A stretch of DNA of 64,000 bases. It comes from Acidobacteriota bacterium. GTDB lineage: Bacteria; Acidobacteriota; Terriglobia; 20CM-2-55-15. This document shows, one piece after another, positions 1-64,000 of this stretch; positions within the stretch are counted from its first letter, which is position 1; each line of letters opens with the position of its first letter. The notes beneath the pieces are model-generated. The model was not told the DNA's origin. It did not search any database and saw nothing but the letters and a program-made list of their open reading frames with translations. The translations under genes were made by a program, and so were the position numbers. The DNA is taken from NCBI GenBank assembly GCA_023265365.1, contig JAHFTY010000001.1:3656-67655 (forward strand). Direction: 5' to 3'.

Positions 1-1204
1 TCAGCCCGCTGACGAAGAAGGTCGCGAGCGACCTCACGATTTTCCTGAGGTGATACCGCGAGTGGGATCGAAGGGATTCCAGATAAACGTCGATTCCCAA
101 ATCGTCCATCCTCTTGAGGCCGTAAAAGAAATACAACGGAACTGCCGCTGTCCAGTGGCTGTAACCGGACGGCAATGGATGGCCTTTCACATACTGAACC
201 AGGTCCTCTCTCGACATGTTCAGGACATATTCCAATTTCTTCTCGTACGGCGGACGCATCTCCGGCGGCGCACCGTAGCGAATATCGTCGATCCCGCCGG
301 CCATGAAGTATTCCGGCGGCGTTGCCCGCACCAGCACGGCCCAGCGCAGGCTGTTCAGTCCGAGCCGCTCAGGCGATGCGGATTCGTAGTCTTCCGGCAA
401 CGCAGCGGTCATCACCCATGCATGGTCGAAATTGAGCTGCCGGGTCCCTGTCGACTCAAAATGAAAGAAATGGACGTAGGTCCATATCACCACCAGAAAG
501 AGGGAGGCGGAAGCCGCCAACTGTGCCGCCTTGAAGCGCCAGCTTTCCTTGTCGAATACCAGGAAGGCGACCAGGGCGATTGCGAAGAGCAGGGAGTTGA
601 ACTTAATCAGGTAGGCGAACCCAAACACGACGGCGGCAAGACAGTAAACCGGGATCTTCCACCTTGCGTCGAGTTTTCTTGCATGGGCATGCAGCAGGAC
701 CGACAGGATCAGTGCATGCCCCTGGAGCCATTCCGGCGCGACGGCATCGACGTTGCTGATAAACAGAACGTTGCATCCCCACCCCAATGCGAGGATCGCC
801 GCAGTGGATTTGCTGAAAGCTTTCGCGCACAGGAAGATCGAAATTGAAAATAACGCCAGATGAGCAAGAATTTGAAAGCTCTGCAATGTGTCAAACCAGT
901 CTTTGGATGGCAACTGGTTGAGCGACGCAACCGGGGGCAGGATCGCCAGGATTTTGTAAGCCAGAAAATGGAGAATGGCGGGGTATCCGGGCGCATGCAT
1001 GAGGTTGGATCGGCCCGAAATGATCATCGACATGAAAGTGCGATTGTCGGACTGGCCGACGTTGATCGGGTAACTGGCATAGAAAATGAAATTGGCCAGG
1101 AGTGCCGTGACTCCTGCGCCGACGAGGATCCAGAGAGCCCGGTCCATCACGATTCGGCGGCCGGCTTCACGCGTCTTTTTTTTCGGTTTCAAGGGGAACC
1201 GCAT
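1..1204 (-). CDS. Polytopic membrane protein, GT-C-type glycosyltransferase-like (PMT/ArnT-like); partial, C-terminus runs off the window start
   Basis: The minus-strand frame is open from ATG (1204) to position 1, so it is absent from the ORF track. The N-terminal ~270 aa has many hydrophobic helices, followed by a soluble domain. An in-frame stop lies 7 codons upstream of the ATG. It follows the FecCD permease on the same strand. The family call is by architecture only. Confidence 0.4.
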   Translation of the reverse strand, partial: MRFPLKPKKKTREAGRRIVMDRALWILVGAGVTALLANFIFYASYPINVGQSDNRTFMSMIISGRSNLMHAPGYPAILHFLAYKILAILPPVASLNQLPSKDWFDTLQSFQILAHLALFSISIFLCAKAFSKSTAAILALGWGCNVLFISNVDAVAPEWLQGHALILSVLLHAHARKLDARWKIPVYCLAAVVFGFAYLIKFNSLLFAIALVAFLVFDKESWRFKAAQLAASASLFLVVIWTYVHFFHFESTGTRQLNFDHAWVMTAALPEDYESASPERLGLNSLRWAVLVRATPPEYFMAGGIDDIRYGAPPEMRPPYEKKLEYVLNMSREDLVQYVKGHPLPSGYSHWTAAVPLYFFYGLKRMDDLGIDVYLESLRSHSRYHLRKIVRSLATFFVSGL

Positions 1205-1258
1205 CGCCCAACATTTCCCTTCTCAAGGAGTCATTCACACGTTCTCAGAATCGCCTAT

Positions 1259-2338
1259 TCACCACAGATCGCCGGGCCTTCGCTTCAGCAGAAAAATAAA
1301 GAACGGGCCGCCCAGCAGCGCGGTGACCACGCCCACCGGGATTTCGGTGGGCGCGATAATGGTCCGCGCAAGAGTGTCGCAGATGACGAGAAATGCGCCG
1401 CCGAGAAAGAAAGACCCCGGAATCAGCAGGCGATGATCGGGCCCGGCAATCAAACGCAGCGTGTGCGGGACGATCAGTCCGACGAAACCGATCGGGCCGC
1501 TGAAGGCCGTCACGGAGCCCGTCAGGATCGAGGCGGCGAAATACGAGAGCTTCTTGACGCGCTCCACGTTCACTCCCCGTGAGGCGGCCCACTCTTCTCC
1601 GGCGGTCAGTGGATTGAGCTGGGGAGACAGCCAGATCATCCCCACAAACGCGGCGAGCACGAACGGCGCGGTCTGGAGAACCGGCCGGAAGTCCGTGGCG
1701 TCGTACAAGCTGCCCATCATCCAGCGCGTCATCATGTACGACTGCTGGAAGTTCGCGGCGTAGTGAATAAACAGAATCAGCGCGCCGAAGATAAGGTTCA
1801 GGGTGACGCCGGCCAGCAACAATGTGAACGTCGGCAGGCCGGTGTTGCTTCTGGCGACGAAGAACACGAAGAGAATGGTCAGGAAAGCGCCCCCGAACGC
1901 CGCCATGGAAACAACCGGGACGCCAAAGATCACCAGATCGAGGCCGAGCCAGATCGCGACAACGGCGCCGAACGAACTTCCACTCGAAATCCCGAGAGTG
2001 AACGGCGTGGCGAGCGAGTTCCGCAGGATGGCCTGGAACAAAACGCCCGAAACCGCGAGCGCGCCGCCCACGAGCGCCCCGAAAAGAACGCGGGGCATTC
2101 GCGTAATCAGAAAAATGTCGCGGTCCGGATAGGCGCCTTCGATCACGCCGCGCATGGAAATGCCGCTGGCCCCGATCCATGGCGCAATCAGGACGACAAG
2201 GACAAAGATAGCGACACACAGTCCCACGACGGTGACGAACCGTGAGACCGAGAGAGCGCCTTTATCCGAGAGGGACGATGTAGGCGCCCCGGCCGTCGGG
2301 ACGCTGGAAGACGGTCGCATGGATTTCAAAGATGTCAT
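1259..2338 (-). CDS. ABC transporter permease, FecCD/BtuC family (iron-siderophore/cobalamin-type importer)
   Basis: Multi-TM protein with typical FecCD motifs (GxxLGxDxV, C-terminal GxxxxxGGPFFIFLL). It overlaps the upstream ATPase gene. Confidence 0.85.
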   Translation of the reverse strand: MTSLKSMRPSSSVPTAGAPTSSLSDKGALSVSRFVTVVGLCVAIFVLVVLIAPWIGASGISMRGVIEGAYPDRDIFLITRMPRVLFGALVGGALAVSGVLFQAILRNSLATPFTLGISSGSSFGAVVAIWLGLDLVIFGVPVVSMAAFGGAFLTILFVFFVARSNTGLPTFTLLLAGVTLNLIFGALILFIHYAANFQQSYMMTRWMMGSLYDATDFRPVLQTAPFVLAAFVGMIWLSPQLNPLTAGEEWAASRGVNVERVKKLSYFAASILTGSVTAFSGPIGFVGLIVPHTLRLIAGPDHRLLIPGSFFLGGAFLVICDTLARTIIAPTEIPVGVVTALLGGPFFIFLLKRRPGDLW

Positions 2339-3035
2339 AAAGATTCCCGGGCGTCAGTACTTCTGCCGGCGGCCCATCCGCAACGAACTGTCCATCGCGA
2401 ATGGCGATCATTCGCCGGGCGTACCGTGCGGCCAGATTGACGTCATGCGTGACACTGACGATCGTCATGCCGCGGTCGGCGTTCAGCCGTTCCACGATGT
2501 CGTAGAACTGCAACTGGTGTTTCAGATCCAGGTAGACGGTCGGCTCATCCAGCAGCAACACGTCCGGATCCTGCGCCAGCGCGCTCGCCAGAACGACGCG
2601 CTGCCGTTCGCCGCCGCTGAGCTGATTGAACGCTTTGCCGGCCAGCGATTCGGTGTCGGTCAACTGCATCGCCTGATGGGCCCGCTCGCGGTCGCGCGGC
2701 GACTCAAACAGGCTGTTGTGCCGGTGCGGCAGCCGGCCCATCATGATGATCTCGCCGACCGAAAAAGGAAACACCACGTGGGTTTCCTGGGGAACGAAGG
2801 CGATCCGCTGCGCCAGTTCGCGCGGCGTGTACGCGCCGATGGCGCGTCCGGAAAAATCGATGGAGCCTTCATAGCCGCGCAGCAGTCCGGCGAGGATTCG
2901 AAGGAGAGTGGACTTCCCTGCCCCATTGGGACCCACAAAGGCGATGAACTCGCCGGCGGTGATTTCCGTGGAGATGCCCTTCAGTACAGGCGTTGAACCG
3001 TAAGCGAAACGGAGGCCTTCAAGATGGTAGAGCAC
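2262..3035 (-). CDS. ABC transporter ATP-binding protein (FepC/BtuD-type)
   Basis: Walker A GPNGAGKST, signature LSGGERQRV, Walker B LLLDEPT and H-loop are all present. Confidence 0.9.
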   Translation of the reverse strand: MLYHLEGLRFAYGSTPVLKGISTEITAGEFIAFVGPNGAGKSTLLRILAGLLRGYEGSIDFSGRAIGAYTPRELAQRIAFVPQETHVVFPFSVGEIIMMGRLPHRHNSLFESPRDRERAHQAMQLTDTESLAGKAFNQLSGGERQRVVLASALAQDPDVLLLDEPTVYLDLKHQLQFYDIVERLNADRGMTIVSVTHDVNLAARYARRMIAIRDGQFVADGPPAEVLTPGNLYDIFEIHATVFQRPDGRGAYIVPLG

Positions 3036-3037
3036 GT

Positions 3038-5491
3038 TCAGTTGCCTGCGGTGGCGTCCTGAAGCAACTGATTGAGCTTTTCGACATCCACCGGCTTCAT
3101 CACGAGCGGCAGCGAATAATCTTCGGCAAATTGCCGGATTTCGTCACTCATGGTGTCGCCGCTGATCACAATCGTCTTTACCGAGACCGGCGGAATCATC
3201 GCCTGAATCCGTTTGACGATGCTCTTCCCGTCCATCTCCGGCAGGTGCATGTCCAGCAGCAGCACATCGAATTTGTTCTTGGAAAGCAGCTGCAGGGCGC
3301 GGCTTCCGGTCGTGGTGCACTCCACGTGGTGTCCCATCCTGCCGAGGGAATTCTCGAGGATGTTGAGGATCTCGGGTTCATCGTCGACCGCCAGAATGCG
3401 GAGAACGGCGGCGGTTCGCAACTTCGGCGGTGAAAGGTAGGGCGCGATCGGCACGAGGGGAAACTCGATTTCGAAACGTGTGAAGGTCTCGCCGTCGCTC
3501 TCGACCTGGATCCTGCCGTCATGGTCGACGATGATCGAGTGAACAATCGACAGGCCGAGCCCGGTGCCCTGGCCCACATCCTTCGTGCTGAAGAACGGGT
3601 CGAAGATGCGGTCGCGATTCTCTCTGAGGATGCCGACGCCGTTGTCCGAAACCTCAATACGAATCCGTCCGTCGCGAATCTTCCGGCCATGGATCACGAT
3701 CAGCCCCCGCGATCTTTTCGCCTGGCGAATGGCGTCGCGCGCGTTGTCGATGAGGTTGAGAAAGATTTCCTGCAGCAAGGTGTATCTCCCCATCATTGTC
3801 AGGGAGGACGGCAGGTCGAGGTCGGTCGCAATGTTGTAGGTGGCGAGTTCCGTGGCTTTCAAATGCTCGACGGACCGGATCACGTCGACGAGATCCACGA
3901 ACGTCTTGTCCGATTCCCCCGGCCTGCTGAGCGTCAGGAAGGTGTGGACGATGTCCCGGGCCCGCTCTGCTGCGGAAGCAATGGCGGCAACCTGGCGGCG
4001 GCCCTCGAAAGTCAGACCGGAATAGTCGCGCAGCAGTTGAGCATTGCCCAGCACGATGGCGAGCGGGTTGTTGAGTTCGTGTGCGGTTCCCGCAATCATC
4101 CGTCCCAATGCGGCCATCCGTTCGGTCTGGATCAACTGCTGCTGGCGCTTCCGCTCTGTGGTGATGTCCACGAGAAGCTCGACGCCGCCCTTGCTGTCCT
4201 TTCCGGCGGTGATCGGCGCGAACTCAAGCTGATAGTTCAGATCCCGAATCTCCACCGCCGCCGAAAATGGTCTTTGTGCTTTGAGTTCACACCAGTCGCA
4301 CGGAATGTTCCGGCCGAAAACAACGCTATAACAGGGGCCGGTCGATGCGTTGAAGCGGCTGCGGAACACGTCGTTGCTGAGAACGACGTTGTAGTCACCA
4401 TCGACAATATAGATCGGCTGGCGCAGGGAACTGAGGGTCACGTCGAGCTGGGTCCGGCGATACTCGGATTCCTCGACGACGATCCGGTGCCGGAAGTGCA
4501 GCAGAGCCGTGAGCATCACGACTTCTCCGAGCGTGAGCCACCTTCGAACGTCCTGCAGGTCCTGCTGTCCGGTGACGAGGAGCGCGGAAACCAGATGAAA
4601 GGCAGTGATCGCGGCGATCAGTGTCAGGGAAAAGCCGTACCGGGATGGAATCAGGACCGCGTCGATGGGCTGCACCCTCCGGGCCGGGGCGGAAGCCACC
4701 GCAAGCGACATGACCCAGAAGGCCGCGCACCAGAAGGGATCGTTGTAAGGCATCCCGAAGATCAGGAACGACATCGAGGCCGCTGTATAGAGTGTCAAAC
4801 CCGTCGCGATCAAACGGTACGTTTTCCCCCATCCGGAACTTCGGGCTTCCCAGGCCACCACCGCCGCAGTCGCCGCAATGCCGGTATTCAGCATGACGTT
4901 CGCGACTGAGCTATAGAAAGTTCCCGCAACCTGCAGATGAACGATCGACGGGAGAATGAAAAAATAGCCGATGTAGTAGCCGATGATGCTCAGCGCAACG
5001 CTCGTATCGATGAGGTGCAGCCGGCGATTCAACTCCGATCCGGCATAAAACGGCCGGTAGAGGATGGCGCCCAGAATCAGAAGCTTGAACATCCAGTACG
5101 CCGTGTCCTGCACCGCGGATAGCGGAAAGCCGTAGACCCGAATGGCGATCCACAGAACCTGACCCAATCCCCAGAACGTATGGGCCAGAGCGAGGGCCTG
5201 CCAGAACCGTGAGTTCAGAAGTCCTTTGCGCCACACGAAGAACGCCGGCAACACCGCAATGGCCAGCATTCCGAAATTTCGGACGAGTGGGCTTAACGGT
5301 TTGATGACAAAACCGAGAAGGTACAAGGCGAGATAGGTAACGTAGACGAAGTGAATCTTTCGGTTCACGCGGGAATTTATATCCCAAATGGAACTAGGGA
5401 TCGAATAGAATCCGCCGTTTATGGCATCCAGGCGCGAGCCTTTGATCTTTGCCCTGACGGTCTCCGGTGCGGCGGCGCTGTTGGTTTCCAT
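3038..5491 (-). CDS. Hybrid sensor histidine kinase/response regulator (membrane N-terminus, PAS-like, HisKA, HATPase, C-terminal receiver)
   Basis: H-box AHELNNPLA, ATPase G-boxes, and a C-terminal receiver with DDE..D..K pattern (ILAVDDEPE...LLLDMHLP). The annotated 5' end overlaps the divergent ligase gene by ~70 bp, so the true start may be internal (for example GTG near 5368). Confidence 0.8.
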   Translation of the reverse strand: METNSAAAPETVRAKIKGSRLDAINGGFYSIPSSIWDINSRVNRKIHFVYVTYLALYLLGFVIKPLSPLVRNFGMLAIAVLPAFFVWRKGLLNSRFWQALALAHTFWGLGQVLWIAIRVYGFPLSAVQDTAYWMFKLLILGAILYRPFYAGSELNRRLHLIDTSVALSIIGYYIGYFFILPSIVHLQVAGTFYSSVANVMLNTGIAATAAVVAWEARSSGWGKTYRLIATGLTLYTAASMSFLIFGMPYNDPFWCAAFWVMSLAVASAPARRVQPIDAVLIPSRYGFSLTLIAAITAFHLVSALLVTGQQDLQDVRRWLTLGEVVMLTALLHFRHRIVVEESEYRRTQLDVTLSSLRQPIYIVDGDYNVVLSNDVFRSRFNASTGPCYSVVFGRNIPCDWCELKAQRPFSAAVEIRDLNYQLEFAPITAGKDSKGGVELLVDITTERKRQQQLIQTERMAALGRMIAGTAHELNNPLAIVLGNAQLLRDYSGLTFEGRRQVAAIASAAERARDIVHTFLTLSRPGESDKTFVDLVDVIRSVEHLKATELATYNIATDLDLPSSLTMMGRYTLLQEIFLNLIDNARDAIRQAKRSRGLIVIHGRKIRDGRIRIEVSDNGVGILRENRDRIFDPFFSTKDVGQGTGLGLSIVHSIIVDHDGRIQVESDGETFTRFEIEFPLVPIAPYLSPPKLRTAAVLRILAVDDEPEILNILENSLGRMGHHVECTTTGSRALQLLSKNKFDVLLLDMHLPEMDGKSIVKRIQAMIPPVSVKTIVISGDTMSDEIRQFAEDYSLPLVMKPVDVEKLNQLLQDATAGN

Positions 5492-6605
5492 TGCCGCAGC
5501 CGAAATACTTCTCGGAACCGCGCTCGCGATGTGGATCGTTTCGCGGTCGCCCCGGCCGAACCTGCCGTCTTACTTCGTTCCAATGTGCGCGTTCATCGGC
5601 ATGACGTTCATATCCGTGTTCCTGACGCCCGATCCGCCGATCAACTGGGCCTTGCGGAAAACCATTCTCTTTGGAATGACCCTCCTCGCCGCCACTTTTG
5701 TCACCACTCTGTGGCGGGCTCGCACTTCGCATGCAGCGCTTCTGGCGGTCGCCGCCTTGACATCCGCCGTGGGTGTGATCCAGTTCGCCGTAGCCTACTC
5801 GAAATATCGCGCGACGCAGCAACTCGCCGACGACCCGATGATCCTCGCGCGTATGCGAGGGTTCATGGGTCACTGGCTGACCTTCAGCAGCGAGCAGCTT
5901 CTGGTCTGGGCCGCCGCCATTCCGGCCATGGTCTATCTTGGAAGGCGCTGGTGGCTGCCGATCACCACAGTGGGAACCGCGCTGATCCTCAGTTTCACTC
6001 GAGGCGTCTGGCTGGGCGCCGCAGCGGTTGTCGCGCTGGTTTCAGCGATGATGCCCAAACGGCTCCTGCTCCCTGTCCTTCTTCCTTTGTTCGTGATCGC
6101 GGCAGCGGCGTCCGGACTGATCTACCATCGCGTTTCGGCAAGCATCAACAACGCGGATCACACATTCATGCCGGATACCGGCCGGATCGAATTGTGGAAA
6201 GCCGGACTTCTGATGATTCGGGAACATCCCTGGTTCGGGGTCGGCCCGGAGCGTGTTGAAGCCGAGTTTCCGAGACATTATCGGGGACCGAATATCGAAA
6301 ACATCTATCACGGGCATCTTGAAAACAATTTCCTGACGATTGCGGCGGAACGCGGACTCCTTTGCTTCGCGACGTTCCTGTGGTTTCTGCTGGAGCTCTA
6401 TGCCGGGCTTTTTCGACTGGTGAAGGCCGCCGACGCCGCCACGCGTTGGCTTCCGATTTCGGGACTGGCGGCTCTCACGGGATTTCTGGTTACCGGTTTT
6501 TCCCAGTTTAATTTTGGCGATTCGGAAGTCCTGCTTTTGTTCCTTTTTGTCGTATCGATACCATTTGGGGTTTTGCATGAACGAGATGTTGAAGAAGTTA
6601 TCTGA
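5421..6605 (+). CDS. O-antigen ligase (WaaL/Wzy_C) family membrane protein
   Basis: About 10 TM helices and a central loop containing TRGVWLGAAAVV and FGVGPE, which matches the Wzy_C pattern. Confidence 0.65.
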   Translation: MASRREPLIFALTVSGAAALLVSIAAAEILLGTALAMWIVSRSPRPNLPSYFVPMCAFIGMTFISVFLTPDPPINWALRKTILFGMTLLAATFVTTLWRARTSHAALLAVAALTSAVGVIQFAVAYSKYRATQQLADDPMILARMRGFMGHWLTFSSEQLLVWAAAIPAMVYLGRRWWLPITTVGTALILSFTRGVWLGAAAVVALVSAMMPKRLLLPVLLPLFVIAAAASGLIYHRVSASINNADHTFMPDTGRIELWKAGLLMIREHPWFGVGPERVEAEFPRHYRGPNIENIYHGHLENNFLTIAAERGLLCFATFLWFLLELYAGLFRLVKAADAATRWLPISGLAALTGFLVTGFSQFNFGDSEVLLLFLFVVSIPFGVLHERDVEEVI

Positions 6606-6744
6606 AGCTTCCGGCTGGGTCATTCCGGAAGAACGTTTCGATGAAATCGCCGCTCTTTACAAGGGCACGGCGGACGACACACGGGCCGTTCGGGAATTCG
6701 ACGTCACCGGCGTTGTTCCGGCCAGGGTCTTCAAAGCGGAGTAG
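6577..6744 (+). CDS. Small DUF4089/GatC-AtzG-like protein (putative amidase accessory subunit)
   Basis: A 55-aa ORF ending 7 nt before the amidase start. The C-terminal ...TGVVPARVF motif resembles DUF4089/GatC-like proteins. The start could instead be ATG 6586. Confidence 0.4.
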   Translation: MNEMLKKLSEASGWVIPEERFDEIAALYKGTADDTRAVREFDVTGVVPARVFKAE

Positions 6745-6750
6745 CCGGCC

Positions 6751-8163
6751 ATGAACGACGCCGATCTCAAAAAGCTGACGCTCGCCTCGGCGGCCCGCCG
6801 GATTCGGCGGAAGGAAATATCCGCAGTCGAATTGACTGCTGCGGTACTGCAGCGGATTGCCCGGCTGAACGACCGGACGCGCGCGTTCATCACGGTGACC
6901 GCCGACCGGGCCCTTGCCCGCGCGCATGCCGCCGACCGCGAACTTCTGAATGGCGCGACGGCCGGCCCATTGCACGGGGTTCCGCTGTCGCTCAAGGATC
7001 TTTATGACACGAAGGGCGTGCGAACCACGGCCGGTTCGAAGGTTTTTGCAGACAGGATTCCCAATGAGGACGGTTTTGTCGTTCAAAAAATTCAGGATGC
7101 CGGCGCTGTCGTTCCGGGCAAGAACAACCTTCATGAGTTCGCCTACGGCGTCACGACTGTCAATCCTCACTACGGAACCGCCCGAAATCCGTGGAATCCG
7201 GACTACCTCTGCGGTGGATCCAGTGGTGGATCGGGAGTGGCGGTTGCCCTGTCGATGGGTTTCGGTTCCCTGGGATCGTACACGGGTGGTTCCATCCGCA
7301 TCCCGGCGTCCCTGTGCGGAGTTGTTGGACTGAAACCGACGTACGGCCGTTGCAGTCTGCGTGGCGTGGTGCCGCTGTCGTGGTCGCTGGACCACCCGGG
7401 ACCGATGGGACAGACGGTTGAAGACGTGGCGCTGATGCTCGGTGTCATGGCCGGATACGATGCCGCCGATCCCTTCTGCCAGGACAAGCCGGTGCCGTCT
7501 TACCTGGACGCCCTCACCGGAAGCGTGAAAGGCCTTCGAATCGGCCTGCCACGATCGTATTTCTTCGACGGGCTCGCTCCGGAGGTCGATGCGGCGTTGA
7601 ACGCCGCCCTGAAAACGTACGAGCGGCTGGGTGCGGACATTGTCGATATCGACCTGAAGACCGCCGGACTGCAACGTGGCGTGTGGAGTCAGATCGCTTC
7701 GCCGGAAGCGTATGCCTATCACGAAGAATACTTGTCGAAACAAGGCGATCGATACGGAGCCGACGTGCGGGGACGCCTTGAAATCGGCAGGCTGCTGCTC
7801 TCCATCGACTATGTTCGAGCCCAGCGTGTTCGCACGGTGATGAAGGAAGAATGCAGAAAGGTCTTTGAATCCGTCGATGTCATCGTCACCCCGTCGTTGC
7901 CGGTGACTCCGCCTCGAATCGACCAGACGACCGTCCAGCGAGGATCCGTCACCGAACCCACGGGCGTCGCGCTGACCCGCTGCACCCGTCACTTCAATGT
8001 CACCGGTCTGCCGGCCATCTCCCTGACCTGCGGATTCACGCGCGACGGCCTGCCGATCGGCATGCAGATCGCAGGCAGGGCCTTTGACGAGGCCGTGGTC
8101 CTCCGGGCCGCCCATGCCTATGAGCAGGACGCGAAGTGGTTCGAGCGCCGGCCCGAAATGTAG
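6751..8163 (+). CDS. Amidase-signature (AS) family amidase, GatA/AtzE-like
   Basis: Has the AS motif GGSSGGSGVAVA, a Ser-cisSer-Lys context and PLSLKDLYDTKG. Confidence 0.9.
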   Translation: MNDADLKKLTLASAARRIRRKEISAVELTAAVLQRIARLNDRTRAFITVTADRALARAHAADRELLNGATAGPLHGVPLSLKDLYDTKGVRTTAGSKVFADRIPNEDGFVVQKIQDAGAVVPGKNNLHEFAYGVTTVNPHYGTARNPWNPDYLCGGSSGGSGVAVALSMGFGSLGSYTGGSIRIPASLCGVVGLKPTYGRCSLRGVVPLSWSLDHPGPMGQTVEDVALMLGVMAGYDAADPFCQDKPVPSYLDALTGSVKGLRIGLPRSYFFDGLAPEVDAALNAALKTYERLGADIVDIDLKTAGLQRGVWSQIASPEAYAYHEEYLSKQGDRYGADVRGRLEIGRLLLSIDYVRAQRVRTVMKEECRKVFESVDVIVTPSLPVTPPRIDQTTVQRGSVTEPTGVALTRCTRHFNVTGLPAISLTCGFTRDGLPIGMQIAGRAFDEAVVLRAAHAYEQDAKWFERRPEM

Positions 8164-8173
8164 CGGCGGTTCC

Positions 8174-9319
8174 TTACTTGCCGAAGTATTCCTTGCGGGA
8201 TCGAACGTGGTACCGGGGGTTCTTCGGACGGATATCGATCCGATGCCACTTTCCGTCCTGAAGGGGATGGGTGGGGTAGTAACCGATGCTGTACTGGTTT
8301 CGAAGTTCGGAGGCGATTTCGTCCAGGATCTTCTCGACCTGATTCCCGCGGCCTTCCGTCCAGTTCCCGGACAACAACCATGCCTTGCCGCCGCTGGCAT
8401 CGGCGAATGAGTTGAGCACCATCATGTCGACACTGTCCGGATTCATGGGTCCGCCGCTCGTCGGGGTCGGGCGGCGCTGCTGGAAGGTGTAAGGCCTGCG
8501 CCCGGGGACAGGAATCGGGAACGGCAGGCTGCCGCCGCCGGGCAAAGGGATGCCGATTGTGCCTCCCGAGCCGCCCCGGCCACCGGGATATCGGCCGCCG
8601 GTCCCCGTGCCACCCCGGCCACCGGGAATGCCGACAGGACCTCCTGCCGGGCCGGTCGGAGGCATCGGAGAGGGCACTGGAATTCCTTCGGTCAGAACAC
8701 CGGTGTTGGAGGGCGATATGCCAAGGCAGTACACCAGCAACTCGGACTCTCGAACGGCCAGGGCCGCCTGATCGAAGGTGATATAGCTGGAAGTATCCTC
8801 GCCGTCGGTAATGAGAATGATGGCCTTCTTGTCGTGTTCGCCCTGCTTGATTTTCGTGAGGCTGAAATCCAAAGCCTCATAAAGCGCGGTGCCGCCTCCA
8901 ATCCGAACACGCCGCAAGGCGGAACTGAGGCGATCGCGATCCGAGGTGAAATCCTGGGAAAGAACGGGCCTGTCGGAGAAGGTGACCAGAAAAATGTCAT
9001 CGTCCTGGTGAACGGTCCGGATGAATCGCTCGACAGCCCCCGTCGCCGTCGCGATCTTTCGTTCCATGCTGCCGCTGGTATCCAGCGTGACGCCGACACT
9101 GACGGGAAGTTCATCGGACTGCGTCAGGTGGGCGATCGTCTGTGTCTGGCCGTCCTCCTGAACGATGAAGTCTTCGGCTGTCAGCCCCGGCACATAACGG
9201 CCCTGACTGTCAGTGACCGTTGCGACAACGTTGATCAGCGCGACATCGACCTTCAATTGGGCGAGGAGCACGGAACCTGACAGCAGAACCGTGGCGACTG
9301 CGATACCGAGCTGCCTCAT
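8174..9319 (-). CDS. Secreted von Willebrand factor A domain protein (VWFA-related Acidobacterial domain type)
   Basis: Signal peptide MRQLGIAVATVLLSGSVLLAQ, a VWA MIDAS-like DTSGSM motif, a long Gly/Pro-rich linker and a conserved C-terminus. The start was moved to Met39 of the track ORF. Confidence 0.8.
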   Translation of the reverse strand: MRQLGIAVATVLLSGSVLLAQLKVDVALINVVATVTDSQGRYVPGLTAEDFIVQEDGQTQTIAHLTQSDELPVSVGVTLDTSGSMERKIATATGAVERFIRTVHQDDDIFLVTFSDRPVLSQDFTSDRDRLSSALRRVRIGGGTALYEALDFSLTKIKQGEHDKKAIILITDGEDTSSYITFDQAALAVRESELLVYCLGISPSNTGVLTEGIPVPSPMPPTGPAGGPVGIPGGRGGTGTGGRYPGGRGGSGGTIGIPLPGGGSLPFPIPVPGRRPYTFQQRRPTPTSGGPMNPDSVDMMVLNSFADASGGKAWLLSGNWTEGRGNQVEKILDEIASELRNQYSIGYYPTHPLQDGKWHRIDIRPKNPRYHVRSRKEYFGK

Positions 9320-9407
9320 GGAATTGTCCCTCCCGGGACCGAAGACTGGTGCATTTTGACGTACCCACCAACGAGACGAAAGCAAATTGGTTGTATGATT
9401 TGAGACC

Positions 9408-10913
9408 GTGTTCAACAAAGTACTGGTTGCCAATCGAGGTGAAATTGCGGTTCGCGTGATCCGCGCCTGCAGGGAGATGGGAATCCGGACCGTCGCCGTC
9501 TACTCCGACGCCGACCGGGGAGCGCTCCACGTCAGGATGGCCGATGAAGCGTTCCCGATCGGACCCGCAGCGTCGAGAGAGAGCTATCTGGTGATCGAGA
9601 AGATCATCGGTGTCGCAAGAACCGCCCAGGCCGAAGCGATCCACCCGGGTTACGGGTTTCTTGCCGAAAATGCCGCCTTCGCCCGAGCGTGCGAGGACGC
9701 CGGCATCACTTTCATCGGACCATCCGCCGCTTCCATTTCGCTGATGGGATCCAAGGTCGAGTCGCGCCGGGCCGCCTCAAAGTTCGAGGTGCCGATGGTT
9801 CCGGGCACGTTGGACCCGGTGGAGTCTGAAGATGAGGCGTGCCGGATAGCGAAATCGATTGGATACCCCATCATGCTCAAGGCGTCGGCCGGAGGCGGAG
9901 GCAAGGGCCTTCGGTTCGTCCGGAACGAGGGAGAAATGGAGAGCGCCCTCCGCAATACGCGTTCGGAGGCCCTGGGTGCGTTTGGCGACTCCGCCGTGTA
10001 TATCGAGAAGTTTGTCGAGGAACCCCGGCACATCGAAATCCAGGTGCTGGCGGACAGACATGGCAACGCGATCTACCTGGGCGAACGCGAATGCACGATT
10101 CAAAGGCGTCATCAGAAGGTCATCGAAGAGTGTCCATCGCCCGTCGTGAACGCCGAACTTCGCCGCCAAATGGGTGAAGCGGCAATCCAGGTCGTGCGCG
10201 CGGCCGACTACCACAATGCCGGAACGGTGGAATTCCTCGTCGACCGGAACCTCCGGTTCTACTTCCTGGAAATGAACACCCGACTCCAGGTGGAACATCC
10301 CATCACGGAGATGGTGACCGGTATCGACCTGGTGAAGCAGCAGTTGCGCGTGGCCGCGGGTCATAAGCTGGAGATGGCTCAGGAAGACCTGACGATGCGC
10401 GGATCGGCCATTGAATGCCGCGTCTATGCGGAAGATCCGGACAACAACTTCTTTCCTTCTCCCGGTAGAATCACGCTGCTTCGTACGCCCTCCGGACCCG
10501 GCATTCGCGACGATGGCGGCGTTTACGAAGGGTGGACAGTCCCGATCGACTACGATCCGCTGATCTCCAAGCTTGTCGCCTGGGGAAGCACCCGGGACGA
10601 GGCGATCCATCGGATGCAGAGGGCGTTACAGGAGTACCAGGTTGAAGGAATCCAGACGAATATCTCGTTCTTCATGGAGATTCTTCAGGATGCCGACTTT
10701 CGAAAGGGCACATTTGACACCGGATTCATCGACCGCTGGCTGAAGACCAGGACGGGGGCCACCACGGTTTCGGAGACGGATCACGATCTGGCCCTGCTCG
10801 CTGCCGCCCTTCACCATGCCGATCGGTCGGCCCTGCCAGGCGATTCAGTCACGAGCCCAGCCGCAAATCCCTGGAAAGAGGCGGGACGGTTGGGGGCGAT
10901 GAGAAACCGATGA
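9408..10913 (+). CDS. accC: Biotin carboxylase subunit (AccC / acyl-CoA carboxylase alpha, BC domain)
   Basis: ATP-grasp biotin carboxylase motifs (NRGEIAVRVIRA, GYPIMLKASAGGGGKG, EMNTRLQVEH). GTG start. Confidence 0.9.
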   Translation: MFNKVLVANRGEIAVRVIRACREMGIRTVAVYSDADRGALHVRMADEAFPIGPAASRESYLVIEKIIGVARTAQAEAIHPGYGFLAENAAFARACEDAGITFIGPSAASISLMGSKVESRRAASKFEVPMVPGTLDPVESEDEACRIAKSIGYPIMLKASAGGGGKGLRFVRNEGEMESALRNTRSEALGAFGDSAVYIEKFVEEPRHIEIQVLADRHGNAIYLGERECTIQRRHQKVIEECPSPVVNAELRRQMGEAAIQVVRAADYHNAGTVEFLVDRNLRFYFLEMNTRLQVEHPITEMVTGIDLVKQQLRVAAGHKLEMAQEDLTMRGSAIECRVYAEDPDNNFFPSPGRITLLRTPSGPGIRDDGGVYEGWTVPIDYDPLISKLVAWGSTRDEAIHRMQRALQEYQVEGIQTNISFFMEILQDADFRKGTFDTGFIDRWLKTRTGATTVSETDHDLALLAAALHHADRSALPGDSVTSPAANPWKEAGRLGAMRNR

Positions 10914-11407
10914 AGTACACCGCCATCGTCGACAACCAGCGGCTGGACGTCGTCTTCGAGCGAACGGGACCGGCGTCGATCAAGGCCCGGATCGGCAATC
11001 GCGAATACGTGCTCGAGGTCAGCAGCGTCCAGCCGGGCGTTTACTGGTTCAATTGGAACAACCGCTCGATCGAGGTCACGATCACGCCGGCCCTGGAAGG
11101 GTATACCGCTTCGGTTCATCACCACCGGATCGCCGTCGAAATCCTGGACGCTCGAGCTGCCCTGAAAAAGGCGGCCCAGCACGGCCACGATGGAGTGATC
11201 GAGGTCCGGGCGCCGATGCCGGGCAAAATCGTGAAAGTTCTTGTGGCTGAAGGAACAGAAGTGAATGCGAACCAGGGGATTCTGGTGATGGAGGCGATGA
11301 AGATGCAGAACGAAATCAAATCGCCCAAGAAAGGCGTGCTGAAAAAGCTGACGGCCGCCGAAGGCGTCGCCGTGAATTCCGGCGACGTCCTGGCGACCGT
11401 CGAATAG
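10910..11407 (+). CDS. accB: Biotin carboxyl carrier protein (biotinyl domain, EAMKM)
   Basis: C-terminal biotinyl domain with the EAMKMQNEI motif. Its start overlaps the accC stop (ATGA). Confidence 0.85.
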   Translation: MKYTAIVDNQRLDVVFERTGPASIKARIGNREYVLEVSSVQPGVYWFNWNNRSIEVTITPALEGYTASVHHHRIAVEILDARAALKKAAQHGHDGVIEVRAPMPGKIVKVLVAEGTEVNANQGILVMEAMKMQNEIKSPKKGVLKKLTAAEGVAVNSGDVLATVE

Positions 11408-11411
11408 TCGT

Positions 11412-12497
11412 TTATTTCTTGGTCGCGTCCGGCTTCGGGGCAGGAGCCGCCGGCGCAGCGGCGGCGGCCGCCGGTTGCTCTTTGCCGGCACTTTCAAGAA
11501 CCCGCTGAGCAAAGTAATTGTTGATCTTCGCGTTGTTCCTGGCGCTTTCCGAAAACGCGTTCTTGTAGAGCGAGTCCTTCCGGTTGAAAATCACCTGCCG
11601 GACCTGGGCGGAAACCCGCGGGTCGGACAAATCTTTCTGACCTCCGGGATCCTTCTCCAGCAGTTTCACAATGTGAAAACCGAATCGCGTTTCGATGACC
11701 GGCGACGTTTCGCCGACTTTCAGTTTCTTGACGGCCGCGGCCAGGGCGGGATCGGTATTGCCGATCGCATCGATCGGCTGGAAACTCAAGTCTCCGCCAT
11801 TGGGAGTTGAAGCGGGGTCTTCCGAGTCGTTCCGGGCGACGGTCGCAAAATCCTGACCGGACTGAATCTCTCGTAAGACGCGAGTCGCCTTGGATCGAGC
11901 TTCCTCGGGAGTCTTGGCGTCGTCTTTCTTGAGATTGTTGACGTCGGGATTCACGCCCGCATCCACGAGAATATGTGCGATGCGGTATCCCTCCGGCAGG
12001 TTGAAGCTTTCCCGGTTCTTGTCGAAGAAGGCTTTGATCTCGGCTTCGGAGACGGAGATTTTCGAGGTGATCTCCTTGTTCACCAGCTTGTCGATGGTGA
12101 TGTTCTTGCGCATCTCCGCCTTGACGTCATTGACCGTCATTTTCTGCTGCTTGAGCATGTTCTGGAATTGCTCTTCAGTACCCTGGCTTTTCAGCTCGTT
12201 GAGCTTAACTTCCACCTCCGCATCCGTGGCGGTGAGGCCGGACTGCGACGCCATTTCGAGGAGGATCTGGTCGTTGATCATCTGGTTAAGCAACTGAAGC
12301 TTCAGGTCTTGCGCTTCCTCAGCCGACGCAGGCTGCTGATCCGTGGTGCGGGCCTGAAACTGCTTTTCCAATTCGGCCGTTGTGATCTCCTTGCCGTTGA
12401 CCCGGGCGGCAACATCGCCAGACGCGGTCGACTGTGACCCGCATGAGGCGGTTAGAAGGACGGCGGCGACAACCGCCAGACTGAATATCGATTTCAC
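11412..12497 (-). CDS. Peptidyl-prolyl cis-trans isomerase, parvulin (PpiC) type, SurA/PrsA-like lipoprotein
   Basis: Lipoprotein signal (VKSIFSLAVVAAVLLTASC), a PpiC domain (GGDLSF...FGFHIVKL) and an Ala/Pro-rich tail. The start was reassigned to a GTG with a GGAG RBS (Val97 of the track ORF). Confidence 0.8.
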   Translation of the reverse strand: MKSIFSLAVVAAVLLTASCGSQSTASGDVAARVNGKEITTAELEKQFQARTTDQQPASAEEAQDLKLQLLNQMINDQILLEMASQSGLTATDAEVEVKLNELKSQGTEEQFQNMLKQQKMTVNDVKAEMRKNITIDKLVNKEITSKISVSEAEIKAFFDKNRESFNLPEGYRIAHILVDAGVNPDVNNLKKDDAKTPEEARSKATRVLREIQSGQDFATVARNDSEDPASTPNGGDLSFQPIDAIGNTDPALAAAVKKLKVGETSPVIETRFGFHIVKLLEKDPGGQKDLSDPRVSAQVRQVIFNRKDSLYKNAFSESARNNAKINNYFAQRVLESAGKEQPAAAAAAPAAPAPKPDATKK

Positions 12498-12613
12498 AGA
12501 AGAACTCCCCGACTGTAGTCGCCAACTGGAACTGGCGCTGACCGGCTGGAGCCGATCCCTACAAGAATGCAGGGCATTGTAGCACAAAGGGATCGGGCGG
12601 CCGGGGACCCCTA

Positions 12614-12622
12614 TGCTATACT
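12614..12622 (+). promoter_or_regulatory. Putative extended -10 promoter (TGcTATACT) for rpmB
   Basis: Located ~32 nt upstream of the rpmB ATG. No clear -35, which is consistent with the extended -10 class. Confidence 0.3.
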
Positions 12623-12653
12623 CCGCTTTTATATTTTGAGGAGATTTCGTCAC

Positions 12654-12842
12654 ATGGCGCAGCGCTGCGAAATATGTAACAAAGGTCCCGTTTATGGTAA
12701 CCGGGTGAGCCACGCTCACAACCTGACCCGACGTCGCTGGAACCCCAATCTTCAGCAGGTTCGCGTCATTGAAGGCAAAACCCACAAAAGGATGCGCGTT
12801 TGCACCAACTGCATCCGTTCCGGCCGGATCACCAAAGCCTGA
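12654..12842 (+). CDS. rpmB: 50S ribosomal protein L28 (zinc-ribbon C+ form)
   Basis: The sequence MAQRCEICNKGPVYGNRVSHAHNLTRRRWNPNLQ... is the L28 signature, with CxxC...CxxC. A GAGGAG RBS sits 7 nt upstream. Confidence 0.85.
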   Translation: MAQRCEICNKGPVYGNRVSHAHNLTRRRWNPNLQQVRVIEGKTHKRMRVCTNCIRSGRITKA

Positions 12843-12888
12843 CTCTCTTCGTCGTGTATCGGAGCCGCCGGACCGCGTCTAAAGAACT

Positions 12889-15615
12889 ATGACGGTGCGG
12901 TGCCTGATATTCCTCCTGCTGATACCGGCGGTTTCATTCCCTCAGCAGCCATACTACGGAACGAGGGTTAGCGGCCTGACCCTATCCGGAACGTCCGTCG
13001 ACTCCGACCTCCAGTTCATCCCCCTGCGGGTCGGAGATACCATCACTCCGGACAACGTCCGTGAAGCGATTCAGTTCCTCTACAACACCGGCCGCTATCA
13101 CCACATCGAAGTCGATGCCACCTCGGAAGGGGCCGGCACCCATCTCACTTTCAGCGTTCGTCCTTATTACTACTTCAGTACTTTTCGGCTGGAGCCCGAA
13201 TACCTCCTGGACCGGACGCTCTCGGGTTTCTTTCGCCTTCCGGTGGGGGAGAAGTTCTCTGAAACCGTCGCGGACCGGATCGCGGCCGACACCGTCCGGC
13301 TGTTGATCAACGAAGGGTACATCGATGCAAAAGTCGTCCCCGAGATTCAACTGGACTCCACCACGAGGCTGGCCACGGTGGTGCTCAAGGCGGATGTTCA
13401 AAGCAAAGCGGTTGTCTCCAGGATCGACATTACCGGGGGCGAAGAAGTCTTCGATCGCAAAGAACTTGCTGATGCATTCGGCCTTCAACGCGGTCATAAG
13501 TTCTCATCCCAACAATACGACGCCGGTCTTCGCCGAATTCGAGACAAGTTCGTCAACCTCCCGGCCGGCGCGTTCCTGAATACCCGGATCGACGTCAGCC
13601 GCTCGGACCACGCGGACACCAACACCGTCGATTTCACCCTCAAAATCGATCCCGGCCTGTTCACGCTGGTGGAGGTCGCCGGATATGAGATCGGCCAGAA
13701 AAAGCTCAAGGCGCTGGTCCCGATGTATGAGGAAGGATCGGTCGACCCGGATCTTGTCGAAGAGGGGAGAAGTAAGCTCCGCGCCTTTCTGCAGCAGGAA
13801 GGCTACTTCGAAGCGGAGGTCCGATCCGAAGTCATTCCTGCCCCGCTCGACAACGCCGTTCAAATCAACTACACGGTCGACAAAGGCGCGCGTCACCGGA
13901 TTGCCGCGGTCCGGATTGAAGGACAAACCTTTTTCACCGAAGAACAGATCAAAGCCCGGATGAAAGTGCGGGCCGGGGGATTCCTCGATTCCGGGCTCTT
14001 CAGTCCGGAACTGCTCGACCAGGATGTGAAGTCGATACACGGGCTGTATCGAAGCGCCGGCTTCGAAGGCACGCAGATCAATCCGGAACCGAATGAGCGG
14101 GAACATGAGATCGAAATTGTGATTTCGATCGACGAGGGCCGGCGTTTTCCGATCGAAATCATCTCGTTCCATGGAAACGTCCAGGTGTCGGGCGAGGAGA
14201 TCCTGGAGCGCAGCGGACTCCGGGCAAACCAGATCTACACGCCCGTCGATCTTGAGAATGCCCGGAATGCCCTGACCTCGATGTACTACGCCAAGGGGTT
14301 CCCGGACGCCCGGATCGATGCGGCCGCGGAGCGCCTCGAAACGAATCGAGGAGTTCAGGTCACGTTCCGGATTGTGGAGGGAGAACGGTACACGATCGGC
14401 CGGATCCTCGTCGCCGGGAATACCCTGACAAAAGACAAGATCATCCATCGCAACAGCAATCTTTATCCGAACACGCCGTACAATCCGGAAGCCCTTCTCG
14501 AGTCGCAGCAGAGGCTTTACGCCACCGGGCTGTTCACCCGTGTCGACATTGTTCCTCTGCAGCAGGACCTGCCGTCGGTCCGCAACGTTCTGATTCACGT
14601 GGAGGACGGCAAACCGATCCTGCTGACGCCCAGCTTCGGTGTCAAGGAGGGTGAGGGTCCCCGCGCAACGTTCGAAGTGGCTCATAACAATCTTTTTGGG
14701 TTGGACCGGTCGATCAGCCTCAGGGCACGCGGCAGCCTTCGGGGCAACAAACCCGGCCAGCTTCTTTTACAGGCCACTTATAAGGAACCCAAGCTGTTCA
14801 ATCACGATCTGGAAGGATTCGCTTCGGTCTTCGCCGAACGCAGCCATCAAAAGCAATATGACGCCAGCCGGGTCGACTTTTCCCTGCAGGCGCTCAGGCG
14901 GCTGTCCGCCACCGAAAGCATTCTTGCGCTGGCAAGCTATCAAACCGTCAACCCGCGCGATTTTCGAATCAATCCCCGGGCCGAGCAGTTCCCCGAAGGC
15001 GGTATCATCCAAATCGCACGGGTGGGCGGTTCGTACGTCCGGGACCGCCGTGACGATGCCATCAATCCAAATAAAGGTTCCTTCGAAACGACCAGCCTCC
15101 AGATCGCAAGCCGGGCACTGCGTTCGGAAGTCAACTTCACGTCTTTTTTCAATCAGTCCAACTTCTACCGGCCGCTGGGGTCCGCCGTCCTGGCGAGTTC
15201 CGTGCGATTTGGATGGAACCAGCCTTTCGGTGAAACCAGGCAACTGCCGATCACCGAGCGTTACTTTGCCGGGGGATCCACAACGCTGCGCGGGTTCGCA
15301 CAGGATGAGGCGGGTCCCGAAGCCGGCGGAAACACGATGGCCATCGGCAACGTGGAATACCGCCTTCCTTTGCCGGTTCTTCGAATCAAAGAACTGGGAG
15401 TGGCGTTCTTTTACGACGGCGGCAATGTCTTTGCCAGGATCAACGATGTGAAATTTCGAGACCTGACCCATACCGGGGGCGCCGGCTTGCGGTACAACAC
15501 GCCGCTGGGTCCGGTCCGGTTCGATATGGGCATCAATCTGCATCCAAGAGTCAGGCCCGGCGGGCAAAAAGAGGAGCGGGTCCATTTCTTTTTCACCCTG
15601 GGTCACACATTCTGA
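12889..15615 (+). CDS. bamA: Outer membrane protein assembly factor BamA (POTRA repeats + Omp85 barrel)
   Basis: Signal peptide, multiple POTRA-like repeats, and a C-terminal barrel ending ...FFFTLGHTF (terminal Phe). Confidence 0.9.
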   Translation: MTVRCLIFLLLIPAVSFPQQPYYGTRVSGLTLSGTSVDSDLQFIPLRVGDTITPDNVREAIQFLYNTGRYHHIEVDATSEGAGTHLTFSVRPYYYFSTFRLEPEYLLDRTLSGFFRLPVGEKFSETVADRIAADTVRLLINEGYIDAKVVPEIQLDSTTRLATVVLKADVQSKAVVSRIDITGGEEVFDRKELADAFGLQRGHKFSSQQYDAGLRRIRDKFVNLPAGAFLNTRIDVSRSDHADTNTVDFTLKIDPGLFTLVEVAGYEIGQKKLKALVPMYEEGSVDPDLVEEGRSKLRAFLQQEGYFEAEVRSEVIPAPLDNAVQINYTVDKGARHRIAAVRIEGQTFFTEEQIKARMKVRAGGFLDSGLFSPELLDQDVKSIHGLYRSAGFEGTQINPEPNEREHEIEIVISIDEGRRFPIEIISFHGNVQVSGEEILERSGLRANQIYTPVDLENARNALTSMYYAKGFPDARIDAAAERLETNRGVQVTFRIVEGERYTIGRILVAGNTLTKDKIIHRNSNLYPNTPYNPEALLESQQRLYATGLFTRVDIVPLQQDLPSVRNVLIHVEDGKPILLTPSFGVKEGEGPRATFEVAHNNLFGLDRSISLRARGSLRGNKPGQLLLQATYKEPKLFNHDLEGFASVFAERSHQKQYDASRVDFSLQALRRLSATESILALASYQTVNPRDFRINPRAEQFPEGGIIQIARVGGSYVRDRRDDAINPNKGSFETTSLQIASRALRSEVNFTSFFNQSNFYRPLGSAVLASSVRFGWNQPFGETRQLPITERYFAGGSTTLRGFAQDEAGPEAGGNTMAIGNVEYRLPLPVLRIKELGVAFFYDGGNVFARINDVKFRDLTHTGGAGLRYNTPLGPVRFDMGINLHPRVRPGGQKEERVHFFFTLGHTF

Positions 15616-16199
15616 TGACGAAGAAAACGTTGTTCATTATTTGCCTGCTGGCCGCGACTTCACTGAAGGCGGAAATCATCGATCGCATGGTTGCGGTCGT
15701 GAACAATCACATCATCACCCTCAGCGATCTTCGGCGGGAACGCGAGATCCGCACCGTTCTGGGCATCGCCGAACCCAAGGACGACAAAACGATCCTTCGG
15801 GAACTGATCGACGCTCAGATCATCGAAGACCAGATCGCGCAATTTCCAGGCATCGACGTCACTGAGACGCAACTCGATTCAGAACTCAAGAAACACGCCG
15901 ATCTCCGCGGGGTGAGCCCCGAAGTCCTGCGCGAGGCGATCCTCCGGCGGTTGCGTGCGAGCGAGTTCGTTCAGGTTCGTTTCCGGCAGTTCATCCGGCC
16001 CACCGACGAGGAGGTCCGGAACTACTATCGGACCGTCTTTGTGCCCAGGGCCGAAAGGCAGGGAATGACGCCCATCCCCTCTTTCGAACAAATTGAGGAA
16101 GCCGTCCGAATGAATGTGACGGAGGAAAAGGTCGCGCACGAAATCGAAAACTGGCTGGACGCGATTCGCCGGAGGAGCGACATTGAAGTTTTTGACTAG
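15615..16199 (+). CDS. Periplasmic chaperone, SurA N-terminal-domain-like (no PPIase domain)
   Basis: Signal peptide plus a SurA_N-like helical domain (IDRMVAVVNNHIITLSDL). Its start overlaps the bamA stop (TGATG). Confidence 0.6.
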   Translation: MTKKTLFIICLLAATSLKAEIIDRMVAVVNNHIITLSDLRREREIRTVLGIAEPKDDKTILRELIDAQIIEDQIAQFPGIDVTETQLDSELKKHADLRGVSPEVLREAILRRLRASEFVQVRFRQFIRPTDEEVRNYYRTVFVPRAERQGMTPIPSFEQIEEAVRMNVTEEKVAHEIENWLDAIRRRSDIEVFD

Positions 16200-19100
16200 A
16201 CGGCGCGCTTTCATCCTCCTCAGCTTCGCCCTTCTGATGGGCCTGGGACTGCTCGCCGGACTGTTCATTTACATCGACTCCGCCGCGTTCAAAGAGGACG
16301 CCCGGCGGTTCGTCGTCCGCGAAATCCAGAACCGGACAGGGGCGGCGGTCTCTCTCAAACGCTTTGACTGGAGTCTGCGGAATCGGCGGTTTGAGTTGAC
16401 GGAACTGATCCTTCGGGGACTCGAACCCCGGACCGGCCCGCCGCTCGCCTTCTTCCCTGAGATTCGGGTTGGCCTGAATCTTCGCAGCCTTCTTCAACGC
16501 CGGCTGAACCTGTATGAATTGACGCTGAGAAATCCCGAGTTCTACGTCGTCGTCGATGCGCAGGGCAAAACCAACTTTCCGACGCCGCCGGCCCGGGGCC
16601 CACGCCAGTCCTTCGATTTTGCGATGACGATCGACAACTTCAGGATTGTCGAGGGCGCCGCGGCCGTCAACGAACGGCGGGTGGCGGTTGAACTCGCTCT
16701 CTCGAATGTAGCGTCCGAGATGAGCTATCGGAGTGCGACGGAAGTGCTTTCGAGCCATCTTCACTACGATGGCCAGTTCGTCAGGATGGGGAGAGCCGCT
16801 ATTCCATACACGTTCGACGCTGACCTGGACTACACGCGAGGGACCCTTCTCGCCCGTCGAATCGATCTCACGTCTGCAGCGTCGGCCGTCAGGCTGCAGG
16901 GCCGGATCAACGATCTGCTGCAAAAGACCCGCCTCGGGCGCCTCGAATATACGGGGAATGTCGACTCGCCGTTTCTGAACCACTTCTTCCCAAAAGAGCA
17001 ATTCTCGGGAAAAGCCACGGTCGCCGGAACCCTGGAGTTTTCTGAAGGCTACTTCTTCACGAATGGAAATGCGGCCGCGGACTCCATCAACTTCGACAAC
17101 TGGATCGCCACAGGTCTGCGTTCCGAATACAACTATCGCTATCCGGACAAGCGCCTGGCTATTCGGAATCTGCGTGCAGACCTGGCCGGCGGCAAAGCGG
17201 CCGGCGACGTAACGATTGAGAATATTCCCGGCGATTCGCGCGTCAATCTCGAAATCGATTACAGCCGCGTCGATGCAGCGGCTCTCGCCAGGGCTTATCC
17301 GTGGGACCCGAAATACCGGGTTTACTCGCGCCTGGATGGAACACTGCGCGGATGGTTTGAAGGCCGGATCGAACGGTATGACTTTTCCGGGAAAGCGGTC
17401 TTCACGCCATATTCGCCGCCCAACGTTGCAGGAATCGTAGCGTTACCGCTTGAAGGGACGAGTGGCTACGAAGTCCGGCCCGGTCGTGCGCTGGTGACCG
17501 ATTCGGACGTCCGATTCAAGTCGACTCGGATTAAGGCGAACGGGCTGATTCACCAGAAGGCGTCCGATTTGAAGGTCGAGGTGGAATCGACGGATTTGAG
17601 AGACGCCTGGTTCATTTACGGCGACGCCAACGGCAGCGGCTCCTTTTCAGGTACGCTGACCGGACCGATTCAATGGCCCATTCTTAATGGCGATTTTTCA
17701 CTGCGCAATCATGTTTATCAAAAGCGCTGGACTGTCGAGCACTCAGCCGGTCACGTTCGGCTGGACACGCTGACGCAGGCCGCGGATCTGCGGAGTGTGC
17801 GCATCTTTCAGGGACGATCCGAAATCGAGGTCACGGGAACCACCGAACTCGATGGGTCGCCCGCCGACCTTCGTATCCAGGCTGTCCGAGTGTATGGCGA
17901 GGATTTGAAACCATTCGTCGACCGGCAGATTGCCGGCCAGATGAGTGGAAACCTGCGCCTTACTTCATTCTCGCCGATGCGTGTCGAAGGCGATCTCCGG
18001 GCCGCTGGACTTCAGGTCGATCGCCGTGACGTCGGAAACGCTCAAGGTCGAATCCGTTACGTGGAACCTGTGATTGAGGTCGAGTCGGCATCGATCGTTC
18101 GCAATGGGTCCACGCTGTCCGGCAATCTGACTTTCAATCGCGCGACGGAGGCGCTGAAGTTTGCGGCACGCGTGACGTCGGTCGACTTCGATTCGATCCG
18201 ATGGATAGGACTGCCCGAGGCTTTGAAGGGAACCATGTCGCAGGCTGATCTTCAAGGGAATGGCACATTGAAGCAGCCCAATGTGCGAGGCACCGGCACA
18301 ATTCAGAATCTGGCCCTCAAGACCCTGGCGTTTCCAGTCGTTCGAGTGGACGTGACGTCAGATGGTTCCACGATTCATACAACGATCAATGCCGCTCGAA
18401 ATCTGAATCTGGTGGCCAGAATCAACACGGCCGAACCAACGCTTCCTTTCTCAGCAGAGGCGAGTTTCACCGAGTATTCGCTCGAACAGTTGGCCGGCCT
18501 GTCCCGGGGCTCGCTTCACGCGACGGGAACGGCCGCCATTTCGGGCCTCCTGAAGGACACGAGTTCAATCCATGGGCAGGGCCGGATCGAGGCAGCCGAT
18601 GCGGTGATCGAGGGGCGGCGGTTGCGGGCCGGCAAACCGTTCACGTTCGACTTCAATTCGGATCATCTGACATTGTCTCAAGTCACGTTGAGCGGAGATT
18701 TAACCGAGTTATCCCTCGCCGGCACGATCGGTTTGACGGACAAGGCCACACTCAATCTCAACGTTCGGGGCCGGCTCGACCTTGCGCTGCTTGGCGCAAC
18801 GAATCCGGATCTGGTGTCGGGCGGCAGCGTCACGCTTGATGGACAGGTGCGAGGGACAGCCCAGAATCCGGACCTTCGAGGGATCGCCCACTTCGCCAAT
18901 GCGTCGTTTTCCAAACGCGGCACCTTTACGAGCCTTTCCGACCTGAGTGGCGATCTGTTCTTCGATGAAAACCGGATCACCCTGAACGACATGGGCGGAC
19001 GAATGGGCGGCGGAACGGTCCGTCTTCAGGGAAATGCCGTCCTGCGCGAAACCCAGATCCAGGCGATGAATATTCGCATCGACACCAACGATGTGCGGAT

Positions 19101-20031
19101 CCGCTATCCGGAAGGCCTGAGAACCGTCGTCGCTGGAACTCTCGTCCTGCGCGGCTCGTGGGATGCCCCGCTTCTGGAGGGAAACCTGGAAATTCAAAGC
19201 ATGGCCTATCGCAGCAGCTTTGACGAGTTCCTCGCGATGTTCAGGACGGTGGGCCTGGATCAGGGTCCCTCGCCCTTTGGCCATGTGCGTCTTGCCGCGC
19301 ACGTCGAGGGTGGAAAGAACATCACCATACAAAATCAACTGGCGGACCTGCAGGCCCGCGTCGACCTCGATATCAAGGGAACGGTGGATCGGCCCGCACT
19401 GACCGGCCATGTCGAAGCGAGCGGCGGAACCCTGGCGTTCCAGGGAAAACGATATACGATCACCCGCGGCAACGTCGACTTCGTGGATCCATTGCGCATC
19501 GAACCGGTCGTCGATCTGCAGGCCGAAACGGAGTTGCGGGACTACCGCGTCATCCTCACCATCTCCGGACATAGCGATCGACTTCGACTCACCATGAGTT
19601 CCGATCCCCCGCTCCCTCAGTTGGACATTGTCAATCTGGTTGCCGGTGGGAAAACCCGCGAAGAACTGGCGGCCGGCGGGAATGCCGGCGCAACGAGTGA
19701 ACAGGTCTTCCAAGGACGCGCCTACTCCATCCTGACCGATCTTCTTCAGGAGAGAATCGGCGACAAGTTTGGAATCTCGAACTTTGCGAGGGTAAGGATC
19801 GATCCGTTCGTGGTCGGATCGCAGAATCAACGGTCGGCATGGCTCACGGTCGAAAAGCAGCTGACAAAGGACCTGTCCGTGACGTACTCGCAGGACCTGT
19901 CGTCTTCGAACAGACAACAGAACATCGTTCAAATCGAGTATTTCGTCAGCGGAAACACCTCCGTCATCGGCACCCGCGATGAAACGGGACAATACAGTCT
20001 CGACGTGAAGTTCCGTAAACGAATAAAGTAA
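16183..20031 (+). CDS. tamB: Translocation and assembly module protein TamB (AsmA/DUF490 family)
   Basis: A 1282-aa protein with an N-terminal TM anchor and beta-rich repetitive body. The conserved C-terminal DUF490 ends ...YSLDVKFRKRIK. It overlaps the upstream gene. Confidence 0.85.
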   Translation: MKFLTRRRAFILLSFALLMGLGLLAGLFIYIDSAAFKEDARRFVVREIQNRTGAAVSLKRFDWSLRNRRFELTELILRGLEPRTGPPLAFFPEIRVGLNLRSLLQRRLNLYELTLRNPEFYVVVDAQGKTNFPTPPARGPRQSFDFAMTIDNFRIVEGAAAVNERRVAVELALSNVASEMSYRSATEVLSSHLHYDGQFVRMGRAAIPYTFDADLDYTRGTLLARRIDLTSAASAVRLQGRINDLLQKTRLGRLEYTGNVDSPFLNHFFPKEQFSGKATVAGTLEFSEGYFFTNGNAAADSINFDNWIATGLRSEYNYRYPDKRLAIRNLRADLAGGKAAGDVTIENIPGDSRVNLEIDYSRVDAAALARAYPWDPKYRVYSRLDGTLRGWFEGRIERYDFSGKAVFTPYSPPNVAGIVALPLEGTSGYEVRPGRALVTDSDVRFKSTRIKANGLIHQKASDLKVEVESTDLRDAWFIYGDANGSGSFSGTLTGPIQWPILNGDFSLRNHVYQKRWTVEHSAGHVRLDTLTQAADLRSVRIFQGRSEIEVTGTTELDGSPADLRIQAVRVYGEDLKPFVDRQIAGQMSGNLRLTSFSPMRVEGDLRAAGLQVDRRDVGNAQGRIRYVEPVIEVESASIVRNGSTLSGNLTFNRATEALKFAARVTSVDFDSIRWIGLPEALKGTMSQADLQGNGTLKQPNVRGTGTIQNLALKTLAFPVVRVDVTSDGSTIHTTINAARNLNLVARINTAEPTLPFSAEASFTEYSLEQLAGLSRGSLHATGTAAISGLLKDTSSIHGQGRIEAADAVIEGRRLRAGKPFTFDFNSDHLTLSQVTLSGDLTELSLAGTIGLTDKATLNLNVRGRLDLALLGATNPDLVSGGSVTLDGQVRGTAQNPDLRGIAHFANASFSKRGTFTSLSDLSGDLFFDENRITLNDMGGRMGGGTVRLQGNAVLRETQIQAMNIRIDTNDVRIRYPEGLRTVVAGTLVLRGSWDAPLLEGNLEIQSMAYRSSFDEFLAMFRTVGLDQGPSPFGHVRLAAHVEGGKNITIQNQLADLQARVDLDIKGTVDRPALTGHVEASGGTLAFQGKRYTITRGNVDFVDPLRIEPVVDLQAETELRDYRVILTISGHSDRLRLTMSSDPPLPQLDIVNLVAGGKTREELAAGGNAGATSEQVFQGRAYSILTDLLQERIGDKFGISNFARVRIDPFVVGSQNQRSAWLTVEKQLTKDLSVTYSQDLSSSNRQQNIVQIEYFVSGNTSVIGTRDETGQYSLDVKFRKRIK

Positions 20032-20043
20032 GCGCCGGCCGGG

Positions 20044-20430
20044 TCAGTCCAGAACCGCGATCACGTCAATTTCGACATCGACGTCCTTCGGCAGCCGCGC
20101 CACCTCGACGGTCGACCGGGCCGGCGGATTGATCTTGAAGAATTCGGCATAAACCGCATTCATTCGTGCAAAGGAGTTCATATCCTTCAGATACACCGTC
20201 GTCTTCACAACGTTGTCGAGCGACGCACCGCCTGCCGAGAGAATGCCTTCCAGATTCATGAGCGCGCGGCGGGTCTGCGCCTCGATGCTTCTGTCGTCGA
20301 TAAGGTTTCCGGTTGCGGGATCGAGGGGAACCTGCCCCGAGATGAACATCAGATTGCCTGAGATGATGGCCTGGGAGTACGGGCCGATCGCCGAAGGGCC
20401 CAGCGTGGTGCTGACGACTTTTTTTGCCAT
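20044..20430 (-). CDS. ridA: RidA family reactive enamine/imine deaminase (YjgF/TdcF)
   Basis: A 128-aa protein with the typical YjgF motifs (GPYSQA, ARSTVEV). Confidence 0.85.
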   Translation of the reverse strand: MAKKVVSTTLGPSAIGPYSQAIISGNLMFISGQVPLDPATGNLIDDRSIEAQTRRALMNLEGILSAGGASLDNVVKTTVYLKDMNSFARMNAVYAEFFKINPPARSTVEVARLPKDVDVEIDVIAVLD

Positions 20431-20436
20431 GATGAT

Positions 20437-22620
20437 TTACCGGTTGGTTGATGAGTTGACGGTTCGCGTGGAACGCGTGACGTCGTAAACGCCGTCGAGT
20501 TTCTTGATGGAAGCGATCACACGCTCAAGGTGCTTCATATCGGGAATTTCGACCGTGATGTCAATCGTGCCGCGCTCGTCGGCCGTACGCGCCTCGACGT
20601 TCAGGATGTTCGACTTCACTTCGGCGACGACGGCCGCGATTTCCGCAAGCATCCCGGGCCTGTCCTCGGTCTGAATGGTGATCGGAACGGCATAGGCTTC
20701 AGCGGAGGGCGTGGAGCTTGCCCACTCGACTTCGATTTTGCGCGCCGCATCATAAAGCAGGTTCTGCACATTAGGGCAATTCTTCGAATGGACCGCGACC
20801 CCTTTGCCGCGGGTAATGTAGCCGATCACCTCTTCGCCTCGGATCGGATTGCAGCATTTGGCGCGATAGACGAGAAGATCGTCGAATCCCTTGACTCGCA
20901 GCTTGGCGTCGTTTCCGAATCCAAGCGCACGCTTGACCGCGGAGGCGATCCGCGATTCTTCTTCAGGCTGCGTTTCCTTCACGCCATCAGGCGTAATCCG
21001 CGAAACCAACTGCTTCGCCGACAGCTTCCCGTAGCCGATCATCGACAGCAAATCGTCCATCTTGCTCGCGCCGTACTCGGGAAGCATGGCGGTCAGTTTT
21101 TCGCTTTCGAGAACATCGCGGAGGTTGGTTTTGTATTTGCGCGCCTCCTTCTCGAGCATCTTTTTGCCGAGTTCGATGGCTTTCTCGCTTTCCTGGACGT
21201 TCAGCCAATGGCGGATCTTGTTGCGCGCCCGTGACGTCTTGACGGTCATCAGCCAGTCGCGGCTCGGGGTGTGACCGGGCTGGGTGATGATCTCGATGAT
21301 ATCGCCGTTCTTGAGCTTCGATTTGAGCGGCACCATCCTGCCGTTGATCTTCGCGCCGACACACGTATTTCCAACTTCGGTATGAATCGAATATGCGAAA
21401 TCGACGGGCGTCGCATCGCGAGGAAGAGTGACGACTTTTCCTTTCGGAGTGAAGATGTAAACCTCCTCGGGATAAAGATCGACTTTCAGCGTGCTCAGGA
21501 AATCCGCCGGGTCTTTCATTTCCTGCTGCCACTCGACCAGATGCCGCAACCAGATGATTCGTTCATCCTCGCGGTTGTCCGCGACGAGTTTGCCGCCCTT
21601 GTACTTCCAGTGCGCCGCGATACCTTCCTCGGCGATGTGGTGCATTTCGGCAGTACGGATCTGCACCTCAAAAGACTGGCCGCCGGCGATCACCGAGGTA
21701 TGCAGCGACTGATACATGTTTTGGCGGGGCATGGCAATGAAGTCTTTGATGCGGCCCGGTACGGGGCGCCAGCTGTTGTGGATCACCCCAAGCGCGGCGT
21801 AGCAGTTCTTCACGTTGTCCGTGATGATGCGGACCGCAAGCATATCGTAGACGCGGTCGATGGTGATTCTCTGCTTCTTGAGCTTCGTGTAGATGGAGTA
21901 GAGACGCTTGATGCGGGAGTCGGTGAAACAGGGGATCCCGTGTTCACGCATTTTGTCTTCGATGTCTTTCGTCACTTCCGCCAGAAAGGCTTCGTGTTCG
22001 CGCCTTTTCCGTTCCACCTGCTCCTTGAGTTCCTGGTAGGCCTTCGGATCGAGATAGCTGAACGCCAGATCTTCAAGCTCGCCACGGACCTTGCCCATAC
22101 CCAGACGATTCGCGAGCGGCGCGTAAATATCCATCGTTTCGCGGGCGATCGCTTCGCGCCGGTCCGCTTTCAGGTGTTGAAGCGTACGCATGTTGTGGAG
22201 CCGGTCCGCGAATTTGACCATGATCACCCGGATGTCGTCGGTCATGGCCAGGAGCATTTTCCGAAAATTCTCCGCCTGTTTTTCTTCCTTGGAAGTGAAC
22301 TGGATCTGGCTGATCTTGGTGACGCCGTCGACGACGTGGGCGACTTCGGAGCCGAACATGCCCTCGACATCCTCGATCGATACGAGCGTGTCCTCGACAA
22401 CGTCGTGAAGCAGTCCGACACTGACCGTCGTCGCGTCCATCTTCATCTCGGCAAGAATGTTGGCGACCTCGATGGGATGGGTGAGGTACGGCTCGCCCGA
22501 GGCGCGCACCTGACCTTTGTGTTCCTTGGCGGAGAAGATGTAGGCGCGCCGGATAAGATCGAAGTTGTCACCGGGATGGTGCTTTTCGACCTTGGCGAGG
22601 ATGTCTTCGAGGCGGATCAT
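20437..22620 (-). CDS. spoT: Bifunctional (p)ppGpp synthetase/hydrolase RelA/SpoT
   Basis: Contains an HD hydrolase domain (HDVVEDT), a synthetase domain, and TGS and ACT domains. Confidence 0.9.
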   Translation of the reverse strand: MIRLEDILAKVEKHHPGDNFDLIRRAYIFSAKEHKGQVRASGEPYLTHPIEVANILAEMKMDATTVSVGLLHDVVEDTLVSIEDVEGMFGSEVAHVVDGVTKISQIQFTSKEEKQAENFRKMLLAMTDDIRVIMVKFADRLHNMRTLQHLKADRREAIARETMDIYAPLANRLGMGKVRGELEDLAFSYLDPKAYQELKEQVERKRREHEAFLAEVTKDIEDKMREHGIPCFTDSRIKRLYSIYTKLKKQRITIDRVYDMLAVRIITDNVKNCYAALGVIHNSWRPVPGRIKDFIAMPRQNMYQSLHTSVIAGGQSFEVQIRTAEMHHIAEEGIAAHWKYKGGKLVADNREDERIIWLRHLVEWQQEMKDPADFLSTLKVDLYPEEVYIFTPKGKVVTLPRDATPVDFAYSIHTEVGNTCVGAKINGRMVPLKSKLKNGDIIEIITQPGHTPSRDWLMTVKTSRARNKIRHWLNVQESEKAIELGKKMLEKEARKYKTNLRDVLESEKLTAMLPEYGASKMDDLLSMIGYGKLSAKQLVSRITPDGVKETQPEEESRIASAVKRALGFGNDAKLRVKGFDDLLVYRAKCCNPIRGEEVIGYITRGKGVAVHSKNCPNVQNLLYDAARKIEVEWASSTPSAEAYAVPITIQTEDRPGMLAEIAAVVAEVKSNILNVEARTADERGTIDITVEIPDMKHLERVIASIKKLDGVYDVTRSTRTVNSSTNR

Positions 22621-22640
22621 GAGCTGTAATTATAGGTCGA

Positions 22641-22678
22641 AAAATAAAAAGGCCTTCGGACCTAAATCCGAAGGCCTC
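22641..22678 (-). terminator. Rho-independent terminator for the tonB-exbBD-TPR operon
   Basis: A perfect 9-10 bp GC-rich inverted repeat (ggccttcgg / ccgaaggcc) with an 8-nt loop. On the minus strand it is followed by TTTTATTTT, 17 nt after the TPR gene stop. Confidence 0.6.
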
Positions 22679-22693
22679 AGGAAATCGAAGGAG

Positions 22694-23437
22694 TTATTTT
22701 TTTCCGTCCACGGTAATGCCCTGGGCTGCCTTGTTTTTCTTCTCCTGGTTGATTTTACGGGTCTCGAGTGCCCTATTGAAGAGCTCGTCCGCCTGCGAGA
22801 TGAGCGCGGCTTTCTGGGCTTCATCTTCAGTCAGGCGAGCCTTCTCGCGAAGAAGAAGATTTTTGTAACTCATGGCGTCGTCGTACTCGGAATTGATCGT
22901 CAGTGCCTTGTCGAGCATCGCGATTCCCTCGTCGACGAGTTTGACCTGCTCTTCGACGGGCGGCGGGTTCGCCTTGTCGAAAACCCGGATCCAGTTGACC
23001 GAACCGACCGCGTAGAACGGAATCGGGTTGGTCGGATCGAGCTCGGAGTGCCTCACATAGTAGTCGTGAGCCTTCTGATACTGCCCGGTGTTCTGGTGAA
23101 TGAAAGCCAGGCCGGCGACGGCGCTCACGTTCTGGGGTTCTCTTGCCAGAATGCTTTCGAACGTCTTGATGGCGAGATCGGCCTGTTTCATGTTCTCCGG
23201 GGAGAGCGAACCGGGAACGAACTGTTGCGAGTAGGCCGTCGCGAGGTAAAGCTCGGCCATCGTCAAGTTCGGATCCAGGCTCATCGCCTCTTTGAAGTGG
23301 TTGATGGCGTCTTCGTACTTGGCATTCTTGAACGCCGTTTGACCTTTGATCAGGTGGTCGCGGGCCTGCAGTTTGGCGCAGCTCACGGAGCCCAGAGCCA
23401 GCATTGCCACGAAGGCGAATGTCGTAAATTTCTTCAT
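22694..23437 (-). CDS. TPR-repeat lipoprotein (last gene of TonB-ExbBD cluster)
   Basis: Lipoprotein signal (LALGSVSC) followed by TPR repeats. Confidence 0.7.
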   Translation of the reverse strand: MKKFTTFAFVAMLALGSVSCAKLQARDHLIKGQTAFKNAKYEDAINHFKEAMSLDPNLTMAELYLATAYSQQFVPGSLSPENMKQADLAIKTFESILAREPQNVSAVAGLAFIHQNTGQYQKAHDYYVRHSELDPTNPIPFYAVGSVNWIRVFDKANPPPVEEQVKLVDEGIAMLDKALTINSEYDDAMSYKNLLLREKARLTEDEAQKAALISQADELFNRALETRKINQEKKNKAAQGITVDGKK

Positions 23438-23454
23438 TGATTGCCTCCTTGACT

Positions 23455-23883
23455 CTACTGAGCCTTGATCTGTTCGGTCATGAGACCGACTTTGTCCACT
23501 CCGGCGCCCTTGGCGATGTCGATGATTTCGATGACATCGTTGAACAGAAGTTCCGGGTCACCGTTGACGAACATCGTGCGGTCGTTCCGGGTCTTGAAGA
23601 TCTCCTGCAACTTCGGTCCGAGTCCTCGCAGCTCCACTTCGTCCTGATTGACTTTGAGAGCGCCGGACTTGTCCCGGGTCACAACGATCGTCTTGTTCAG
23701 CTCGTCCGGCGGCGGCGGCGGGGTGCCCGGCGGCGGCGGCTGGGGAATCGCGGCGTCCAGCCCTTTCGGCGTCAACGGCGTGATCGTCATGAAGATGACG
23801 AGCAGCACCAGAAGAATGTCGATAAAGGGAGTGACGTTGATGTCCCCTTTTGGACCGATCTTCTTTCTTGCCTTCTTACTCAT
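23455..23883 (-). CDS. exbD: Biopolymer transport protein ExbD/TolR
   Basis: Single N-terminal TM, an INVTPFIDILLVLLVIFM motif, and 142 aa in length. Confidence 0.85.
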   Translation of the reverse strand: MSKKARKKIGPKGDINVTPFIDILLVLLVIFMTITPLTPKGLDAAIPQPPPPGTPPPPPDELNKTIVVTRDKSGALKVNQDEVELRGLGPKLQEIFKTRNDRTMFVNGDPELLFNDVIEIIDIAKGAGVDKVGLMTEQIKAQ

Positions 23884-23892
23884 CGGTCCTCC

Positions 23893-24327
23893 TTACTGGC
23901 GCACCGCGTCGTCGAGGCGTTCGGTCAGAAGACCGACCTTGTCGACTCCGGCGTTGCGGATCAAATCAACCACTTGCACGACGTCGCCGTACCTGGCCCG
24001 GAAATCGCTCTTGACGAAAACGGTCTTATCCATTTTCTGCGAGAGCTGATCGTTCACTTTCGTGGCGAGTTCGTCGATTCCGACCTTTGTCTGATTCAGA
24101 TAGAACTTGCCATCGCGTGTCACCGCTACAAGGACCGCGTCATCGTGATCGGCGTCGGGCATGTTGGTCGGATTGTGCGTCTTGGCCAGTTCCACGCTGG
24201 TGCCCTTCTGTAACATAGGAGTAACCACCATGAAAATGATCAGAAGGACAAGCATCACGTCCGCCATCGGCGTGACGTTGATCTCGGAGGTAACTTCTCC
24301 TCTACCTGCGCTTGATCCCATTCCCAT
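23893..24327 (-). CDS. exbD: Biopolymer transport protein ExbD/TolR (second copy)
   Basis: INVTPMADVMLVLLIIFMV motif. A tandem paralog of the previous gene. Confidence 0.85.
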   Translation of the reverse strand: MGMGSSAGRGEVTSEINVTPMADVMLVLLIIFMVVTPMLQKGTSVELAKTHNPTNMPDADHDDAVLVAVTRDGKFYLNQTKVGIDELATKVNDQLSQKMDKTVFVKSDFRARYGDVVQVVDLIRNAGVDKVGLLTERLDDAVRQ

Positions 24328-24331
24328 GGGT

Positions 24332-25057
24332 TTACCTCTTTCCGCCCTTGGTGCTGTTCTGTTTGATGAAGTAGTCGATCAATTCCGACGAAGAGTTTGT
24401 CATTTCGATCGAGAACGCTTCGACCTTGTTCGTGAAGTAGTTGTAAGCCCACACGGCAGGCACGGCCACGAACAGACCGAAGGCGGTCGTCACGAGCGCT
24501 TCCGAAATACCACCGGCAACCGCGGACAAGCCGGCCGTTTTTTCGGACGACATGCCTTTGAATGCGTTGATGATACCGACCGTGGTTCCGAACAGACCCA
24601 CGAATGGAGCGGTCGCACCGATCGTCGCAAGACCCGACAGTCCACGCTTCAACTCGGCATTCACGATCGCTTCAGCGCGTTCGCAGGCGCGGCGTGAAGA
24701 TTCGATGGTCTCACCGGCGAGCTCCTGAGACACATTGTGCGCGCGGAACTCCTGAAGTCCGGCTTCCACAACTTTCGCCAGGTGGCTCTTCTTGTTCTGC
24801 TCGGCAACGCTGATGGCTTCCTCGATTTTGCCTTCCTTCAGGCATCCGGCAACGGCAGGAGCGAATTCACGCGACTGCTTGCGGGCGGCGCTGAACGCAA
24901 TGTAGCGATCGATCATGACGCCGATCGACCACGCGGAAAGGACGGCCAGAAGGACAACCACGGATCGCGCCGCGAAACCCATCTGCGTCCACATCGAACG
25001 AAGGTCAAAACCGACTTCCTGAAGAAGCATCATTCCAAGAAAATTCAATTGGTACAT
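24332..25057 (-). CDS. exbB: MotA/TolQ/ExbB proton channel protein
   Basis: Three TMs and the conserved GLFGTTVGIINAF...LVTTAFGLFVAVPAV motifs. Confidence 0.9.
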   Translation of the reverse strand: MYQLNFLGMMLLQEVGFDLRSMWTQMGFAARSVVVLLAVLSAWSIGVMIDRYIAFSAARKQSREFAPAVAGCLKEGKIEEAISVAEQNKKSHLAKVVEAGLQEFRAHNVSQELAGETIESSRRACERAEAIVNAELKRGLSGLATIGATAPFVGLFGTTVGIINAFKGMSSEKTAGLSAVAGGISEALVTTAFGLFVAVPAVWAYNYFTNKVEAFSIEMTNSSSELIDYFIKQNSTKGGKR

Positions 25058-25135
25058 ACGATCAAAGTCCTCCTAAATCCTGTCTCAGCAGGTTTCCATA
25101 AAAATTCGAAATCTGTGTGCTGCTCTTCCTAAGGC

Positions 25136-25891
25136 TTATTGCTGGAAGGCAAAGTTCACGGTCACCGTTGTCACAACTTCGACGGGCTCACCATTCAACA
25201 ACGTTGGCTTGTATTTCCACTGGCTGACAGCGTCGATTGCCGCTTGCTGCAACAGGGGGTGACCATTGATCACCTTGATTTCACTCACGGCACCGTCCTT
25301 ACCAATGACGGCTTCAAGAATCACGACGCCCTGAATACGCGCCTGCTTGGCCAACGGCGGATAGACCGGTTTGACCTGAGAAAGCAACATCGCCTGCTGG
25401 ACGTTTCCGCCCTGACGAATTCTCTGCGGCGGCGGCGGCGGCGGTGGCGGCGGTGGCGGCGGCGGCGGCGCAGCTGCGTCATCCGATGCCTTCAACACTC
25501 CACCCAGAACTCCGGACAACACGTTGCCGCGAGCTGTTCCCCCAACGACACCGACGGCGGACGGCGGCGGACCCTCATCCACGACGATTCGAATGTCCTT
25601 TGGAATTTCGGTCGGAGCGACCATCGTCCCCGGATCGATCTGGACTTGTTTAATAACGACAGGCTGTGGTGCCACTTCAGATGGCGGCGGCGGCGGCGGC
25701 GGCGGTGGTGGTGGCGGCGCTACCAGAAACGTCATCAACTGTTGAGTGGGCAGCGCAGCGTCGATCGTAAGAAGCGGAATCAAAACCAGAACGACGATAA
25801 GTACAACGTGGACGATTGCCGAAACAATCACCGTCGTGCCTTTCTTCGTTTTAGCCTGACCGCCGGATTCAATTAAGGAATCCTCAAACAT
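25136..25891 (-). CDS. tonB: Energy transducer TonB (two poly-proline tracts, C-terminal TonB domain)
   Basis: N-terminal TM, then P12 and P16 tracts, then a TonB C-terminal domain (VKPVYPPLAKQARIQGVVILEAVIGKDGAV). Confidence 0.8.
   Translation of the reverse strand: MFEDSLIESGGQAKTKKGTTVIVSAIVHVVLIVVLVLIPLLTIDAALPTQQLMTFLVAPPPPPPPPPPPPSEVAPQPVVIKQVQIDPGTMVAPTEIPKDIRIVVDEGPPPSAVGVVGGTARGNVLSGVLGGVLKASDDAAAPPPPPPPPPPPPPPQRIRQGGNVQQAMLLSQVKPVYPPLAKQARIQGVVILEAVIGKDGAVSEIKVINGHPLLQQAAIDAVSQWKYKPTLLNGEPVEVVTTVTVNFAFQQ
25426..25470. repeat. (GGC)n simple sequence repeat encoding polyproline (within tonB)
   Basis: A roughly 45-nt run of GGC/GGT triplets on the plus strand, equivalent to CCG/CCA (Pro) codons on the coding strand. 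Confidence 0.7.
25683..25720. repeat. (GGC)n simple sequence repeat encoding second polyproline tract (within tonB)
   Basis: A roughly 38-nt GGC/GGT triplet run. Confidence 0.7.
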
Positions 25892-26094
25892 TGCTACCTC
25901 CCTTCCTGACTCGAAAAAACCTGAAACTTGGACTCCGAACGCCCGATCCTACGCGACCCGTGGGCGGCGGAAGGAAACCTTAAAATGCCATCTCATCTGT
26001 ACTTAAGTTGTTATGCAAAGGCAGGCATTCGTAAACAGGATCGAGACTTATATCAACGCCTAGCCTAAGTGTCAACAGCAGATCGCGCTTCGGC

Positions 26095-27039
26095 TCACTT
26101 CGCTTTTGCGGGCTTCGGGATCTTTGCTGTAGACACCGCTTGCTTCGCAATTGTTCCCTTCAAATTCGAATAAATGAGGACAAGCGGCGAAGCGATGGCG
26201 ATGGACGAATAGGTTCCAATGATGATGCCGATCACCATCGCAAACGCAAAATGGTTGATGATCTCGCCTCCGAAAATGAACAGCGCCAGAACCGTCAGGA
26301 ACGTAAGGCCCGATGTCAGAATCGTGCGGCTCAGCGTCTGATTGATGCTGTCGTTCATCACCGACTCCAGACTGTCGCGGCGGCGGATCTTCAAATTCTC
26401 ACGCACCCGGTCGAAAACCACGATCGTATCGTTCACCGAATAACCAACCAACGTCAGAAGCGCGGCGATCACGGTCAGGTTGATCTCGCGATTGAACAGC
26501 GAGAACATGCCCAGAGTGACCAGCGTGTCGTGGAAGACTGCGAATACGGCCGCTGCTCCATAGATCCATTCGAAACGGAAGGCGATGTAAACGAGAATCC
26601 CACCCAGGGCATACAGGGTTGCCATCACGGCCTGCCGCCTCAAATCGGCTCCGACCTTTGGACCGACCGACTGAGCGCTCAGGATCTGAAACTTCCCGGC
26701 GAAGTTCTTGTTCAACGCCTGGGTAATCGCCTCACGGCCCTGGCTGGCGTCGGCTGAGGCGTCCCCGCCTCCCTGATAATCGATCAGGAAGTCGTTCTGG
26801 CCGTTCAACAATTCCTGGATATCCGCGTTCGGCACGGCCGCACGCACTTTGGCGGTGTCCGTCTTCTCGTTGAAACGGACCTTCACGATGGTGCCGCCCT
26901 TGAAATCGACGCCATAGCGAAACTGGCCGTGAACCAGGAGGGATATGAGACCAATCGCGATCAGCAGCGTGGTAATGCCGAAGAAGATCTTCCGCTTCCC
27001 GAGCCAGTCGATATTAATGTTTCCGAATAATTCCACCAT
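26095..27039 (-). CDS. secF: Protein-export membrane protein SecF
   Basis: SecF family motifs (GVDFKGGT, six TMs). Confidence 0.9.
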   Translation of the reverse strand: MVELFGNINIDWLGKRKIFFGITTLLIAIGLISLLVHGQFRYGVDFKGGTIVKVRFNEKTDTAKVRAAVPNADIQELLNGQNDFLIDYQGGGDASADASQGREAITQALNKNFAGKFQILSAQSVGPKVGADLRRQAVMATLYALGGILVYIAFRFEWIYGAAAVFAVFHDTLVTLGMFSLFNREINLTVIAALLTLVGYSVNDTIVVFDRVRENLKIRRRDSLESVMNDSINQTLSRTILTSGLTFLTVLALFIFGGEIINHFAFAMVIGIIIGTYSSIAIASPLVLIYSNLKGTIAKQAVSTAKIPKPAKAK

Positions 27040-27060
27040 ATTAGTGACACCAATCTTCTT

Positions 27061-28656
27061 CTAAATACTGAGCGGTTCTTCCCGTTGATGGCGCGCAAGA
27101 ACCATGTCAAACAAGGTCCTCGACACAAACACTGCCGTGAACATGTTGGAGATGAGACCGATGACGAGCGTAACCGCAAATCCCTTGACCGGACCTGTTC
27201 CGAACAGAAAAAGGAAGGTTGCCGAAATCAATGCGGCAAGGTGCGTGTCGACCAGCGTGATGAACACGCGCGCAAAACTCGTGGTGACGGCAGAGACCGG
27301 CGTTTTGCCGGCGCGTAATTCTTCGCGTATGCGCTCGAAAATCAGCACGTTTGAATCGATGCCGACGCCGATCGTCAGGATGACGCCCGCGATTCCCGGC
27401 AGTGTGAGCGCGGCGCCAAAGTACGCCAACGCGCCGAAAAGGATGACCAGGTTCAAAATCATCGCGATCGTGGCATTGACGCCCGACAGACGGTAATAAA
27501 ACAACATGAACACGACCACCGAAGCCAAAGCGACGATGGAGGCCATCAGCCCCGCACGGATGGAGTCCGCGCCCAGAGTCGGACCGACGACTTCTTCGTC
27601 GAGGTACTTAATGGATGCCGGAAGCGCCCCCGATCGAAGAATCAAAGAAAGGTCCTGGGCTTCCTGCGGCGCAAAACCGCCGGCGCCGCCCGTAATGATT
27701 CCCGAATCGGTGATCCTGCTATTGATGACGGGCGCGGACTGGATGCGCTGGTCCAGGACGATCGCCAGGCGCTTGCCGATATTCTGCTCGGTCAGCCGTC
27801 CGAATTTCTGCGACCCGTCCGCCGTGAGATTGAAGCTGACTGCCGGCCGGCCGTTTTCATCGCGCGACGGGAAGGCCCCTTTGAGGTCCCGGCCCGTCAC
27901 AGGCGCCACCCGCTGAACGACGTAATACGAGTCGCTGGTCTCGCCGGCTCCACGTTCGCGCGAGACGATCATCTCAAGGTTCGAAGGAATGATTCCGCCA
28001 TACTGCTGGGCCGCTGCGGCCTGGTTGGGAAACGGACCCGAATCCACCATCTTGAGTTCGAGAAGAGCGGTGGACTGCATGATGCTCTTCACGCGTGCGG
28101 GATCGTCAATGCCCGGCAACTGAACGACGATCTCATCCGCCCCAGTGTGCTTCTGAATGATGATTTCGCCCACACCCATCTGATCAATGCGGTTTCGAAT
28201 CGTATTGATCGCCTGATCCACGGCCTGGTCTCGAATCGTCTGTCCCGACTGCGGCTTCAACTGGACCGTGTACGTATTCGGCAACTCGCCCGCGGTGGAA
28301 ACGATGTCCCATTCGGGCAGTCGATCGGTAATGGTGCGGCGGAAGTCCGAGTCCTTGTTGGAATCCACGCCGACCGCCTGGAACTTTCCGCTTTCCAGGC
28401 GCGTCAACTGGCGGAACACGATGTTGCCGCTTTGAAGATTTGTCCGCACAGTCTCGATGGCCTGATCGGTCTCGGCTCGAATTGCGTCGTCCGTGACGAC
28501 CTGCAGCACCAGATGCGTGCCTCCCCGGAGATCCAGACCAAGTCGAATTCGTTCTCGCATCTTGGCGAGGCTTGGTGGAAATCCGGCGAACAGACTGACG
28601 GAAAGGACGGTCACGGCGACGATGACGATCAGACGATTACGAATCTTGTTGTTCAT
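27061..28656 (-). CDS. secD: Protein-export membrane protein SecD
   Basis: SecD family protein with a large periplasmic domain and a GLDLRGGTHL motif. Confidence 0.9.
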   Translation of the reverse strand: MNNKIRNRLIVIVAVTVLSVSLFAGFPPSLAKMRERIRLGLDLRGGTHLVLQVVTDDAIRAETDQAIETVRTNLQSGNIVFRQLTRLESGKFQAVGVDSNKDSDFRRTITDRLPEWDIVSTAGELPNTYTVQLKPQSGQTIRDQAVDQAINTIRNRIDQMGVGEIIIQKHTGADEIVVQLPGIDDPARVKSIMQSTALLELKMVDSGPFPNQAAAAQQYGGIIPSNLEMIVSRERGAGETSDSYYVVQRVAPVTGRDLKGAFPSRDENGRPAVSFNLTADGSQKFGRLTEQNIGKRLAIVLDQRIQSAPVINSRITDSGIITGGAGGFAPQEAQDLSLILRSGALPASIKYLDEEVVGPTLGADSIRAGLMASIVALASVVVFMLFYYRLSGVNATIAMILNLVILFGALAYFGAALTLPGIAGVILTIGVGIDSNVLIFERIREELRAGKTPVSAVTTSFARVFITLVDTHLAALISATFLFLFGTGPVKGFAVTLVIGLISNMFTAVFVSRTLFDMVLARHQREEPLSI

Positions 28657-28661
28657 AAAAC

Positions 28662-28931
28662 TTATTCTTCTTCGGCCTTTTGCAACGCGGCAACGGCATT
28701 ACGAGACAGCTCTATCTTGACGTTCTCGGCTACCCGGAGCTGAATACGGTCGCCCTTAAAACCTACAACTGTACCGTAAATCCCCCCATTTGTAATGACT
28801 TTGTCCCCGGACTTCAGCGAAGCCACCATATCGTCCAGCTTTTTCTGGCGTCTCCGGGCGGGAAGAAAAACGATGATGTAGAAAATCGCGAGAATGAAAA
28901 CAAGCGGCAGAATCTGCTGAAATTGAGCCAT
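28662..28931 (-). CDS. yajC: Preprotein translocase subunit YajC
   Basis: An 89-aa protein with a single TM and the GDKVITNGGIYGTV motif. Confidence 0.85.
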   Translation of the reverse strand: MAQFQQILPLVFILAIFYIIVFLPARRRQKKLDDMVASLKSGDKVITNGGIYGTVVGFKGDRIQLRVAENVKIELSRNAVAALQKAEEE

Positions 28932-28937
28932 GGTTGG

Positions 28938-31084
<2,147 letters not shown>

Positions 31085-31987
31085 TCAGACTGCAGTCATC
31101 CTGGCGCTTGTAACAGCGAGGCGCGAACGAACAACCCTGAGGCAGATGCAACAGATTCGGAACCATGCCCTCGATCACATCGAGGCGGTCTTTGCGCTGA
31201 CTGCTGGATCCGAGCTTGGGAATCGAACGCAGCAAACCTTGAGTATAGGGATGTTTCGCGTTGTGAAAGACCTCCATCGCGGGACCCTTCTCCACGATCT
31301 TTCCGGCGTACATGACCGCCACGGTTTCCGCGACTTCCGCAATGACGCCGAGATCGTGCGAAATCAGGATCATCGAAAGGTTGTACTGTTTTCGCAAGCT
31401 GTCGAGAAGTTCCAGAATCTGCGCCTGAATGGTGACGTCCAAAGCAGTGGTGGGCTCATCCGCAATGAGCAAGGCGGGATTACAGACCAACGCCATCGCG
31501 ATCATGATGCGCTGACGCATTCCACCCGAGAGTTGATGCGGATAGTCCCTTGCTCGCTTTTCCGCGTCAGGAATGGAAACGGCGCGCATCGCCTCCACGG
31601 CACGCGTCAAAGCTTCGTTCCTGGAGACTTTTTCATGGGCCAGCACCGCTTCGGCTATCTGAAAACCCACGTCGAGAACCGGATTCAATGCCGTCATGGG
31701 CTCCTGGAAAATCATGGAAACCTGCGCGCCACGAACGTGACGCATTTCCGGATCGCTCAGCGAGACCAGATCGCGGCCATTAAGAAGAACCTGGCCGCCG
31801 ACGATTTTGCCGGGATGGCCGATCAGTCGCGCGATCGACATGGCGGTCACGCTCTTGCCGCAGCCGCTTTCGCCGACAAGGCCCAGGGTCTTTCCTTTTT
31901 CGACGGTGAACGAAACGTCGTCCACGGCTTTGACGATACCGGCATCGGTGAAGAAATAGGTCTTCAGATTCCGGACTTCCAGGACAC

Positions 31988-33592
<1,605 letters not shown>

Positions 33593-33621
33593 AAACCGTT
33601 AGAGTAGCACAGCGTGGCGGG

Positions 33622-36447
33622 TCAAGACTTGCCCATGAGGACGAATGGAGCCCAGTAGAACGGATGCGGAAAAGTGGCCTTAACTTCGACAATCGCGTCG
33701 CGAAGAGCTTTCGGTTTGGAAAGCCCGGAATTGAGGCCCAAATAGAACCGGCGCATCAACTGGGCCGTCGATCGGTCGTTCACCGTCCATAAACTGACGA
33801 CGAGCGAGGGAGTCCCCGCGTAAAGGAATCCTCTTGCGAGCCCCAGCAGTTCATCTCCCTCCCAGACCGCGCTCATTCCGGTTTCGCAGGCGCTGAGCGT
33901 CGTGAGTTCGGCGCCAAGCTGAAGATTGAAAATATCGAACAGGTTCAGCCAGCTATCGCCGAGCCGGAGAGACGAAAACATGGGGTTGTCACTTCTGAAA
34001 ATCCCATGCGCGGCGATGTGCAGCTTTCCGGCGGAGGGGCCAAACTCCTTCAGCTTGTCCAGACGCGCTTCCGGCCCCGTAAATATCCGCGCTTTGGGGA
34101 GCAGTTCGCGAAGCGTTTCGACTTCGTCGTTGATATAGGGGGTCAGCTCATCGGCAACCGCCAAAACGAGATCTTCGTTTCGATGCGGGACATTTTTCTC
34201 GCGGCAGATGCGGATCACCGAGGCGCTCGCCCCATATACGATGTCATGCCGATCGATCAGATACGACTCCCCGTCGTACAAGGCGTGAAACGGAACGTAG
34301 TGAAGAACATTGTGCGGAATGATCACCAGACTGCGGCCTTCGACGAAAGGTTCGATGCGTTCTATCAACTGCCGGTAGAGCGTCCGAAGGTGGAACTGCG
34401 TTGCGGTCAGCAGCATGCCGCCGTAGCGTTCGAGATACTTCGGATCCAAATGAAACTTCGTGAGCTGGAAGTTCAATCCCTTGAGCGCTGCGCGCACGTC
34501 TTTGGAGGACGCGAGATCCCGCACAATGTGAAAGTCGTCCGGCGTAATGACGAAGGCCAGAAACTGGTCGCCGATCACGTAGTACTCGACCATCGCTTCG
34601 TTGCTTTCCAGCATTCGCTGAACATCGGCGATGGAAGACAACTTCATGCTTTGCAGCGTCGCCCAGCCCGATTTCTCCGAACCCACGCCGCGCAGCAATT
34701 CCACAAGCTCGCGCTCCCGGTGAGAAATTCCTTCTTTGGTAACGGGGTCCGACACCCCCGCCGTCGCCGACGCGCCGACTTGATTCAGCCGGCTGTAAAG
34801 CATGTTCAGTTCTTCCCGTATCTTGCGGATTCGCAGCAGCCGGGGTGACTCTTCAGCACCGGCATCCCACACGGTCTCGAGATTTCTTTCGAGAAGGTCG
34901 ATCAGCGTTCTCGACTTGGACTTTTCAACAAAGTCGAATGCAGTTTGGTCGTCTCCTTTTTTCAGCTGTAAATTGACGAGGTTTTCGTAGACCTGGTACT
35001 TGTCCTTGCCGAAGGACATCTGCAGTTCATCCAGTCGAATGTTCGTCCGCAACGACTCCATCTCTGTGATGGCCTTGCGATACAGATCTTCGGCATCGTC
35101 CAGAGCGCCATCGACCTCTTTTAATCCGCCCAGGATGTTATGGCACTGATACGAAACCCAGGGTGCATGCAGGCCTTTCAACTCTTCGAGGGCCCTCTCG
35201 GCCTCTTCCAGCGCGAAAGCCGGATTGTCCAGTTCCTGCCAGCTTTGCGCCGACAGCAGTCTCGCGTTCGCGGCACGAACCGGGACCTGCTGCCTCTCGA
35301 AAATTTCAGCCGATCTCCCGGCGAGCTCCTGCGCCTCCGAAAACCGCTCCTGGCGGATCAGCAACTGGGCGCGCCAGAGATCGACTGCGGCAACCCAAAT
35401 TTCATTTCCTTCCCTTTCGAAAATGTCCCGCGCTTTGATGAAGGCAATGTCGGCTTCGTTGTCTCGCAGAGTTTTGAATTCAGCCACGCCGAGAAATGTG
35501 AGACACATCGCCGCTTCATACTTGTTTCCGAGAGTAGCGAAAATCTGATACGCCGACTCCGCAAGTCGGGCGGCGTCTTCGAAAAGGTTGAGCTGGAGGT
35601 AGATTTCAGCCCGGTCGCGGTCACAGAGGCCGATTCTCCGCGTGTCGTTGGCTTGCTCGTATTTGGCGCGGACTTGCTCCAGAAGACGCAGCGCCGTGGA
35701 GTAGTTTCCCCGGTGAAAATGCATGCGCGCCAAATCGCGGTCGGCGATGCTCGCCCAGAGGTGCAGTCCTTGCTGTTCACTGAAACGCTTCGTTGATTCA
35801 AAAGCGTTGATCGCCTCGTCGAACCGGTTCATATCGGTCAACGTCACGGCGCGCCCTTGCCCGATGGCTGCAATTTGATAGGGATTGTCCGTCATCTGCA
35901 GCGCCCGATCGTAGTGTTCGAGCGATTCGGTAAAACGATTGAGCCGATAGTAGAAATTCCCCAGCGCAATCTCGAGATTGCAGAGATAGCGGGCGTCACC
36001 CGCTTTCTCCAGAGCCGCACGAGCACGGGGTTCGAGTTGAATGGCATCTTCGTACAAACTCAGGTATGACATATTGTCCATTTGGACAACGAGCGTTCGC
36101 CCCACCTCGCTATCAACCTGGGCCTGGCTAAATAAATCGACCGCCCGTTCAAACAAGGGCTGGGCTTCAGCACATTTCTTCCGCGTGTACAGAACCTGGG
36201 CTTTTGCGCGAGTCGCGTGGGCGGCGGCCAGCGGCGTATCGGCGAGAGCAGCGACTTGTTGTGCGGTATCCGCCAGGATTTCAGCGAGTTCGAGATCGCG
36301 CGGCAATAATTCGCGAATCCGGTTCGCAAGATGTTCGATGAATTCGGACGCAGACGGAGGAGGGGTGTCTGAGACAAAGGCCCATTGCTGGGCCGCATCT
36401 CTGATCTGGGAGAGCGTGGCCAGATACTGATCGGGGTTGAAAGTCAC
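33622..36447 (-). CDS. TPR-repeat + CHAT domain protein (caspase-like protease family)
   Basis: About 600 aa of TPR-like repeats, then a C-terminal CHAT domain with a His/Cys dyad context (HIAAHG...LSACETG). Confidence 0.8.
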   Translation of the reverse strand: MTFNPDQYLATLSQIRDAAQQWAFVSDTPPPSASEFIEHLANRIRELLPRDLELAEILADTAQQVAALADTPLAAAHATRAKAQVLYTRKKCAEAQPLFERAVDLFSQAQVDSEVGRTLVVQMDNMSYLSLYEDAIQLEPRARAALEKAGDARYLCNLEIALGNFYYRLNRFTESLEHYDRALQMTDNPYQIAAIGQGRAVTLTDMNRFDEAINAFESTKRFSEQQGLHLWASIADRDLARMHFHRGNYSTALRLLEQVRAKYEQANDTRRIGLCDRDRAEIYLQLNLFEDAARLAESAYQIFATLGNKYEAAMCLTFLGVAEFKTLRDNEADIAFIKARDIFEREGNEIWVAAVDLWRAQLLIRQERFSEAQELAGRSAEIFERQQVPVRAANARLLSAQSWQELDNPAFALEEAERALEELKGLHAPWVSYQCHNILGGLKEVDGALDDAEDLYRKAITEMESLRTNIRLDELQMSFGKDKYQVYENLVNLQLKKGDDQTAFDFVEKSKSRTLIDLLERNLETVWDAGAEESPRLLRIRKIREELNMLYSRLNQVGASATAGVSDPVTKEGISHRERELVELLRGVGSEKSGWATLQSMKLSSIADVQRMLESNEAMVEYYVIGDQFLAFVITPDDFHIVRDLASSKDVRAALKGLNFQLTKFHLDPKYLERYGGMLLTATQFHLRTLYRQLIERIEPFVEGRSLVIIPHNVLHYVPFHALYDGESYLIDRHDIVYGASASVIRICREKNVPHRNEDLVLAVADELTPYINDEVETLRELLPKARIFTGPEARLDKLKEFGPSAGKLHIAAHGIFRSDNPMFSSLRLGDSWLNLFDIFNLQLGAELTTLSACETGMSAVWEGDELLGLARGFLYAGTPSLVVSLWTVNDRSTAQLMRRFYLGLNSGLSKPKALRDAIVEVKATFPHPFYWAPFVLMGKS

Positions 36448-36518
36448 AACTCCTACGCTTCCTGCTGGATGTGACCTGCGCTACAGGGGGCGGCGTCCGT
36501 TCGCCGGAATGAGCCGCT

Positions 36519-37130
36519 TTACGAGTTTGCCCGGTGCACACAGAAGAGAGTGATTTGCCCTTCTGGCAGGTCCACGGACAGATGATACGTGTCCTTTGGC
36601 ACCTCGTCGAAGGAGAACTCTCCAACCAGGTTAGTTCTGGTTTTGTACCGGACGATGCCGTGGGACTCCAGCTTTACTGGAGTATTGTCGAAGAATTTGG
36701 CACCACTTGACAAGACTTGTCCTACAAGAGTGATTCTATCGTTCGCTTCCATTGATTCGATTTTCACGTCGACGTCAACATCACCGGCTCGGAAAAGGAG
36801 CTGCCGCGGGGGGGCGCCAACTCGCCGCATACCGGCGAGGGCCGGCTGATCAAACGTATCAAACACAAGAGCAGCGATGAATTTTCGGATTTTTCCGCCG
36901 GACGCAGGTTGAATAACCGGCTGGAAAAGTTCGATTCCCCACTGGACGATCTCAGAAGGCGGTTCGCAGAGGGACTCCTGCTGCAGGCGGGAGACCAGCC
37001 CTTGCAGTTCCTCGCGCAATTCAGAACATTCGGAACAAACGATCAAATGCTGCTCGACTGCAGCGTTATCGGTTCCCTGAGCCTGTCCATCGACATAACC
37101 CATAATGTTTTCAATACTTAGATGTCGCAT
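36519..37130 (-). CDS. Anti-sigma factor, zinc-binding ZAS-type N-terminus (HxxxCxxC) with beta-rich C-terminal domain
   Basis: N-terminal EQHLIVCSECSE matches the H-x3-C-x2-C ZAS motif. No TM segment was seen. Located immediately downstream of the ECF sigma factor gene. Confidence 0.6.
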   Translation of the reverse strand: MRHLSIENIMGYVDGQAQGTDNAAVEQHLIVCSECSELREELQGLVSRLQQESLCEPPSEIVQWGIELFQPVIQPASGGKIRKFIAALVFDTFDQPALAGMRRVGAPPRQLLFRAGDVDVDVKIESMEANDRITLVGQVLSSGAKFFDNTPVKLESHGIVRYKTRTNLVGEFSFDEVPKDTYHLSVDLPEGQITLFCVHRANS

Positions 37131-37217
37131 TCCTTCGCTCCTGGTCTCTAAACCTTTGAAATCATCCTATACATCTACAATTGAGGACTCGAAGCCGGGA
37201 AAAATACCAAAACTTTG

Positions 37218-37790
37218 CTATTTGATGCCGTGGCGCCTCAGAATGGCCCGCAGTTTATCCAGACAGCGTGCCCGCGTTGGCCCAATGCTGGGCACCGGCA
37301 TGGCGAGGGTCTGACTGACATCCTCATAACTCGGCGTCCGCGGATCGAAATAAAGAAGCTCGATCAATTGCCGGCATCGATCCGGAAGTTGATCGACGGA
37401 TTCCCGGACGGTTTGCTGCTCTTCAATCTGCACTCGGATATCTTCAAGATTCTCCGTCGGATCCGGCGCCTCCTCGAACTCCTCCTCCGAGCCGCCTGTT
37501 TCTCGAAACCGCTGAGAGCGGACATAGATACATTGTCGTGTGGTCGTCGTGATGAGCCAGGCGCTAACCTTGGTTTCGTCCTTCAGTTCATGCAGATGTT
37601 CGATCAATTTGAGGCAAACCGACTGAAACACGTCCGCAGCGTCCGTGGTGGAGAAGCTGAATCGAACCGGGATGGAATAGATCAGCCGCCGGTAACGCAT
37701 GATGAGCGCTTCCCATGCCTGCGAGTCACCCTTCAGGCAGAGCGATACCAGTTCCGTGTCCGAGTGGGTTTTGTAATTTGCGGGAATCAC
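37218..37790 (-). CDS. RNA polymerase sigma-70 factor, ECF subfamily
   Basis: Region 2 (AWEALIMRYRRLIYSI...DAADVFQSVCLKL) and a region 4 HTH (SYEDVSQTLAMPVPSIGPTRARCLDKLR). Confidence 0.85.
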   Translation of the reverse strand: MIPANYKTHSDTELVSLCLKGDSQAWEALIMRYRRLIYSIPVRFSFSTTDAADVFQSVCLKLIEHLHELKDETKVSAWLITTTTRQCIYVRSQRFRETGGSEEEFEEAPDPTENLEDIRVQIEEQQTVRESVDQLPDRCRQLIELLYFDPRTPSYEDVSQTLAMPVPSIGPTRARCLDKLRAILRRHGIK

Positions 37791-38068
37791 TAACGCATCT
37801 TCCTGGCTTTCCAGAAGGACTGAAGCGAAAAGGCCAGCATCAGAACGGAGAAAAAGCCGGACCCAAAAACTGCAGAGCCGGTACGCAGGTCCCAGTTGCT
37901 GAAGTGGGCCGTTGTCTTACGAAACTCGGTGAACGTGTTCAACATAAACATGACGGCCAATGCCAAAAACAATGCGCCCATCATTTCCAGCCACAACTTT
38001 CTGGCAGACCGCAGGAAATCAGCGAAAATGAGTTTGAACTTGCCGGGCATAATGCAATGGTCTGACAT
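37790..38068 (-). CDS. Small two-TM membrane protein, first gene of ECF sigma operon
   Basis: A 92-aa protein with two hydrophobic helices. Its stop overlaps the sigma-factor start codon. Confidence 0.4.
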   Translation of the reverse strand: MSDHCIMPGKFKLIFADFLRSARKLWLEMMGALFLALAVMFMLNTFTEFRKTTAHFSNWDLRTGSAVFGSGFFSVLMLAFSLQSFWKARKMR

Positions 38069-38161
38069 ATTAGCACTGGTCTCGCACGTGCTGATTAAAG
38101 ACGTATAAAAGAGGTCGAGCGTACCAAAGAGTCGTAAAAAGGGGACCGGCTAATTTGAGAA

Positions 38162-38518
38162 TTGACCAATTTCGCGCAAACTGCGTACGATTGCCTGATT
38201 GTTTGTCGCCAGCGGGAGGGCGTTTTGCAACTGGATGACAATCTGAAGCAGTTGATGAAAGAGCTTGGCGCCGCGATAAACGACGCCCTCTCCGACTCTG
38301 AAGAAATCAGCGCAGCCATTCAAAATGTCCGCAATGCCGGCTACGACGTTTTCCTCGTGCTCGAAGCAACGATCGGATTCAACCGCCGAACCAAGGCCGA
38401 CGGCAGTGAAGACGTCAACGGTTTGAAGAGCGCGGACATGAAGCTAAAAGTCACGTCTCAGGACTTGAAATTCCTCCGCTCGCTCAAGATCAGCGTCGAA
38501 GACCTGGACAAGCAGTAA
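38162..38518 (+). CDS. Hypothetical protein
   Basis: A track ORF with no recognisable motifs. A GGGAGGG RBS precedes an internal TTG/ATG, so the real start is probably ~38224-38254. Confidence 0.3.
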   Translation: MTNFAQTAYDCLIVCRQREGVLQLDDNLKQLMKELGAAINDALSDSEEISAAIQNVRNAGYDVFLVLEATIGFNRRTKADGSEDVNGLKSADMKLKVTSQDLKFLRSLKISVEDLDKQ

Positions 38519-39485
38519 CCCACATCTGACAAGTTTCGCGAATCACACTTTCCACTGAAATCCTCTCAATCGGCATCCCTTTCAAGAACCGATCATGTCG
38601 CCCGGTTGGCCGGAAGTGCTCCGGCAAACCCACGCTGAACAGCCCGAGTGTTGGAACCGCCAGAGCAGGCCCCAGGTGCATTGGCCCGGTATCGTTGCTG
38701 ACCAGCAACCTTGACGAACCGATGAGAGCAGCGAGCCCTGACAGATTGAGATCCTGAAAGAGGCTCAGCCGATCCGAATGGTGCGACGATTTCCGGACAG
38801 CGTCGGCAATTTGTGCATTGGACGAACTGGATATGACCAGGACCTGTGCCCCTAGATTCTCCACGGCATGGTCAGCGACGGCGGCAAAAAATTGCGGTAA
38901 CCACCGGCGATCCGGCGCCGGCGCATCCACATACAGCGTGAGTCTTGAGCCAGGGGCCGCCGCCTGTTCTGCCCACCGTTTCACCGGATCCGGAATGGCG
39001 AGAATGGACTCATCCAGGCCGTGACGCACGACCCCCGGCAACGAAGCCGCCACTCGCTGGAACATTTCTGAAACGTGGAGCGTCTTGTCTTCGTCAACGG
39101 GTGGCTGGTTGAAGCAGCCCTTCAGGTAGGCCGCACCAGACCGTCTCATTCCGAGACGAAAGCGCGCGCCTGAAAGCGCGGTCAAGAGGTTCGTCTCGCG
39201 AAAGCTGTGAAAGTCGACCACCGCATCGAAGTGTCTCGCTCGAATGTCGGAAACGAGCTTCTTTGCCTCCATCATCGCTCGAAAGACCGGGCCATCCCGC
39301 ATTGCGATGCGGTCGACCGAAATGACCTCGTCGACCGCCGGGCACAATTCGGCGATGGGCGCGCACCGGTGACCGGTGAGCAGGGTCAGAAGGGAGTCCG
39401 GGAGAGACCGTTTGATGGATGTCAAGGCGGGCAACAGTAGAATCACGTCGCCCAGCCGCGCAAAGCGGATAGCGAGGATTTTCAC
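38490..39485 (-). CDS. Glycosyltransferase family 9 (ADP-heptose:LPS heptosyltransferase-like)
   Basis: GT9 fold motifs (RFARLGDVILLLPAL, LLVSNDTGPMHL). Confidence 0.8.
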   Translation of the reverse strand: MKILAIRFARLGDVILLLPALTSIKRSLPDSLLTLLTGHRCAPIAELCPAVDEVISVDRIAMRDGPVFRAMMEAKKLVSDIRARHFDAVVDFHSFRETNLLTALSGARFRLGMRRSGAAYLKGCFNQPPVDEDKTLHVSEMFQRVAASLPGVVRHGLDESILAIPDPVKRWAEQAAAPGSRLTLYVDAPAPDRRWLPQFFAAVADHAVENLGAQVLVISSSSNAQIADAVRKSSHHSDRLSLFQDLNLSGLAALIGSSRLLVSNDTGPMHLGPALAVPTLGLFSVGLPEHFRPTGRHDRFLKGMPIERISVESVIRETCQMWVTACPGLRR

Positions 39486-40117
39486 GGAAGAATCAGGCCG
39501 CCGGATGACAGTTCGGGACCGGCGTCCACAGGCACCATCGACGTCAACCAGTCCAGGTAGCGGCGGCTCTTGGGACGAATGCCTGAATTGGCCTGCGCCG
39601 CGAACGTCAGGAATTCGAGAATGTCCAGCGCTTCGGTCACTTTCAAGCAGGACTGGTCCGGAGCTTCCTGAGGCTGCATGGCCACATCGAGCAAGGCTTT
39701 CAGACGGTGAAACAGGGACTGCTGAACTGAACCTGCGGGAACGGACTCGTAGTAAATGCCGCTGGAGAGTGTTTTCATCGTTGAAGTCAGCGCTTTGTAA
39801 ACCTCGATCACATCATTGTCGACAAGCCAGGGAGATTGCAGGTGCTCGGCAACCACGTCACGGCTGATGGCATCGAGGATCGGGGAAAACCGGTAAAGAA
39901 ACGCGCGGTCGAAGCGGTGAGCCTTCGCCGTCAGTTCCGGATCAGGATCGCGCTTTTCGGCTTCATAGTCCCGGCCACTCCGGAGGTAGGGACAGCTGCC
40001 GGGGCAGTCGATCTCAATCTCGCGATTCGTCCCGCAACACACCGCGCAGATTCTGTCGCCTTTGGCCGGACAATAGCGTTTGGCGGGCCTATCAGAGCAG
40101 AGGGGACAAGCTGCCAT
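39482..40117 (-). CDS. Hypothetical protein with N-terminal Cys-rich zinc-ribbon-like region
   Basis: Ten cysteines in the first 45 aa (CPLC...CPAKGDRICAVCC...CPGSCP). Co-directional with and overlapping the GT9 gene. Confidence 0.4.
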   Translation of the reverse strand: MAACPLCSDRPAKRYCPAKGDRICAVCCGTNREIEIDCPGSCPYLRSGRDYEAEKRDPDPELTAKAHRFDRAFLYRFSPILDAISRDVVAEHLQSPWLVDNDVIEVYKALTSTMKTLSSGIYYESVPAGSVQQSLFHRLKALLDVAMQPQEAPDQSCLKVTEALDILEFLTFAAQANSGIRPKSRRYLDWLTSMVPVDAGPELSSGGLILP

Positions 40118-40209
40118 AGGTGGCGGAGTATAGCATGTGAGATTGACTTTGACTTGAACCCACAGGGATAATCGGAAGCCTATCCCACACGGAATGGGGG
40201 TGTTATTGA

Positions 40210-40410
40210 GTGGCAGAAGTTCGAATTCAAGATGGAGAATCGATTGAAAATGCTCTCCGGCGCTTTAAACGAAAAGTGCAGCAGGAGGACATTATCAAAG
40301 AGGTCAAGAAACACTCCTTCTATCTGAAACCCGGCGAAAAGAAACGAATCAAGCAGGCACTCGCACGAAAAAGAAGCCGCAAGAAGGTTCGCAGAGTGGT
40401 CGAAGACTAA
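40210..40410 (+). CDS. rpsU: 30S ribosomal protein S21
   Basis: The stretch ENALRRFKRKVQQEDIIKEVKKHSFYLKPGEKKRIKQ is the S21 signature. GTG start with a GGGGGTG RBS. Confidence 0.85.
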   Translation: MAEVRIQDGESIENALRRFKRKVQQEDIIKEVKKHSFYLKPGEKKRIKQALARKRSRKKVRRVVED

Positions 40411-40431
40411 GTTTTTGCGATTTCAAGAAAT

Positions 40432-40490
40432 AGGGCGGGCTATGGAAAATCGGGAGACCGAAGTTTTCTGGTCCGCCCTTTGTGTTTACT
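40432..40490 (+). terminator. Long imperfect hairpin terminator between convergent rpsU and pta
   Basis: Outer stem agggcgg/ccgccct enclosing inner gaaaa/ttttc pairing, followed by the T-rich tgtgttt. Confidence 0.35.
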
Positions 40491-41484
40491 GCCGTCTTTG
40501 AAGGGCCGTGATCGCAGCCACATCAATAATATCTTCGATCGAACAGCCCCTGGATAAATCATTGGCAGGCTTCGCCAATCCCTGCAGAATCGGCCCGATC
40601 GCGCGTGCGCCGGCCAAACGCTCTGTCAGCTTGTATCCAATGTTTCCGGATTGAAGGTCCGGGAAAATCAAGGTGTTGGCTCGACCCTGCAGGGGGCTCG
40701 CCGGCGCCTTGGAGATCGCCACCTCCGGAACCAGGGCGGCGTCGGCCTGAAGCTCGCCATCCACGATCAACCCAGGCTTTCGGGCTTTTACCGTTGCGAC
40801 GGCTTCCCGGATCCGGTCCAGCGATGCGTGAGTGGCGCTTCCTTTTGTCGAAAATGAAAGGAAGGCCACCCGGGCTTCAGTTTGCAGGAAAATCTCGGCG
40901 TTCGCGGCAGCATCGATGGCGATGTCGGCCAGCTGAGGAACGGTCGGGTTGGGCACCACGGCACAGTCCGCAAAAATCAAGGCGCCATTCGCTCCAAAGT
41001 TGTTTTGAGACAATGCCATCAGAAAGAAACTCGACACCACTGAGGACGCTGGAGTTGTGCCGATGCAGTGAATCGCCGCACGGACGGTATCGCCGGTCGT
41101 GGTTGCCGCTCCACCGACGAAACCATCGGCCTCGCCGTCATTAACCATTGCAGCAGCGAAGTACATGGGGTTTTCGAGACGGCGTTGAGCCTCCAGTTCG
41201 GTCACGCCCCTGGAACGCCATTCCGGCAGAAGAATCCTCGCGTACCGATCGATCCGATCCTTTGATTGCGCATCGATCAACTCGATGTGCTTCAGACTGA
41301 CGCCGAGTTCGCCCGCCTGCCGTTCGACCCCTGCGGGCGATCCCACGAGGATGGGACGAGCCATCTTGAGCTGCACGATCTTCTCAGCGGCCTTCAGCAC
41401 ACGCGGATCGGTGGATTCCGGAAAAACGATGCGTCGAGGATCCAGGGACGCGCGCTCCCGAAGCTGTCGGACGATATCATTCAT
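40486..41484 (-). CDS. pta: Phosphate acetyltransferase (Pta, phosphotransacetylase)
   Basis: PTA_PTB family with conserved blocks ([42 protein letters not shown]). Confidence 0.85.
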
Positions 41485-41491
41485 GTGAGGG

Positions 41492-42913
41492 TTATTTTAC
41501 GGAAGGAACGGGCGGTCTTTCGCGCTTCTTTTTGATTTCGATGCCGTGACGCTTGATTTTCTGATTGAGCGTGGAAAGGGGAATTCGAAAGTTGTCGGCG
41601 GCTTCGGTCTGGCTCCAGCCCGTTTGCTCCAACATTTCGATGATGACCCGCCTCTCGAACGAGTCAATGATGTTGAACAATGAACTTTCCCGAGAAAGGT
41701 CGAAGGACGACAAGGACGCAAAGCGTGACGACGGCGCGGTCACCGCTTCCGGCAGGAGATCGCGTCCGATAATGTCGTTTTGCGCCAGCACAACCGCGCG
41801 TTCGACAACATTTTCCAGTTCCCGCACATTTCCGGGCCAGTGATAATCCATCAACACCTTCAATGCTTCGGAACTGAACCGGTAAAGCGGTTTTCCGTTT
41901 TCGTCGCAATATTTCTTGGTGAAGAATTCGACCAGCATGGGAATGTCTTCCTTCCGATCCCGCAACGGAGGCAGCTGGATATTGATCACATTCAGCCTGT
42001 AGTACAGATCTTCACGGAATCGCCCTTCGTCAACGAGCTTCTTTAAATCCACATTGGTCGCAGTGATGATCCTTGTATCGACCTTGATGGTTTCGATTCC
42101 GCCGAGACGCATGAACTCCCGCTCCTGGATCACCCGGAGCAGTTTCGCCTGGGTCTCCAGACTGATGGTTCCGATTTCATCGAAGAAAATCGTCCCCTGG
42201 TCGGCGACCTCGAACAGGCCTTTCTTCGCTGAAACGGCGCTGGTGAAGGCTCCCCGCACGTGCCCGAAGAGTGTACTTTCCAACAGGTCGACAGGCATGC
42301 TGCCGCTGTTGACCGGAACGAAAGGCTTATCGGCTCGCGCGCTCTTGATGTGGATGGCCTTTGCGATCAGTTCTTTCCCCGTGCCGCTCTCACCTTGAAT
42401 AAGGATTGTGCTGCGGCTCGGCGCAATCTGCGTGACCAGGTCCAGGACGGAGTGAATCCTCTCGCTCTTGCCGATAATATTGCTGTAGCCGAACCGTTCT
42501 TTCAGGGCGCGGCGCAGTTGAATGTTTTCGCTCATCAACATGCGCTGCTTTACGGCATTGGCCACAATGACGAGCAGCTTTTCGTTATTCCAGGGCTTCG
42601 TTACATAGTCAAACGAGCCTTCTTTGATTGCCGTCACGGCCGTTTCGATGGCACCCATGGCGGTGATGATCACGACGGGCAGGGTCGGATCGACTCGCTT
42701 GATGTCCCGCTGAACTTCCATCCCGGATTTCCCGGGAAGCATCAAGTCGAGCAGAACAAGGTCGTAGTTGTTCTCCTCGATCTTGCGCAATCCTTCGTCG
42801 CCGCTCGCCGCAGTATCGGTCGTCAACCCTTCGGAAGAAAGCAGCAGTTCGATGCTCTCCCTGATTTCTTCTTCGTCATCGATGATGAGAACGGATCCCT
42901 TGCGTCTAGACAT
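41492..42913 (-). CDS. Sigma-54-dependent response regulator (NtrC family: REC + AAA+ + Fis HTH)
   Basis: Receiver ([10 protein letters not shown]...DLMLPG), sigma-54 activator domain ([15 protein letters not shown], the GAFTSA form of GAFTGA, ESTLFGH), and a C-terminal HTH. Confidence 0.9.
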
Positions 42914-45656
42914 TCACGGTTTTCCTGACCAAAGGCAGTTCCAACTTGAACAGGGATCCCCGCGCAAGCTTACTTTCGACCGAGATATTTCCGCCATGCT
43001 CCTGCACGATGCCGTAGCTGACGGAAAGTCCCAATCCCGTCCCTTTGCCGACAGCCTTTGTCGTGAAGAAGGGATCGTAAATCTTCTTAATATTCTCGCG
43101 ACTGATGCCCGTTCCAGAATCCTGCACGGTCACTTCGAGCTTCCCATCGACCGACTCCGTTCGAATCCGAAGATCGCCACCCTCAGGCATCGCATCCCGG
43201 GCATTCATGAACAGGTTCATGAAAACCTGCTGGAGTTTGCCCGCATTGCCGAAAATGACCGGATGATCAGCAGCGAAGTCCACTGCCACCTGGATTTGAG
43301 CCCTCTTGAATTGGTGCTCCAGAAGAGACATCGTTTCGGTGATGACCTGGTGGATATCCACTTCAGCAAACTCGGTTGCCGTGGTTCGAGAGAAATTGAG
43401 AAGGTTGTTCACGATTTCCGAGGCGCGGAAGGTCTGCTTGGTGATCTTTTCGAGCAGTTTGTATCGGGAGTCCTCGGGTCCAATTTCCTTCCTTAACATC
43501 TGCGAGTAACTCGAAATCACCGCCAGCGGGGTGTTGACTTCATGCGCAACTCCAGCGGCAAGGAGTCCAATGGACGTGAGCTTTTCATTCTGAATTAACT
43601 GATCTTCAAGACGCACCCGGTCGGTAATGTTATCGATGATGATGAGCGTGCCTCGCGTGGCGCCGGACTTATCGACCAAAGACGTCGCTGAGAAATTGAC
43701 GGTCAACCCATTCCATTGCTGCTTATAGAGATGCCCGTTCTCCATAAGTCTCTGAAGGAATGGCGTGGGAATAACCTCGGTCGTCAATTTGCCGATCGTT
43801 TCGTACCGGCTCTGATCCGTGAGGTTCTCCAGAGCGCGGTTCCAACCCACGATCCGGCCGTCGACGTCGGCGACCACAACGCCAACGTTGATGGATTCGA
43901 TGATGTTCTCACTGAAGTCCTTAAGACTCTGATACTCGGCGGCACGATGCTCGAGGGATCGGTAGAGGCGCGCGTTTTCCAGTGCAATGCCGATGTAGTC
44001 GGAAACTGTTTCCAGGAGTTCGATATCTTCGCTCGTCAGATAATCGCCGTTCTCGGTTCGACCCAATCCGATGTACGCAATCACGCGATCCTTCACATGG
44101 CACGGAATAAAGTAGTTCAAATCGTTAATGTCGTGCTCGAAGAAAAGGTACTGCCGGTTGGAGCCTGAGCTGAGAAAAGAAAAGTCTGCTTCCGGACGCA
44201 CCTTCACTCCGTTCGAGCGGGCGAGCACGAATCGGGAAGGATCCGAGGGGTCTTCCAGAAATACCGCCGTTCGATTGACCAGCAAAGCACGGCCAAGCCT
44301 GTCCACGATGCGGTCCAGCATGTTTTCGAGATCCACTTCAGACCCTAACGTCCTGCCGAAATCGATTAACGTCTGCCTGACGTTGTAGCGATCTCGATAG
44401 AAAAACTTGTCGAGCCAGATTTGAAACTGGTCTTTGATCGGAGCAAACAACAAGGCCGCCACAATCGTTGCGACCAGACGAGTCACCGTCGTTCCCGCTT
44501 CGAATCCGGATCCCAGCAGTTCTCCCACAAGAACGACGAAAGTCACGTACAGACCCACGATCACGGCGCCGGCCAGCGTATAAACGACACCCCGCTTGAA
44601 GATGATGTCGACATCCATCAAGCGATACCGATGAATGGCATACCCAAAGGAAATCGGAATCAGGACGAGAGGGAAGATCGCGAAATCGGCGAAATGACTC
44701 GACGGCACGTTGCCAAACAAGCGCGGCAACGACTGCAGGGCAAAATAGGGGGCCACAGCCAGGGCTGTTCCCCGCGTGACCCACTTCATTTGCTGGCGCA
44801 ACTCGGGAGTGGTGACCGTTCGATAGGTCTGGATCAAAACACCCGCACTGACGAGAAAATAGAGTCCGAAATGAAAATCGTTCAGGCTCTCCAGGAAGTT
44901 CCGCAACACAAGCGGTGAAGGAATAAAACCGAGGACGCCGGTATTGAACGAGAGCCATGCCAAAAACAGGAAAACCGCCGGCATATAGATCAGGGGCAGA
45001 AGGCCCCGGCGCCGGATGACCCAACGCGCTTCCATCGGAAACTCGACGCAGAAATGCAAAAACAGCGGCGGCAACAATACCGTTGCTCCGAGATCAAACC
45101 AGAAGATCGTCCAATCGAAAGTGTTGAGCTTTCCCGTGTAATGGAAAACATAGAAAACAAAGGAGGTCAGACAGACGAAATAGAAATGCAACGCCAGCGG
45201 CGCGCGCGAGCGTTTTAGAAGGACAAACAAACCGACAAGGAAATAGAGCAGCCCGATGATCTCCAGGTACAGCCTCTGTTGCCTGATCCTGGTTGACGGT
45301 TCCTCAACGACAAAACTGATATCAAAGGGTTCCGAACCACTCCGTATCAAAGTATAAGTGGCCTTGCCCCAGAGGCCGACTTTATAGAGGATCTTCGTGA
45401 CGTGCCGGTCATCGGTGATCGTTTCGCTATTGATCGCCCTCAAAACATCGCCTCGCCGGATTCCCGCTCGGTCCGCCGGGCCGTCCCTTAAAACGAAAGT
45501 GGCTTGTACCCCACTCGATCCCTGAATCCAGGAAACACCGTCATCCGGCGCGACGAATTTCCGCTTCTGATCGACGTTGAGCCCGCCCAAGACCAGGACA
45601 AGCACCGTCAGCAGGGTGATTGCAACATGTCGGAATGAAAAATATTTTCGGGTCAT
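42906..45656 (-). CDS. Sensor histidine kinase (periplasmic PDZ-like domain, multi-TM, GAF/PAS, HisKA, HATPase)
   Basis: H-box AHEVNTPLAVI and ATPase motifs (DSGTGI, GTGLGLSVS). The PDZ-like stretch is GIRRGDVLRAIN. The start was moved to Met18 (MTRKYF), just before the first TM. It overlaps the downstream NtrC gene. Confidence 0.85.
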   Translation of the reverse strand: MTRKYFSFRHVAITLLTVLVLVLGGLNVDQKRKFVAPDDGVSWIQGSSGVQATFVLRDGPADRAGIRRGDVLRAINSETITDDRHVTKILYKVGLWGKATYTLIRSGSEPFDISFVVEEPSTRIRQQRLYLEIIGLLYFLVGLFVLLKRSRAPLALHFYFVCLTSFVFYVFHYTGKLNTFDWTIFWFDLGATVLLPPLFLHFCVEFPMEARWVIRRRGLLPLIYMPAVFLFLAWLSFNTGVLGFIPSPLVLRNFLESLNDFHFGLYFLVSAGVLIQTYRTVTTPELRQQMKWVTRGTALAVAPYFALQSLPRLFGNVPSSHFADFAIFPLVLIPISFGYAIHRYRLMDVDIIFKRGVVYTLAGAVIVGLYVTFVVLVGELLGSGFEAGTTVTRLVATIVAALLFAPIKDQFQIWLDKFFYRDRYNVRQTLIDFGRTLGSEVDLENMLDRIVDRLGRALLVNRTAVFLEDPSDPSRFVLARSNGVKVRPEADFSFLSSGSNRQYLFFEHDINDLNYFIPCHVKDRVIAYIGLGRTENGDYLTSEDIELLETVSDYIGIALENARLYRSLEHRAAEYQSLKDFSENIIESINVGVVVADVDGRIVGWNRALENLTDQSRYETIGKLTTEVIPTPFLQRLMENGHLYKQQWNGLTVNFSATSLVDKSGATRGTLIIIDNITDRVRLEDQLIQNEKLTSIGLLAAGVAHEVNTPLAVISSYSQMLRKEIGPEDSRYKLLEKITKQTFRASEIVNNLLNFSRTTATEFAEVDIHQVITETMSLLEHQFKRAQIQVAVDFAADHPVIFGNAGKLQQVFMNLFMNARDAMPEGGDLRIRTESVDGKLEVTVQDSGTGISRENIKKIYDPFFTTKAVGKGTGLGLSVSYGIVQEHGGNISVESKLARGSLFKLELPLVRKTVNV

Positions 45657-45806
45657 AAGTTCTTGGCGAGCTGAGTCGTCAGGACGACACTGCAACCCGT
45701 ATTCCAAAAATCATATTACAGAAACGGCTGGAGTTAGATTCAGGTTGGATCACGTTTATATGAAGAACTGGAAGAAACTACAATAAACAGGAGCTGACTA
45801 CCAAAC

Positions 45807-47441
45807 TCAGAATTTGATGCTGATGCCACCTTTGACCAGTCGGGGATACTGCGATACTTGCGTGGCCTTGGAACCATAGGAGTGTTCAAAGAGGTTACGG
45901 GCATCCAGAATCGCCTGCACCTTTCCGGGAAGAACTCGCCACGTTGGCAGGTTCTGGGCAACCGTGAGGCTGAGCGAAGGATCATTGAACTCGATTGTCT
46001 GCTGGTAGGGATCGAGACGGCTCGCTGAAAATGCCGACATCCATCGGTAAACAGCGGTGACCTCCGTCTGGGTTGTGTCGACATCGGCCTTGAAGCGCGC
46101 CGAAACGATATGGAACCGGTCGCGGATGAGGTGATTCTGTACATCACGAAAGTAACCGGACTTGCTGCCGTCGATGGCCAATCCGGTGGTCATCGTATAA
46201 CCCAGACCGGCCTGAAATCCGCTAAAGACTCGATTCATATGCAGCCGCACTCCCGAAGCAGGGAATTGACTGCTGTCAAGAAAGAGAACGCCTCGCCGTC
46301 CTTCCGGAGAAGAGACGAACAGCGCCTGCGTTTCGGTTCGATCCTGGAAATAGGCCGCCGTGAAGTCCGTGCTTTCGGAGAGCACACGGGACATGGCGAC
46401 TTCGGTGTGGGCATAGCGCTCAAGGGCGGGAGGAATATACGCCGCCCGATCGAAATAATCTTTGCCGCGTATCGGGTCATCCGGAGAACTCGGCGCCTGG
46501 GAGGTCGCCCCGACCGTCAACGTTGTCTTGTTTTCCGGGACCCATGACACCGCCAGGCGGGGACGCAAATAGTTTTGATCCGAAATCGCATCGGCGCGGC
46601 CCACTTCTGCCCCGTAGTTCAGCACCAGATGGTCGGACCATTGAAAATCCTCGCCGTACTCGAGTTGGATTTCCCGCATTCCCACACTGATCGCATCACC
46701 GACGAGGCTTCCCTGACGGACATTCAATCCGATTGCAGCGCGATGACGGTCCGCCGGCGTGAACTGGTATTTTGCGCCAAAGCCGCGAGGTTGCGTCGGA
46801 AGTTCGCTGTATAACCCGGCTAGTATCACTCGTGAATGGTTATCGAGCGGCATCGTGACGGAAAACTGGGATCCCACGCCTTCTTCAACACCCGAAGATG
46901 TCTCAACCGATTTCGAGTAGACCTGAACGTATCCAGTGTAGTCCTGTGGCTGAACATTGGCTGGTCGCTTCGCGTCCGTGTCGACAAGGTGGATCGGAGG
47001 CTGGGTTGACCGCGAACTGCGCATGGTCCAGAGCATATCGTCGGACTGGGCTTTGTCCCGCGAAACGGCCCGGCGCACGACGTCCCAGGCGTTCTGGAGG
47101 TTGACGGTCAGGATGGCATTTCCGCCGGCATTGATCTGTATACCGCTCTTGGTCGCAGGCAAGAATCGAGGCATCGTGACTTTGACGGAATACTCGCCGG
47201 CAAAAAGATTCGGAATGGAGAAGCCGCCCCGTTTGTCTGTGAATGCCATGCGTTCAGGCATGGAGGGATTCGACGCGGCCACGATAACGAGGGCCCCCAC
47301 CACCGGAATTCCTGCGGAATCACGCACGCTGCCCGTGATGGCGGCAAAACTTCCAGATGCCTGGCCGATGAGGGGAAGCACAAGGATTGCGGCAATGCCG
47401 ATCGCAACCGTTACCCACGTCCTGCGCTCTGCTGGCAACAT
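45807..47441 (-). CDS. Outer membrane beta-barrel protein with N-terminal carboxypeptidase-regulatory-like domain (TonB-receptor-like, plug-less)
   Basis: Signal peptide, a CarbopepD_reg-like N-terminal domain (ITGSVRDSAGIPVVGALV), beta-rich body, and a C-terminal ...GGISIKF ending in Phe. Confidence 0.65.
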   Translation of the reverse strand: MLPAERRTWVTVAIGIAAILVLPLIGQASGSFAAITGSVRDSAGIPVVGALVIVAASNPSMPERMAFTDKRGGFSIPNLFAGEYSVKVTMPRFLPATKSGIQINAGGNAILTVNLQNAWDVVRRAVSRDKAQSDDMLWTMRSSRSTQPPIHLVDTDAKRPANVQPQDYTGYVQVYSKSVETSSGVEEGVGSQFSVTMPLDNHSRVILAGLYSELPTQPRGFGAKYQFTPADRHRAAIGLNVRQGSLVGDAISVGMREIQLEYGEDFQWSDHLVLNYGAEVGRADAISDQNYLRPRLAVSWVPENKTTLTVGATSQAPSSPDDPIRGKDYFDRAAYIPPALERYAHTEVAMSRVLSESTDFTAAYFQDRTETQALFVSSPEGRRGVLFLDSSQFPASGVRLHMNRVFSGFQAGLGYTMTTGLAIDGSKSGYFRDVQNHLIRDRFHIVSARFKADVDTTQTEVTAVYRWMSAFSASRLDPYQQTIEFNDPSLSLTVAQNLPTWRVLPGKVQAILDARNLFEHSYGSKATQVSQYPRLVKGGISIKF

Positions 47442-47463
47442 GACTAGCTCTCCTTCGTCAACG

Positions 47464-49080
47464 TCACCGTACCTTGAATGCGGTCTTCCCCGGTGAAGTG
47501 ATGACTTCCTTGGTCAAGTTGTCGGTGACCTTGACTTGAACAGAGTAATCACCCGGTTCGAACTCCTTAAGGGACACACTTTTCATCAACGTCATCTGCT
47601 GGGCTGCACCCGATAACTCCGTCGCGTTGTCGACTAGTTTTTTGATTTCCTTGCCGTTCCGGGTGATCAGCGTCTCGACCGTTGCTGAGGGTTTGTGCGT
47701 CGCTTCGTCCACCTTGAGGCTGTACACCTGCAGCCAGAAGTTCAGGTTCTGGTCACGGCGATATTCCGATTTCACGCTTGGGACGACTTTTGCTCCGCCG
47801 AGGATGAACTGACCGGTGGCCACCTGACGCGGCGGAACATTCTCAATCCGATCGGCGAGTATCAGAGAACTGGTTGCGAGTTTCTCATCCGGAATGCGTG
47901 GAACCGTAAAGCCGCGGCTTTCCGTTCCCACGTTGCCGCTGTTGATGTCCTTGACAACCAGTTCGAGCTTGTACAATCCCGGACGCAAAGGAACGGTTTT
48001 TTGATAGACGGCCGTGGTGTCGAGCGCACGCTGGAATTCGGCCGCAGGAAAGGCCTTTTCAATCGTTTCTTCAAACTGTTGCGCCATCCGGCCGTTCACA
48101 CCGGTAATTCTGGCGAACACGTGCGCCTGTGCCTTGTGGATGCCTTCCTGCTCCTGGAACGCGAGATCCTTATAGGGAATCTGAAGCGTGATCGGCGTCA
48201 GGACCGTTTCTTCGGTGACCCGAACAAAATCCATCCTCATCGCGAACGGAAGCAGGTTGAATGAAAGTTTCGTCGTGATGATCGCTTCCAGGTCTTTGAA
48301 TTTGACCTCGGGTGGCTTGAACGCTTTCGCAAACAGCTCCAGGCGATCGAATTGCCGGCCTTGCATGAATGGATCGTTTGTTCCCAGCCTCGTACCATCG
48401 GTCCGTGAGAAACGGCCCGACTTGTCTCCGCCGTTGTTCTCTTCGTCCAGCGTCAGCCCTGCTCCTGGAACATTCATGAGGGCGTCCTTTTCGCTGGGAT
48501 CAATCGTCATTCGATACTCGCCGCTGAGGCTTGGATCGACGAACTCCATTTCGACGTTGTTGCCAATACCTTCGATGTACCGGTACGTCCATTTCTCGAA
48601 CGGATACGTGTTCGTCGTGCCACCGCCTTCTTCGAAAGGCCGCTCATAGGATCCGCCCGATGGATGAGACTCAATTTCGTCCGCTTTGCCATGGATGATG
48701 TAGATGCGGCCCCGATCCGTTTTCCATCCGGGTTTTCCGGATGCGAACCGCTCATTCGCGTACGCAATACGCTCGTAGTGCTCTTCTTTGGTTTCGTTTT
48801 CGATCGTGTCCGGCGTTGGATCGCGCCGAAGCCAGAACGCTTCAATGAACTGCTCGCGTTCCTCATCCGTGGATAGCTTTTTGAATGCGGCTTTCTCTTC
48901 ATCGCTGATGATGTACGCCACGTCCTCATCAAGCCACTTCTTGAGAGCCCGATTCATTTCCTTGTCTTTGGATTTGTTGGTTTCGGGGCCTCGTATCGTG
49001 TTTTTTTGTTGTGCGCCAACAGCGAGCGCCGAAAGCAACAGAAGACAAAGGAGGGTTAAGAAAATCCCTCTTCGGTTCAT
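47464..49080 (-). CDS. GWxTD domain-containing secreted protein
   Basis: Signal peptide MNRRGIFLTLLCLLLLSALAVGAQQ. The GWKTDRGRIYIIHG motif matches GWxTD. The start was moved to Met8. Confidence 0.7.
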   Translation of the reverse strand: MNRRGIFLTLLCLLLLSALAVGAQQKNTIRGPETNKSKDKEMNRALKKWLDEDVAYIISDEEKAAFKKLSTDEEREQFIEAFWLRRDPTPDTIENETKEEHYERIAYANERFASGKPGWKTDRGRIYIIHGKADEIESHPSGGSYERPFEEGGGTTNTYPFEKWTYRYIEGIGNNVEMEFVDPSLSGEYRMTIDPSEKDALMNVPGAGLTLDEENNGGDKSGRFSRTDGTRLGTNDPFMQGRQFDRLELFAKAFKPPEVKFKDLEAIITTKLSFNLLPFAMRMDFVRVTEETVLTPITLQIPYKDLAFQEQEGIHKAQAHVFARITGVNGRMAQQFEETIEKAFPAAEFQRALDTTAVYQKTVPLRPGLYKLELVVKDINSGNVGTESRGFTVPRIPDEKLATSSLILADRIENVPPRQVATGQFILGGAKVVPSVKSEYRRDQNLNFWLQVYSLKVDEATHKPSATVETLITRNGKEIKKLVDNATELSGAAQQMTLMKSVSLKEFEPGDYSVQVKVTDNLTKEVITSPGKTAFKVR

Positions 49081-49241
49081 AGGACACCTCGGGGTATACA
49101 CAGTAAGTATTAACGACCAAGGATCATAACATTAGCTTGGTCCTGGGCCAACAGCGTAATGGGCCGGGCGGTTCACTTGGTCCAGCCGCTCGGTTTGCTC
49201 TAAAATACTTTCTTTTTAGTACTTAGGAGAATTCTGAACAC

Positions 49242-50528
49242 ATGTTGGATCTGGCTTATCTGCGCGAAAACCTCGAAGAAGCCCGCCAGCGTCTCTCCCA
49301 TCGCGGCTTTGTACTCGACGTTGAGACGTTCAGGCGTTTGGATAGTGAGCGGAAAAACCTGATTCACGAAGGGGAACGCCTGAAACAGCTTCGCAATACT
49401 TCATCGGAAGAAATCGCCCGGCTCATCAAAGAGAAGGTCGATGTCACCGAAAAAAGAAACGAGATGAAGGCTGTCGGGCAAAGGATCAAGGAAATCGACG
49501 AGACGCTTGGTACTCTCGAGGAAGAGATTTATCGCTTTGCTTCCATCATTCCCAACCTCCCGGACACCGATGTCCCGATCGGGCTTACGGAGGACCAGAA
49601 CGTCGAAGTTCGACGATTCGGACAACCTCCGGCTTTCGACTTCGAGCCAAAAGCCCATTGGGATCTGTGCCCGGCACTGGGCATCCTGGACCTGGAGCGC
49701 GCCACCAAGATCACCGGTTCCCGCTTTCCTTTGCTTGCGGGCGCAGGGGCCCGCCTCGAACGTGCCCTGATCAATTTCATGCTGGACGTTCATACCAAGG
49801 AGCACGGCTATTCGGAAGTCGTGCCGCCGTTCATGGCAAATTCCAGGAGCCTGTTCGGAACGAGCAACCTGCCAAAATTCGAGGAAGATCTTTTCAAGGT
49901 GAAGGACACGGACTATTACCTGATTCCCACAGCCGAAGTTCCGGTGACCAACATCTATCGCGACGACATCCTCGAAGACGACCGTCTACCGGTGAAATTC
50001 ACCGCCTGCACGCCGTGTTTTCGCAGTGAGGCCGGGTCTTACGGTAAAGACGTCCGCGGAGTTTTTCGGCAGCATCAATTCAACAAAGTGGAGCTGGTCA
50101 AATTCACACGCCCCGAAGATTCACCGCTGGAGCTCGAATCCCTCGTTAAGGACGCCGAAGAGGTTCTGAAACGGCTGCGACTCCCATACCGAGTCGTGAT
50201 CCATGCCACAGGTGATGCCGGATTCGCGGCCGCAAAAAGCTATGACATCGAGGTGTGGCTGCCCGGACAGAACGCCTATCGCGAAATCTCCTCCTGCAGC
50301 AACTTTCGCGACTTTCAGGCCCGCCGCGCCAACATCCGATACCGGCCCTCGGGTGGCGGCAAAGTGCGGCTGGTTCACACGCTGAATGGCTCCGGCCTAG
50401 CTGTTGGCCGCACATGGATCGCAATCGTCGAAAACTACCAGCAAAAAGACGGTACCGTTGTCATCCCGGACGTTCTGCGGCCGTATTTAAACGGCATGAC
50501 AGTAATCAAACCTCAAAAAGTAATCTGA
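49242..50528 (+). CDS. serS: Seryl-tRNA synthetase
   Basis: N-terminal coiled-coil arm and class II motifs ([34 protein letters not shown]). Confidence 0.92.
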
Positions 50529-50945
50529 TGACGAGGACTCGATCATATCGATTCGTGCTTGCCGGATCCGCGCTATGGTGCCTGACGATCATCGGCGCCC
50601 CACTGTTTTCCGCGCAGCCGATTTATGAGTTGTTTTCACGAATTTGCCATCAGATCCCGGAAAGATCGTGGCATCTCTTCGGCGCTCAGCTGCCGGTGTG
50701 CATCCGATGCACTGCCATCTACGCCGGATTCCTCTTCGGCACTTTGATGATCCGCCGGCCGAACCTGATTTTTCTGAAGCTCGCGGCTACGACGACGCTC
50801 GTTCAGTTCCTGATCGAGATCGCTGTGGTGGATTACTCGTGGCCGCGGGCTGTAACGGGACTGGCGCTTGGTTTCGCCGTAGCCCCATTCGTCGTCCAGG
50901 GCTTCGGAGAGATGCTGGAAAAGAGGCTGACCAGATCCAGCGAGG

Positions 50946-50965
<20 letters not shown>
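50528..50965 (+). CDS. DUF2085-like membrane protein
   Basis: ATG overlaps the serS stop (TGATG). Four predicted TMs with a C..C / C..C context (CHQIPERSWHLFGAQLPVCIRC). The start was moved to Met92 of the track ORF. Confidence 0.5.
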
Positions 50966-53227
<2,262 letters not shown>

Positions 53228-53241
53228 TTATCCTCCAAGAA

Positions 53242-53268
53242 TTAGCACTCGAAATAGATGAGTGCCAA
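53242..53268 (-). promoter_or_regulatory. CIRCE operator (HrcA binding site) in groEL 5' leader
   Basis: The sequence TTAGCACTC-N9-GAGTGCCAA has 1 mismatch to the TTAGCACTC-N9-GAGTGCTAA consensus. It lies 21 nt upstream of the groEL start, just downstream of a putative -10. Confidence 0.8.
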
Positions 53269-53297
53269 TAATAGCGGAACATCCGCAACGGGATCAA
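53268..53297 (-). promoter_or_regulatory. Putative sigma-A promoter of groEL (-35 TTGATC, 18-nt spacer, -10 TATTAT)
   Basis: Read on the minus strand. The -10 abuts the CIRCE element, and the promoter lies immediately after the clpB stop. Confidence 0.45.
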
Positions 53298-53304
53298 GAG
53301 TGGA

Positions 53305-55875
53305 TCAGGAGGCGATCGCGGGCGCGGCGTGGAACGCGAGCTCACCTCGGCTATCCACGTCGGCCACAATGTGTTCTCCCGGCTGGATATCGCCATTGAG
53401 AATCTTCAGCGCAAGCGGATCAGCAAGCATCCTTTGGATCGCTCGCTTCAGAGGCCGCGCGCCAAATGACGGATCGTAGCCCTCTTTGAACAAGGCCTCC
53501 CGGGCTTGGGGCGAAAGCTCCAGCGTCATCTTCCGATCTGCAAGATGGCGTCGCAGAACCTCGAGTTGGATATCGATGATTTTGGCAATGTGTTCTTTGC
53601 CCAGGCTCTTGAAGATGATGATGTCGTCAATGCGATTCAGGAATTCGGGTTTGAAATGAGCGCGCAACTCTTCGCGAATTTTCTCCGGCGACATTCCCAC
53701 GCCAACGTTTGAGGTCATGATGAGCACGGTATTCTTGAAATCAACGGTACGGCCTTTCCCATCGGTCAGCCGGCCGTCCTCGAAGACCTGGAGCATGATG
53801 TTCCAGACGTCGGGGTGCGCCTTCTCCACTTCATCGAGCAGCACAACCGAATAAGGCCGTCGCCGCACCGCCTCGGTAAGGTATCCTCCTTCGTCGTAAC
53901 CCACGTATCCCGGAGGGGCTCCGATCATTCGCGACACGGAGTGCTTCTCCATGTATTCAGACATGTCTACTCTCACAATCGCACGCTCATCGTCGAAGAG
54001 GAACTCCGCCAGGGCTCGCGCGGTTTCTGTCTTGCCCACACCCGTTGGGCCGAGAAACATGAATACGCCTATCGGACGGTTCGTATCCTGCAAGCCGGCA
54101 CGGGAACGGCGAATCGCATTGGCAACGGCCTTCAACGGCTCTTCCTGGCCCACAACCCTCCGGCTCAGCAGTTCTTCCATGCGAACGAGTTTCTGGACTT
54201 CGCTTTCGAGCATCTTTGTAACGGGAATGCCCGTCCATTTCGCAACGATGCGGGCCACGTCCTCTTCGTCGACCTGCTCCTTGAGCATCCGTTCGTTCTG
54301 CTGGAACTCCTCAAGCCTTGCGTTTGCGGCTTTCAACTGACGATCCAGTTCCTGCAGCTTTCCGTATCGAATCTCCGCGACACGGGCGTAGTTCCCCTCG
54401 CGTTCGGCCTTCACCTCTTCGATGTGTGTTTGTTCGATTTGCTCCTTCAGCGAACGAATGCTCTGAATGGTCTCCTTCTCGCGCTGCCACCGAAGTTTCA
54501 TCTGCGTCGACTGCTCACGAAGCTCTCCAAGTTGCTTCTCGATCTGCTTCAGGCGGTCACGTGAGGCGGGGTCGTCTTCCTTGCTCAGGGCCTGGCGCTC
54601 GATCTCCAGTTGGATCACCTGCCGTTCGATCGTATCGATTTCAACGGGCAGGGAATCGATTTCCATCCGCAGGCTGGCTGCCGCCTCATCGATCAGGTCG
54701 ATGGCCTTGTCCGGGAGAAAGCGATCCGTGATGTACCGGTGTGAAAGCATCGCAGCGGCGACAATCGACGTATCCTTGATTTTGACGCCGTGGTGGACCT
54801 CGTATCGCTCCTTCAATCCCCGAAGAATGGCGATCGTGTCTTCAACGGTCGGCTCTCCCACCAGTGTCTTCTGGAATCGGCGTTCGAGCGCTTTGTCCTT
54901 TTCGATGTACTTCTGGTATTCATTCAGCGTTGTCGCACCGATACAACGCAAATCCCCTCGCGCCAGTGCGGGCTTAAGCATATTGGAGGCGTCCATCGAA
55001 CCTTCCGCGCCTCCGGCGCCGACAAGAGTGTGAAGCTCGTCGATAAACAGGACGATATCGCCGCCGGATTCTTCGATTTCCTTCAGGACGGCCTTGAGAC
55101 GATCCTCGAATTCGCCGCGGTATTTGGTTCCAGCGACCATTGCTCCAAGATCGAGAGCGACGATACGCTTGTGCTTCAGGGACTCGGGCACATCTCCAGC
55201 GACAATGCGTTGAGCCAGGCCTTCGACGATGGCCGTTTTACCGACACCCGGCTCGCCGATCAAAACGGGGTTGTTCTTGGTTCGACGTGACAGGATCTGG
55301 ATGACTCGGCGGACCTCCTCATCACGTCCAATAACCGGATCCAACTTGCCTTTGCGGGCGAGCTGGGTCAGGTCGCGCGAGTATCGTTGAAGCGCCTGAT
55401 ACTTCTCTTCGGGATTCTGATCCGTAATCTTCTGACGTCCCCGGATCGTCACGAGCACCTTCAGGACGGCGTCCTTGGTAATGCCATGCGATTTGAGAAT
55501 GCGCCCCGCTTCCTCACCCTTCGCGTCGGCGAGCGCGATCAACAGATGTTCCGTGCTGACATATTCATCTTTGAACTGATCGGCTTCTTTGAATGAGCTC
55601 TCTATAGTCCTGGAGAGCGTGGGACTCAGATACAGTTCGGCTTCGCCATGGACCTTGGGAAGCTTGCCCACCGCCGCTGCGAGATCTCGGGCGATCGTCT
55701 GCAGATTCACGCCGAGCTTTTGTAGGATGGGGAGGACCACGCCATCCTTCTGTTGAATCAGCGCCACCAGCAAATGCTCCGGATTCACCTGGGGATTGCT
55801 CATCTCCCTGGCATGGGCCTGAGCTGCCTGAAGCGCTTCCTGACTCTTCAAAGTGAACTTGTCGTAACGGATCAT
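53305..55875 (-). CDS. clpB: ATP-dependent chaperone ClpB
   Basis: Two AAA+ modules ([16 protein letters not shown]) with a long coiled-coil M-domain between them. 856 aa. Confidence 0.92.
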
Positions 55876-55890
55876 CGCGCTGTCACCTCT

Positions 55891-56334
55891 CTACTCAGCG
55901 ATCCGAATCTGCTTGGGCTTGACCTGCTCTTTTTTCGGCAACGCGATCTTCAGCACTCCATCGCAATATTCGGCTCGTATCTTCTCTTCGTCGACCGTTC
56001 CCGGAATCGAAAACGCACGGCTGAAACCACCATAAGCACGTTCAATTCGATGGTAGTTCTCTTCCTTGGTTTCCTTCTCGAAACGCCGCTCGCCCTTGAG
56101 CGTCAAGACGTTGTTTTCCAAATGAAGCGATATATCCTTACGATCGACGCCCGGCAGCTCCGCTTTTACAACAATCTCGTCCTGCGTCTCAAAGATGTCG
56201 ACCGCCGGACTCCATGTCGTCGTCGCTGACGGTTCGTCGCCTTTCCAACCCCGTCCGGCATCCTCAAAGAGGCGGTTCATCCGTTCCTGCAAAACGCTTA
56301 AGTCTCGGAATGGGTCCCATCGGCTGATCGTCAT
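55891..56334 (-). CDS. Hsp20/alpha-crystallin family small heat-shock protein
   Basis: Alpha-crystallin domain (PAVDIFETQDEIVVKAELPGV...GVLKIALPK). The start was moved to Met9, which has a GGAGG RBS and an upstream TTGACA-17-TATGCT promoter. Confidence 0.85.
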   Translation of the reverse strand: MTISRWDPFRDLSVLQERMNRLFEDAGRGWKGDEPSATTTWSPAVDIFETQDEIVVKAELPGVDRKDISLHLENNVLTLKGERRFEKETKEENYHRIERAYGGFSRAFSIPGTVDEEKIRAEYCDGVLKIALPKKEQVKPKQIRIAE

Positions 56335-56364
56335 GTCAGTGCCTCCAATATTGAGCATGAAAGA

Positions 56365-56393
56365 AGCATATGATCTGAGTATTATCCTGTCAA
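56365..56393 (-). promoter_or_regulatory. Putative sigma-70-type promoter for hsp20-clpB (TTGACA-17-TATGCT)
   Basis: Reads on the minus strand as gcagTTGACAggataatactcagatcaTATGCT, located inside the 3' end of rlmI. The predicted +1 is ~24 nt before the hsp20 ATG. Confidence 0.4.
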
Positions 56394-57562
56394 CTGCCGA
56401 TTTCCAAAATGAAGCACTTCAAGTAGTGCGTTTCGGGAACCGCCATCAGTACCGGATGATCCGAGGATTGCATACGTCTTTCAATGACTCGGAGCCAGCA
56501 CCCAGCATCTTTGGCGGCGTCGGCGAGCATTTCGGCGAATAGGGATTCCGGCACATGATGGGAGCATGAGCATGTAATAAGGATGCCGCCGGAACGCAAA
56601 AGGCGCATCGCACGATTGTTGATTTCCTTATAGCCGCGGAGCGCTCCCTCGAGGCTGTCCCTGTTCTTGGCAAAAGCCGGTGGATCCAGAATGATCGTGT
56701 CGTACCGGGCATTCTCGTTGAATCGTTGCCGGAGGAAATCAAAGGCGTTGGCCTCGACGAAATCGATGTTTCGCAGATTGTTCCTTTCGGCGTTGGCCTT
56801 CGCGAGCTCAAGCGCCGGCCCGGAAATATCCACCGCTTCGACCCGGTCGCATTTCTCGCTGACCTGGACTGAAAAGCCACCCGCGTAGCAGAACGCATCC
56901 AAAGTCTTTCCAGATGCATACTTGCGAGCGGCTCGGTGGTTTTCACGCTGGTCCAGATAGGAACCGGTCTTCTGCCCGCCGGTCAGCTCAACCGCGATTT
57001 CCTTGCCGTCTTCGTTGACTGTGATGATTTGGGGCAGGGCTTCGCCTTCAACCCGTTGTTCCAGAGGCAGACCTTCGAGTTCCCGCACCCTGCTATCATT
57101 TCGAAAGAGAATGGACCTGGGGTGATACCGATCCGACACGATGGAACTGAAAAGAGGCTGTAACCGGTCGGTCGACTGGATCAGACTTTGAACCACCAGT
57201 CTTTCGGAGTAGCGATCGACGATCAGGCCTGGCAGGAGGTCGCCTTCGGAAAAAATCCGCCGGCTGAGAAACGGATCCACCCCAAGCCGTTCGCGAAAGC
57301 GGTCGGCGCGGTCGAATCGATCTTGAAAGAACTTCTCATCGATCCGGGAATCGCCCCGGACCAGGAGACGGAGCGCAATCTGAGATTTCGAGCTGTAGAA
57401 CGCCATGCCGACGGAGACGCCGCGTTCATCACGGACACGACAAATACCCCCCGGCCCGACGTCCCGAACGTCCTTGATGTCACTGCGATAAATCCACAGA
57501 TGTCCGCGACGAACGCGTTCGGCTCCAGGCTTTCTGACGACCACCTCGCCGTTCTCCAGCAT
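56390..57562 (-). CDS. rlmI: Class I SAM-dependent 23S rRNA m5C methyltransferase (RlmI-like; PUA + MTase)
   Basis: N-terminal PUA-like domain and Rossmann MTase motifs (VLDAFCYAGGFS, DPPAF). Confidence 0.8.
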   Translation of the reverse strand: MLENGEVVVRKPGAERVRRGHLWIYRSDIKDVRDVGPGGICRVRDERGVSVGMAFYSSKSQIALRLLVRGDSRIDEKFFQDRFDRADRFRERLGVDPFLSRRIFSEGDLLPGLIVDRYSERLVVQSLIQSTDRLQPLFSSIVSDRYHPRSILFRNDSRVRELEGLPLEQRVEGEALPQIITVNEDGKEIAVELTGGQKTGSYLDQRENHRAARKYASGKTLDAFCYAGGFSVQVSEKCDRVEAVDISGPALELAKANAERNNLRNIDFVEANAFDFLRQRFNENARYDTIILDPPAFAKNRDSLEGALRGYKEINNRAMRLLRSGGILITCSCSHHVPESLFAEMLADAAKDAGCWLRVIERRMQSSDHPVLMAVPETHYLKCFILEIGS

Positions 57563-57564
57563 CG

Positions 57565-58614
57565 TTGACCTCCATGCACATCAGTGATTTCGATTACCCG
57601 TTACCTCCCGAACTGATCGCGAGGGAGCCGGCACGACCGCGCGACTCTTCACGGATGATGCTCGTCGACCGAACAGCTGGTGCGTTCGTCGACTCGACGT
57701 TCAGGAGTCTTCCCAATGTTCTGCACCCCGGCGACGTGCTCGTCATTAATGATACGCGTGTGATGCGCGCCAGGATGTACGGAGTGCTCGAGAGGAGGAC
57801 GGGAACGACGCGGCCGATCGAGGTTCTGTTTGCGAATCCCGTGACTTCAACCACGTGGGAAGTGCTGTGCAAACCGGGGAAGCGGGTCCGGCCCGGCGAT
57901 CGAGTGGTTTTCGGAGAGGGCGTCTCAATCGGGACCTTCGGCGACACCCGCGAACACGGATTGAAATTGTTGACCGTGACGGGAACATCATCTGTAACGG
58001 AATTACTTCAACGCTTCGGACATCTCCCGCTGCCTCCTTATATGGAGCGTCCCGCGCGAGACTCCGATGCGATCGCGTATCAAACGATGTTCGCTGAACA
58101 TTCCGGAGCGGTGGCGGCGCCGACCGCAGGATTGCATTTCACACCCGAAGTGATAGAGGCTCTGGCAAGTCGCGGTATCGATGCAGTCGGCATCACACTT
58201 CACGTTGGCATTGGAACCTTCCTGCCGGTTCGAACCGAGGATCCTCGCGAGCATTGGCTGAAGCCGGAATGGTTCAATATCCCCGAGGTCACCGCAGAAC
58301 GGCTGAATTCCGCGAAAGAAACAGGCAATCGGATCATCGCAGTGGGTACGACTTCAACCAGGACGCTTGAGGACGTCTTCAGCAAACACGGACGTTTTCA
58401 CCACGGCTCGGGCTATGCCGGAATGTACATTTTGCCGGGCCACCGGTTTCAAGCGATCGACGGCCTGCTGACGAATTTCCATCTGCCGCGCTCGACGCTG
58501 CTCATGCTTGTCTCGTCGTTCGCCGGCAGGGAGTTGACACTTCGCGCTTACGCTCATGCTGTGGAGAAGAAATACCGGTTCTACAGCTACGGCGACTGCA
58601 TGCTGGTTCTCTAG
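57565..58614 (+). CDS. queA: S-adenosylmethionine:tRNA ribosyltransferase-isomerase
   Basis: QueA conserved blocks (DFDYPLPPELIA, GTTSTRTLE, YRFYSYGDCML). Confidence 0.9.
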   Translation: MTSMHISDFDYPLPPELIAREPARPRDSSRMMLVDRTAGAFVDSTFRSLPNVLHPGDVLVINDTRVMRARMYGVLERRTGTTRPIEVLFANPVTSTTWEVLCKPGKRVRPGDRVVFGEGVSIGTFGDTREHGLKLLTVTGTSSVTELLQRFGHLPLPPYMERPARDSDAIAYQTMFAEHSGAVAAPTAGLHFTPEVIEALASRGIDAVGITLHVGIGTFLPVRTEDPREHWLKPEWFNIPEVTAERLNSAKETGNRIIAVGTTSTRTLEDVFSKHGRFHHGSGYAGMYILPGHRFQAIDGLLTNFHLPRSTLLMLVSSFAGRELTLRAYAHAVEKKYRFYSYGDCMLVL

Positions 58615-58729
58615 AATTGACGCGGGTTTCGGAGAAATGCGGACGTTGGATTTCTTGTAATCACCGGGCCTTGGAAGCTCGATCTTATGCAACTCACTGC
58701 TGTTCGCGGATTTAGGCCCTGCACTTAAG

Positions 58730-58757
58730 TTGACTCCCTGACGGTTTTCGGTATAAT
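58730..58757 (+). promoter_or_regulatory. Sigma-70 promoter of csp (TTGACT-16-TATAAT)
   Basis: A near-consensus hexamer pair. The resulting ~90-nt 5' UTR is typical of cold-shock genes. Confidence 0.6.
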
Positions 58758-58852
58758 GCCCGCCGGTCTAAACTTCGTGGCTTCTTGTAGTTGCGTACCG
58801 ACCTGCTGCGAAGTTCAGGCGGGAAGAGTATCAAGTAAAGGAGTTTCGGGTA

Positions 58853-59062
58853 ATGAGCAAAGAGACGGGCAAAGTAAAATGGTTCAACAACAAAAAAGGA
58901 TTCGGGTTCATTGAGAGGGCTTCAGGCGGCGATGTTTTTGTCCATTATTCGGCAATTGTCAGTGATGGATATAAGACCCTGAAAGAGGGGGACAGTGTTG
59001 AGTTCACGATCACGCAGGGACCGAAAGGGTTCCAGGCGGAAAACGTCGAGAAACTCGCGTAA
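58853..59062 (+). CDS. cspA: Cold-shock protein (CspA family)
   Basis: [15 protein letters not shown] and VFVHYSAI are the RNP1/RNP2 motifs. AGGAG RBS. Confidence 0.9.
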
Positions 59063-59071
59063 AGATTCCAG

Positions 59072-59110
59072 GACCCTGCGGCCGCCTGACTCGCAGGGTC
59101 TTGATGTCTT
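59072..59110 (+). terminator. Putative intrinsic terminator of csp
   Basis: A 9-bp stem gaccctgcg/cgcagggtc with an 11-nt loop, followed by ttgatgtctt. Confidence 0.45.
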
Positions 59111-59119
59111 CGGTAAGTA

Positions 59120-61483
59120 ATGAAGACGAACGGCCCAGCCACACAGTCTCTTCGAACGGACCTCGAATTCTCATCGCAGCGACACCTCGGCAAAAACTAC
59201 ATCGTCGTCAAGGACCCGATCACCAAGCGCTATTTCCGTTTTACTGAAAACCAGAACGTGATTATCGATCTGCTGCGAGCGGAAAATGACCTCTCCGTGT
59301 TGGCCGCTCGCGCTTCCGAAAGGCTTGGAGGGTCGATCTCCATCAACACCGTTCAGGCCTTTCTTCAGTCTCTCGAAGGGAAGCTGCTGCTGGACACGGA
59401 AGCGGTTCGCGAAAAGCTGGCCGATCTGAAAAGCAAGAAACTCGAGGATCGAAATCTCCTTTACTGGAAACTCGCCTCGATTAACCCGGAGCGCGTTTTC
59501 GCCTGGCTTGTGCCTCGCACCAGATGGGCCTTCAGCCGATGGTTTCATGTTCTTGCATGCATACTGATCGTCTCCGGTTTTACGCTGAACTACATTCACC
59601 TAAGAGAACTGACCGTCGACGTTCAGGATCTGTTCAATTTGAATGGGCTGCTACTGGTGTGGCTCGTCACGATGATGGTCGTGACGCTCCATGAGTTCGC
59701 TCACGGACTGACCTGCTGCCATTTTGGAGGAAAGGTGCAGGAGATCGGCTTCATGCTGATCTATTTCCAACCCGCTTTTTACTGCGACGTGAGCGATTCG
59801 TGGATGTTCCCGCCCAAGAAACAGCGAATGCTCGTTACCTTTGCGGGCGGATATTTCCAGTTGTCGATTTGGGGTCTGTGCACGGTCCTATGGCGTATCA
59901 CCGCTCCGGACGCGTTCGTCAACCAGCTTGCTCTGGTCGTCATTGTCTTTGCGGGTGTCCAAACATTGGTGAACTTCAACCCGCTGATCAAACTCGACGG
60001 TTATTACATGCTAAGCGATTACCTGGAAATCCCCAACCTTCGGTCCAAGGCTGTTCATTCGATCTGGGATCGATTTACCGGACGCGGCCGGCCAATACCG
60101 TCTCGCGAGAGGCGGCCACTGATGATCTACGGACTCGCCTCGATCGCGTTTTCGACAACTTTGCTCATGTATGTTTATTCCGCTCTGTATACTTGGGCCA
60201 CTTCCCAGTATGCTTTTGCCGGCTTAGTTGGTTTCGTCATGTTCTCAACGTACACGCTTCGCAGGACGGCGGTGGAATCCATTTCCGGTATCCGGGCAGC
60301 AGTCACTCACGCTTCGTTTCGCAGGTACAGAAACGCGGCAATCCTTATCGCCGCCATCATCGTCGCCTACATCGGACATTGGGAACTCAAGATCCCCGCC
60401 GAATTCAAAGTGATCCCACGAAGCGAGATGACTGTGAGACCGGAGACCGGCGGAATCATCGTTGAGCTGATGGTCCACGAAGGAAGCCGTGTCGCGAAAG
60501 GTGAAGTTCTGGCCCGTCTCCGGGATTTCGAAAAGCAAAAAAAAGTGTCCGAAGTGAATGGCGAGCTTGAACAGAAAATGAGCGGGCTGGCCCTGCTTCG
60601 CGCCGGTGCCCGTCGCGAAGAAATCGATCGAAAACAAAAGCTGGTGGACACCAAACAGGTCGAACTCGCCAATTCGCGGCGGAATCAGGAACAGCGCAAC
60701 CAGCTCGGACAAAGCCTTGAGCGAAAGAAGTCCGAACTGCAACTGGATCAACAGATATTGGCCAGAGCGCACGAACTGTTCGCCGGCGGCTTGATTCCCC
60801 GAGCCGAACTGGAACGGTCGCAGACCGCGGTTACCGTGCGTGAGCGCGAAATCGGCGAAATCGAAGCGGCCATCCGTGTGGTCTCCGAGACCGGAGATCG
60901 CGAGTCGGATTTGAAATACCGGGAACTGGCGGAAGCCGAAAGTGAATTGCGCCTCATGCAGGCGGGCAGCCGGCCCGAACAGATCCGCGAAGCCGAGGCG
61001 GAGGTAAGGAAATTGCAGGAGCAGGCTCGAATTCTCAACTCGGAACTCGAAAAAACTGACATTCGTGCGCCCATCGACGGAGTGGTCAGCACACCGTTTG
61101 TCGAAAGAAAACTCAATCAAAGTCTGGCCGCTGGCGACGAGCTGTGCAAGATCGTCGACACCAGCCGGGTAACAATCGAAATGCTGGTGCCGGAAAAGGA
61201 GCTGGCAGACGTCCGCGCAGGAAACCATATCTCAATGAAACTCCGGAGCTTCCCATCGCTCGATGTTCAGGGCCGCGTCGATTTCATTGCGCCCGTCGCC
61301 CAGACGATCAACGGCCAACAGATGGTCGTCGTCCGAAGCGAGATTCCGAATGAGCAGATGACGTTGAAACCGGACATGACCGGTGTCGCCAAGATCTTTG
61401 CAGGCGATCGCCGAATCATCGATCTTTTCTCGAGACGTTTCATACGTTGGATTCGCACCGAATTCTGGGATCTCCTGCCTTAA
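59120..61483 (+). CDS. Fusion protein: PqqD-like peptide-recognition (RRE) domain + S2P/M50-family intramembrane zinc metalloprotease + HlyD-type periplasmic adaptor
   Basis: The region aa ~25-95 (YIVVKDPITKRYFRFTENQNVIIDLL...VQAFLQSLEGKLLL) resembles PqqD/RRE. A TM block carries HEFAHGLTCCHFGG (HExxH) and NFNPLIKLDGYYM (the NxxPxxxLDG S2P motif). The C-terminal ~330 aa has the HlyD pattern: a TM anchor, beta-strand, long coiled coil (EQRNQLGQSLERKKSELQL...), then IRAPIDGVVS... Confidence 0.6.
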   Translation: MKTNGPATQSLRTDLEFSSQRHLGKNYIVVKDPITKRYFRFTENQNVIIDLLRAENDLSVLAARASERLGGSISINTVQAFLQSLEGKLLLDTEAVREKLADLKSKKLEDRNLLYWKLASINPERVFAWLVPRTRWAFSRWFHVLACILIVSGFTLNYIHLRELTVDVQDLFNLNGLLLVWLVTMMVVTLHEFAHGLTCCHFGGKVQEIGFMLIYFQPAFYCDVSDSWMFPPKKQRMLVTFAGGYFQLSIWGLCTVLWRITAPDAFVNQLALVVIVFAGVQTLVNFNPLIKLDGYYMLSDYLEIPNLRSKAVHSIWDRFTGRGRPIPSRERRPLMIYGLASIAFSTTLLMYVYSALYTWATSQYAFAGLVGFVMFSTYTLRRTAVESISGIRAAVTHASFRRYRNAAILIAAIIVAYIGHWELKIPAEFKVIPRSEMTVRPETGGIIVELMVHEGSRVAKGEVLARLRDFEKQKKVSEVNGELEQKMSGLALLRAGARREEIDRKQKLVDTKQVELANSRRNQEQRNQLGQSLERKKSELQLDQQILARAHELFAGGLIPRAELERSQTAVTVREREIGEIEAAIRVVSETGDRESDLKYRELAEAESELRLMQAGSRPEQIREAEAEVRKLQEQARILNSELEKTDIRAPIDGVVSTPFVERKLNQSLAAGDELCKIVDTSRVTIEMLVPEKELADVRAGNHISMKLRSFPSLDVQGRVDFIAPVAQTINGQQMVVVRSEIPNEQMTLKPDMTGVAKIFAGDRRIIDLFSRRFIRWIRTEFWDLLP

Positions 61484-61838
61484 AGGACTGCCGTCCTACC
61501 ACAAGAGCATAATTCTTGCGAAAGTTTCGGTATTTTTATTCCAGTTTTTCCGCTCTTTAGCTGTGACAAGCGGAAACTGAATTTCCTTTGCACAGGGCAA
61601 ACCCGTCGAAAGGCGGGGACGCAAAGCTTCGAGACTACCGTCCCACGAATAAAAAGATCATGGATTATTCGTGTCGACCACGTCGGTCGGGCCGCCACAG
61701 CGCGTGAGCTTTGGAGCCGTCTTGTTTTCCACTGTTTCGCAAACCCGGAATCGGGCACTCGTCCGACGTGTGAATTCGGGTCTAAACGTCGCTCAATCGT
61801 CGAAAACGTTTTGTTCTAATCCGTCCCTGGAGGAAAAC

Positions 61839-61940
61839 ATGATCGAGAAAGATGCCGCACTTTTGCTGGATATCGTCGAAGTCGAAGAACTTGAACTGAA
61901 AATCGCGCCGGACAGCGGTTCCGTGCCGATAATCGAGTAG
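61839..61940 (+). CDS. Candidate small peptide gene (33 aa, MIEKDAALLLDIVEVEELELKIAPDSGSVPIIE)
   Basis: A GGAGG RBS sits 5 nt upstream of the ATG. A hairpin plus T-rich tract follows the TAG within ~15 nt. The peptide is acidic and helix-prone, with no Cys. A longer GTG-initiated form (61671) lacks an RBS. Confidence 0.35.
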   Translation: MIEKDAALLLDIVEVEELELKIAPDSGSVPIIE

Positions 61941-61952
61941 ATACTCTCGGAG

Positions 61953-61996
61953 TGAGAGGGGCGAACTTCCCATCGTCCCTCTCATTGTTTGTCTCC
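61953..61996 (+). terminator. Putative intrinsic terminator after the small peptide ORF
   Basis: Stem tgagaggg/ccctctca with a loop, then ttgtttgtctcc. Confidence 0.4.
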
Positions 61997-62021
61997 ATGC
62001 AGACTCAATCCGTAATCCGCG

Positions 62022-64000
62022 ATGAGATTTAGCCAGCTATCGCGTTCGTGCCGGCTCTATCTGGTTGCCGTGTATCTACTCGGCATACCCTTTGCCGCGC
62101 TCTGTTTTTTTCCCGCCGGAAGTTACACCGCACTCTGGATTCTGTTGACCCTGACATCCGCGTTTGTCGCAACGATTAACGTTCGATTGCCGAAGATTTC
62201 TTCAGTCATCTCGATGGGAGACGTCTTCATCATATTGGCCCTCACTCGATTCGGGCCGGGACCGGCATTAGTCACCTACTGGGTGGACATCTTCGCCGCC
62301 CACCTGGTGGACGTTGTGCGCAAAACGGGACTGCGCGGCCTCGCAAAGGTCATGTGGTACCGTTTCGTGTTCAACCTCGCCTGCTGCGCGATTTCCGTTT
62401 GGATCATGTGGAAAGCTTACGGACTGGGCATGGCTGCGGAATTTGGTTCTCCGGCCAATCAAGTGCTGGCTCTTGGCGGAGTCGCGCTCGCCTGGTTCCT
62501 GGCCAACACGCTGACCGTCTCCATGGCGATCTCATTCTGGTCGAATCAGAAGTTTGCAGTCGTGTGGCGCGAAGGCGTCGGCCTTTATCTGCTCAATTTC
62601 TTCGGGTCGGCCGCGGCCGCCGGGTTGATTTCTCTCTTCTACGAAAGAGCCGGCTTCTTTGTGATGTTGCTCTCACTGCCGATCGCCGTGGTGCTGTACC
62701 AGCTCTACCTTTTCAACTTTCAGAAGTACGAACAGGCCCAGAAGCATATTCACGATCTGAACACGCTTTACCTGGAGACCATCGAAGTGATGGCCAGCGT
62801 AGTTGACGCGAAGGATCCATACACGCACGGTCATATCCGGCGTGTGCAGGTGTACTCGGTATGTCTTGCGGAGTGCCTCGGTATCACGGACGAAAACCAT
62901 TTGATGGCGATTCGGGCCGGCGCATTGCTACACGACATTGGGAAAATTGCGATACCCGAATACATTCTGAACAAGCCGACGGTGCTCACCGCGAACGAAT
63001 ACGAGAAAATGAAAATACATCCCGTCGTGGGCGCGAACATGTTGAAGGGCATCCATTTTCCTTTTCCGGTCGAGCCCTTGGTGAAGTCCCATCATGAGCG
63101 GTGGGACGGCAAAGGATACCCCGAAGGGCTTAGCGGCGAAGCGATCCCCATCAGCGCGCGCATCCTTTCGGTTGCCGATTGCTATGACGCCCTTACCACA
63201 AATCGTCCCTATCGATCGCCGATGCCGCACGAACAGTTGGTTCAGTTCTTCCAGCGTGAGGCCGGCCGTGCATACGACCCTTCCGTGATCGATGCTCTAA
63301 TCAAGAATCTGGACACGCTTCAGGCGAGGGTCGCGGGGGCTCACATTCCCACGACCAGTGTCTGGGACATCGACGATGCGAGCGCGAACTCCGGAAAGGA
63401 GACGATGCGTCCGCTGGAGCATGTTCAGCCAACGCGAACTTACGACCAGGCGCTGAGGGGAAGTCCTGAAGTCCAACGCGAGCTTTATTCTGTTTTCGAA
63501 TTCGCTCGCGCTGAAAGCTACTGTCTTTCGGAACGAGACGTCCTCTTCTTCATGGGAGCAAAGCTCGAAGCGCTGGTACGTTTTGATGCCGCCGTTTTCT
63601 ATCTTGCGGACGACGAAAGCAGCACCCTGACGGCAAAACATGTAATTGGCAGCGCACAGGAAGGCCTCGTGAAGCGCTCCTTGAAACTCGATCAAAAGCT
63701 CAGCGGCTGGGTGGCGGTGAATAACCAATCGTTGTCCAATCTGCCTCCATTTCCCGACTTTCTTTCCCATCCTGAACCCAAGCCTAACTTTGAAAACTCC
63801 TGCATCGTCCCCCTGAATAAGGAGGGCGTCGTTCTCGGTACTCTCTCGCTCTATCGAAAAGAGAAAATTCCCTTCGCGGAAGAAGAATTCCGGCGGCTCG
63901 AAATCGTCGCGTCGCAAACCAGCCTGGCACTCCATCGCGTCCGCGAGACGTCCGGCGACGAAGAGTTTTTGGTCGATACGACAACAGGCGTGGCGAACGG
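62022..64000 (+). CDS. Membrane-anchored HD-GYP phosphodiesterase with C-terminal GAF domain; partial (runs off window end)
   Basis: The frame is open from ATG 62022 to the window end, so it is absent from the ORF track. It has ~6-7 N-terminal TM helices. The HD domain carries HGHIRRV...LLHDIGK...HHERWDGKGYP (HD-GYP signature). A GAF-like region follows. Confidence 0.8.
   Translation, partial: MRFSQLSRSCRLYLVAVYLLGIPFAALCFFPAGSYTALWILLTLTSAFVATINVRLPKISSVISMGDVFIILALTRFGPGPALVTYWVDIFAAHLVDVVRKTGLRGLAKVMWYRFVFNLACCAISVWIMWKAYGLGMAAEFGSPANQVLALGGVALAWFLANTLTVSMAISFWSNQKFAVVWREGVGLYLLNFFGSAAAAGLISLFYERAGFFVMLLSLPIAVVLYQLYLFNFQKYEQAQKHIHDLNTLYLETIEVMASVVDAKDPYTHGHIRRVQVYSVCLAECLGITDENHLMAIRAGALLHDIGKIAIPEYILNKPTVLTANEYEKMKIHPVVGANMLKGIHFPFPVEPLVKSHHERWDGKGYPEGLSGEAIPISARILSVADCYDALTTNRPYRSPMPHEQLVQFFQREAGRAYDPSVIDALIKNLDTLQARVAGAHIPTTSVWDIDDASANSGKETMRPLEHVQPTRTYDQALRGSPEVQRELYSVFEFARAESYCLSERDVLFFMGAKLEALVRFDAAVFYLADDESSTLTAKHVIGSAQEGLVKRSLKLDQKLSGWVAVNNQSLSNLPPFPDFLSHPEPKPNFENSCIVPLNKEGVVLGTLSLYRKEKIPFAEEEFRRLEIVASQTSLALHRVRETSGDEEFLVDTTTGVAN

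Follow-up and report, generated by a model that had tools for sequence, protein, structure and literature searches.

The locus of interest in this soil acidobacterium comprises four open reading frames on the minus strand, located at positions 33622–38068 of the window, as the whole 64-kb stretch of DNA analysed is called here. The genes encode a small membrane protein, an ECF sigma factor, a soluble anti-sigma factor of the ZAS type and a protein that combines TPR repeats with a CHAT domain (Table 1). Both the coordinates and the gene identities proposed in the initial annotation agree with the open reading frames and with the matches to TIGR02937, zf-HC2 and PF12770. The stop codon of the membrane protein gene overlaps the start codon of the sigma gene by 1 nt (TAGTG, 37792–37788), and an overlap of 1 or 4 nt is retained in the orthologues. 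The overlapping or near-abutting boundaries initially described for all four genes are correct for this pair, but the gaps of 87 nt between the sigma and anti-sigma genes and of 71 nt between the anti-sigma and CHAT genes are the largest in a longer co-directional array. The array runs on past the CHAT gene with mcm, oppD, oppF and tgt, beginning with a gap of 29 nt and continuing with overlaps.

Table 1. Coordinates of the genes, domains and sequence elements in the window
Feature	Position	Strand	Basis or remark
Small 2-TM membrane protein gene	37790..38068	-	ORF, 92 aa
ECF (group IV) sigma factor gene	37218..37790	-	ORF, 190 aa, GTG start
Soluble two-domain ZAS anti-sigma factor gene	36519..37130	-	ORF, 203 aa
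TPR-CHAT gene	33622..36447	-	ORF, 941 aa, GTG start, AGGAG ahead of start
TPR repeats	residues ~120-640 of the CHAT protein	-	Pfam TPR families
CHAT caspase-like domain	residues 687-940, 33628-34389	-	PF12770, E 5e-60
Codon of catalytic H814	34006-34008	-	aligns to Sb TPR-CHAT H585
Codon of catalytic C854	33886-33888	-	aligns to Sb TPR-CHAT C627
Extended -10-like element (TGnTAnnCT), TGGTACGCT	38118..38126	-	~50 nt ahead of the ATG of the membrane protein gene; present in 32/43 unique orthologous upstream regions
Two-part promoter-like motif CAAAGTTTTGGTATTTTT-N14-CTCAATTGTA (core GGTATTT-N16-CTCAAT), between sigma and anti-sigma genes	37176..37217	-	conservation and PWM
Purine-rich leader CAGCAGGAAGCGTAGGAGTT with the CHAT ribosome-binding site	36448..36467	-	tandem ACGTnCAGGAAGCG repeat in most orthologues
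Second motif copy GAAAGTTTCGGTATTTTT-N15-GCTCTTTAGC	61520..61561	+	PWM, 25.4 bits
c-di-GMP-I-GGC riboswitch	61587-61700		starts 26 nt downstream of the second motif copy

Sigma factors of the ECF type (group IV) were recognised by the presence of the sigma2 and sigma4 domains only, a length of about 170–220 aa and a score above the cut-off of the superfamily model. The 190-aa sigma factor belongs to this group, with 84 bits against TIGR02937 (sigma70-ECF, cut-off 42.9), 43.8 bits against Sigma70_r2 and a weak match of 16 bits to region 4. It reaches no NCBIfam equivalog, the best being PRK12519 with 69.8 bits against a cut-off of 222. The nearest solved structures are those of AlgU/sigmaE-type factors (8z6g, 6in7, 1or7). 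The main text of the ECF classification paper contains no CHAT or caspase contexts.

The anti-sigma gene adjoins the sigma gene in 65 of 66 loci. Its product matches the Pfam family zf-HC2 (23.4 bits, cut-off 22.2), the RsiW anti-sigma domain at the profile level and, weakly, CarboxypepD_reg. Class I ZAS proteins are defined by an N-terminal anti-sigma domain with the H-x3-C-x2-C motif and a fourth ligand upstream, and this arrangement is found here as H28-x3-C32-x2-C35 together with H3. H3, H28 and C32 do not vary among 46 homologues, and conservation of C35 is at least 90%. The hydrophobicity scan detected no hydrophobic or transmembrane segment (maximum KD19 0.93). In the AlphaFold model the N-terminal domain is helical and residues 111–198 fold into an eight-strand Ig-like beta-sandwich, so that the soluble nature, the zinc motif and the beta-rich C-terminus read initially from the sequence are all supported. 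Conservation along the protein is highest in the beta domain (0.80, against 0.50 in the anti-sigma domain). Between the two domains, residues ~70–108 are conserved in sequence and modelled with a pLDDT below 50. The protein is a member of a broad family of about 200–220 aa (954 clusters at E<=1e-3), and the conserved linker motif is common to this whole family. In one homologue (P0355) a sigma factor with 38% identity is fused to a homologous anti-sigma factor. Because the ZAS ligands are conserved, the RsiW similarity is evident and this fusion exists, we infer that the two proteins form a binding pair in which the sigma factor is held inactive.

To be assigned to the CHAT family of clan CD caspase-like peptidases, the fourth protein must carry a CHAT domain that exceeds the Pfam threshold and retains both catalytic residues, His and Cys. 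The PF12770 score is 203.7 bits (cut-off 24), and the dyad noticed in the initial annotation is intact, H814 and C854 being invariant in 24 unique orthologues. Residues 841–880 are 98% conserved, and the dyad lies where conservation along the protein is highest. Since the dyad is invariant and the active-site stretch so strongly conserved, catalysis is likely to matter, and the protease is probably active. The sequence scan of the protein revealed neither a signal peptide nor a transmembrane segment. The top NCBIfam match is Csx29 (NF041237, E 5.6e-16); it covers the CHAT domain only and, with 58.5 bits, stays below the cut-off of 300.

The membrane protein contains two hydrophobic segments (residues ~24–49 and ~64–82), and the Pfam search returned a TMEM260-like match below the cut-off. 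Its gene is found upstream of the sigma gene in 58 of 59 orthologous loci, with weak conservation (median identity 42%).

Among 76 informative loci of Acidobacteriota, 74 have the CHAT gene directly behind the anti-sigma gene. In the two exceptions, L006 and L007, the CHAT gene has been deleted, leaving a remnant, and the sigma and anti-sigma genes are kept; in L006 the anti-sigma gene is intact and encodes the same highly conserved beta domain. The pair can therefore persist without CHAT. Most loci are syntenic across the whole neighbourhood (rpsU, orf211, GT9, orf118, the module, mcm, oppDF and tgt). Housekeeping genes flank the locus, which has been inherited vertically and occupies a single position in the chromosome. 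The module stays whole where its flanks vary: mcm can be absent or replaced, transposases are inserted at the borders, and in L095 the downstream context is entirely different. In two distant loci, L099 and L100, the triad recurs in the order sigma-CHAT-anti-sigma and in a different context, with identities of 35–38% for the sigma factor, 36.5–38% over nearly the full length of CHAT and 29–31% for the anti-sigma factor. Since the linkage survives changes in the flanks and recurs reordered at 29–38% identity, the sigma factor, the anti-sigma factor and the TPR-CHAT protein are, by the evidence of comparative genomics, functionally linked. Conservation of the cluster as a unit, which the initial annotation had implied, thus holds. 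The membrane protein gene was not found in L099 and L100 and, judged by this distribution, is outside the deeply conserved core. The paralogous anti-sigma genes are followed by a Peptidase_S8 gene in four of four loci; around at least one paralogue (L098) there is no CHAT or sigma gene. A search of PADLOC-DB 2.0 at E<=0.01 returned zero families for the four proteins and two neighbours, and the genes immediately flanking the module include no cas genes.

Prediction of the promoters required a revision of the earlier proposal, in which a possible ECF-type promoter GGTAC-N17-CGTC was placed upstream of the membrane protein gene. The string exists at 38125–38100, but of 43 unique upstream regions from orthologous loci just one contains it. 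The GGTAC part falls inside the conserved TGnTAnnCT element. This element occurs just six times in the 64-kb window, three times directly before a gene start and on the correct strand, namely at the membrane protein gene, mcm and orf211, at the latter two with a leaderless distance. The TGnTAnnCT element is likely to serve as a housekeeping-type promoter for the membrane protein and sigma genes. A different, two-part motif is located between the sigma and anti-sigma genes. In each of the 61 loci where the gap could be measured, the CHAT-less L006 included, the GTATTTT anchor of this motif is present with the second block at a fixed spacing, and the GGTATTT-N16-CTCAAT core is retained in distant loci. 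The motif scores 32 bits with the PWM, whose null maximum is about 9. The sole further match above the null on both strands of the 64 kb is the copy ahead of the riboswitch. A related motif, CCTATATTTT-N15/16-CCCTTATT, precedes the paralogous anti-sigma genes; the motif varies by sigma clade, yet its position before the anti-sigma gene is constant.

The fixed spacing of the two blocks, the rarity of the motif, its second copy beside the riboswitch and its constant position before the anti-sigma gene suggest that it behaves as a promoter. It is probably a sigma-dependent promoter, as yet a candidate, for the anti-sigma and CHAT genes, and the second copy likely marks a further candidate target of the same sigma factor or regulator. 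Promoters of the sigmaE/AlgU type have the sequence GGAACTT-N16-TCAAA, which the internal motif resembles. The usual -35 core of ECF promoters is AAC, which is missing from the internal motif, and therefore another sigma factor or regulator could be its reader. In L099 and L100 the motif is found before the anti-sigma, S8 and HD genes and not before CHAT, so that co-regulation of CHAT is not universal. Because of the conserved promoter-like motif between the sigma and anti-sigma genes, the four genes probably do not constitute one simple operon, contrary to the initial view.

Taking the linkage and the precedents together, we tentatively propose, as the most likely of the readings considered, that the module is a cytoplasmic switch, in which the activated CHAT protease would cleave the anti-sigma factor, the sigma factor would be freed, and the anti-sigma factor and CHAT would be re-induced. 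The TPR region would sense a cytoplasmic cue and render the His814/Cys854 site active. The cut would most likely fall within residues ~70–108 of the anti-sigma factor, in the stretch that joins the sigma-binding helices to the beta-sandwich; from its sequence conservation and the structural model this segment is a candidate for cleavage or docking. The freed sigma factor would take RNA polymerase to its own promoters. The motif before the anti-sigma gene is probably one of them, and if so, the anti-sigma factor and CHAT would be made anew and the switch reset; the copy ahead of the c-di-GMP riboswitch is likely a further target. The membrane protein and sigma genes are probably transcribed separately, from the extended -10 promoter of the housekeeping type.

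Cleavage of the anti-sigma factor by CHAT gains from the observation that the anti-sigma family repeatedly adjoins proteases (Peptidase_S8). On the other side of the balance are the pairs without CHAT in L006 and L007, the family-wide occurrence of the linker motif, the paralogue (L098) with no CHAT or sigma gene nearby, the internal motif without the ECF AAC core and the placement of CHAT other than behind the motif in L099 and L100. CHAT could instead be the output of the system, which we regard as rather unlikely: the beta-sandwich or the zinc site of the anti-sigma factor would sense the signal, the sigma factor would raise the anti-sigma factor and CHAT, and the protease would act elsewhere in the cell, with roles such as remodelling, growth arrest or programmed death. 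The position of CHAT directly downstream of the anti-sigma gene and behind the conserved internal motif, the pairs that outlast the CHAT deletion in L006 and L007, the paralogous loci, in which a motif of this kind precedes genes for different hydrolases (Peptidase_S8, HD), and the especially high conservation of the anti-sigma C-terminal domain, as expected of a sensor, all accord with such an output. In L099 and L100, however, CHAT lies upstream of the motif, between the sigma and anti-sigma genes, and is still in the module, and in the characterised TPR-CHAT/ECF systems the protease acts upstream of the sigma factor (PMC10028731).

It is unlikely, too, that the proteins are coupled without cleavage of the anti-sigma factor, either by binding of TPR-CHAT to the beta-sandwich or linker (a partner switch) or by cleavage of another component, such as the sigma factor or the membrane protein. 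A TPR region of about 650 aa is typical of protein-binding scaffolds, and the extreme conservation of the beta-sandwich points to a partner protein that is itself conserved; a dyad without variation and 98% conservation around the active site nevertheless argue that catalysis matters. In a type III-B cascade the putative sigma factor is itself cut by a caspase-like protease (bioRxiv 10.1101/2023.06.23.546230). The membrane protein is a poor candidate substrate, being absent from the distant triads. That CHAT stands beside the pair merely through regional synteny, with no functional link, is disfavoured and very improbable. The whole neighbourhood is syntenic in most loci and the gaps flanking the anti-sigma gene are the largest in the array, but the module is intact where the flanks change, and a homologous triad at ~30–38% identity exists in another order and context. 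Anti-phage defence as in Craspase or DdvA, by a sigma-controlled, caspase-like abortive-infection effector, appears extremely improbable. Known pairings of TPR-CHAT with ECF factors are related to defence (PMC10028731, PMC11506125) and Csx29 is the top match of the CHAT domain. However, this match is far below its cut-off, PADLOC gave no match for the four proteins, and the genes are inherited vertically at one position among housekeeping flanks that contain no cas genes in the immediate vicinity.

The proposed switch has several counterparts among known systems. ChrR, which controls sigmaE in Rhodobacter sphaeroides, and RsrA, which controls sigmaR, are soluble anti-sigma factors of the ZAS type; in ChrR the ligands are H6/H31/C35/C38 and the C-terminal beta-rich sensor domain is a cupin. 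The anti-sigma factor described here resembles ChrR in its solubility, in its C-terminal beta-rich domain and in the H-x3-C-x2-C motif with an upstream His 25 residues away, the spacing of H3/H28/C32/C35 being identical, and one JGI homologue is annotated as "anti-sigma factor ChrR". It differs in having an Ig-like/CarboxypepD_reg-like sandwich at its C-terminus and not a cupin; the match to RsrA is weak and far below threshold (19.5 bits, cut-off 62.5), and, unlike in both systems, a dedicated CHAT protease gene is attached. ECF factors of the sigmaE/AlgU type are freed by regulated proteolysis through RseA/DegS/RseP, a membrane-bound, periplasm-sensing cascade. The present sigma factor has its nearest solved relatives in this group, and the proposed release, destruction of the anti-sigma factor by a dedicated signal-sensing protease, is similar; here, however, the anti-sigma factor lacks a transmembrane helix, and a cytoplasmic, caspase-like protein is the candidate protease.

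Links between CHAT proteases and ECF sigma factors were considered mechanistically uncharacterised in the initial annotation, which is out of date in view of Csx29/Csx30 (PMC10028731) and DdvA (PMC11506125). The TPR-CHAT protease Csx29 cleaves the sigma inhibitor Csx30 within a flexible loop and thereby relieves the inhibition (PMC10028731). Like this arm of the type III-E Craspase (Csx29, Csx30, CASP-sigma; PMC10028731), the module has a cytoplasmic TPR-CHAT protein with a His/Cys dyad, aligning residue for residue with H585/C627, beside an ECF-type sigma factor and a soluble inhibitor, a candidate one in the present case. The inhibitor is a classical 203-aa ZAS anti-sigma factor and not Csx30, and the locus is core chromosomal, with no Cas7-11, crRNA, Csx31 or CRISPR context; a target RNA presented by a Cas effector cannot be the activating signal. 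A Csx29 protein would have to exceed the NF041237 cut-off and be associated with Cas7-11/gRAMP, Csx30 and Csx31; this identity was rejected on the basis of the score, the housekeeping flanks and the PADLOC result.

DdvA of Myxococcus xanthus is a ZAS anti-sigma factor fused to TPR-CHAT that controls the ECF sigma factor DdvS, and CHAT-mediated cleavage has been proposed by its authors as the first step in sigma release (PMC11506125; PMC6061681). DdvA combines ZAS, a TM helix and a periplasmic TPR-CHAT in a single transmembrane polypeptide, forms dimers, needs RseP and controls a CBASS/CRISPR island (PMC11506125; PMC6061681). Both systems unite an ECF sigma factor, a zinc-motif ZAS domain and a TPR-CHAT with a conserved His-Cys dyad. 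Unlike in DdvA, the ZAS and TPR-CHAT parts are here separate soluble proteins whose genes lie 71 nt apart, and PADLOC finds no defence genes at the locus. DdvA was not among the PDB sequence matches of the CHAT protein. A DdvA-type anti-sigma factor was rejected, the two parts being on separate genes and neither having a TM-like segment. According to a preprint that summarises the CalpL-CalpT-CalpS system of type III CRISPR (Lon-SAVED protease, anti-sigma factor, ECF sigma factor), CalpL cleaves CalpT and releases CalpS (bioRxiv 10.1101/2023.06.23.546230). As this source describes CalpL, the present protease differs from it in being CHAT and not Lon, with no cyclic-oligoadenylate sensor domain and no CRISPR context, but shares the proposed logic of a signal-activated cytoplasmic protease that cuts a soluble anti-sigma-like protein and frees an ECF sigma factor. 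The module is probably a protease-operated transcription switch, akin to the recent finds in CRISPR immunity but placed amid housekeeping genes.

The four co-directional minus-strand genes proposed in the initial annotation at 33622-38068 are all present, and no paralogues of their products are encoded elsewhere in the window. The sole Pfam match of the small membrane protein, TMEM260-like, lies under the cut-off. The TAG stop codon of its gene shares one base with the GTG start codon of the sigma gene (TAGTG; the overlap is 1 or 4 nt in the orthologues), and the two genes appear to be translationally coupled. The ECF sigma factor reaches no named equivalog model, and its nearest solved relatives are of the AlgU/sigmaE type. 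The next gene was expected to encode a soluble anti-sigma factor with an H-x3-C-x2-C motif, and its product indeed exceeds the zf-HC2 cut-off and contains no TM-like segment. The ligand set consists of H3 and H28-x3-C32-x2-C35; among 46 homologues H3, H28 and C32 do not vary and C35 is kept in at least 90%. The AlphaFold model built with 46 diverse sequences (mean pLDDT 70.7) shows helices in the N-terminal domain and a beta-sandwich spanning residues 111-198; a run with 15 close homologues gave a pLDDT of 54 and was set aside as poor. Residues 70-108, between the two domains, are conserved in sequence, yet their pLDDT is below 50. The anti-sigma factor is conserved above its sigma factor (median identity to the window 73% versus 61%). 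In close relatives its C-terminal half (residues 82-203) is near-invariant and the sigma-binding helices are variable, a pattern opposite to that normally seen in sensor domains.

The product of the last gene, TPR-CHAT, has neither a signal peptide nor a TM segment. Its predicted catalytic dyad is intact: in the alignment, H814 and C854 correspond to the catalytic H585 and C627 of the Craspase TPR-CHAT. Neither residue varies among 24 unique orthologues, and both lie within the most conserved stretch of the protein. In D. ishimotonii the homologous residues, H615 and C658, are needed to cleave Csx30 (PMC10028731).

Features of the module, its surroundings and the second motif locus
Feature	Position	Strand	Remarks
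TGnTAnnCT element of mcm	~33601-33609	-	TGCTACTCT; 17-18 nt before ATG (33592)
TPR-CHAT gene	33622-36447	-	941 aa; CHAT domain (5e-60) C-terminal to TPR run
Leader of TPR-CHAT	36448-36519	-	single collapsed repeat copy CAGCAGGAAGCGTAGGAG
Anti-sigma gene	36519-37130	-	203 aa; Pfam zf-HC2, 23.4 bits (cut-off 22.2)
Gap motif	37217-37176		AAAGTTTtTGTATTTTT-N15-CTCAaTAtAG; 32.0 bits
ECF sigma gene	37218-37790	-	190 aa; TIGR02937, 84 bits (cut-off 42.9)
Membrane protein gene	37790-38068	-	92 aa; hydrophobic segments ~24-49 and ~64-82
Non-coding block	38078-38092	-	AGCACGTGCGAGACC
Rejected GGTAC-N17-CGTC promoter	38125-38100		
TGnTAnnCT element of membrane gene	38126-38118		TGGTACGCT
Sigma-70-like promoter at orf118	38162-38191		TTGACC-N18-TACGAT
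orf118	38162-38518	+	listed TTG start
TGnTAnnCT element of orf211	~40127-40135	-	TGCTATACT; 17-18 nt before ATG (40117)
787-aa fusion gene	59120-61483	+	RiPP-type intramembrane metalloprotease (daptide_HExxH-like, 232 bits, below cut-off) and HlyD adaptor
Second motif copy	61520-61561	+	25.4 bits
c-di-GMP-I-GGC riboswitch	61587-61700		59.3 bits, E 1.9e-11
Small ORFs 3' of riboswitch	within 61520-61940	+	e.g. 33-aa MIEKDAALLLDIVEVEELELKIAPDSGSVPIIE

In scans of genomes and metagenomes the locus belongs to Acidobacteriota (Terriglobia), its carriers being Candidatus Sulfopaludibacter and Solibacteraceae-like MAGs of mainly soil origin. The metagenome scan with a C-terminal sub-alignment gave 80 loci, and a scan of genome contigs with the low-complexity pattern AGDVDVDV confirmed 6. 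Arrangements were counted over 95 orthologous loci, a locus being informative for CHAT if it had at least 300 nt downstream. CHAT lies directly 3' of the anti-sigma gene in 74 of 76 informative loci, the sigma gene lies upstream in 65 of 66, and the membrane gene upstream in 58 of 59. The quartet is conserved among these orthologues; the membrane gene is missing from the more distant paralogous loci L099 and L100. Adjacency by itself is weak evidence, because the whole neighbourhood is syntenic. The downstream gene mcm is, however, missing or swapped for a transposase gene in four loci (L090, L091, L094 and L096) in which the module is whole. IS elements are found at the upstream border of the module (L088, L089) or at the CHAT 3' end (L092), and the most distant orthologue, L095 (anti-sigma 45% and CHAT 47% identity), has unrelated genes downstream. 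The two CHAT-less loci, L006 and L007, retain the CHAT leader and first codons GTGAAGCCCACC, and L093, whose anti-sigma factor is 82% identical to that of L006, has CHAT; both loci are secondary deletions. An exhaustive search of representatives and one further search reached a paralogous branch of the anti-sigma family with the contigs L099 and L100, which encode a homologous sigma factor (35-38% identity), TPR-CHAT (36.5-38% across almost its whole length) and anti-sigma factor (29-31%) in the order sigma-CHAT-anti-sigma, with genes for a Peptidase_S8 and an HD-domain protein downstream. Since the module outlasts changes in its flanks, the CHAT losses are secondary and the set recurs in another order, we regard the sigma, anti-sigma and TPR-CHAT proteins as a triad linked in function, to which the membrane gene is an addition specific to one clade.

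The transposase genes (L088/L089 3281-5378, L090 11055-12587, L092 10488-11573) are inserted at both module borders in different genomes, namely in the gap that separates orf118 from the membrane gene, downstream of CHAT and over the CHAT 3' end; none of these loci has a transposase between the four module genes. Frameshifted anti-sigma genes in L007 (8001-8599) and L096 (7001-7620) may be assembly or long-read errors. The same may apply to L011 (Ga0070739_10014284, 4858-5807), in which the membrane gene is followed by a shortened anti-sigma gene with no sigma gene between them.

The ECF-type promoter GGTAC-N17-CGTC that had been suggested upstream of the membrane gene was rejected, because phylogenetic footprinting found the pattern in only 1 of 43 unique orthologous upstream regions. 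The alternative pattern GGAAC-N15-18-CGT was found in none of the 43. The element TGnTAnnCT is kept in 32 of them. It occurs six times in the 64-kb window, and three of the copies lie just 5' of gene starts on the correct strand (membrane gene, mcm at -17 and orf211 at -18). We read it as a putative housekeeping-type extended -10 element; its copies at mcm and orf211 suggest leaderless transcripts, and mcm may have its own promoter directly after the CHAT stop codon. A conserved non-coding block, (T)GAGCACGTTTGTAGCC, precedes the membrane-gene ATG by 6-41 nt in 27 of 43 unique loci, and its distance to TGnTAnnCT varies among loci L002-L087. The idea that this block extends the membrane ORF at its N-terminus was dismissed: it is out of frame or stop-interrupted in L002, and in the window it lacks a start codon. 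The small divergent gene orf118 (53-95% identity in relatives) gave no family match. Its listed start falls within the conserved sigma-70-like promoter, and translation probably begins near 38225 (LQLDD...), which would leave about 97 aa. At their 3' ends, orf118 and the convergent gene for a GT9 heptosyltransferase share 29 nt.

The 87-nt gap between the sigma and anti-sigma genes contains a motif whose GTATTTT anchor is found in 61 of 61 measurable loci, including CHAT-less L006, with the second block at fixed spacing. The core TGTATTT-N16/17-CTC is retained in distant orthologues. A PWM built without the window scores the gap motif far above the shuffle maximum of about 9 bits. A scan of both strands of the 64 kb gave only one other match, and 650 kb of related loci held no further strong copies. 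A motif that is related to it but not the same, CCTATATTTT-N15/16-CCCTTATT, stands before the paralogous anti-sigma genes (twice in L097, and in L099 and L100); the motif therefore differs between sigma clades and always stands before the anti-sigma gene. The promoters of sigmaE/AlgU have the form GGAACTT-N16-TCAAA, which the gap motif resembles, and we consider the motif the best candidate target of the module's own sigma factor. By eye, it contains neither the GG-N10-GC of sigma-54 promoters nor a consistent TTGACA/TATAAT pair at 17 nt, and both readings were discarded. No intrinsic terminators were predicted between the module genes. In our model there would be three transcription units: the membrane and sigma genes under an extended -10 element, the anti-sigma and CHAT genes under the gap motif, and mcm, oppDF and tgt under another extended -10 element.

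The second copy of the motif ends 26 nt 5' of a c-di-GMP-I-GGC riboswitch, where a promoter is expected. Only small ORFs follow the riboswitch. This may be a riboswitch-controlled peptide locus having its promoter type in common with the anti-sigma gene.

In most orthologues (L002-L087) the leader between the anti-sigma and CHAT genes contains a direct repeat in tandem, ACGTGCAGGAAGCGAG...ACGTAGGAAGCGTTGGAG, with two to three AGGA motifs; a CGGAAnnnTTCCG hairpin often precedes it. The repeat could be a site of translational control or protein binding. GGAAG-N17-19-CGTT in the leader was rejected as an ECF promoter, as it overlaps the conserved GGAG Shine-Dalgarno sequence 5-6 nt from the GTG start, varies in spacing and occurs once in the window.

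The anti-sigma family is broad (about 950 clusters at 50% identity). In the paralogous metagenome loci L097-L100 the anti-sigma gene has a Peptidase_S8 gene after it in 4 of 4 cases and an HD_5 phosphohydrolase gene in 3 of 4. The N-terminus of the anti-sigma factor is additionally present in L097 as a truncated duplicate, before which the promoter-like motif is repeated. In the metagenome protein P0355 (432 aa), a sigma homologue (residues 11-193, 38% identity) is fused to a full-length anti-sigma homologue (224-415, 28%). P0355 is a genuine fusion or else an artefact of read-through, and it supports the pairing of sigma and anti-sigma.

The module is genuine and conserved, its members are linked in function, and we infer that it works as a protease-linked ECF sigma/anti-sigma switch. 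The most likely reading, held at somewhat short of even probability, is that the cytoplasmic protease TPR-CHAT, activated by a signal, would cut the soluble anti-sigma factor, probably within the conserved, unstructured segment 70-108, setting free the sigma factor, which would then re-induce anti-sigma and CHAT. This reading is based on the conservation of the triad, on an active site that is intact and highly conserved, on the recurrent protease adjacency of the anti-sigma family (CHAT, or Peptidase_S8 in the four paralogous loci) and on direct precedents. Csx29 cuts a flexible loop of the sigma inhibitor Csx30 (PMC10028731). DdvA is a ZAS anti-sigma factor fused to TPR-CHAT, and its authors proposed self-cleavage (PMC11506125). 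CalpS is released when CalpL cleaves CalpT (as summarised in bioRxiv 10.1101/2023.06.23.546230).

Two findings count against cleavage: the sigma/anti-sigma pair outlives the CHAT deletion in L006 and L007, and the linker motif is common to the whole anti-sigma family. CHAT might instead be an output under sigma control, as the candidate promoter before the anti-sigma and CHAT genes would allow; set beside the protease precedents, this is unlikely. Non-proteolytic coupling, against which the invariant dyad argues, or cleavage of another substrate, is more unlikely still. That the genes are linked through synteny alone would agree with the syntenic neighbourhood and is improbable in view of the second gene order and the altered flanks. 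A defence system, the setting of the Craspase and DdvA precedents, is the least probable reading, and hardly to be expected here: there are no PADLOC matches, the Csx29 score is sub-threshold and the locus context is core and housekeeping. Carried further, the cleavage reading would make the module a free-standing housekeeping caspase switch, in which TPR-CHAT senses an endogenous cue, cuts the soluble ZAS anti-sigma factor in its conserved disordered linker and frees an ECF sigma factor whose regulon includes the c-di-GMP-riboswitch unit. It would be the non-CRISPR counterpart of both the Csx29-Csx30-sigma arm of type III-E systems and the fused DdvA, which may even have evolved from it, and part of a much larger undescribed family of soluble anti-sigma factors paired with dedicated proteases (CHAT or subtilisin-like). 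We regard this wider proposal as rather doubtful.

To our knowledge, TPR-CHAT proteases wired to an ECF sigma factor are understood only in immune settings, namely Craspase (type III-E CRISPR) and DdvA (CBASS/CRISPR island). The searchable literature gave no description of the stand-alone triad, nor did the ECF re-classification, whose main text mentions neither CHAT nor caspase contexts, and a literature search on CHAT domains in Acidobacteria returned no papers. The module has a core, vertically inherited position in abundant soil Acidobacteriota, and relatives show another order of the genes. Should the protease gate the anti-sigma factor, caspase-type regulated proteolysis would be a general bacterial route of sigma activation beyond defence. 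The analysis predicts a specific promoter motif that differs between sigma clades, a second target before a c-di-GMP riboswitch and a broad unnamed family of soluble anti-sigma factors, often beside protease genes. The window anti-sigma factor has the architecture of ChrR (soluble, His/His/Cys/Cys zinc ligands, C-terminal beta domain), but the fold of its beta domain differs. The proposed working logic of the module is similar to that of the Csx29/Csx30/CASP-sigma arm of Craspase; the window CHAT scores 58.5 bits with the Csx29 model (cut-off 300) and has no Cas context, which places it outside that system. The logic of DdvA-DdvS is similar as well, but DdvA is one transmembrane polypeptide, and the module is not a member of that system either. 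The window locus has the same three functions as Craspase and DdvA, but as separate soluble proteins, so that reconstitution would be simple, requiring no RNA guide or membrane.

Follow-up and report, generated by a model that had tools for sequence, protein, structure and literature searches.

An RRE, site-2 protease and HlyD-type adaptor fusion encoded beside a conserved leader-peptide gene in an Acidobacteriota bacterium

Several Gram-positive pheromones, including SHP/XIP and cAD1, are encoded by small ORFs and have their active part in the C-terminal 7-9 residues, which are freed by a protease of the site-2-protease (S2P) family (Eep/RseP). Recognition of these substrates involves no RRE, a separate ABC transporter (PptAB) exports them, and the hosts have no outer membrane. 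An RRE-dependent intramembrane S2P is known from daptide biosynthesis: MpaP cleaves the leader ELExMEAP after its proline (PMC10028931). The daptide leader motif, ELEx..AP, occupies positions -8 to -1, and daptide clusters are found almost entirely in Actinomycetota and Bacillota, with one of 483 biosynthetic gene clusters in Pseudomonadota (PMC10028931). Proteins that combine M50 and HlyD regions were noted in 2015 in a SecA_DEAD-associated, type-I-secretion-like module; they were suggested to stand in for the ABC membrane component of the secretion system and in some cases have OEP genes beside them (Kamneva et al. 2015, PMC4452313).

We analyzed a gene in which an RRE, an S2P core and a HlyD-type adaptor are joined. 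It lies in a 64,000-nucleotide stretch of contig JAHFTY010000001.1 (the window; coordinates count from its first letter) at 59120..61483 on the plus strand, has an ATG start and encodes 787 aa, as established from the ORF list and domain matches. An initial annotation, made from the letters alone, had given exactly this ORF and length, and the three-module architecture that it proposed is borne out by domain matches and structure comparison. Its claim of novelty stands in part: we found no description of the three-domain fusion in the literature, nor of the fusion together with the peptide family described below, but the RRE-S2P pairing (PMC10028931) and the M50/HlyD pairing (PMC4452313) were already published.

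The exact protein of the window has no record on public contigs, and homologues stood in for it in our comparisons. We found 1,556 homologues at E<=1e-5, of which the best 120 are nearly all full-span, and relatives occur in at least 593 species genomes from more than 10 phyla; in relatives from many phyla, the tblastn matches run from about residue 11 to residue 783. Because of these two counts, we reject a chance origin of the ORF. The architecture thus spans many phyla and is not limited to Acidobacteriota, a point absent from the initial annotation, as are the leader motif of the neighboring tiny ORF and the c-di-GMP riboswitch before it (see below). The N-terminal part of the protein is related to 11,142 cluster representatives. 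Among the top 150 of these, 96 are at least 650 aa long, i.e., fused, and the fusion is the common form in that set. Current labels of the relatives are efflux adaptor, "putative peptide zinc metalloprotease" or hypothetical, and source names of homologues include "multidrug efflux pump subunit AcrA".

The N-terminal domain, residues 16-87 (59165..59380, plus strand), is an RRE, a PqqD-like winged helix that we predict to be cytoplasmic. Its AlphaFold2 model (pLDDT 83.9, pTM 0.72) forms an antiparallel sheet of three strands (E16-22, E25-32 and E37-41) and then three helices (H43-54, H58-69 and H75-87). All of the top ten Foldseek matches are RiPP RRE-containing proteins, and the domain is structurally similar to solved RRE domains, in agreement with the RRE-like N-terminus read from the sequence initially. 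Pfam PqqD (PF05402), a match to which had been anticipated along with it, hit neither the complete sequence (E<=1) nor the first 127 residues searched separately (E<=10), and a PDB sequence profile of this domain gave only weak MarR-type winged-helix matches. The span of the tblastn matches shows that the RRE is kept in relatives from many phyla. Its fold, together with the co-located conserved leader, leads us to infer that it binds that leader.

The S2P (M50-like) membrane core covers residues ~123-380 (59486..60259, plus strand) and contains six hydrophobic segments, as delimited by NCBIfam, Pfam, and hydropathy and positive-inside analysis. NCBIfam model NF041824, daptide_HExxH (MpaP family), matches residues 26-378 (E 9.4e-69), across the RRE and the S2P core together, with a score of 232.3 bits that lies below the equivalog cutoff of 300. 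The YydH/LiaK model NF058609 matches at E 6.7e-13. Both Pfam models named in the initial annotation stay below their gathering scores (Peptidase_M50, PF02163, 24.2 bits versus 27.2; PF13398, 16.5 bits versus 26). M50/S2P membership therefore rests on the NCBIfam matches and the motifs. A PDB profile of the whole protein returned adaptors only, without any S2P.

By alignment, the zinc-binding and catalytic motif HEFAH (H191, E192 and H195; 59690..59704, plus strand) lies in the second hydrophobic segment, within residues 171-200, and the motif NFNPLIKLDG (N285 to D293, and G294; 59972..60001, plus strand) holds the Asp that is the third zinc ligand. Residues H191, E192, H195, N285, N287, P288, D293 and G294 are invariant in an alignment of 27 homologues with 50-74% identity. 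HExxH is present in all 114 full-length homologues and N.NPL.KLDG in 111 of them, and each of the 96 fused cluster representatives has the HEFAH motif. With the motifs invariant and the NCBIfam matches in hand, the S2P core with HEFAH(G) and NxxPxxxLDG that had been read from the sequence is confirmed; loss of HExxH/LDG conservation, which the initial annotation had counted as an argument against it, is not what the homologues show. The AlphaFold2 model is unreliable near the LDG motif (pLDDT <50, residues 286-307).

A seventh hydrophobic segment (residues ~405-425, with a hydropathy peak at 407-425; 60332..60394, plus strand) would carry the chain into the periplasm. Because the loop before it carries many K/R residues (5), we assign an N-in/C-out topology at this segment, and hydropathy and positive-inside analysis predict the RRE inside and the adaptor outside. 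The remainder (60395..61480, plus strand) is a HlyD/EmrA/MacA-type periplasmic adaptor with a lipoyl-like domain, an alpha-hairpin (residues ~470-644) and a beta-barrel, recognized by Pfam, NCBIfam and Foldseek. HlyD_D23 (E 6e-23; 81.7 bits, cutoff 30), HlyD_3 (E 2e-17; 64.3 bits, cutoff 22.2) and TIGR01730 (114.7 bits, cutoff 94.9) all exceed their cutoffs, as expected from the full HlyD membrane-fusion domain described initially, and Biotin_lipoyl_2 is also matched in this part. Foldseek matched the adaptor to EmrA (E 6.9e-19) and MacA, and the PDB profile search to EmrA (E 2.9e-20), as well as LipC and HlyD. An R549-x3-L553-x6-P560 motif is located at the hairpin tip. Judged from these matches and models, the adaptor is complete and EmrA/MacA-like.

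Downstream of the fusion is a precursor peptide gene of 33 aa (61839..61940, plus strand), with GGAGG 6 nt 5' of its ATG. It is called, without a name, in the public collection. In relatives of the peptide the leader, here MIEKDAALLLDIVEVEELELKIAP (61839-61910, plus strand), is conserved and the tail is variable. Cleavage is predicted between MIEKDAALLLDIVEVEELELKIAP and a predicted core of 9 residues, DSGSVPIIE (61911-61937, plus strand), for which we calculate a monoisotopic mass of 915.45 Da. We found 115 distinct peptides with an EELExKIAP-like leader adjoining relatives of the fusion. Across 78 genome loci, 63 of 63 leader-HMM matches lie on the same strand as the fusion gene and at most 3 kb from it, and 618 kb of flank contained none beyond 3 kb; ten further leader peptides were recovered by regex. 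Gene contexts unrelated to small peptides had been named in the initial annotation as evidence against its reading; many of the contexts that we see have a conserved small peptide ORF next to the fusion. In metagenomes, 41 of 79 loci have a leader peptide, and many of the rest are cut near the gene end. About 40% of genome loci are without a recognizable peptide, many being short contigs, which counts against a cleavage and export reading.

The leader EELExKIAP resembles the daptide leader ELExMEAP: E-L-E-L-K-I-A-P shares five of the seven specified positions (E, L, E, A and P), with a hydrophobic and a charged residue exchanged between positions -4 and -3. The tail has a hydrophilic, acidic character that sets it apart from the classical transmembrane substrates of S2Ps, and this too counts against cleavage and export. 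We reason from the sequences that the 33-aa neighbor very probably encodes a peptide that the fusion cuts, and that the fusion may help to export it. For Planctomycetes we also weighed large secreted proteins whose N-terminus has LExLExR as candidate substrates, and rejected them, as only small peptides were found.

Between the two genes lies a c-di-GMP-I-type riboswitch aptamer (61587..61700, plus strand). Its best Rfam model is RF03167 (c-di-GMP-I-GGC), matched over the full model length (1-80) at 59.3 bits, a narrow margin above the gathering score of 59 (E 1.8e-12), and the aptamer belongs by score to Rfam clan CL00126 (c-di-GMP-I). RF01051 and RF03167 aptamers also occur in relatives, in many cases as a tandem pair, and the RF01051 scores there are 47-80 bits (cutoff 35). 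One or two c-di-GMP-I aptamers occur at the same place in 6 of 6 loci, and in 14 of 19 loci of relatives. We found no report in the literature of c-di-GMP-I riboswitches controlling a leader-type precursor peptide gene. A weak hairpin and U-rich run (61689..61730, plus strand; z = +1.0) overlaps the 3' end of the aptamer and is a possible expression platform (terminator); the equivalent hairpin at locus L003 of a relative is a clear terminator whose 5' arm is shared with the aptamer (z = -2.75). On the 3' side of the peptide gene, a fold of 14 pairs with a T-rich tail (61951..61986, plus strand) is terminator-like, and is suggestive only, because the region as a whole has no more terminator-like sites than shuffled sequence would give. 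We did not accept a cspA-thermoregulator Rfam match 5' of csp (26 bits versus a cutoff of 78), and we dropped a sigma-54 promoter 5' of the peptide gene, whose -24/-12 spacing was unfit by eye.

The window ends within a gene for a membrane-anchored protein with HD-GYP and GAF domains (62022..64000, plus strand; HD_5 E 3.4e-38, GAF_2 E 5e-10), whose homologues run on into GGDEF. A NosR-type c-di-GMP phosphodiesterase model matches it at E 4.8e-39, below cutoff. The same neighbor, with GGDEF, is found at L001, L003 and L005, making it a conserved neighbor and a candidate link to c-di-GMP.

The neighbors listed initially, queA, csp, the tiny ORF and the HD-GYP gene, are all confirmed. So is the statement that the fusion gene has neither an ABC transporter nor an outer-membrane factor as a neighbor: ABC signatures of the LSGG type come no closer than about 31.5 kb and 2.6 kb in window coordinates, and TolC-like queries gave no tblastn match anywhere in the window (a weak BLAST test), where no second HlyD gene turned up either. 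Across relatives the conserved neighbors are clpB, hsp20, queA, csp, HD-GYP/GGDEF, a kinase with a sigma-54 activator and, on the opposite strand, a PUA-domain methyltransferase. A TolC-type OEP gene adjoins the fusion in some relatives (three loci). The conserved neighborhood contains no ATPase or known transporter, so the energy source for translocation is not evident, which counts against export. A recurrent 345-aa downstream protein in other phyla (cluster c9) had no NCBIfam or Pfam match. A gene of ~430 aa between the fusion and the peptide in some relatives looks by eye like an IS256-family transposase insertion, and we do not consider it a component of the system.

We favor, as the more probable function though with clear reservations, a maturation protease that depends on a leader peptide and has its membrane core joined to a periplasmic export adaptor. 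The initial annotation had imagined a device that recognizes a peptide, cleaves it and passes it to an export conduit; the three modules and a conserved precursor neighbor have been found, and cleavage and the hand-over to export are what we infer. This reading gains weight because the adjacent tiny ORF is a conserved precursor with a daptide-like leader. The product of the 33-aa neighbor would be made in the cytoplasm, its transcription gated by the c-di-GMP-type riboswitch in presumed response to the ligand. The cytoplasmic RRE would bind the leader ..VEELELKIAP, and the S2P core would cut after the conserved Pro, a site suggested by analogy to MpaP, to free the nine-residue tail. The HlyD-type domain would probably oligomerize like EmrA/MacA and dock on a TolC-type channel encoded elsewhere, and in this way would take the peptide past the periplasm and the outer membrane with no ABC transporter of its own encoded nearby. 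Cleavage and export by one protein has a precedent in the M50 protease EpeP, which is thought to do both (PMC10885120). More speculatively, what emerges would most likely be an extracellular peptide, short and without modifications, and possibly a signal tied to c-di-GMP signaling. Peptide export through the fused adaptor is a supposition on our part; the adaptor could instead aid oligomerization or partner an unlinked pump.

A wider proposal is more tentative, and we doubt that all of its parts hold jointly. The RRE-S2P-adaptor fusion would be a widespread, unrecognized peptide secretion and maturation machine of diderms, one that needs no ABC transporter of its own and to which substrates are directed by a short ELExRIAP-type leader. 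In Terriglobia, synthesis of hypervariable peptides of 6-13 residues would be switched by c-di-GMP riboswitches, and the peptides would be sensed by the membrane HD-GYP/GGDEF enzyme or the kinase with a sigma-54 activator, forming a cell-cell loop coupled to c-di-GMP.

We weighed several other explanations. The characterized adaptors EmrA, MacA, HlyD and LipC, which are also the closest structural matches, all need an inner-membrane transporter, and the locus shows nothing that would power transport. The RRE-S2P part might therefore mature the peptide while the HlyD part works in the conventional way, as the adaptor between TolC and an ABC, MFS or RND pump encoded elsewhere; that pump would supply the energy, and the fusion would tether the protease. 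SecA_DEAD ATPases do accompany M50/HlyD proteins in a related module (PMC4452313), but a weak regex search of 86 loci found no SecA-like ATPase beside the fusion. Moreover, no transporter gene or cluster recurs there in these 86 loci from many phyla, and the fusion itself brings seven membrane segments at the adaptor base, and we regard an unlinked pump as unlikely. The alternative offered in the initial annotation was a regulated-intramembrane-proteolysis relay, in which the S2P cleaves a membrane-anchored regulator (e.g., an anti-sigma factor), much as RseP and SpoIVFB do, and the small ORF is there by coincidence. Such relays are the best-known role of S2Ps, and genes for signaling proteins (HD-GYP/GGDEF, Ser/Thr kinase with sigma-54 activator, hybrid histidine kinases) are found repeatedly in the vicinity. 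However, a Pfam search of the fusion protein found no PDZ or CBS domain, no sigma/anti-sigma pair occurs in conserved synteny and no anti-sigma gene is a neighbor. The N-terminal domain is an RRE, a fold that binds peptide leaders, and in many phyla peptides with the matching leader are encoded very close by and in the same orientation. We see no support for such a relay and consider it very improbable.

The daptide protease model is the best family match, and the leader resembles ELExMEAP, as if the locus were a daptide-type RiPP cluster in which enzymes encoded elsewhere turn the C-terminus of the precursor into an amine. Yet the match falls short of the equivalog cutoff, the peptide of the window ends in Glu rather than the invariant Thr (1 of 57 short tails ends in Thr), and no NCBIfam precursor model matched ten leader peptides. 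The conserved neighborhood also has no gene for an aminotransferase, alcohol dehydrogenase, MpaB-like protein or MpaM-like methyltransferase, and we hold a daptide pathway to be highly improbable. Finally, the public naming of many homologues as AcrA or efflux RND adaptor and the sub-threshold Pfam M50 match would suit an ordinary efflux adaptor with a degenerate, inactive M50 relic. We give this next to no credence, as HExxH and the LDG Asp are invariant in homologues down to ~35% identity and relatives from many phyla retain the RRE.

If the leader-dependent protease and adaptor mechanism holds, one protein would recognize, cut and export a ribosomal peptide across two membranes, with the 33-aa neighbor as a testable substrate. 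The RRE-S2P leader-peptidase logic of daptides would then reach into diderm phyla and cover peptides that seem to be unmodified, and the riboswitch would tie a secreted peptide to c-di-GMP signaling, an unusual regulatory link. The annotation gap is large, with the partner peptides of the 11,142 related cluster representatives carrying no names, and the conserved leader provides a simple genome-mining handle for the peptide family. The system is also a possible way into the peptide signaling of Acidobacteriota, which are little studied and hard to grow.

MpaP is like the fusion in having an N-terminal RRE joined to an S2P core, with homology over both parts, and differs in that its model, of 379 positions, has no HlyD domain. 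Daptide clusters encode MpaB/C/D/M enzymes and ABC transporters, whereas the conserved neighborhood here is without those enzymes, and daptide precursors are hydrophobic with an invariant C-terminal Thr, in contrast to the 9-residue acidic tail ending in Glu. EpeP/YydH/LiaK (NF058609) are likewise M50 intramembrane proteases that remove a RiPP leader (PMC10885120), but they have no RRE or HlyD fusion, their substrate is modified by a radical-SAM epimerase, and they come from Bacillota, in operons that also encode an ABC transporter. The module of Kamneva et al., which we liken by description, shares weak M50 similarity, HlyD and an overlapping set of phyla (Planctomycetes, Verrucomicrobia, Nitrospirae and Proteobacteria). 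It differs in its secondary SecA_DEAD ATPase, GAF-HlyD protein and second HlyD protein, and its description includes no RRE, substrate peptide or riboswitch (PMC4452313). Among c-di-GMP-I (GEMM-I) riboswitches of clan CL00126, the aptamer at 61587-61700 is typical in reaching the RF03167 gathering score and different in its putative target, a precursor peptide gene. Relative to type I secretion (HlyB-HlyD-TolC), the fusion locus has no adjacent ABC gene, and the peptide leader ends in AP, not GG. The adaptors EmrA, MacA, HlyD and LipC share the lipoyl-like domain, long alpha-hairpin and beta-barrel after a membrane anchor, but each stands as a protein of its own and depends on an ABC, MFS or RND partner; in the fusion, which has no linked transporter, the membrane part of the same chain is instead a protease.

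The evidence largely supports the following reading of the locus: a periplasmic adaptor is fused to an MpaP-like leader peptidase that is guided by an RRE, the cognate 33-aa precursor adjoins this fusion, and a c-di-GMP riboswitch lies ahead of the precursor. The fusion gene runs from 59120 to 61483 on the + strand, starts with ATG and encodes 787 aa, exactly as the initial annotation gave it. Its HlyD-type adaptor, the C-terminal third, was unambiguous in the domain search (HlyD_D23, E 6e-23; HlyD_3, E 2e-17; TIGR01730; all over cutoff). A full-length AlphaFold2 model (pLDDT 75.5) resembles EmrA (E 6.9e-19) and MacA, and a PDB sequence profile recovered EmrA, MacA, LipC and HlyD. The Pfam searches proposed for the other two modules returned a sub-threshold M50 score for the middle part (24.2 bits, threshold 27.2) and no PqqD match for the N-terminus. 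The NCBIfam daptide intramembrane metalloprotease model covers residues 26-378 (E 9.4e-69; 232 bits, below the equivalog cutoff of 300), and the YydH/LiaK epipeptide protease model matched at E 6.7e-13. Both catalytic signatures claimed for the site-2 protease (S2P) core are conserved: H191, E192, H195 and N285..D293-G294 are invariant in an alignment of 27 homologues (50-74% identity), HExxH occurs in 114/114 and the LDG motif in 111/114 full-length homologue matches, and all 96 fused cluster representatives carry HExxH. A separate model of the N-terminal domain (pLDDT 83.9, pTM 0.72) predicts three strands followed by three helices, and Foldseek concurs with the identity of this domain as an RRE; the three-module description was correct, including this domain that the HMMs miss. 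Hydropathy and the positive-inside rule predict seven membrane segments, with the RRE cytoplasmic and the adaptor periplasmic.

The neighbors listed in the initial annotation are all present: queA (57565..58614; Queuosine_synth, E 4.6e-121) and the cold-shock gene csp (58853..59062; CSD, E 3.4e-29) upstream, and a small ORF and a gene for a membrane HD-GYP/GAF protein (starting at 62022 and extending past the window end; HD_5, E 3.4e-38) downstream. No ABC transporter or outer-membrane factor adjoins the fusion in the window, as had been noted; ABC signatures occur only near 31.5 kb and 2.6 kb, and TolC-like queries gave no match in the window. Close relatives (51-74% identity) keep a constant gene order: clpB, hsp20, methyltransferase, queA, csp, fusion, small ORF, HD-GYP/GAF/GGDEF, and Ser/Thr kinase with sigma-54 activator. 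The stretch 58730-58757, upstream of csp, strongly resembles a sigma-70 promoter (TTGACT-16 nt-TATAAT, 11/12); a match to the cspA thermoregulator RNA over the same region (58691-59106) scored 26 bits against a threshold of 78 and was rejected. In six relatives (loci L001, L002, L003, L004, L005 and L006) the gene next upstream of the fusion is csp, so the two genes may be co-transcribed.

The small ORF (61839..61940, + strand, 33 aa) is kept as a protein among close relatives, with a conserved leader and a variable C-terminal tail. The window peptide has the leader MIEKDAALLLDIVEVEELELKIAP and the tail DSGSVPIIE (61911-61937); the corresponding pairs are ..IEELEGKIAP and DGGAVPIL in L001, ..VEELEQKIAP and SGQLTWDD in L003, and ..VEELEIKVAP and SNWWLPF in L005. 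Counted back from Pro (-1), the leader E-L-E-x-K-I-A-P has positions -8, -7, -6, -2 and -1 in common with the daptide motif ELExMEAP, which the RRE-dependent intramembrane S2P MpaP cleaves after Pro (PMC10028931). By analogy, we infer that cleavage would fall after Pro24 and set free a 9-residue tail of 915.45 Da. No NCBIfam model covers the leader peptides, which are nameless or called 'hypothetical protein' in public sources.

When each species was represented by one genome, at least 593 of the genomes scanned encoded a relative of the fusion. The best 80 came from Acidobacteriota, Verrucomicrobiota, Gemmatimonadota, Planctomycetota (including the cultured Adhaeretor mobilis), Zixibacteria, Ignavibacteria, Rokubacteria, Nitrospirae, Betaproteobacteria, Bacteroidota and others, and nearly all of these matched the whole fusion (residues ~11-783). 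When 1.84 billion cluster representatives were searched with residues 1-400 (E<=1e-3), 11,142 matched; among the best 150, 96 were fused (>=650 aa) and 23 stand-alone (~400 aa). Homologues of this widespread protein are named efflux adaptors, 'putative peptide zinc metalloprotease protein' or hypothetical proteins in public sources. Of 78 genome loci, 36 have small ORFs that match a profile of the leader. The 63 matches are all co-oriented with the fusion gene and at most 3 kb from it, 50 being no more than 1 kb away; the flank beyond 3 kb, 618 kb in total, contains none. Ten further loci with a peptide came from a looser pattern, and 41 of 79 metagenome loci had one, many of the rest ending near the fusion gene. 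The initial annotation had proposed looking beside homologues for a conserved small ORF, and many relatives do carry a conserved leader peptide there.

The 115 distinct leader peptides comprise 57 with short tails (6-13 residues), mostly from Terriglobia and Zixibacteria, and 58 with long, G/N/S/P-rich tails (17-116 residues), often encoded by 2-6 genes in tandem. Long-tail peptides from outside the Terriglobia (L015 9697/12627/12827, L024 3936-5026, L025 9290-9767, L026 598-3184, L033 7524-8059, L067 9272-9735, L078 8761-9318) carry the same leader type, ..L.[LIV]EELE[QE]RIAP, often from arrays of 2-7 genes, and several tail types recur across phyla (GNPGNNNPPxNNTNNPGNEGTGGxVSTGG; DSVNGVPGESNGNxGNEVSNG.KPQPGS; repeated GYEGQPGNQGG). 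In the Zixibacteria locus L084 (12729-14091), six tandem genes of 22-27 residues lie immediately 3' of the fusion, of the form MNYELKVEHLEARIAP followed by SRWGAD; other tails in this array are SRYGAE, SKYGIG and SKYGSSR. Identical or near-identical leaders can bear differing tails, such as DESGALPITLD and DESVSVPIIE (L132/L154 versus L133; L143 versus L155). Tails of the window's type, ..SVPIIE, also occur next to fusion proteins that share only ~50% identity with that of the window. This pattern of tail exchange looks pherotype-like.

Alignment of upstream DNA revealed a conserved block 5' of the peptide genes. In the window it contains a c-di-GMP-I-type aptamer (61587..61700, + strand; Rfam RF03167 best, 59.3 bits versus a gathering score of 59, E 1.8e-12), and one or two aptamers lie between fusion and peptide gene in 6/6 and 14/19 loci tested. 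Most close relatives have two in tandem (L003 12454-12552 and 12606-12713; L011 12481-12576 and 12641-12747; also L001, L007, L009, L089, L092, L103, L104, L108, L110, L114, L146 and L162). The window retains the second only: aligned to L001, its closest relative, it shows a clean gap of ~145 nt that takes out the first. In L003, the 5' arm of a strong terminator is also part of the aptamer, which suggests an ON switch in which ligand binding blocks termination; the window counterpart of this hairpin is weak. A terminator-like hairpin (61951..61986) lies 3' of the peptide gene, ahead of the HD-GYP gene. Given the aptamer, peptide synthesis appears to be tied to c-di-GMP, which the product of the following gene appears to make or break.

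At 45 related loci, a conserved mini-ORF of 7-10 codons lies between riboswitch and precursor gene (L001 12855-12887, L003 ~12770-12802, L087 ~4530-4562 and 42 more). It has the orientation of the fusion gene at every locus, is repeated 2-4 times in tandem at some, and varies in synonymous codons. Its product, M..(Y/F)(G/A)VIW(V/I)-stop (e.g., MKETYGVIWV), could be a second product, or the mini-ORF a regulatory upstream ORF. At some loci its sequence forms the in-frame precursor N-terminus (MKENYGVIWTE..IEELE.KIAP), and one precursor tail in L007 ends in ..YSVIWI. The window holds a degenerate remnant (~61755-61790) that has lost the start region and gained 3 nt.

Other recurring neighbors of fusion relatives are PAS hybrid histidine kinases, a TPR protein, a thioredoxin-like protein, an Omp85 protein and ~1000-aa proteins with TPR-rich regions, kinase-like by eye. 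Eight loci (L070 12334-13371, L035, L038, L040, L049, L073, L076 and L081; Verrucomicrobiota, Eisenbacteria, Nitrospirae and Chitinophagales, not the window) encode, directly 3' of the fusion gene and on the same strand, a ~345-aa protein without a Pfam or NCBIfam match, which may have an accessory or modifying role in these lineages. A ~430-aa gene, IS256-family transposase-like by eye, lies beside the fusion in L013 (12332-13618) and L014 (13036-14280) and inside the fusion gene in L030 (8624-9916).

We propose that the cytoplasmic RRE would bind the leader, that the S2P would cut the precursor after Pro24, and that the adaptor, as a homo-oligomeric tube, would conduct the tail to a TolC-type channel. 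The architecture, conserved catalytic motifs, predicted topology, co-located leader peptides and riboswitch are the observed parts of this mechanism, and binding, cleavage and export its inferred steps. The recognize-cleave-export interpretation of the initial annotation is largely supported. Adaptors use an RLS motif for contact with TolC, and the R549-x3-L553-x6-P560 motif at the alpha-hairpin tip of the fusion adaptor resembles it, which offers a lead. Export is supported by EmrA, MacA and HlyD being the closest matches of the adaptor, by a TolC-type outer-membrane efflux gene (Pfam OEP, E 7.4e-25) adjoining the fusion in a few relatives (L071 12418-14607, from A. mobilis; L057; L081), and by the M50 protease EpeP, which is thought to perform both cleavage and export (PMC10885120). 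The main weakness of the export reading is that no energy source for transport is visible; hence, its strongest rival is transport by an unlinked pump. A role for the tails in signaling is speculative; it is suggested by their short, hypervariable sequences, by the riboswitch, and by the sensors that recur nearby (hybrid histidine kinases, Ser/Thr kinases and HD-GYP/GGDEF proteins).

No paper on the three-domain fusion or its peptides came up in full-text searches. The combination of Peptidase_M50 and HlyD led to Kamneva et al. (2015), who described a module in which secondary SecA_DEAD ATPases accompany HlyD-domain proteins that weakly resemble M50, and proposed that these proteins make up the membrane portion of a type-I-like secretion system (PMC4452313). 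Their account reports no RRE or substrates, and a regex search of 86 fusion loci, a weak test, found no SecA-like neighbor. The fusion is not a type I secretion system, as no ABC exporter adjoins it. The alternative raised in the initial annotation, a regulated-intramembrane-proteolysis relay of the RseP/SpoIVFB type, found no support: the fusion lacks a PDZ or CBS domain, and its conserved neighborhood contains no pair of sigma factor genes. Nor is the fusion an MpaP equivalog, as its score is below the cutoff, its precursor lacks a C-terminal Thr, and no daptide enzymes are nearby. It is best described as MpaP-like, an RRE-guided leader peptidase that would work as MpaP does.

Follow-up and report, generated by a model that had tools for sequence, protein, structure and literature searches.

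The locus raises two questions: whether a very short open reading frame (ORF) is a gene and, if it is, what its peptide does beside a large protein that joins an RRE domain, a site-2 protease and a HlyD-type adaptor (the fusion protein). The ORF lies in a window of 64,000 nucleotides, the whole stretch of DNA that was analysed, from an Acidobacteriota bacterium. The first-pass annotation, made from the sequence alone, had described an isolated small-peptide gene with a strong ribosome-binding site and a terminator of its own, and had proposed its product as a candidate substrate of the neighbouring protein.

The 33-codon ORF and its peptide

61829-61833, plus strand: Shine-Dalgarno (SD) sequence GGAGG, with a 5-nt spacer (AAAAC) before the ATG at 61839
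61839-61940, plus strand: 33-codon ORF including its TAG stop, peptide MIEKDAALLLDIVEVEELELKIAPDSGSVPIIE
61839-61910, plus strand: leader M1-P24, ending in the putative recognition motif VEELELKIAP (from conservation and coding signature)
61911-61940, plus strand: predicted core DSGSVPIIE (9 aa, net charge -2) and TAG stop

The GGAGG-N5-ATG start given in the first-pass annotation was confirmed in the sequence (61829-61940), and the peptide is indeed strongly acidic, with nine acidic and two basic residues. Such a ribosome-binding site with an ATG is not by itself beyond chance, because the pattern GGAGG-N4-8-ATG occurred 11 times in the window against 11.1 times expected from shuffles. No sigma-70-like promoter was found near the ORF. 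What raises the ORF above chance is its conservation in related loci.

A comparison with syntenic loci of relatives had been proposed as a check of the ORF, and we found a homologous ORF in 12 related loci, each time in the same place and with its own SD and ATG. The motif [IV]EELExKIAP is retained throughout these acidobacterial loci with differing codons, which vary mostly at third positions. Across the 10-codon motif, the pairwise differences at codon positions 1, 2 and 3 numbered 88, 60 and 287, respectively, and 220 codon differences were synonymous compared to 117 non-synonymous ones. Even the invariant residues of the motif are written with several codons (four for Ala, three for Pro and four for Leu). 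An independent Logan contig also has this ORF among its called genes. Judged by the codon patterns, the 33-codon ORF is a real translated gene, as the first reading of the sequence had supposed, and is under purifying selection at the peptide level.

Other frames over the same region were rejected. A GTG-initiated frame of 89 aa (61671-61940) overlaps a riboswitch aptamer described below, and the conservation begins only at the SD and ATG of the short ORF. The minus-strand ORFs at 61782-61985 and 61816-61998 were unsupported.

Residues 1-24 of the peptide are conserved and end in ELExKIAP, while the tail of about nine residues is variable, a division that agrees with the leader-like N-terminus and tail of the initial description. 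The residues E, L, E and P of the motif are invariant across phyla. The cores of subtype A are variable sequences of 8-9 aa with the pattern SG[SQ]-hydrophobic-x-x-[DE][DE]; 52 of the 73 end in D or E, and two in T. Across the family, the cores vary and are of several unrelated types. The window core DSGSVPIIE is an atypical member.

Profile searches gathered more than 1,000 unannotated peptides in which the motif directly precedes variable cores (more than 1,056 clusters at 90% identity with E<=0.01, and 236 clusters at 50% identity with E<=0.001). All members are 29-135 aa long and without a Pfam or NCBIfam name, and the clusters come mostly from soil and sediment metagenomes. In multi-unit relatives, the unit [VEELExxIAP + core] is repeated up to four times with the motif directly before every core, and one Zixibacteria locus has five tandem gene copies. 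The window peptide had no match in Pfam and NCBIfam even at E<=10 and matched no curated leader model; the RiPP leader model Amm_Lyn_leader was matched in relatives only (P0001 with 30.9 bits at a cutoff of 30, P0090 with 19 bits). Literature searches with the motif strings returned irrelevant word matches only.

The fusion protein and its pairing with the peptide

59120-61483, plus strand: fusion gene, 787-aa protein
59147-59389 (about aa 10-90), plus strand: RRE domain
59477-60319 (about aa 120-400), plus strand: site-2 protease/M50 membrane domain
60407-61480 (about aa 430-787), plus strand: HlyD-type periplasmic adaptor

The RRE domain is PqqD-like, a three-stranded sheet followed by three helices, and its fold is similar to that of solved RREs. 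For the M50 domain the site-2 protease fold was confirmed, with HExxH and NxxPxxxxDG located in membrane helices; the catalytic motifs are intact and invariant. The C-terminal part matched HlyD_D23 (81.7 bits, cutoff 30), HlyD_3 (64.3 bits) and RND_mfp TIGR01730 (114.7 bits, cutoff 94.9), and has the barrel-sandwich, coiled-coil hairpin and beta-barrel domains that define HlyD/membrane-fusion-protein adaptors. The N-terminal half aligned to positions 16-360 of the 379 of the NCBIfam model daptide_HExxH NF041824 with 232.3 bits (E 9e-69), below the equivalog cutoff of 300. On this comparison, it is clearly homologous to the daptide peptidase, though not an equivalog of it. The YydH/LiaK model matched weakly (49 bits). 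We found no description of an M50/HlyD/RiPP fusion, or of an RRE combined with a site-2 protease and HlyD, in the literature.

A leader HMM was run on 84 loci and on the 64-kb window, each translated in six frames. The matches fell on the strand of the fusion gene only and adjoined this gene, with the sole exception of locus L019, where the distance was about 5 kb. The adjacency of peptide and fusion genes was also seen in unrelated contexts (Sulfobium, L080, L081-83 and L086). The pair recurs in other phyla with different gene orders and surroundings, which argues for a pairing beyond inherited gene order; at some of these loci the peptide ORF precedes the fusion gene, and there is no HD-GYP gene. 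The cross-phyla pairing, together with a daptide-like leader motif, supports the reading of the peptide as a candidate substrate, which had been drawn from the RRE, protease and adaptor of its neighbour.

The pairing has its gaps. No peptide was found at the fusion-gene loci L011, L012, L023, L025 and L026, and the peptide-less loci belong mostly to the Acidobacteriaceae and to Acidoferrum/Acidoferrales lineages of Terriglobales. Beside the fusion homologues of about 1,100 aa (about 25-28% identity), nothing recognisable as a peptide partner was seen. The neighbours in the window are ClpB, Hsp20, a PUA-RNA methyltransferase, QueA, CspA and HD-GYP. Neither in the window nor in the other contexts did a conserved ABC, RND, MFS or TolC gene stand beside the pair, and no transporter or tailoring genes were found within 20 kb upstream.

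The riboswitch, the hairpin and the downstream gene

61587-61700, plus strand: c-di-GMP-I (GEMM-I) riboswitch aptamer (Rfam RF03167, clan CL00126)
61690-61730, plus strand: weak terminator-like expression platform (RNAfold, -12 kcal/mol)
61765-61785, plus strand: decayed mini-ORF remnant, ATG and SD lost (alignment with relatives)
61951-61996, plus strand: stem-loop and interrupted T-tract after the ORF (terminator scan, RNAfold)
62022-64000, plus strand: downstream gene with a membrane domain, HD-GYP and GAF, running off the window

The ORF had been placed immediately downstream of the fusion gene. It does adjoin that gene, but the wording is loose, with a gap of 355 nt that holds the aptamer on the gene strand, in the 5' UTR. 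Likewise, the ORF is real in its own right but not isolated: it is a regulated unit, because the interval between the two genes contains a c-di-GMP-I riboswitch.

The window aptamer scored marginally on RF03167 (59.3 bits at a gathering score of 59, E 1.7e-12). Relatives have one or two aptamers in the same place, with 45-77 bits on RF01051 (threshold 35 bits) and 59-65 bits on RF03167. In the aptamer alignment the copy in the window falls among the 'ap2' sequences, which represent the second member of the tandem pair in relatives, and it retains the invariant GCAAA and CGCAAAGC blocks. The Rfam label 'GGC variant' was not relied on, since the RF03167 consensus has GCGAAG where the window and all relatives have GCAAAG, and since the RF03167 score is only at the threshold. 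The same aptamer-to-peptide arrangement exists in Nitrospirota, with a PilZ gene next. The riboswitch is absent at the peptide-bearing loci L002/L016, L015, L020, L021, L024, L029, L080 and L081.

Tandem c-di-GMP-I riboswitches are a common arrangement, with 347 doublets described (PMC9481103). The element studied here resembles known ones in the 5' UTR position of the aptamer, the tandem pairs of relatives and a terminator, weak in the window, that overlaps the aptamer 3' strand. It differs in its target, a precursor peptide of 30-35 codons, joined in relatives by a mini-ORF of 7-10 codons. No paper was found that links a c-di-GMP-I riboswitch to a leader-peptide or RiPP-type gene.

The platform hairpin uses the aptamer 3' strand as its own 5' strand (GGCCGCCACAGC), and GUCUUGUUUUCC follows it. 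A clearer terminator is present in five relatives (L003, L004, L008, L022 and L027), where GGGCUGCC...GGCAGCCC with a U-tract overlaps the aptamer 3' strand. Only the local folds were useful here, as the global fold of the 5' UTR was uninformative (z = -0.5). We infer an ON switch, in which bound c-di-GMP would hold the aptamer 3' strand and thereby prevent the terminator.

Relatives have an intact mini-ORF (MYGVIWV*, MKATFAVIWI* and similar peptides), with its own SD and synonymous changes at L004, L005, L006, L007, L008, L010, L013, L014, L015, L018 and L022. Compared with these sequences, the window locus looks reduced, one of the two aptamers and the mini-ORF apparently having been lost.

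After the ORF, the terminator scan found a stem-loop at 61951-61986 (14 pairs, 7 of them G-C, loop of 8, tail GTTTGTCTCC), and RNAfold gave about -32 kcal/mol for the 84 nt past the stop. The claim of a terminator therefore holds as far as a strong hairpin is concerned; its stem, however, begins 8-10 nt past the stop and not about 13 nt, and the T-tract is broken up (TTGTTTGTCTCC), without a clean U-tract. Because of this interruption it is not a textbook intrinsic terminator, and it probably terminates transcription in part or stabilises the 3' end of a short transcript. Most relatives have a hairpin of different sequence after the ORF stop (L003, L008, L010, L013, L014, L015 and L018).

The hairpin lies inside the gap of 81 nt that separates the ORF from the HD-GYP gene. 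Pfam matches of the latter were HD_5 (131.5 bits) and GAF_2 (40.2 bits); its orthologues are 816 aa long with a GGDEF domain at the end, as in L003 (HD_5, GAF_2 and GGDEF, the last with 95.3 bits). The synteny of this gene is kept in 11 acidobacterial loci. By its domain matches, it encodes a c-di-GMP enzyme of HD-GYP/GAF(/GGDEF) type.

A proposed mechanism, its alternatives and known systems

The best explanation of the locus, and one that we consider likely, is that the ORF encodes a precursor peptide gated by c-di-GMP, which is cleaved after IAP and then probably leaves the cell. The c-di-GMP-I riboswitch would gate transcription into the ORF, and the second messenger would thus probably control the production of the processed peptide. 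The cytoplasmic RRE of the fusion protein would bind the 33-residue precursor at the motif E(-8)L(-7)E(-6)xKIA(-2)P(-1) of its 24-residue leader, an interaction suggested by the co-occurrence of the two. The membrane-embedded metalloprotease would then cut after ...IAP, that is after P24 by analogy with P(-1) of daptides, and free the short acidic core. The fused HlyD-type adaptor would most likely pass this core outward through a putative partner channel, perhaps encoded elsewhere. Export is conjecture because the neighbourhood holds no conserved ABC, RND or TolC partner. The post-ORF hairpin would end or stabilise a short abundant transcript, and some read-through may reach the HD-GYP/GAF/GGDEF gene.

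The shortness and acidity of the core, the lack of tailoring enzymes or a dedicated transporter near the pair, and a c-di-GMP linkage suggestive of a regulatory circuit (riboswitch, HD-GYP and PilZ neighbours) would also suit a peptide that binds the RRE of the fusion protein as a c-di-GMP-responsive regulator or cofactor (an inhibitor or activator of the protease-adaptor's action on another substrate) and is not an exported product. We regard this as unlikely: the cores vary and fall into several unrelated types, precursors with several units and genes in tandem arrays are to be expected of products more than of regulators, and the motif directly before each core resembles a cleavage signal.

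Quite improbable, in our judgement, is a true daptide-type or other tailored RiPP whose modifying enzymes are encoded elsewhere in the genome, despite a leader motif and a peptidase that are both daptide-like. Daptide leaders have the published motif ELExMEAP, and an intramembrane site-2 protease fused to an RRE removes them; when DapB/C process the precursor in a leader-dependent manner, with the leader bound by their RRE domain, the residues L(-7), E(-8) and P(-1) are important. Like DapA/MpaA, the present precursor is short with an acidic leader, ending in ELELKIAP in the window and in ELExKIAP in the family. The two motifs share E(-8), L(-7), E(-6), A(-2) and P(-1) and differ at -4 and -3. 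The N-terminal RRE fused to an M50/site-2 protease is as in DapP/MpaP, some relatives have multiple precursor genes at one locus, and the Amm_Lyn matches of some family members also speak for a RiPP.

On the other hand, neither DapB (DUF-RRE), DapC (alcohol dehydrogenase), DapD (aminotransferase) nor DapM (methyltransferase) was found in the window, covered to about 20 kb upstream, or in five independent contexts, and the sole methyltransferase nearby in the window is the PUA-domain RNA type. Daptides have an invariant C-terminal Thr, which is converted to an amine, whereas the window peptide ends in Glu and the family mostly in D/E. Because the daptide tailoring genes and the invariant Thr are absent, the peptide is not a daptide. 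Further differences concern the core (an aliphatic helix of about 20 residues in daptides, 8-9 acidic residues here), the ABC transporter adjacent in daptide clusters and missing here, the C-terminal HlyD adaptor that the daptide peptidase lacks, and the hosts (Actinomycetota and Bacillota for daptides, Acidobacteriota and Nitrospirota here). Expression is linked to a riboswitch here; the regulation of daptide clusters is outside this comparison.

There is very little to be expected from a cis-acting uORF, or leader peptide, in which translation and not the product tunes the downstream HD-GYP gene. The position of the ORF between riboswitch and HD-GYP gene, with a hairpin in the short gap, and the gene order kept in acidobacterial loci would fit it, but the peptide is conserved across phyla where the HD-GYP gene is absent and the ORF comes before the fusion gene, and selection acts on the amino-acid sequence. 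Finally, a chance ORF in the riboswitch-controlled 5' UTR of the HD-GYP gene, for which the unexceptional frequency of the SD-ATG pattern and the missing sigma-70-like promoter could be cited, is effectively refuted by the codon-position bias, by the frame, start and SD kept in 12 loci and by a peptide family of more than 1,000 members.

The preferred reading, a precursor that is cut and probably exported, can also be compared with peptidase-containing ABC transporters (PCATs), in which short, often unmodified peptides with double-glycine leaders are cut and exported by one membrane machine with a HlyD-type adaptor. The logic of cutting and export is alike, as is the E-L pattern at -8/-7 of the leader. 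However, the PCAT protease is a C39 cysteine protease, compared to an M50 metalloprotease with an RRE here, and the leader ends in AP instead of GG (or GA/GS). The HlyD adaptor is fused to the protease and not to a transporter; no C39 or ABC domain was found in the fusion protein and no ABC ATPase in the neighbourhood.

A broader reading, which we offer as tentative and rather doubtful, is that the pair forms a new leader-dependent machine for maturation and export, with an RRE-guided S2P-HlyD protein in place of a peptidase-ABC transporter, and that it releases short, unmodified, pherotype-like peptides whose synthesis intracellular c-di-GMP turns on by way of the riboswitch. If so, the adjacent membrane HD-GYP/GAF/GGDEF enzyme (PilZ in Nitrospirota) could complete a loop for feedback or sensing, the hydrophobic mini-peptide MYGVIWV of relatives would belong to the same circuit, and a second messenger would be directly coupled to extracellular peptide signalling in soil Acidobacteriota. 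To our knowledge, almost no signalling peptides have been characterised in this phylum, where biofilm and motility signalling would gain a concrete link to peptide production.

The unannotated family of more than 1,000 clusters gains a prediction of its recognition motif, cleavage site and cognate enzyme. If the mechanism is right, the daptide-type pair of leader and RRE-site-2 protease extends to Gram-negative phyla, with a fused adaptor and no tailoring enzymes, and its presence in new phyla would show the re-use of leader-peptide systems. A precursor-type peptide behind a c-di-GMP riboswitch, of which no earlier description was found, would be a new class of controlled gene.

The first-pass annotation had also drawn an analogy to pheromone precursors processed by Eep or RseP. 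Like Eep/RseP and YydH/LiaK systems, the present one would mature a small peptide by an M50/site-2 protease. Still, the analogy fits poorly because the leader is acidic and RRE-type and not a signal-peptide fragment: Eep substrates are hydrophobic fragments of lipoprotein signal peptides, and RRE recognition is predicted here. No radical-SAM epimerase YydG was found nearby. The hydrophobic mini-ORF peptides of relatives, lost in the window, look more like Eep pheromones.

Small ORF and its coding status

The first-pass annotation had pointed to a 33-codon ORF as a candidate small-peptide gene (RiPP precursor or pheromone) beside an RRE-protease-adaptor protein. The finding is real, and comparative analysis supports this interpretation and makes it more specific: the ORF is most probably a precursor-type peptide gene with a daptide-like leader; its partner is an RRE-site-2-protease-HlyD protein, and a c-di-GMP riboswitch appears to precede it in this lineage. 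The features of the locus are as follows.

59120-61483 (+): fusion gene, 787 aa, in three parts (RRE, site-2 protease, HlyD adaptor)
61587-61700: c-di-GMP-I-type aptamer between the fusion gene and the ORF (Rfam RF03167, 59.3 bits, threshold 59, E 1.7e-12)
61829-61833 (+): Shine-Dalgarno sequence GGAGG, followed by five bases and ATG 61839
61839 (ATG) to 61938-61940 (TAG) (+): small ORF, 33 codons, encoding MIEKDAALLLDIVEVEELELKIAPDSGSVPIIE
61951-61986 (+): stem-loop after the ORF (terminator scan: 14 pairs, 7 of them G-C, loop 8, tail GTTTGTCTCC)
62022 onwards: downstream gene, a membrane HD-GYP + GAF protein whose orthologues have 816 aa with GGDEF at the end

The sequence at 61829-61996 is as first described, including the GGAGG-N5-ATG start. 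Still, the window holds 11 occurrences of GGAGG-N4-8-ATG vs 11.1 expected from shuffles. The ribosome-binding pattern by itself thus says little about the reality of the ORF, and related sequences were needed to decide the matter. The identical peptide was called as a gene on a separate Logan contig.

We fetched 74 loci encoding relatives of the 787-aa neighbor, mostly from Acidobacteriota MAGs (Solibacteraceae, 'Sulfopaludibacter', Terriglobia). The proposed tblastn of the peptide against relatives, together with a motif scan, showed that the ORF is conserved in synteny with the fusion gene: 12 loci (L002, L003, L004, L006, L008, L010, L013, L014, L015, L016, L018, L022) had a homologous short ORF directly 3' of it, in every case with an ATG and a Shine-Dalgarno sequence of its own. 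In all 12 acidobacterial peptides, [IV]EELExKIAP leads into a tail of 8-10 residues that varies. In pairwise comparisons of the ten motif codons across these loci, nucleotide differences at codon positions 1/2/3 numbered 88/60/287, and 220 codon differences were synonymous vs 117 non-synonymous; the invariant residues used four codons for Ala, three for Pro and four for Leu. This pattern shows selection acting at the level of the peptide rather than of an RNA, and rules out a chance ORF. We consider the small ORF, on the evidence of its codons, to be a conserved and very probably translated gene.

The hairpin and T-tract after the ORF had been taken for its own terminator. The long stem-loop is present, and the 84 nt after the stop codon fold at about -32 kcal/mol (RNAfold); the T-run, however, is interrupted, so the element is terminator-like rather than canonical. 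Most relatives have a hairpin of unrelated sequence 3' of the stop codon, so the structure is conserved and the sequence is not.

Leader and core in the peptide family

When the 8,000 candidates were scored with a profile of 16 peptides taken from the loci, more than 1,056 clusters (90% identity) reached E<=0.01. These matches were all 29-79 aa long; none had a Pfam domain and none was named beyond 'hypothetical'. HMMER, run exhaustively over 1.84 billion cluster representatives, gave 236 clusters (50% identity) at E<=0.001, every one of them 30-135 aa long. The N-terminal part is conserved up to ELEx[KR]IAP, and the sequence after the motif differs by subtype, in agreement with the leader-like N-terminus and separate tail first proposed.

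Subtype A (Acidobacteria): acidic cores of 8-9 residues, for example SGSWAVDE, SGSAAVTED, SGYLANDD
Subtype B (Nitrospirota type): conserved core SQPPGLLGYEGQPGNQGGPQHHP
Multi-unit forms: [VEELExxIAP + G..NHNETL core] repeated up to four times in some, GYEGQPGNQG cores repeated in others

The window core, DSGSVPIIE, is somewhat atypical of subtype A. A Zixibacteria locus (L024) has a 22-codon version in five tandem copies. The motif directly before every core, the variable cores and the multi-copy arrays suggest the behavior of precursor recognition/cleavage sequences.

Multi-unit precursors were seen in metagenomic proteins P0288, P0297, P0303, P0378, P0335 and P0241-P0244. The full NHNETL-type unit is [VEELExxIAP + G..NHNETL(V/I)]; other members have one EELE-type leader and then several GYEGQPGNQG cores, often with HHP at the C-terminus. 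Both core types are conserved. A two-unit member, MSKHHIDVVIEELESKTAPSAAVALIDRKLSTVEELEDKTAPCGLWALCD, was found at 2490-2642 of L084, a 17-kb contig (Logan SRR14784206) that is phage-like, with a protein-primed DNA polymerase B (phrog_1907, E 7e-52) and many small ORFs. The contig may be a mobile element with a mimic of the host peptide.

Fusion protein, daptide likeness and pairing

The description of the neighbor as 'RRE-S2P-HlyD' was correct. Its C-terminal half matches HlyD_D23 (81.7 bits) and HlyD_3 (64.3 bits) of Pfam and RND_mfp of NCBIfam (114.7 bits). The N-terminal half matches nearly the whole NCBIfam model 'daptide biosynthesis intramembrane metalloprotease' at 232 bits (equivalog cutoff 300) and, weakly, the YydH/LiaK epipeptide protease model. 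Both HExxH (H191, E192, H195) and NxxPxxxxDG (N285, P288, D293, G294) are invariant in 31 homologs.

Daptide leaders carry the motif ELExMEAP. Its E(-8), L(-7), M(-4) and P(-1), counted back from the cleavage site, matter for leader-dependent processing by DapB/C, which bind the leader through an RRE domain; leader removal is the task of the RRE-peptidase. E(-8), L(-7), E(-6), A(-2) and P(-1) of ELExKIAP line up with the daptide motif, and the peptidase half of the fusion protein is homologous to the daptide peptidase. By this analogy, the window peptide should be cleaved after P24, freeing DSGSVPIIE. We rejected daptide identity itself, since the C-terminal Thr is absent, neither the window nor any of five independent contexts held DapB, DapC, DapD or DapM genes, and the peptidase scores under the equivalog cutoff. 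The system would work like the leader-and-peptidase part of a daptide cluster. Some family members matched the curated Amm_Lyn RiPP leader model, such as P0001 with 30.9 bits (cutoff 30); the window peptide did not match it.

Within the acidobacterial clade the queA-cspA-fusion-peptide-HD-GYP stretch is syntenic, which alone proves little about pairing. Outside the clade, the peptide ORF adjoins fusion-gene homologs in other phyla, in other gene orders and surroundings: 5' of the fusion gene in 'Candidatus Sulfobium' (Nitrospirota), L020, L028/L080, L081-83 (with two paralogous peptides) and L086, and 3' of it in Zixibacteria and Ignavibacteriales loci. A leader HMM, searched in all six frames through 84 loci and the 64-kb window, matched only on the fusion-gene strand; its matches lay beside the fusion gene with one exception, in L019 (about 5 kb off), and the window had a single match. 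This recurrence supports, and narrows down, the earlier suggestion that the ORF encodes a substrate of its neighbor, and argues for a functional pairing, not merely an inherited gene order. The peptide ORF was absent from L011 and L012 (the two at 48-52% identity) and from L023, L025 and L026 despite the fusion gene, and from a distant fusion subfamily of ~1,100 aa (mostly Acidobacteriaceae and Acidoferrum/Acidoferrales lineages of Terriglobales). Conversely, the two-unit member on the phage-like 17-kb L084 contig, where the fusion gene is absent, is an exception to pairing.

Riboswitch aptamer and proposed mechanism

The ORF had been placed 'immediately downstream' of the fusion gene; the neighbor is confirmed, but the c-di-GMP aptamer between them had been overlooked. 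In the corresponding position, related loci carry a pair of aptamers more often than a single one (scores up to 77 bits on RF01051), and the window aptamer aligns with the second of the pair. An aptamer precedes the peptide ORF in the Sulfobium loci (Nitrospirota) as well. We did not rely on the Rfam 'GGC variant' label, as the window and all relatives carry the A of ordinary c-di-GMP-I at the position where the models differ. In relatives, a U-run comes after GGCAGCCC, a stretch 3' of the aptamer that could base-pair with the aptamer 3' strand (GGGCUGCC) to form a terminator. Ligand binding should block this overlapping terminator, which implies an ON switch; the window version is weak (-12 kcal/mol). 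No aptamer was detected in peptide-bearing L002/L016, L015, L020, L021, L024, L029, L080 and L081, so riboswitch control of the peptide gene is apparently not universal.

The working of the pair may be pictured as follows. High c-di-GMP would stabilize the aptamer and permit read-through into the ORF; the transcript would end at, or gain stability from, the hairpin at 61951-61986, with some read-through to the HD-GYP gene. The fusion protein would bind the leader with its cytoplasmic RRE and cleave the peptide after IAP at its M50 active site, and the fused periplasmic adaptor would pass the 9-residue core to a channel. Export is the weakest link, because no transporter partner is conserved near the peptide/fusion pair. 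Alternatively, the peptide may bind the RRE and act as a regulator without export; this fits poorly with the variability of the cores and with the existence of multi-unit precursors and gene arrays. A tailored RiPP with enzymes encoded far away is possible but unsupported. A cis-acting uORF for the HD-GYP gene does not fit, as the peptide is conserved across phyla in loci without that gene.

Three features make the proposed precursor-protease pair of interest: the link from a riboswitch to a peptide, the unusual joining of protease and adaptor in one protein, and a peptide family that is large and unannotated. Our literature search found no published description of the RRE-S2P-HlyD fusion or of the [IV]EELExKIAP-type motif, and no paper tying a c-di-GMP riboswitch to a precursor peptide.

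The 103 nt from the fusion stop to the aptamer (61484-61586) are AT-rich, with a 7-bp hairpin (TTCCGCT...AGCGGAA) and no detected sigma-70-like promoter. This is where the first aptamer of relatives lies, one that the window has apparently lost. Relatives also have a conserved mini-ORF of 7-10 codons with its own strong Shine-Dalgarno sequence between the riboswitch and the peptide ORF (L008 about 8816-8839, L010 about 8811-8834, L004 about 8884-8916 and 9082-9114; also L006, L013, L014, L015, L018, L022, L005, L007). The mini-ORF (MYGVIWV*, MFYGVIWV*, MKATFAVIWI*, MNENYGVIWI*) shows synonymous codon changes among relatives. Many family members carry the YGVIW motif as an N-terminal fusion (MKENYGVIWTE...), and the L003 peptide has a motif of this type at its C-terminus (...HYSVIWI*). 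The mini-ORF may encode a second peptide, hydrophobic and pheromone-like, or serve as a uORF with a regulatory function. A remnant at 61765-61785 of the window has lost the ATG and Shine-Dalgarno sequence. With one aptamer instead of two, the mini-ORF lost and an atypical core, the window locus looks like a reduced version.

L018 has a ~1.6-kb insertion (8882-10440) with a transposase-like ORF, which separates the second aptamer, here truncated, from the mini-ORF and the peptide ORF, and L022 has about 2 kb between the peptide ORF and the HD-GYP gene; the locus evidently tolerates insertions. In Sulfobium, a 102-aa PilZ-domain protein (L076 12686-12994, L077 10492-10800) and an AraC-type response regulator lie 3' of the fusion gene, a second, independent tie of the pair to c-di-GMP signaling. 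A weak Rfam cspA thermoregulator match at 58691-59106 (+) (26.1 bits, threshold 78, E 8e-4) spans the 5' UTR and gene of the cold-shock protein at 58853-59062; L015 has a similar sub-threshold match of 31.9 bits.
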